Under the pieces are notes generated by a model. It was not told the DNA's origin and made no database searches. It saw only the letters and a list, made by a program, of their open reading frames with translations. A stretch of DNA of 62,713 nucleotides, counting the filler, from Collodictyon triciliatum (lineage: Eukaryota): assembly GCA_043381765.1 (NCBI GenBank). It is 33 parts of 33 records of this genome, joined end to end, with 100 filler letters (N's around TTAATTAATTAA, not from the genome) between each part and the next. Parts side by side here need not be neighbours in the genome. Positions count along the whole stretch, not along the records: positions 21,678 to 23,447 come from JBHJMP010010255.1; 32 more parts are not named here. The stretch is one strand, 5' to 3'. The position numbers were made by a program, and so were the translations under genes. Below are positions 1-62,713 of the stretch, one piece after another. The number at the start of each line of letters is the position of its first letter. Within the stretch, counting starts at the first letter, position 1.

Positions 1-1817
1 CGATTCGAAGATATTATAGTGTTGGAAAGCAGTTCTTTTTTCGTCTGGTGAGTGCATTTCTATCCTATTGCAACCAATATCTCAGTGTAAGTTGAATGTT
101 ACCAGTTCTGCCGATATAATATTCACCAAACATAGGAATATTCAGCAAACATGATTTCAAGAATATTCACTATTAAATAAAGGAATTCCCAAATTGAAGC
201 TTAATTTCGTGTCTATTTATCAAATATTTTGATTTTTCATGTGATATAATGTTGATATTATGAATGAAATGTATTCTTCATAAAAATAGATCAACACAAA
301 CATATTGCGTAGGAAAAATGGATGAATTTTTTTAGTGTATAAATTTATTTTCTTTATTTGATTTATAATTTTTACATTAACTTTCCTTGTAATAAATCAA
401 TCTCATATCCGTAAACCACTTGTCTTTGTCGTACACTCATATCTTGATTCAATAATTTAATCCTCTCTCATTTTTCAACTTCATATAAACCAGGTAAATA
501 ATCTATTATTCAGCATCTTTGGATATTCACCGATAAGTTAAAACGTATGATTGTAAATACAAATGAATTTTGATAGATAAGAGTATCATGTGTTTGTGCT
601 TCATATGAGTTGATTAATGACTAAAATAATTAAAAGAGAATGGAACTATTTGCATATAATCATTGTGACGGCTGGAAGTTTAGTCATTCCTAAAATTAAA
701 ATGAAAGTTCCAAATTGGAAAAAAAAGTTCTTGGTTGTTGCATTCGTATAAATCTTTATTCATCATCATAATGAAAAATGTTAGAATAAGAAGAATCATT
801 TATTCGAATCCTCTTAGTGTTAACCATATAATCACACAGTAATTAATCAAGCGACCAGAGGTTAAAACAGCCATATTATCAGATAAATTATAATGAATCA
901 ATTTTTAAAGAAACCCTGTTTGCTTGACAATATCGAATAATAACTATATGAGGAAAATGATATCTCCCTTGGACATGGCTTCCGATAAAATTTGTTCTGG
1001 ATTTAAAAGTCTAAAATTGAGCATATGAAATCTTCCTTCAGTTAGCTGGATTACTAATTGTTTTAGAACTATACTTACTCATGAAGCACAACCATACGTG
1101 TATGGAAATGGCCAAGCGATGAATCGCATCCTAATAATCGGTAAACTTTCATTAACAACTGATTGAAACACCAAAATATGTATTGTGAGAGCTGGGTATC
1201 ATCTCTAAGAGGTTCAATGATTAGCAATAAGTTTCATTATAGATTTGCATGTATCTGTTTTATCGTGATTATATCATTCTCTATAAAAAGGCTCTCAATT
1301 GTGGATTCAAATCAACCAACTCCCTTAAAAATCCAATCGTATGTCTGTTTCCATATTCATATTATTAATTAAATCAAAACCAAAGCACTCATAAGTTATA
1401 TCGATCAAAAATTGACTATATTCTTTTGACTATTAAAAGCGATATGTTTTATGTCAATCTTATATTTCATTGAACTCTAAAACATGAGATTTTTTAGTTC
1501 CTTTGGAACCCAAGATAAAATCAGTGTTTATAAAAAGCTAAAACTCATGATACAAAAATAAAAAAGGTATTGATAGCATTCAATTTACAAGCACAATCAT
1601 TTCAAGAGATATTTTAGAACTGAAATTTTAGCTATTCAATTGGTTTACATTTCTATCAGCGTAGACAAATTGAATCCTTATATTTGAATATTTGATAGAA
1701 AAAATGAATAATATAGAATATCAATAAAATTGTGTATGCATTAATACTTGTACTCGGCCATATTTTGACCAAATAGGAATAAACCGAACAATATCAAGGA
1801 CTCATTAAAATGATAGA

Positions 1818-1917
1818 NNNNNNNNNNNNNNNNNNNNNNNNNNNNNNNNNNNNNNNNNNNNTTAATTAATTAANNNNNNNNNNNNNNNNNNNNNNNNNNN
1901 NNNNNNNNNNNNNNNNN
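1818..1917. other. Artificial contig-joining spacer (N44-TTAATTAATTAA-N44); first of 32 identical spacers, last at 60851-60950
   Basis: Identical 100-nt spacer recurs about every 1.87 kb; the core places stop codons in all six frames. Confidence 0.98.
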
Positions 1918-2092
1918 AAAAAAACAAAGAAACAAAGAAACAAAGAAACAAAGAAACAAAGAAACAAAACAACAAAGAAACAAAGAAACAAAGAAACAAA
2001 GAAACAAAGAAACAAAGAAACAAAGAAACAAAGAAACAAAGAAACAAAGAAACAAAGAAACAAAGAAACAAAGACAGAAAGAAACAAAGAAA
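1918..2092 (+). repeat. (AAAGAAAC)n microsatellite at contig edge
   Basis: Visible tandem 8-mer; source of the spurious FFVSLFLC ORFs. Confidence 0.95.
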
Positions 2093-2397
2093 CATGATTT
2101 TCCAGACTACACTGACTTTATTCATCATACCTCCTGTGCATTTCATGCCCAAACTTTCTAAAATGTTATTTTCATTTTCATTCGTATATTAAAGTACTTT
2201 AACCATAGCGGCTCTTGGGGCAGCCAAAAAAGTGCCCCATCACTATTCCCGCTCTCCACAAAGCTTTGCATACTTTCGGTTTGTCATTCACATTCTATTC
2301 CTATTCGGAACAATAATAGTTTATTAGTCCTAGAGAATGCTACTGCGAGTGATATTTAAGCTACCTGCTTTTCCTAATTCACTTTTCTTTTTATATT

Positions 2398-2456
2398 ATA
2401 TAACAAACAACAATCTTTGAATCGAATAAAGGAAAAAAAATATAACAAACAACAAT
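2398..2456 (+). mobile_element. Ultra-short retroposed insert (tail family A) with 17-bp TSD
   Basis: ATATAACAAACAACAAT (2398-2414) + CTTTGAATCGAATAAAGGAAAAAAA + ATATAACAAACAACAAT (2440-2456). Confidence 0.8.
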
Positions 2457-3793
2457 ACAATTACAATCATCCTCTCTGACTTGATTTTCTACCGCCATGT
2501 GCTTTATTATATACCTTAATTTTAGCCAAGTGAAAGATAAAATCCATTTCACCGACTTTCACTTTCTTCCACCCATCACCCATTACCATACATCTTTCCT
2601 TCACGATATCAGGCAGCAAAGACTTCTGCAGCAACAAAGACACGCCGAGCTGCAAGTTCAAATACAAGGAAGTGGAGAAGACAATACAGATACACAAACA
2701 GATGCAGAAACTACGTTTCCACACAATTCCCACAGTTATCGTGAAACACACGAGACACCCGCGTCAACTAAGAGTCGTGTGAAAATCCAAGTTCACACAC
2801 AATCGAACCGAACTCTTCCCCGCATTAGCCAGGGTCATTCGTCGTTTTCATTTTCAACATATAGCGACGATACATCAACTAATCGTTCCCATCATATATC
2901 GGATATTCGCTTGTTTTCACAGTCATCCGTTCTAGAAGCCTATGCGATTAGGATTCAGGTATGAAACACATGCTATTCATTTAATTTTTTTCAAATAGGT
3001 AATGAATCAATAATATTATATAATTTCGACTCTTGATAAATATTCTTTGCTTCCTCCGCAATACATGGTTTCTTTTTGACTTATATTGCTCTTTCTAAAG
3101 GATATTCTGAAACTTGCATAGAAGTCAATCAAAATTATTATTTTTTCCCTAATTTTTCAACGAATAAGAGGTGGTTTCGAAAATACAGGGATTATCGTAT
3201 CTTCAAAAAGATGAAAAAAGCTCTTCGAGCGACCGTATTTTCCCTTACTATGAAATAAGAAAATGAAAATTTATTCATCAGTTATTTAGTTCAAGATGCG
3301 CTGTTTTGTAAATCATAATTGCAGTTTATATGATTTTGGTATTGGCAACTGAAACAGTTCTATTTCTACTAATGTGGCTAAATGAAGATGTATTTGAAAT
3401 ATAAACTGAAATCTACAAATGTAATCCGCATGAAATATTTCCCATGATTTAATGACGATAATTTCTGTAGGAAAAATCAATCACAACGTATGTGCTGAAT
3501 CATTTAAATCCTATCGAAGCTAAAATGATAGCAGATCCTTCAACACCTGCGATTGTTCGTCTCAGGTTATCCATTCACAGAATGTCTTTCCAAATGAGAA
3601 AGCAAAAAAACAAAAACAAAAACAAAAACAAAAACAAAAACAAAAACAAAAACAAAAACAAAAACAAAAACAAAAACAAAAACAAAAACAAANNNNNNNN
3701 NNNNNNNNNNNNNNNNNNNNNNNNNNNNNNNNNNNNTTAATTAATTAANNNNNNNNNNNNNNNNNNNNNNNNNNNNNNNNNNNNNNNNNNNNT

Positions 3794-5540
3794 GTGTCAT
3801 AGTGTTCTTCACCGTTATATACATCACTTGGGAAGTCCGTCACATTTTGGAGCATCAAAGAGGGGTGTCGTTCTGGAGGCAATCCATAGCTGCGACTAGA
3901 TGTTCGATTGGGATATTGGATTTGTGATGGTGGTGTAGAAGGATTCACATAGTCTGGATTCGATAGCTGGGTACCGGAGTGTGGCTGTGCTATTGAGTGC
4001 TTTGAAAGATACAATTTGTATAAATAAACATGAAGTCAGGTCACATAGAAGGTGATGATAAAGGAAGAGATGAGAAGAAAAGAAAAACACTTTTGCGAAT
4101 GTTCTAAACTACTTTGTTCATGAATTAAATATAAAAAAAGATGGAAATAGAAAATACAGGAATTTTGACTTTTGGCGAAATTTAATCTTTTCTGAATTAA
4201 TAATATTTTTTTTTTTGGAAACTCTGCACCATCACATAAAATTTCTAGAGGCAAAACTCACTTCCAAGATTTTTACTAGACTCTGGTTAATCATTCGCTC
4301 TTTATAAAGCTCTTTCTGAAGTTCGGAATTAGCCTTCTCGTTGGCTTCGACTTTTGATTGCAATTCGGACTAATTATTTGTGGTTGTATTTTAGTGTGTA
4401 AAGAAGTGAGTAAATCCATGTGGATTTTATAGACTTGTTAGAAGAAAACAAAATTTCTAAACTTGAAAATTTTTGGAAATTCTGGTCTTTGAACATGGTC
4501 AGTAAAACATTGTCTAGGTTCGGAAAACAATCAACTGATTCATTACCATCGCCTTCAGCAATTGCTCAAGCTGGCCTTGTATTTCATGGCTGGATGACTC
4601 CCCCAAACTTGATCGAGAGCGAATAGACCCACTTCGTTGGCCTTCCAGTCGATATCTGAATAATATTTGAATGACAAAAAATTAATTAAAGGTTCAGTAA
4701 ATGTGGAACTATGTGATCAAAAGTTTGTACTGCATGTACATGCCGCTGCACTTGGAAATGAATACTTAACACAAACATCATTTTGAGAATAATATGGCCT
4801 TTTATTAATCTTTCTTGAGTAAGACACCCAAAACTCAACTCCGAGAAGTAAAGCTTTTTTTTTAAAAAAAAAAAGAAAAAGAAAGAATCCGCTCAAAAAA
4901 AATCTAAGAAATAAATAAAAATCGATGATATCAAAAGGGATAATGAACCTATCAGATGAATCGCCATGTCCTAACGTGGTATTACCACCATAAATGTAAT
5001 CATCATGATTATAATATGTATTTGGGTTGTGCAAGTTCACTTCTCCATGCGCGAAACCTATACAGAATATTTGAGCAAAAATTCCTTCAATATTATTTTT
5101 TTTTGGTACCAACTCGTCTTAAGTATGTGCACTAACCATCATCTGTGTTCTGGTGTGATGGCGGGAATTTTTTGTACGATAAATACTGCAATTAAAGTCT
5201 ATAAGTAAGTGATTTTACAGATGCACGTATTGCATGACAATTATGATGTTTGTTATGACGCATTATTGGTCCTTAATTGTGAATGTTCATAAGCTTTAGA
5301 AGCGTTTAAAATAGCTCTCGATTGAAGTAACCGAAAAGATTACACATTTTATACGGTAAGTGATAATAATGGAACATAAGCTAATAAACCCAATAATAAT
5401 ATATATATAATGTTGTATACGTGTGCAGAAACGTCCATTGAAGTTCCTCTGGCCGACATCGTCTGGTACTCATAAACAGGTTCTCGGGCTGGCAAACGCG
5501 CGGATACAGGAGGGTCCAGTTCATGGGTCACTGGCTACAA
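3794..5540 (-). CDS. Spliced exons of one or two hypothetical proteins
   Basis: Higher-GC blocks separated by AT-rich introns (e.g. IDWKANEVGLFALDQVWGSHPAMKYKASLSNC*); no recognisable domain. Confidence 0.35.
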
Positions 5541-5666
5541 GAATAAATGGATAAATGATTAAATGANNNNNNNNNNNNNNNNNNNNNNNNNNNNNNNNNN
5601 NNNNNNNNNNTTAATTAATTAANNNNNNNNNNNNNNNNNNNNNNNNNNNNNNNNNNNNNNNNNNNN

Positions 5667-5765
5667 CAAAGCAAAGCAAAGCAAAGCAAAGCAAAGCAAA
5701 GCAAAGCAAAGCAAAGCAAAGCAAAGCAAAGCAAAGCAAAGCAAAGCAAAGCAAAGCAAAGCAAA
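5667..5765 (+). repeat. (CAAAG)n microsatellite
   Basis: Visible tandem 5-mer. Confidence 0.95.
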
Positions 5766-5772
5766 TAATTGA

Positions 5773-7252
5773 ACCTAATGGCCAAAGAGGTCGACGGAGA
5801 TTCATGAAGCGTGACCGAACGAACTATTTCCCATGTTTTTACATTCCATTCACTCAATACGGCATATCCTTTGCGGACATGATGAGTAGTGTATACGAAG
5901 TCTCCCTTCGGTGCATATCTATCGGTATGTTTTTCAAAAATTCATTTTGTAATAAGCGGCAGGGATCGATGATGGAGACAGTTGAGCAAACAGAGCAATA
6001 AATGGCAATAAATGGCAATAAACACACAAAGGCACATAAATATAAAGCAATTAAGATAAAAAAATATGCAGACACACAAAATATTGAAACTATACAGGGC
6101 TCCTCTAAATTCGGCTGTGGGGTCTGAGGACGGACAAACTAAAGTTTTAATCGGCTTGCAACCGTGCACGCGAGTTACTTTACATGATTTGTCGGACGAT
6201 GTTGTGATTACCTATGTATGAACATAATTTTTTTTTTTATCAATCTGAATTATCAAAATGAAAGTGTTTTGAATGAAACATATCGTTTATTGATTAAATT
6301 GAACAAAAAAAAAGATATCTAAATCATCAGATACAAGAAGGAAAGAAGTGATAAATATATCCAGAGGAACATACTAATGAAATAGAATTGGAAAAGAAAA
6401 AGGAAGGTATGCCAAAATCGGGGGTTATGTTTCCATTGAAACCTCAGTTCCTGAAGTGTTATAAACGGCAGTGTAGATCGTGTCATCATGAATTTTGCCA
6501 GCATGCATAACCTTCATAGTGGGATATGAGAGGAAAAGAACTCGCCCATCCTCAGTGGCCAACATAATAGAAGTTCCATTCGGATTAAATATGGCCAGTT
6601 TCTAATGAAAGCAATTGCGAGTTGAGCACATAATAAATGCCCGAGTTATTCCGTTTGTCAATCCATTATTTCGTCTCCTTATTAATTATGCTGTTTATTC
6701 ACGCATAACTTTGCGTACAACGAGAGAATAGAAATAAACATACATATATATATACAAACCTGAGAACGATCAGTGGAAACCTCTTTCCTCAACAATCTCC
6801 GTCGCTCACTTGAACACAGTTTTCACATCAGACAAAGAAATAAAGAAAAAAGAAACCAGCAACAGTAATTCATGTACGAAACAGAAAGTATGTAAATTTG
6901 CATGTAGATCGGCTAATGAATGATTTGACAGTTGATACTTGTCTTTTTACTTCGGCAAAGAGAATGAGTATGTACCCTGCTTTATCATCCGGAAAGTATA
7001 AGTAGCAAGCTTGACCAGCGACGCAGGCGAGGACGTTATCCTTTCATGAAAAGATATAATATATCAAATGTGTCTACCTGAAAATCTGGAATTTCTGTAA
7101 ATAGTTCTTGGGCATTTTTTTTTTTTTTTGGATTTGCTAACTTTGATAGATATGAAACCTTTGGATGGCCACTGAGATGCATCACAACCTCTTTGTCCGT
7201 GAGCTCACGATTTGCTTCAAACAACTTGTTTCCTTTAATTCCAAGGCGAATC
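5773..7252 (-). CDS. WD40 beta-propeller protein, Sec12/PREB-like (partial, multi-exon)
   Basis: Exons translate to LAIFNPNGTSIMLATEDGRVLFLSYPTMKVMHAGKIHDDTIYTAVYN, VITTSSDKSCKV...AEFRGALY and LSEWNVKTWEIVRSVTLHESPSTSLAI. WD40 call is solid; family assignment is tentative. Confidence 0.5.
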
Positions 7253-7599
7253 TAAATAAAGGTGCCTTTTTTAAAATCTCTTCATTTTTTTCATTCATAA
7301 AGATATCATCTGTACATGACGAAGGAAAAAAGAAAGAAAAGTGAAATAAATGAAATAAATGAAATAAATGAAATAAATGAAATAAATGAAATAAATGAAA
7401 TAAATGAAATAAATGAAATAAATGAAATAAATGAAATAAANNNNNNNNNNNNNNNNNNNNNNNNNNNNNNNNNNNNNNNNNNNNTTAATTAATTAANNNN
7501 NNNNNNNNNNNNNNNNNNNNNNNNNNNNNNNNNNNNNNNNTATCTTTCATAGAAAACGGAAAGAATGTCACATGCAAAATTAGATTTTATTTCCACATA

Positions 7600-8283
7600 C
7601 CAAGTTACTTCTGATTCAATCACAGGGTGGGATTTTTTTTTGGAGCCTGATCGAATTCCTTGGGTGCTTCTCTCTCTGGTTCATGAAAAACATATAGTCG
7701 ACTGGACTGTTCAAACTTGATTATGTCTCCGTCCTTCAAAGGAAAATATTTTCTACGCAACACCATATAAACGAATAAATTTTAATTCTACAGTATGTTA
7801 ATTAGAAAGCCATTACTTTGTTGGTGACACAATACCAAAGCAATGTTAGATGCATATATGGGACATTTCTAAAGTCCAAACCTCGGTATAATCGGTTTAT
7901 TATTTACTATGGTGCCGTGAGTGCTCCCAACGTCATAGAGATAGGCTATACCTAATAATAATTGGAAAATCATTATTACAACATCAAATCAATACATTTG
8001 GGCCGTGTTTTCTATATAAAAATATGTACACCTACTTTGCTTTTGAAATTGAATTACGGCGTGAAGTCCTGAAACAGAAGGATGTTCCATGGGGATATCC
8101 GCGGGTTGAGTACGTCCTTTGGGTAAAAAAGTAAATGATATAATAAAAATAGAAATCGCCAAACGAAATAATACACATGTCCACATCTGAGTTAAAAAAA
8201 CACACACACACAGAATAATATATCTGGTACAAATAAAATTGAGATGTATATACTTGTATTCATTAAATGATATTGATAATGCA

Positions 8284-8357
<74 letters not shown>

Positions 8358-8695
8358 ATAGGTGATTTCGTGGTGAGAGAAGAGAGAAGAGAGAATAATT
8401 GCGCCCACCCATCGTGAAGTATGATTTTCCATTCAGCTCAATCATTTGAATTGGGACACCGTCTTTAATCACCTCCAAAGAGAAGGGCACAGCAGATGCA
8501 ACACCCCAACTTGGCGCATCATGGACACCAGCTGCGGTCGAATTCTGGATTGGAGTATGCTCATGTTGGTTGGAGCCATCAGTGTCTTGTGAAGCATCGC
8601 GGGTGGGCTTTGGGGATGCCCCTCTGGTTTCCCTTCTGTAACGTTTTGGACTCCATCTATGTCAACGTCGTATTTACCACAATTACTATGAGTAT

Positions 8696-8726
<31 letters not shown>

Positions 8727-9038
8727 TTGATACTACTATTATGAACCTAAGCTACATAAATGGGGTTTTATTGCTTATTCTTATATATGGTTTACAATCT
8801 TATTATTGTGCCCCAATTGCACATAATATCTGTTTTTGAATATGACACCGTCGTCGATATATCAATAAAAATCCTTTTCTTGTTATATTTTTCATTAAAG
8901 ATGATAAAAGCTGTCTTTTTTTTTTTTCAACAGATCAGGAATGATAAAAGTTGCATTGACGGGCACGTCTGTCTCGGCTAAGTCCTTCTTCTGCAGGCGC
9001 GGGCTCGGTGCGACGAATCCTGGTTTTGGCTCGTCCAT
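7600..9038 (-). CDS. FHA-domain protein, kanadaptin (SLC4A1AP)-like, 5' part, multi-exon
   Basis: PSWG..PFSLEVIKDG..YFTMG/RTQPADIPMEHPSVSGLHAVIQF/YLYDVGSTHGTIVN/LKDGDIIKFEQSSRLYVF follows the FHA GR..S..HA..STxGT pattern; probable start MDEPKPGFVAP at 9038. Confidence 0.75.
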
Positions 9039-9204
9039 TTTTTCGGCTGATCAAAAGGATCTGTCTATGAGTTTGGGTTTGAGTCTCAGCCTGAGTGAGA
9101 AGCGAATAGCCATGAGTTTTTTTTGCTTTTTCCAACAAGCGTCACATACGAGACTATACCACCAGATTAACCGTCATAATGAAAAAAGAAAAAAAGAAAA
9201 AAAG

Positions 9205-9257
<53 letters not shown>

Positions 9258-9414
9258 AAAAAAGAAAAAAAGAAAAAAAGAAAAAAAGAAAAAAAGAAAA
9301 AAAGAAAAAAAGAANNNNNNNNNNNNNNNNNNNNNNNNNNNNNNNNNNNNNNNNNNNNTTAATTAATTAANNNNNNNNNNNNNNNNNNNNNNNNNNNNNN
9401 NNNNNNNNNNNNNN

Positions 9415-11186
9415 ATCACAGATTCGATTACTTCACTCATGCTTTGAGGTCCTGTCTGACCGATTGTTTGAATTTTTACGACTGTTTCTTTCCCTTTGTA
9501 TTTTGTTTTGTACGCACGCCCAAAGGCTCCCTTTCCAAGATATTCAACCAATTCTACTTGTTCCTTTATCCAGGCATCCTTGAGTTCAACATCGATGGAC
9601 ACTAATTCCAGAACTTTTTGGAATTTTTTTCTAATCGCGTGCCTCTGAACTCTTGTTGACGACCTCTGTGCTATTCCTTGAAACATACAAATAACAAATA
9701 AGTGTCTTTCATACGCAAAAAAAAAAAAAGGCAAATTTTTGAGACTCTTTATTAAAAAATAACAAGACGAATTACCTGGCTCCATGTAAACACGCCCTTG
9801 TTTGACAATCTTAATATCCAAATGGTGTTCTTTCGAGCAGACTGTTAGTTCAGAATCATCTATCCTTGTCGATGTCTGAATATAACCATTCTCATCATGG
9901 AGGCGACAAGTTGGGCATTCTAATCGGCAGTATTGAATAAAGTTCGGTCTTATGGATGCTATCTGTTTTACGAAATGACAAAGAACATCAAATATTGGAA
10001 TGCTGGGGTCACTATCTTCATCTCGAGCTACATCGTACTTTCGAATGTTGATTGAAATATGATTTTGGCTAATTTGGTACAAAACAAGGTAATCGCTTCC
10101 TGGTGTCATCTTCATCTCTTTGGATTCTTTTTCGCATTCAGCTTTCAAATGTACGAGAGCGAGGTCCTTGAAAAAGTAGTCTTCATATTGAGCACCAGCT
10201 GGGGCTTCTTTAGTCAATCTCAGAGTCTGGACGACTATATTGCTTTTATCAGAAATTTGAACCTCTCCACGCGTCACTATTTTTATTGAAGTCTCTGTAA
10301 TACAATTGGACTCTGGTTGTTCATTCCATAAAACAGATAGATTTTGGCAATTCTCCATCAAAGAAGGAAAAGCTATGCATTCCTTGTTAAAGTGAATTCC
10401 TAGTCCAAAATGATCGAATATACCAATAACTGTGTTGTAAACTTTCTCATCCAACTCAATCCTAAGTTCTTTTTCAACTTTTTCTTTTAATCTTGTTAAC
10501 AAGACGATCCCGTTCGATCTTCTTCCGATGCCTCTGAAGCTAAAGACACACCGAAAGATACTGATGAGAAACAGCGGGTCAAGAAAAACGATATTCTTTA
10601 CATCTTCTAATGAAGAGTACCAAACAATTGAACCCAGATCGTGCAAGAATTTAAGGGCGTTTTGACTTTGGTTTACATTCATACTCAGCTGCTTCTCTGC
10701 AAAATCGTATGTATCCCCAATATTCTCATATTTCATGAATTTTCCTTTCGAATCTAAATATTCTTTAAGGCGAACATATGCTTTGGGGACTTCCTGATTC
10801 ATATTGCCCAGTTGCATCATACCCTCATATATTATCTTCTTCAGCCCCGAAATTTTTCTTCCGCTCTTATTACTTACTCTTAAATCCGTATGAATGAATG
10901 TGTGTTGCTGACCCGTTTTCTTTTTTGATTCGTTCTCCTTGATTCGTTTTATTTCTGCCAGCATTTCATCTTTGCACTCTCGTTTTTGGCAATCTTTGTG
11001 TGTTCCAGCGATTATAATTTTCGAGCCAGGCGCAAAATCGTCAAGCATTTTTATCCAGCGCGCAAGATTGTTCCTTTCTTTACCTTGGTCAAGTCTGTAC
11101 AAAATCAAAACAAGTGCACCTGATGATAAAAAGAACGGATGTGTGACTTGAAATTCTTCTTGTCCACCAAAGTCCCATATCCTCAT
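9415..11186 (-). CDS. Roco protein fragment: Roc GTPase C-half, COR domain, start of kinase domain
   Basis: IWDFGGQEEF..THPFFLS (G3), GTHKD (G4), VSNKSG (G5); COR ALKFLHDLGSIVWY..VFLDP; kinase LGKGAFGRAY..VVK. Likely in-frame 99-bp GT-AG intron at 9775-9677. Confidence 0.9.
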
Positions 11187-11287
11187 GNNNNNNNNNNNNN
11201 NNNNNNNNNNNNNNNNNNNNNNNNNNNNNNNTTAATTAATTAANNNNNNNNNNNNNNNNNNNNNNNNNNNNNNNNNNNNNNNNNNNN

Positions 11288-14089
11288 AGCCGCATGAACT
11301 TTGGATATGCTGTTTCTATTACAGATGACTATGCAATTGTCAGTGCACCTTTCGAAAAAATAGAGGGTTTGGATAAAGCCGGCGCAGTATACCTTTTCAT
11401 TCTATCAAAAGCTGGCATGTGGATTCAGACTCAGCGCATTGAAATGTCGAATCCATATCAGAACGCACAATTTGGTACGGCTGTAGCAGCTATATCCACC
11501 AATGCTGTGATTGGATGTGATAGATGCTCTCTCGATTCCCCCAACAATTATTTTGGCGCTATTTTCATCTATAATCGCATAGGCAACCAACTCTTTTTGC
11601 AGACAAGAATAAATGGAGGTGGATCGAATCAGTTATTCGGCAAGGCAGTTTATTTTGACACTGGCAAGGTAAAGGTCCTGTCAGGGGTAGTTCAAAACAA
11701 CACTTTCACGTACTCATGGGATGGCGTACTCTGGAAACAAGAAGCCTCCAGCAGCTCTGAAAAAGCCTCGTTAATGGTGCTAACTTCCTCTTACAAAATT
11801 ACTGGTGACCCAAACAACAATAGGGCAAGCATAGAAGCCAATTTAGACTTCATTTTGCGTAAGACATACTTAAGTGATAGAGGTACTCTTTATTATTCAC
11901 TATATAATAGAATCTACGCACACGTTAATTTATGATTGTAATATAACAGTAACCAAAATAAGTTGAAAGGAAGAATAATAAAAAAAATAACAGTAACCAA
12001 AATCATGAACGCCTGAAAGGTACACCTGAATTACCCAGGACACGTTCTCGTATTCGCAATCACACGAGCCCAAATAATCAAAAAAATTTGTCTTACGGGT
12101 CTAAACGGCTGCATACTTTAACAGAGTGCTCTGAAAACGACCAACCTCACGTTTATGTCGCATGTTCCATAATCGATGTATTGGAACCCCTAATAAAAAC
12201 AAAAAATTACGCGTAAGTTTTTTATACTTGTTTGTTTGTCAATCTAAGCGACTATTTAATTCAGAAATAAAACCAAGCAAATCTATATACTGGTTAAAAG
12301 AAATTGTTTTTTTGGTCACATTATAATTTTTCCTCTATTTCATCTCTTCTTACAACACAAAGGAACGCAACACTGGAAATAATTCATCTCTCCGTGATTC
12401 TCAACGATGAAATCGGAACTACAAATGGTCTTGTCTAACATATTTTCCATGAATACTTAGGAGATGTTTCATTCACTCAGAATCCTGCATGATGATAACT
12501 AGTATTTTTTTTTTTTTTTACTTTTTTATTAATGTAAGAATTTTAGACTCTGCTGGGAGTAAATCGCGCTTGGAATCAAGGATTAAGATGAGTAACCATC
12601 TCAAGGAGTCAGCATTGCACCGATTTGACGTGGAAACATCTCAACAACCGACTTTACTAAACCTGATATTAGCAGGGAAATATTTATACTTCGAGCTTAA
12701 TGGTTTCAATACTACTAGTATTGCTACTGGTTGTGAAAACATACAAATTATGGCTTCTTTTGGTTCAAATGAAGGATTAAATCCTCCAGAAGCTGCAGTA
12801 CATATATTTAATTATATGATGATGATGATGATGATGTTATTTTACTAGCACAAAAACATTTCCGTTGAAGCCTAACTAAAAATAATAGGAAAATCTAATG
12901 GTGACCTCGTCGAACATAACATCATACGCGCTAAAAATCAATGGATATTGCGACCTTAAAGGTATCAACAATTTGATATCTCAAGGTCTTCTGAAATCCT
13001 CCGAAGGAGCCCCGACCCTCGCTGTAACTAGCACGGGTGGCATCTACATCGAAAAGAGTAAGAATTCTGTGGAGATTAGTGCCCTTCTATGTACATCAAG
13101 TCTCATTTGCTGAATCTTGCGAAATATTAATGTGTATAATAGCAGGAGGTTGATATGAGTTTAGTCACCTTTGGTACCTACTTATTCGCCTAAATCATCT
13201 CCAGCAAATATGAGCAATGTGAGCAAGATGATTCATTTCGGAGAAAACATAATGGTAGAAATTGAAAACATCGACACTTTTTCTCCAAATGCAAGCGCCA
13301 TTATTTTGCAAGTTATAGTTTCCTATGTGAACTCAAACATAATGAATGGAACAAGTAGCTTTGATAGGTTAGTGAAGTTCATGAAAGAAAAAAATTCCTC
13401 CGAAAATACCTAATTTCAAGAACTTCTTGCCTTAATATCTGTGTAACTGCTGAATAGTTCCGTTATATCGCCGATTGTTACAGTTGAGATATCTGGAGAT
13501 GATCGCCAATCCATCAAATTTCCCTCATCTAAGCTAATAGTTACGATTACGTTCACGGGGAAAGATTCATATGTCCCCCATGACTGTATTTTTATTTCAT
13601 AATACAACTCGAAATATTTACTATAGGAGAGCCAAATTTATGCATGAAGTCTTATATTTTAACCCAAAAACTTAGTAAATCAATTTTATTTTTATTTTTG
13701 TATGATTACTTACAGCGATTCGTAAACCTGGAAGCACGTTCATGTGCGAAGGTAATTTCCAACCTGTCGTTTGCATACATTCCATTCCAACTTGCAAATC
13801 ATGGAATGCAAGCTCCAAATGGTGGGAGGACGGTGGAATCAGTTACCATAGTACAAAAAACGTGGAGAAGGGATATTATCAGGCCAAATGTAGTAGCGTG
13901 CAATTGGTATGAAATATGATTTGTGGACAATTTTTTATATTATCATCATTTTGGATGTGCTATAGTCAATAATCTTTACATCGACACCATATAATATATT
14001 TTGTATACTGGAGTCAATTAAGGAATTACATGTTACAGTCGGATTTTTCCATATACCTCGAGGCAACTGAACCATCTCCTGAATGTACC
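11288..14089 (+). CDS. FG-GAP repeat (integrin-alpha-like propeller) large protein, partial, multi-exon
   Basis: NFGYAVSI..AIVSAPFE..AGAVYLF, QFGTAVA..GAIFIY and LFGKAV repeats at 11294-11860; downstream exons to ~13900 unassigned. Confidence 0.7.
11943..12003 (+). mobile_element. Ultra-short retroposed insert (LINE tail family B) with 17-bp TSD
   Basis: ATAACAGTAACCAAAAT (11943-11959) + AAGTTGAAAGGAAGAATAATAAAAAAA + ATAACAGTAACCAAAAT (11987-12003). Confidence 0.8.
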
Positions 14090-14189
14090 NNNNNNNNNNN
14101 NNNNNNNNNNNNNNNNNNNNNNNNNNNNNNNNNTTAATTAATTAANNNNNNNNNNNNNNNNNNNNNNNNNNNNNNNNNNNNNNNNNNNN

Positions 14190-14598
14190 CAGTGACGCGA
14201 GGCCATTTGCTATGGACTTGTGGATAGCGCGCATATACTAACGCAAAGTAAGACTCAACAACCAGCCACCCATTCCTGATAACAGGCTTAATGACATCAT
14301 ACAAATCTCTTTCCTCAATAGCTTTCTTCGCCACCTGCACGTTCTCTACTACTCCGACCCCGTGAGAAGAGACATGTGGAAAGAAGCTGAGAAGGACATT
14401 AAACCTCGCCTTGTATCACTCATGCAAGCACAAGACCCGGGCTACAGGCCAAAGCGCAGGATGCAATTCCTGATTACCGACTACTTCTCCGCCACCCGGC
14501 CACCAAGTAGCTTCCATGCAAACGATGGCTAGGGAACCAAAATTCAAAAGCTCCCCATCCTGCACAAAATTGAAAGCAATAATAAAATAAAAGAATAA
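14190..14598 (+). mobile_element. 3' end of non-LTR retrotransposon (degenerate ORF2 C-terminus plus A-rich tail), family B
   Basis: Begins RGHLLWTC (zinc-knuckle-like end of ORF2), contains stops/frameshift, ends TGCACAAAATTGAAAGCAATAATAAAATAAAA; close copies at 24130-24297 and 25178-25319. Confidence 0.7.
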
Positions 14599-16061
14599 GG
14601 CCCTGGTGGGTGGAATGTGGGTATAGAAGTAAAGGGAAGGGGGCTTACAATGGGAAGCTTTATCACCACAAACACTCTTCTTTCTGACTACTTGGGGTTA
14701 CCAGAACGAAGATATGAAACAGATATATATATATATCAGTACTACGTTTGTGCTCATTTTCCATCAAGCAATACACCTCTGGTCAGGCTTGGCCTGTTTC
14801 ATGTACCGGCTGCTCCTGTTTGGACTCATATTCGGACAATATTAGTATCCGTCGAGGACATCAGAGCCAGGCAAAATTATTCCCTGCCAACCACGAGCGA
14901 TCAAGCCTTTACGTCAGTGTGACCGATGTTGGGCAAGCTCCCTAATGATTTTTTTCTGACGTGCGTTCTTGAATCCTTCATACTTTGATTACCTCTGTAA
15001 GCCGGACTTTGTGGGCAGGATTCGACTGAAGAAAAAAATTACCCGAATACAGAGAATGTTCCTAAAAGGCTAAATTTTATATATCTTTCATTAGAAATGG
15101 ACATAAAGGAATTTCTCCGCATTATTCCATCATACTGCCCACTTCAAACAAAGGAAGAAAAAAAATAAAATTTAACATTCAAATTGAAAGGTCGTTTGGA
15201 CCTCATTACAAAGACAGAACTGACAGAAGGGATAAGTGGGAAGTGGAAGAAATAGAAACAAAGTTTAAGTCAATGTCAGATGACTGAGAGGTAGCCACGA
15301 TGATAGTCTGTGTGAAAAAGTCGAAGACATTTTCGAATAATTTAAAGTTAACAGTTCATAAATCACAAAAATGCTCGCGATAGCCGGAATGAAACAAAGG
15401 GTTCTAAGTACAAATAGACCATTCTATGGTCCACCCAACCATTAATGAATCAAAAAAATCGTCATCTTGCCTTTTTTTCGTGATGAGTCAAGAGTCGGAT
15501 GATTTATTGTTGTCGCTCCTTTGGAATGGCCATGGCCTTTGACTGGCTTTTATCTCTGTGTTTCATTTCTCCCTCATTTCCTTCCCGCAATATTATGATC
15601 AGAAGCGTCATGAGTGAGCAAGGAGAAAAAGATTGGCTTTGTCCTAATCTCCGCCGTGTGGAATACGCGCCTCCTGTCCACGAGGCGTCCAAGTCAAAAA
15701 AGAAGCATACCGTTCTGTCTTCGAAGCAAGAAAATGTAAGTCTTTCATTTTTTCTATGTCTTAATCTCTTCTGTCTTTTTCTCTTTCCTCTTTTCTTTTT
15801 TGTTCGTATTTGTATCCGTTATATTTTCTCTTTCATTTTTTGTCTTTTGTTTTGTCATTTAGACGATTTTCTTTCCATATCTTTGTTTTTGAACACTAAC
15901 TCCTTATTCTCGTTTCAAGGGAATATATAATTTGTATATATTTTTTTGTTGAGATATAAACNNNNNNNNNNNNNNNNNNNNNNNNNNNNNNNNNNNNNNN
16001 NNNNNTTAATTAATTAANNNNNNNNNNNNNNNNNNNNNNNNNNNNNNNNNNNNNNNNNNNN

Positions 16062-16180
16062 TGTATGTATGTATGTATGTATGTATGTATGTATGTATGT
16101 ATGTATGTATGTATGTATGTATGTATGTATGTATGTATGTATGTATGTATGTATGTATGTATGTATGTATGTATGTATGT
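16062..16180 (+). repeat. (TGTA)n microsatellite
   Basis: Visible tandem 4-mer. Confidence 0.95.
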
Positions 16181-16443
16181 GATGCTAATCATATTAATAA
16201 CGAAAGTGAAATATTTCATAATCTATTTTTATCCATTTAGCGCTTTTACTCTGTTCTGTCGGTTGGGATGAGATTCCTGCTGTATATTTTCTTGGGTCAT
16301 ACGGTTGTCTATTTTAAAAAATGAGCAGGAAAAATTCTGATTATATTTAATTCAAATAATTATCTTAATACATATGTACAAGAAATATGGACGGTTCAAC
16401 TTAAACTGCCTCATAAAAATATACTAAAATATATTTCTGTGCT

Positions 16444-16822
16444 TTATTGGCAGATAAAAATGTACGTGTCTTCTCGGCCTTCATTATGTGTCGCAGTAGA
16501 AGGTAGACTATCTCTCATTTTGGTTGCAGTTGTTGGGTAAGATGCCTCTGAGGAAGTTAATAGGCCCTGACCTCGATTCGAAAACGACCCTGTGGATTTC
16601 TTTAGACCCGGTGACGGGATAAGTGATGGCGAATGGACCGGTGAGTTGACAGAGCTGTAAAAATTTGGTGGTAGAGTCCTCTTATGGACAGGTGTCTCCA
16701 TCGAAGTGCTTTGTGATATACTCTGCTGGTTCGAGAATCCATAACTGGACGGCTCAGGTTGCCCAGTCGTTTTATCTCTGCTAGGTTCATTTGGATGACT
16801 TGGCAATCTCCTCTGGTAGTCC
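16444..16822 (-). CDS. Ser/Pro/Thr-rich exon of a hypothetical protein
   Basis: Higher-GC open frame (~120 aa) within AT-rich DNA; no domain recognised. Confidence 0.4.
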
Positions 16823-17933
16823 TATGGAGTGATGGAATTCAGTGTGCAAATATTTTTATGGCGACCCTAATTTGCATGGAATACAAATAAATAATAGAAT
16901 AAATTAATTTAAAAAACAAATTTAGCTCGTTTCAATGGAAGAGGTGTTATTTAAAAAAAAATAGTAGTTTCAATCGCAGAAGCGATAATAATAACAACAA
17001 TAATAATAATAGTGATAGTAATAGTAATAATGATAATAATAATATATTTTTTTCTCTTATTAGATTCAGAGTGAAAAATCATAATAATATTATGAAAGTT
17101 TTAAATTAAAAGAGTGTTTAAAGTCATGTACTAGTAAATCAAAATAAAGGGTACAGTAGATGAAAGGAGAGGGCTTTTGGGCTTTAGATCTGGTTCTGAT
17201 TGGCCACGGAGATTTCTTTTGAAAAAGTATATTTATATAGTTGTCAGTAAGTTTTTTTTTGTTTTTTTTTTTGTTTTTCATTTTTGTTCCTTTTCTTCTT
17301 TTCTTTTTTCTTTTTTCTTTTTTCTTTTTTCTTTTTTCTTTTTTCTTTTTTCTTTTTTCTTTTTTCTTTTTTCTTTCTTTGGAGGAGGAGTAGGAGGAGT
17401 AATTAACCCAATACAGACGGACGAGAGTCCTCAAGTAAATAATTTTTGAAGTATACTTTTTTATCCTTTATTTGATTCAAAAAAATTGACGTATACTTAA
17501 TGGTTGATAAAAATATGAAAGGATTAGTTCATCATACTTGTGTGGTATATAAGACCTCTTCTCTGCAATCGACGGGGATGTTCCTCGGGAGCTTGGACTA
17601 CGCTAAATATATCATCAGTTTTAAGCAAGTAGTACAGATATATAGAAGAATGATAGGATTGTTGAGGTTAACAAAAAAAAATTTTTTGACACACAAATCA
17701 GTTTAACAGAGCTGATAATTACATCTTTTCCCCTTTATTCGATCCAAAGAACATTTAATTGCATATAAAAGATACAAAAAAAAAAAAAAAAAAAATAATA
17801 ATTCATCCAAACATTTGAATCCACGCCTCCTATNNNNNNNNNNNNNNNNNNNNNNNNNNNNNNNNNNNNNNNNNNNNTTAATTAATTAANNNNNNNNNNN
17901 NNNNNNNNNNNNNNNNNNNNNNNNNNNNNNNNN

Positions 17934-19228
17934 CCCTGACGCCAGGCGAGACTTTACTTGAAACACTTCTCCGCTTGCGAAGGGTCTGTAGTTCGCCCTC
18001 GATTTATCTATAAAATCGGTGTTAGTCCTGAGACCACAATCAATGGGTATCACTTGGAGTCATCAGTCCATGAATTGAGTGAAGGTTGGAGTCATTGTAA
18101 CCTGGGTGGACAGACTTGATCGCTTGGACAAACAATGGCTGATGTTATATATTAATTAGATGGCAATTACACAATCTGATAGTCTCAGTTTCTAGTCGAT
18201 AGGGTATTCCTTGAGGGTTTGAAAAAACCTTAGCATCCTCTTCAGCTCTTCTGGCCTCTTCGACTCTCCTGGCCTCCTCAGCTCTTCTAGCCTCTTCAGT
18301 TCTTCTTGCCTCTTCAGCTCTTCTGGCCTCTTCAGCTCTTCTGGCCTCTTCAGTTCTTCTGGCCTCTTCGGCTCTTCTGGCCTCTTCAGTTCTTCTGGCC
18401 TCTTCAGTTCTTCTGGCCTCTTCAGTTCTTCTGGCCTCTTCAACTCTTCTGGCCTCTTCAGCTCTTCTGGCCTCTTCAGCTCTTCTGGCCTCTTCAGCTC
18501 TTCTGGCCTCTTCGATTTTCTTGGCTTCCTCAATTCTAACGTAGCCTTCTGTTTTCCTAGCCTCCTGGACTGCTTGTGTGGGGTTGACCTGCTGGCACCG
18601 TGTTAGCCTGATAAATGTGTACACTTAAACATTACTTACAGGGTCGTAGAGTTCAAGCTTTTGAAGAGCCTCCGCAAAACTCATCGTCATCCAGTAAAGC
18701 GGTTTGTCTTTGTTATTCCAGCAAGGAAGATTTGTGATTCCACGAGGTGCTCTCCGAACGTTTATCTGTCCTGGAGTCTCGATATAAAGTCTCTTCAGCT
18801 TTTTTAAAGCTGTGATTTCTGGTGGAAGCTCTTCAATCTATGTTTGGCATTATGTTAGACACTTGCGCTACCTTCTAAAAGAATTTACTTACTGGGTTCC
18901 CCTCAACACCGAGACCTTTGAGGCCCGTCAAGCGAGTTATCTCTGTGGGAAGAGAGGAAAGCTGGTTGTAACTTAAGTCAAGCCCAGTGAGGCCTGTTAG
19001 TCGCGAAATATCTGGTGGAAGAAACGATATCTGGTTATTGTACACCCATAACTGCAACAAGCGGGTCAATATGAAAACTGCCGGTGGAAGAGAAGTCAGA
19101 TTCTTTGAGCGGAGGTCCAACGACGTGCGGTTTTTTAAGGTTGCAATATCTGGATCTTCGACTATCTTCCGCAGTTCATCAAGGAGGGGAAGGTTGTCGG
19201 ATGTGTTGGCTCTGAATTGTCGAAACAT
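17934..19228 (-). CDS. Leucine-rich-repeat protein with (EEARRx)n charged helix, short introns, 3'-partial
   Basis: LDLRSKNLTSLPPAVFILTRL / LWVYNNQISFLPPDISRLTGL / LDLSYNQLSSLPTEITRLTGL repeats, then IEELPPEITALKKLKRL, then the EEARRA repeat exon. Confidence 0.85.
18238..18535 (-). repeat. 18-bp coding minisatellite (GAAGAGGCCAGAAGAGCT) encoding EEARR[A/T/V]
   Basis: About 16 tandem units visible. Confidence 0.9.
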
Positions 19229-20119
19229 CTAGGAAAGATCGTGCGGCTCAGCAGGAGGTTAGTAAGTCTGGCGGTCTGGTCGTTTGTTGCTTTGTGTGTC
19301 CTATTGTAACTGATGTTTGTCGTTTTTGAAGGGCCACCAGACCGAGCTCAGAAAGGGTCTGAGATTTGTGATATTTGAAGGAGCGTGTCGGAGGTACATG
19401 CGCGGTTGTGTCGGGCTGAATAATGTCTCGTTTCGGATAAATTAATTGAACTGTTTATTAACAATTCTTAAAAAAAAAGGAAATTGATAGAATTTTATGA
19501 GGAAATGGCAATGATTAAGAGACTTCCACTTATTAAGAAGCGGGCGCTATTGAGTTTGTAGAAAACGCCAATAATCTGTTGTTTTATCTGGGTCTGTTGT
19601 TTTTTAAAGAATGTTACAAGATTTTTCGTGGCCAAGAGGCTTCGAGAAGGTGCTAATATCTTTCAGCGGAGATTTCGGGGGCTTTGGAAGCTTCCACATA
19701 ATATTNNNNNNNNNNNNNNNNNNNNNNNNNNNNNNNNNNNNNNNNNNNNTTAATTAATTAANNNNNNNNNNNNNNNNNNNNNNNNNNNNNNNNNNNNNNN
19801 NNNNNTTTTTATTGTTATTTTTATTGTTATTTTTATTGTTATTTTTATTGTTATTTTTATTGTTATTTTTATTGTTATTTTTATTGTTATTTTTATTGTT
19901 ATTTGACGCGCATGCGTGACAAAGTGAGTGTTTTTGTGAAAAGAAACCTGCAAATGGTCCGGAATTAGTCTTTTTTCTATGATTTCTTTTTTTACATCTT
20001 GAAATGTGGGACTGCGATATCCTTGGATCGTTTCTTCGATTTTAGCTAAGGTATTAATTTTTTTATATTGAATTCAGAAAGATGATGTATAAATCACATG
20101 TGTTTTAGATATATGCGTT

Positions 20120-21316
20120 ACCTCTTAGCTCTGTTTTTCCTCTTTGAAGAATTGCATCGATCAACTATCACCAGGAATGAACAGAAATGTCAACACGGCT
20201 GCTTGTATGTAATATGAAAATAAATAAAAGTTACCTGTGATTCGCTCATCTTATTCTTAATCGATATAAACTCCAATATTTTCTTTAATGCCTTTCGTCT
20301 TGACATCTGGTCTAAATGAGGACTAGTTTTTTTTTTTTTTCAGAAAAAGAATATCGACATCGTGGTGACTAGAACGAGAAAGGTTCACAAATCCCTTACA
20401 TTGGCCACTTGAATAACGTATAAAGTATATATTAAATATAGGTTACATAGATTTTATGTTGGGGTAAAGCTCAGTCTCGGCATCGAAGTAATCATTCCCA
20501 GCCATAGCAGCAAAAACTAAGATATGCTTTGGACACAACATGATACAATCAATATGGAAATAGTCGTAATAAGTACAAATTGAATCAAAATAAATTGCGA
20601 TGAGATTTATTCATGATTACCTTCGGATCGATGCCAAATTGCTTGGCAAATTTTTCTTGGGTGAAATGCTTGAATGGAATATTTTTTAGGTCACTCATTT
20701 TGCCACCGACTAATCCACTTGGGTGAATAATACCTTATTTTCGAATCATAAATGTATAGTATTACTGTGGTGATTCTTTCTTCCATGGCTTCGTGAAACT
20801 CTAATGGGTAATTTTATGTATTATTAATTGTTCATCAAATACATTTTCTCTCACCTTTTTCATAACCCATGACGAAATCAGAATCTCCGCTCAATATTCC
20901 GATACATTCTATTGATAGGAATAACGGGTTTGATGTTTTATATGGTCAACATAATCATTTATTTTTTACTGTGCACTTGAAACCTTGCTTATTGATGCAT
21001 AAGCTATTATTTCTCACCCTTAATCGATCGGACATGAACTGACAAAGCATCGTCGCATTCTCCGTAAGGGCAAAAGATTTTATGAACAACGCCGCCCCTA
21101 TCAGCAAATGTAACAAAAGGAAAGAACAGTGGGTTACTCAAATGTAATTTACAAGAAATTCAATATGTAAATCCATGAAATAATGGTAACTAGTTGATGT
21201 GTCTAACAATTTCTAGTTATACGTTTTTTGATGTACAGGGAATTTTAGCTGTCCATTCACAACTTCAGCGCTTGCACCGATAAACTCTATCGGGTATGTA
21301 GAGCCATATTCTGCAA
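20120..21316 (-). CDS. FEN1/XPG-like PIN-domain protein (Asteroid/FAM120-like), partial, multi-exon
   Basis: Spliced exons give IFCPYGECDDALS, CIGILSGDSDFVMG and FAAMAGNDYF, matching the GEAD / S.DSDF / GNDY motifs. Confidence 0.75.
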
Positions 21317-21455
21317 TTACAGAATACCATGTAGACTATTTTTTTTCATGGATGTTAATCATTCCTTCAAGGTTAATAGATAATCAAGGAGCAATAACGA
21401 TAAAAAAAAAATAACAGGAACACTTAACAGCGCATATCGAATGCTTCTATAGATA

Positions 21456-21577
21456 ATTGTTTGTTTGTTTGTTTGTTTGTTTGTTTGTTTGTTTGTTTGT
21501 TTGTTTGTTTGTTTGTTTGTTTGTTTGTTTGTTTGTTTGTTTGTTTGTTTGTTTGTTTGTTTGTTTGTTTGTTTGTT
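21456..21577 (+). repeat. (GTTT)n microsatellite
   Basis: Visible tandem 4-mer. Confidence 0.95.
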
Positions 21578-21677
21578 NNNNNNNNNNNNNNNNNNNNNNN
21601 NNNNNNNNNNNNNNNNNNNNNTTAATTAATTAANNNNNNNNNNNNNNNNNNNNNNNNNNNNNNNNNNNNNNNNNNNN

Positions 21678-22695
21678 GATTATTATATTGAGATTTTGAA
21701 TTTGAAATACCTTTCTTTTCAAACAATAATGTCACTGCCAACTCGTCTGTTTGTATCATGTATTTAAAATTCTAATATCTTTGATTAAAGAACCTCTTCT
21801 TAATTTCAAAATAATCATTCAATAGTGTTTCTTTGCATCCTGATATATTCTTCAGTAATGATGTTTTTCCAGATAATACTAATAGATATATCAAACATGT
21901 GGTATCTAGAGTAACATGACACGGTATATTGTTAGTTCTTATAGAGATTGGTCGAAACATTTTGGTTCCAATGTCCCCCAAAATGCGATTCATGTAAGTC
22001 AGACACTGAATGTACTTATTTGGATTGACTTTGACATCACATTCGATACCGTTTACAATATCTCTGGGAATGATATGATGCAAATGCGTTGTAGCCCATT
22101 CTTTGTATATTTCCGGCATTCCAAGTTTCTTGAAGATGGCTTTTTTTCACTTTCGTAGCTCTGGCTTTTTAATTGCTTCCGTAATATTCTATCTTTAGGT
22201 ACTGTTTGGTTTATAAAGCGCAGTAACCCCTTCACAAAATGCTCCTTAATGTTATTATGATAAGATGTTAACATTTGCTTCGCCAAGTACGGTAATACAT
22301 GAGACAGTCCAACCATCGGAATGTCTTCTCGGGACAAAAGGAATCGAAAATCATTGAGATAAAAAGCCATCATGCCATCTCTCATTTCTGGTAATTTTTT
22401 TTAATCTTGTGGGTCTGTCTTGTGAAACTACTCCGACTGTCTTTAAAGCGTACAGAAAAACCATTTCATCGATTGTTGGGAGCTGTTGTGATTTCAATAT
22501 GTAACATCTTGCAAACAGATAAGTGTCGGTAACCAAATTATGACACAATAAACTCGTATCGTTAATTTTCTCATAGTCATCCGCATTCTTTATAATAGAC
22601 TTTAGAGATGTCTTCACATTTCGATAGTGTAGTTTTGCAGACTTTAGATTCTCAGACTCAAGACGTTTTCTTTTCTTCGTGTGAAAGTCTTTGTT
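21678..22695 (-). pseudogene. Fanzor-like (eukaryotic/giant-virus TnpB homologue) gene, N-terminal half; frameshifted and cut by the contig end before RuvC
   Basis: Three overlapping intronless ORFs join to KKRKR..YRNVKTSLKSII..INDTSLLCHNLVTDTYLFARCYIL..LPTID..FYLNDF..LSHVLPYLAKQMLTSYHNNIKEHF..RFIN..YKEW..IIP..DVKVNPNKY..MFRPISIRTNNIPCHVTLDTTCL..Y*NFKYMIQTDELAVTLLF. This is the block order I recognise from Fanzor1/NCLDV TnpB-like proteins. Confidence 0.8.
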
Positions 22696-23547
22696 TTACT
22701 TTTCTCCTTTAGAAAACTACCGAGTTTTCAATTTTAATAAGACTTTAGTCAATTAGTCAATAAAAAAAAACTGTATAAAATCAATTCATGTATAATTAAG
22801 CATCTACTGGGACTCTCAAAATGTGCGCTTTGTGGCAAACAAACACACAAAGTTTTTTTTGGAAGTGATTTGAGACAAAACGCTGAGAGCTGACTCGGCG
22901 AGTTCGAAAGGACAGCTGTATAGCCATTGCGACTGAAAGTCAACATATCGGCCCCAAACAACATGATTACCGCCGCAAGTGCGGATAGTATGCTTTTTTT
23001 TGAAACGCATGTTTGGTGGCAGGTTTATGGGGTGTGTTCTGTCTGGCCAAGGCAAGGGCTTGTGTGTCATCTTTGAATTTTAGCGATATTCCATAATGAC
23101 GAAGAAGCTATAAATTGACTATAGGAATAGAATGGGATTATCAAGTATTTTTAACACTAATTATATATACATACCATTATATTTTTCAGGTTGTTTCTTG
23201 GATTCATCGAAGCTCCTGCTTTCGTCAATGCAGATTATTCGATGCTTGTCTGTGCAATAAACTGCTACATATGGGTACACTTTCGTTGTATAAAAAGTGT
23301 TGTGCCTTGAAAGGGATAAAACCAAGTTCGTTACAACATTTGTAATAAAGTTTAATCATTTACAGGCCGAATGCGACCGAAGAGAAACAAACAAACAAAC
23401 AAACAAACATGCAAACAAGCAAACAAGCAAACAAGCAAAAAAAAAAANNNNNNNNNNNNNNNNNNNNNNNNNNNNNNNNNNNNNNNNNNNNTTAATTAAT
23501 TAANNNNNNNNNNNNNNNNNNNNNNNNNNNNNNNNNNNNNNNNNNNN

Positions 23548-61367: not shown

Positions 61368-62600
61368 GAACCACAATAGAAGATGCACGGATGAGTTTTA
61401 CGGGAATCAAGTGAAAGCTATGATGAGTGGTGTTAAATCATCAGAGGCAGAACGCAAAAAAATGCTTGAAATTCTACAGCGAGACTACGAATCAAAACAA
61501 AGTGACCAATTCAATCTCCAGTACCAGACACGACATAGGCATCTGGATGGTTTGTGTCTATTATATGAATAATAATAACAATAACAATGAAGGAATTATA
61601 AAAAGAGTAGTTTTATTATTAACTTCAATATTCATGGTCAAAAAGATGAGGAGGAAGCCGAGGAGTTGATTGAGATGCTTAGTGAGATGAACATGGGTTT
61701 GTATTATTCAAATATGGCCATTCAATGCTGTGATGCGATGAATCCTCATATCAACACATATATTGTTTTCTTGTTGATAATTTGCATCCATCGATAAATC
61801 AAAATGAATATAGATGAGATAGATGAGAGTGTATTATCGCCCCATCAAAAAAGAATACTTCGTTCCCTGGTCCAAAAAGAGAAGATATCTATTCCCACGG
61901 CCCTATGGATACCATGGTGGAATCCTGAAAGAGTGTGAAGCTATTTACTTTCTTATGATTATTTGAACATGAATGATTGCTTTCTCTGCATATTATATAA
62001 ATTTTTATTCAATTTAAAATTTATTTTGCGCAAAGAGGGAAGAGCTTAACAAGAAACCTTTGATTACTGTCTTGGATGAAACAGAACAGAACATTCATGT
62101 ACTCGTCTTGTTTTTATTAAATACAATATATTCTACTAAATGGGTTAATGTTTTAAAGGAAATAAACTTCTTTTTGTTGCACTTTACCGTGAAAAATCTA
62201 TAAAAACTATTATGAAATAGGATGTATCCGATATACCCCCAGCTCCAACTGATATCCCGATGTTTTCCACCCTCTCGAAAGCACAGCCATCTGCCCTCCT
62301 AAGATACAACCTTTGCGATATTTTGTAAGCATCATATGTAAATATATAAATAAATAGATAAATAGACCAAATGGTAAGTTACTTGATGATAAGAGCCACT
62401 CTTGGACTTGTTGATGATAAGAGTGTGTAATAGGTATGCCTATGCCTATATGGTGCGTATATATAACGGAGAATGGAAGACATTTTTGGATGAAAGTTTG
62501 TCGATGATATGGACTTTATCCAGCGTTCTAAGCAAAAACTGCGTCCATGAGGACTTCACTAGTTTATGTTTCGTCTGCATAGAGAATTCTAATAATGTTC
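61368..62600 (+). CDS. ZNHIT2: Zinc finger HIT domain protein 2 homologue, partial, multi-exon
   Basis: HNRRCTDEFYGNQV; PWIPWW; PSALLRYNLCDIL/YAYAYMVRIYNGEW. Confidence 0.75.
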
Positions 62601-62713
62601 GTAATATTCTCTTTTTTTTTTCTTTTCTTCTTTTCTTCTTTTCTTCTTTTCTTCTTTTCTTCTTTTCTTCTTTTCTTCTTTTCTTCTTTTCTTCTTTTCT
62701 TCTTTTCTTCTTT

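Follow-up and report, generated by a model that had tools for sequence, protein, structure and literature searches.

Which gene do the broken, overlapping reading frames at the edge of one short protist contig come from, and what has become of it? The contig (positions 21678-23447) is one of 33, each of ~1.77 kb, that are joined with N spacers in the window, the 62,713-nucleotide stretch of Collodictyon triciliatum DNA analysed here. We propose that the minus strand of 21679-22695 is very probably a Fanzor1 pseudogene of which the 5' half is present, lying in a diverged multi-copy repeat. Fanzor1 proteins are the eukaryotic and giant-virus descendants of TnpB; they are transposon-borne, omegaRNA-guided RuvC endonucleases that cut double-stranded DNA beside a short TAM and, by analogy with TnpB, may help their own transposon persist. 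The part preserved here would comprise the basic tail at the N terminus, REC, and the start of WED as far as the TDG block. RuvC-I/II/III and the TNB zinc finger, which form the catalytic half, and the omegaRNA would lie past 21678, where the contig ends. A DNA transposon with Fanzor1 as its cargo, the most likely carrier, may have left many decaying copies, and the half missing from this one was presumably once present.

Three overlapping stop-free pieces, designated A, B and C, together hold ~339 codons on the minus strand between 22695 and 21679 (Table 1), and a 31-codon tail beyond the TAG ends with the contig at 21679. Residues 2-337 of P0002, an intact relative, are colinear with 22674-21691 and leave no intron-sized gap, in agreement with the earlier note, which had described three overlapping intronless ORFs that join into ~330 aa. 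Piece C carries the block F-R-P-I-S-I-R-T-N-N-I-P-C-H-V-T-L-D-T. The contig stops at an N44-TTAATTAATTAA-N44 spacer, so that sequence further downstream is invisible, which is also where the earlier note had placed RuvC and the omegaRNA; neither a second copy nor a RuvC half was found elsewhere in the window.

Table 1. Features of the Fanzor1-derived contig, in coordinates of the window.
Feature	Position	Strand	Basis or remark
Whole contig, 1770 bp, N spacers on both sides	21678..23447	.	One copy of a multi-copy repeat
(CAAA)n-like microsatellite	23389..23447	.	Sequence; assembly broke here
Upstream, apparently non-coding part of repeat unit	22696..23388	.	Cover by sibling contigs
Piece A ORF, 114 codons	22354-22695	-	Stop-free frame
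Piece A, N-terminal REC-region helices, frame 1	22403..22695	-	hhalign and hmmsearch against family profile
ACG where start codon ATG is expected	22678..22680	-	Aligned to Met1 of P0007
Basic cluster K-K-R-K-R, candidate nuclear localisation signal	22663..22677	-	Sequence
T8 run (A8 on coding strand), +1 frame move from A to B	22395..22402	-	Pieces A and B abut
Piece B ORF, 115 codons	22056-22400	-	Stop-free frame
Piece B, REC region with Y-H-N-N-I-K-E-H-F block	22191..22394	-	PDB phmmer, hhalign
1-base deletion, -1 frameshift, between the two bases	22190..22191	-	P0003, P0158, sibling contigs
In-frame TGA, in T7 run region	22147..22149	-	Leu in P0003, Trp in P0158
Piece C, 124 codons, REC end and WED start	21775..22146	-	phmmer, hhalign, AF2/Foldseek
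In-frame TAG	21772..21774	-	Aligned to Tyr in P0001 and P0002
WED-domain 'TDG' block, F-K-Y-M-I-Q-T-D-E-L-A-V-T-L-L-F	21721..21768	-	Family alignment A1
Final 14 codons ahead of contig end	21679..21720	-	Aligned relatives

The family to which these pieces belong was collected with piece C alone, pieces A and B being left out. A phmmer search of 1.84 billion representatives returned 493 matches at E<=1e-3, 81 of them at <=1e-10 (best 6.5e-46), and 82 of the best 150 of these 493 are at least 550 aa long, with piece C at about residues 180-350. Against profile A1, made of 40 full-length homologues, hhalign places piece A at columns 9-82 (E 8.9e-13), piece B at 94-161 (E 7.1e-13) and piece C at 195-337 (E 1.3e-33), such that the pieces are colinear and cover the family's N-terminal ~340 positions. 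An HMM of the 40 homologues was run against every six-frame fragment of 25 aa or more in the window, 1553 in total, and matched four only, all on contig 21678-23447 and in order (7-84, E 3.5e-14; 94-173, E 7e-16; 189-306, E 2.7e-37; 309-339, E 2.6e-5). At E<=1e-3 the profile matches exactly three distinct PDB sequences, all of them Fanzor1, namely SpuFz1 (E 1.9e-100, 340 bits), PpFz1 (8.2e-96) and GtFz1 (2.3e-77), and the match to SpuFz1 runs end to end (A1 11-605 to chain 415-1028). The earlier note's identification of a Fanzor is thus upheld, both by the matches of A, B and C to the family profile and by the profile's exclusive match to Fanzor1 in the PDB.

The catalytic half of the family can be followed in the homologues. 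The catalytic residues of SpuFz1 are D383, E541 and D606 (PMC11423790), and at these columns, located by hand count along the A1-SpuFz1 alignment, the 40 homologues have D in 40, E in 37 and D in 35 (plus one N). The earlier note had named a hit to an unrelated family, or homologues lacking RuvC, as fatal to its reading, and neither occurred. A loose motif, DP[GN]..[ED]x[TS][TS]..R[DN]x[NS], is found in 68 of the 82 long matches and a strict version in 52; DPG and alternative-Glu motifs are among the published Fanzor1 signatures (PMC10530073). PMC3627910 gives the pattern D-x(125,275)-[TS][TS]-x-x-C4-x(5,50)-RD, within which a TNB/OrfB zinc finger lies between RuvC-II and RuvC-III. T533, S534 and R580 are each at least 90% conserved in the homologues, Cys occupies the zinc-finger Cys columns in just 19-21 of the 40, and PF07282 (TNB) appears below its cut-off in 3 of the 10 homologues of one scan and 1 of the 4 of another. 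Neither Pfam OrfB_IS605 nor HTH_OrfB matched the pieces or the scanned homologues, and Pfam gave only chance-level values on pieces A, B and C (SLD5_C 0.15, TcaA_2nd 0.17); the N-terminal half of Fanzor1 is therefore recognisable from sequence where the Pfam copy used is blind.

Direct comparisons of the pieces with solved structures are weaker and local. Piece B is best matched in the PDB by Guillardia theta Fanzor1 (GtFz1, 9CER; E 6e-4) in its REC helix block and then by SpuFz1 (0.27), and piece C by Parasitella parasitica Fanzor1 (PpFz1, 9CF0; E 0.087) in I-P-C-x-x-T-x-D and T-D-G-x-x-V-S-x-L, while the best PDB matches of piece A are unrelated proteins (E>=0.17) and this piece matches the family profile only. 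PpFz1 has an additional domain inserted in RuvC, and the triad of GtFz1 is D-E-N (PMC11423790). An AF2 model of piece C (pLDDT 89.2) has SpuFz or PpFz chains as its top 6 of 53 Foldseek matches in the PDB (probability 0.94-1.00), with none at E<=0.001, TM 0.33-0.41, rmsd 10-13 A and a fold-alignment identity to solved Fanzor1 proteins of 15-18%, and this fold search with a predicted model weakly supports Fanzor1 REC/WED homology. When the ESM Atlas was queried with piece C, the matches were small hypothetical proteins unrelated to it, with scores of at most 0.90, and they were discarded.

Two of the motifs reported earlier were found in place. The first, the basic cluster K-K-R-K-R near the N terminus, may act as a nuclear localisation signal; N-terminal NLSs have been shown in Fanzors (PMC10530073), and the nearest full-length relatives P0002, P0004 and P0007 begin with similar basic runs; three or more consecutive K/R within the first 30 residues occur in just 14 of the 82 long matches. 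The second is the F...I.TDG block, proposed as a Fanzor1 sign, and PMC10711439 indeed names the 'characteristic TDG motif' in WED as a Fanzor1 hallmark. In this copy it reads T-D-E (21742-21750), T and D being kept and G replaced by E, whereas the family alignment A1 has T in 40 of 40, D in 36 of 40 and G in 36 of 40, and never E. The third codon is GAC (Asp) in sibling contigs from runs X1, X10 and X2, via 21742 C>G. The TDE block fits descent from the Fanzor1 family together with loss of function. A G-x-D-P-G-K motif lies ~50 residues past the TDG block in P0001, P0002, P0004 and P0007, and by this spacing RuvC-I would begin ~35-50 codons beyond the contig end. Because no defining catalytic part lies on the contig, the putative Fanzor1 assignment is drawn from the N-terminal half only.

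The contig is one copy out of a diverged multi-copy repeat family, and the ~700 bp ahead of the gene belong to the repeat as well. Contig pieces from four public runs fall on it in numbers of 273 (X1), 273 (X10), 99 (X2, a freshwater metagenome) and 6 (X3), at 85-99+% likeness, and they cover 29, 29, 27 and 17 of 30 bins, respectively; many diverged copies across the whole contig therefore indicate a repeat. Among the X1 pieces 21 are at >=99%, 66 at 95-99%, 113 at 90-95% and 73 below 90%. Of the 427 base differences and 88 indels in the run comparison, 40 and 12, respectively, are listed, with 1-19 distinct contigs per listed position across the four runs. Each of 15 listed runs holds only 5-9% of the contig's sampled 31-mers, and none is recorded as RNA, X1 and X10 being RNA by guess only.

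The closest relatives are in no better condition. P0003, an ORF of 137 codons on a 626-bp contig, and P0158, one of 143 codons on a 740-bp contig, both leave part of their contigs unfilled, and P0001 is a mere fragment of 291 aa although its contig is 11 kb long; decay therefore looks typical of the lineage. No intact close sibling was found in the protein, metagenome and viral-contig searches: the piece C homologue search gave only P0003 and P0158 as near-length proteins and none that are longer, the search for the P0001 locus gave none in metagenome contigs or in viral contigs, and alignment A3 gave one locus at 37% in metagenomes, two at 33% in viral contigs and none in prokaryote genomes. 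The nearest intact full-length relatives, the P0002 group, are 32-38% identical to the window copy.

These intact relatives lie in giant-virus contigs. P0002 occurs at 80-88% identity on four IMG/VR giant-virus contigs, which measure 57-254 kb and include one named GVMAG. A relative at 49% lies on a fifth IMG/VR contig of 67 kb, and GVMAG is likewise the name on the contigs of L007 and L008, which are more distantly related. The contig might thus itself be giant-virus DNA, free or host-integrated, and the relic viral, with no host-resident transposon family, as would also suit the reported abundance of Fanzor1 in giant viruses (PMC10432273) and another contig of the window (36640-38433) that has a GC content of 22% and a DUF5906 domain. 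We regard this origin as unlikely, given that no viral gene was found on the contig, that its GC content of 34.7% does not stand out in the window (mean 36%, sd 5.7), and that the viral proteins are so distant from it. The hundreds of diverged pieces per small run fit a decaying cellular repeat better, as viruses usually carry few near-identical copies of such an element.

The start codon, ACG here, is ATG in the sibling contigs (10 of 10 in X1 and 8 of 8 in X10; plus-strand 22679 G>A). Pieces A and B abut at the T8 run and are together no shorter there than P0002, the exact base being inferred, and this is the homopolymer at which the earlier note had put a first frameshift. Its second, at ~22141-22170, was misplaced: P0003, P0158 and sibling contigs, three of X1 and three of X10 with a C inserted behind 22190, put it at 22190/22191, and with this C restored the frame (codons read by eye) is P-K-D-E-N-I-T as in P0158 and P0003. 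The TAG stands where it had been reported, and the lost start codon and the TGA had been missed. A consensus of X10 loose ends with Leu for this TGA was dropped, its agreement being 0.74 and the length of the A run ambiguous. By the measure of a start codon and an unbroken frame this is not a functional gene, as it has an ACG, two frameshifts, a TGA and a TAG, and with TDE for TDG it is, as supposed, a decayed copy. The copy is dead and unable to make the Fanzor1 protein.

That the gene is instead intact in the organism, its breaks being errors of sequencing or assembly, is very improbable. The assembly is highly fragmented, one shift falls in the T8 run and could be an error, and the TGA abuts a T7 run; yet the ACG, TGA and TAG are base substitutions rather than indels, the deletion at 22190 is outside any homopolymer, two of ten family positions conserved at >=90% are also altered (W to L and G to E), and the closest relatives are fragments as well.

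Among known systems, the pseudogenised gene can be compared with SpuFz1 (PDB 8GKH, 9CEU-9CEZ; PMC10432273, PMC11423790), the whole of which is spanned by the family profile and whose N-x-x-E-H-F REC block, F-x-x-I-P-L-R...I-D-T, TDG and catalytic triad all recur in that profile. SpuFz1 differs in being a fungal, biochemically active enzyme with ~15% fold identity, of which the window copy retains only about the first 340 codons, broken at five places. TnpB and Fanzor2 (IS200/605, IS607) belong to the same superfamily and share the omegaRNA-guided RuvC nuclease mechanism, but no TnpB, Fanzor2 or Cas12 chain matches the family profile at E<=1e-3. Tc1/mariner-type Fanzor1 elements of giant viruses and protists (for example PGv-1 and PUl-1; Bao and Jurka, 2013, PMC3627910) resemble the P0002 group in architecture, the P0002-group genes lying ~320 bp from a divergent DDE_3 plus HTH transposase of Tc1/mariner type among viral flanking genes that vary. 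Their viral copies are intact, whereas the window family is high-copy and decayed, with no transposase, TIR or TA duplication found on the contig.

The suggestion of a possibly undescribed family, apart from Fanzor1 and Fanzor2, is not supported and is highly improbable, even though no model in the local Pfam recognises the region and fold-alignment identity to the solved Fanzor1 proteins is low. The full-length profile aligns end to end with SpuFz1, and matches PpFz1 and GtFz1 too, and the family carries DPG, the alternative Glu and the TDG-bearing WED domain that, with an enlarged REC, is Fanzor1-specific (PMC10711439). The ESM-Atlas clusters nearest P0001, with members from Mucoromycota and Nucleocytoviricota, carry the annotation PF26935 (DUF8286) in 55-68% of those members, a hint that the region may already have been catalogued. 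The sequence is an ordinary relic, a further member of Fanzor1 and no new family.

Slippage is known to occur at A8 runs, P0003 and P0158 are sibling ORFs that each begin just past this one as if they shared the break, and the TAG is absent from the 40 listed base differences although its neighbour 21775 is among them. Programmed breaks (transcriptional or ribosomal slippage, or stop reassignment) in an expressed copy are nevertheless scarcely credible, because intact P0002 and L001-L005 cross the region without an A-run shift, slippage leaves the lost ATG and the 22190 deletion unexplained, the two stops align to different residues in relatives, which one reassignment does not fit, and the window has frames of 590 codons (Roc-COR) and 350 codons (NHL) that the standard code leaves open. 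A Mesodinium-type code (TAG = Tyr) was likewise rejected, as the window's long frames are open in the standard code and TGA would still be a stop.

The pseudogenised Fanzor1 copy is of little importance alone, as protists, fungi and giant viruses often carry decayed Fanzor1 genes and its catalytic half and guide RNA are absent. Its uses are modest: it flags a large, diverged repeat family of Fanzor1 in the source organism and in related freshwater plankton, which could be mined for intact members in the search for compact eukaryotic RNA-guided nucleases, and the position of the nearest intact relatives in giant-virus genomes is one data point on virus-host traffic. A tentative and rather doubtful extension is that the window copy, P0003, P0158, P0001 and the hundreds of X1, X10 and X2 pieces are one high-copy Fanzor1 lineage of a freshwater protist, derived from the Tc1/mariner-Fanzor1 elements of giant viruses by virus-to-host transfer, with some active full-length members, each having an omegaRNA and a TAM of its own, perhaps awaiting recovery. 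If so, the shared change of TDG to TDD would mean either a dead master copy amplified by a trans-acting transposase or a Fanzor1 able to do without the hallmark glycine.

Element ends, TIR, TA target-site duplication and transposase were not found on the contig; tblastn for a Tc1/mariner transposase gave none upstream (best E 0.53, on another contig), Pfam gave nothing in 22696-23447 (7 frames, E<=0.1) and neither did Rfam (E<=1), and Rfam on the contig had no match. The only repeats in the upstream part, two inverted and one direct, were weak and were judged to be chance. As these 700 bp are common to the siblings they lie within the repeat unit, and siblings skip 22704-22810..22882 and 23046-23175. 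The microsatellite at the far end has a depth of 0 in all four runs because repeats were skipped in mapping.

We conclude that the earlier note was right in identifying the minus-strand gene on the contig at 21678-23447 as a Fanzor, and that the relic is an ordinary decayed member of the known family Fanzor1. Its three successive frame pieces, A, B and C from N- to C-terminus, were confirmed where that note had placed them. A local Pfam scan of the pieces gave no match, and a word-indexed search for longer proteins with homology to a piece retrieved nothing. In single-sequence searches of the PDB, piece A found no Fanzor (best E 0.17, to an unrelated protein), piece B gave Guillardia theta Fanzor1 (E 6e-4) and then SpuFz1 (0.27), and piece C matched Parasitella parasitica Fanzor1 best (E 0.087), in an alignment spanning the I-P-C-x-x-T-x-D and T-D-G-x-x-V-S-x-L blocks. 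With piece C, phmmer yielded 493 matches at E≤1e-3 among 1.84 billion representative proteins (81 at ≤1e-10, best 6.5e-46); among the best 150 of the 493, 82 reach at least 550 aa, 39 fall between 300 and 549 aa and 29 below that. Piece C corresponds to approximately residues 180-350 of the long homologues (at least 550 aa), and 40 of these 82, selected by length among the top-ranked matches, make up the profile A1. At E≤1e-3 the only PDB sequences that this profile matches are three distinct ones, all Fanzor1 and none from an unrelated family: SpuFz1 (E 1.9e-100, an end-to-end alignment of profile 11-605 with chain 415-1028), PpFz1 (E 8.2e-96) and GtFz1 (E 2.3e-77).

The C-terminal RuvC triad is present in the full-length homologues. 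The catalytic residues of SpuFz1, given as D383, E541 and D606 (PMC11423790), map by a hand count along the alignment to A1 columns in the D-P-G, D-E-x-R-T-S and N-R-D-x-N blocks, where the residues are D (40/40), E (37/40; one R, two gaps) and D (35/40; one N, four gaps), respectively. The DPG block with an alternative glutamate is a RuvC signature of Fanzors (PMC10530073), and the 'TDG' block that the earlier note ascribed to Fanzor1 and NCLDV TnpB-like proteins is described in print as a hallmark of the Fanzor1 WED domain (PMC10711439). A regular expression for the motif order matched 68 (loose) or 52 (strict) of the 82 long homologues. The zinc-finger Cys columns of A1 hold Cys in only 19-21 of 40 sequences, and the Pfam TNB model was sub-threshold in 3/10 and 1/4 of the homologues scanned.

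As A1 was collected with piece C only, the fit of that piece (hhalign E 1.3e-33) follows from how the profile was made. Neither piece A nor piece B went into A1; they match, in the correct order, its columns 9-82 (E 8.9e-13) and 94-161 (E 7.1e-13), and an A1 HMM run over 1553 six-frame fragments of the window (at least 25 aa) gave only four matches, colinear and all within 21678-23447. Residues 2-337 of P0002, an intact homologue of 634 aa, align to 22674-21691 (32% identity), and no intron-sized gap interrupts the alignment. For piece C, a confident AlphaFold2 model (61 homologues, pLDDT 89.2) lends weak fold support to Fanzor1: the best six Foldseek matches in the PDB all belong to SpuFz or PpFz (probability 0.94-1.00, TM 0.33-0.41), at E of 1.8e-3 to 5.3e-2, none ≤0.001, and the next match has E 3.1.

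The REC and WED domains of Fanzor1, parts of which are kept here, recognise the TAM duplex and hold the first guide bases. Guided by an omegaRNA, this RuvC endonuclease cuts double-stranded DNA adjoining the TAM (PMC10432273, PMC11423790), basic NLSs at the N-terminus are frequent among Fanzors (PMC10530073), and Fanzor1 has already been reported from protists and giant viruses (PMC10432273). The closest relatives of the relic are all fragments, namely P0003 (137 codons, on a 626-bp contig), P0158 (143 codons, 740 bp) and P0001 (291 aa, 54-56% identical, on an 11-kb contig), the last of which begins at the Y-H-N-N-I-K-E-H-F block and stops soon after D-P-G-K; an intact close sibling was absent from the metagenome, viral and prokaryote contig collections searched. 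In the ESM-Atlas clusters nearest P0001 (score 0.97-0.98), PF26935 (DUF8286) is carried by 55-68% of members, from Mucoromycota and Nucleocytoviricota, so that the N-terminal half of Fanzor1 may already be covered by a Pfam model; no such match came from the local Pfam copy.

The nearest intact relative is P0002, found at 80-88% identity on four giant-virus IMG/VR contigs of 57-254 kb, with a 49% relative on a fifth IMG/VR contig. At two of these loci (L001, 2641-5905, from a contig named GVMAG, and L003, 2651-5905) the intact 634-aa Fanzor1 lies ~320 bp from a divergent DDE_3 and HTH transposase (Tc1/mariner/IS630-like), the architecture of the Tc1/mariner-Fanzor1 element described by Bao & Jurka (PMC3627910). 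The flanking viral genes are unlike, with ribonucleotide reductase small subunit at one locus and mRNA capping enzyme at the other, as expected of a mobile two-gene element. A giant-virus carrier instead of a host transposon is unlikely for the relic; the viral setting of its nearest intact relative speaks for it, the diverged repeat family to which its own contig belongs speaks against it. The 'possibly undescribed Fanzor family' of the earlier note is very improbable, since A1 runs the length of SpuFz1.

The repeat family was seen in contigs of public sequencing runs aligned to 21678-23447. Run X1 gave 273 Logan contig pieces (21 at ≥99%, 66 at 95-99%, 113 at 90-95% and 73 at <90%), X10 likewise 273, the freshwater metagenome X2 99 (none ≥99%) and the lake metagenome X3 six, covering 29, 29, 27 and 17 of 30 bins. 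This coverage extends over the 700 bp that precede the gene, which makes the entire contig one copy of the family; the runs contain only 5-9% of its 31-mers, so that this very copy may be absent from all of them. Just upstream of the start codon, sibling contigs of X1 and X10 skip or replace 22704 to 22810-22882 and 23046-23175, stretches that this copy gained by insertion or the siblings lost by deletion. In the upstream part neither Pfam, Rfam nor a transposase search gave a signal, and a convincing terminal repeat was not found.

Reading frames, motifs and lesions of the Fanzor1 relic
Feature	Position	Strand	Remark
Piece A	22354-22695	-	stop-free, 114 codons
Piece B	22056-22400	-	stop-free, 115 codons
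Piece C	21775-22146	-	stop-free, 124 codons
K-K-R-K-R	22663-22677	-	
Block F-K-Y-M-I-Q-T-D-E-L-A-V-T-L-L-F	21721-21768	-	
ACG for ATG	22678-22680	-	codon aligned to Met1 of homologue P0007
T8 run	22395-22402		+1 frame shift
1-base deletion	22190/22191		contigs of X1 and X10 and sibling proteins as reference
In-frame TGA	22147-22149	-	in T7 region
In-frame TAG	21772-21774	-	followed by 31-codon tail up to contig end

The 'decayed copy' of the earlier note is borne out by five disabling lesions: the lost start codon, the T8 shift, the single-base deletion, TGA and TAG. The basic motif, T8 run, TAG and final TDE-type block were found as it had described them; the start-codon loss and TGA are additions, and its second frameshift, put at ~22141-22170, lies instead at 22190/22191. 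Siblings P0003 (80-82% identical) and P0158 (72%) read through the former region without a break, with Leu and Trp, respectively, at the TGA. Three contigs of X1 and three of X10 add one base behind 22190 (among the 12 of 88 indels listed), which by eye restores the frame P-K-D-E-N-I-T of these siblings, and all sibling contigs covering the start site (10/10 X1, 8/8 X10) have A at plus-strand 22679 and hence ATG. Two of the ten family positions conserved at ≥90% in the N-terminal half of A1 are altered: in the x-I-W-x-x-x-F block Leu replaces Trp, and in TDG Glu replaces Gly, at a column that has G in 36 sequences, C in two, A and S in one each and E in none. The X1, X10 and X2 siblings have Asp at this codon, via 21742 C>G (among the 40 of 427 base differences listed), which suggests that the glycine was probably lost before this copy diverged. 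We conclude that this copy is a pseudogene fragment without Fanzor1 nuclease function. A sequencing artefact could be suspected at the T8 run; with a lost start codon and two stops beside the shifts, we give it very little credence. A variant genetic code is unlikely, since the stops align to unlike residues (TAG to Tyr, TGA to Leu or Trp) and other contigs of the window contain long frames free of standard-code stops (Roc-COR, 590 codons; NHL repeats, 350 codons). Programmed recoding is scarcely credible.

The window consists of 33 contigs, each ~1.77 kb (one 2.8 kb), with spacers N44-TTAATTAATTAA-N44, and gave zero matches to Rfam (gathering threshold) or ARAGORN. Contig 21678-23447 (1770 bp) has a GC content of 34.7% against a window mean of 36% (sd 5.7), and (GTTT)n/(CAAA)n microsatellites terminate both it and its left neighbour, so the assembly broke at simple repeats. 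On contig 9415-11187 a 590-codon minus-strand frame, continuing past both contig ends, carries Roc (E 5e-12) and COR-A (E 7e-9) and is therefore a ROCO-type GTPase, typical of eukaryotes; frames at 57223-58272 (NHL repeats, E 1e-32) and 11288-11932 (FG-GAP repeat, E 2e-12) are further ordinary eukaryote-like coding fragments. Contig 49754-51519 (GC 54%), with many frames open on both strands, is probably a purine-rich simple repeat because its translation is low-complexity K-R-E-K-R-E. Contig 36640-38433 has only 22% GC, and its minus-strand frame at 36639-37877 (413 codons) matches Pfam DUF5906 (E 4e-15), a domain that many primase-helicases of large DNA viruses and of virophage-like elements carry; viral or mobile DNA may be present in the assembly.
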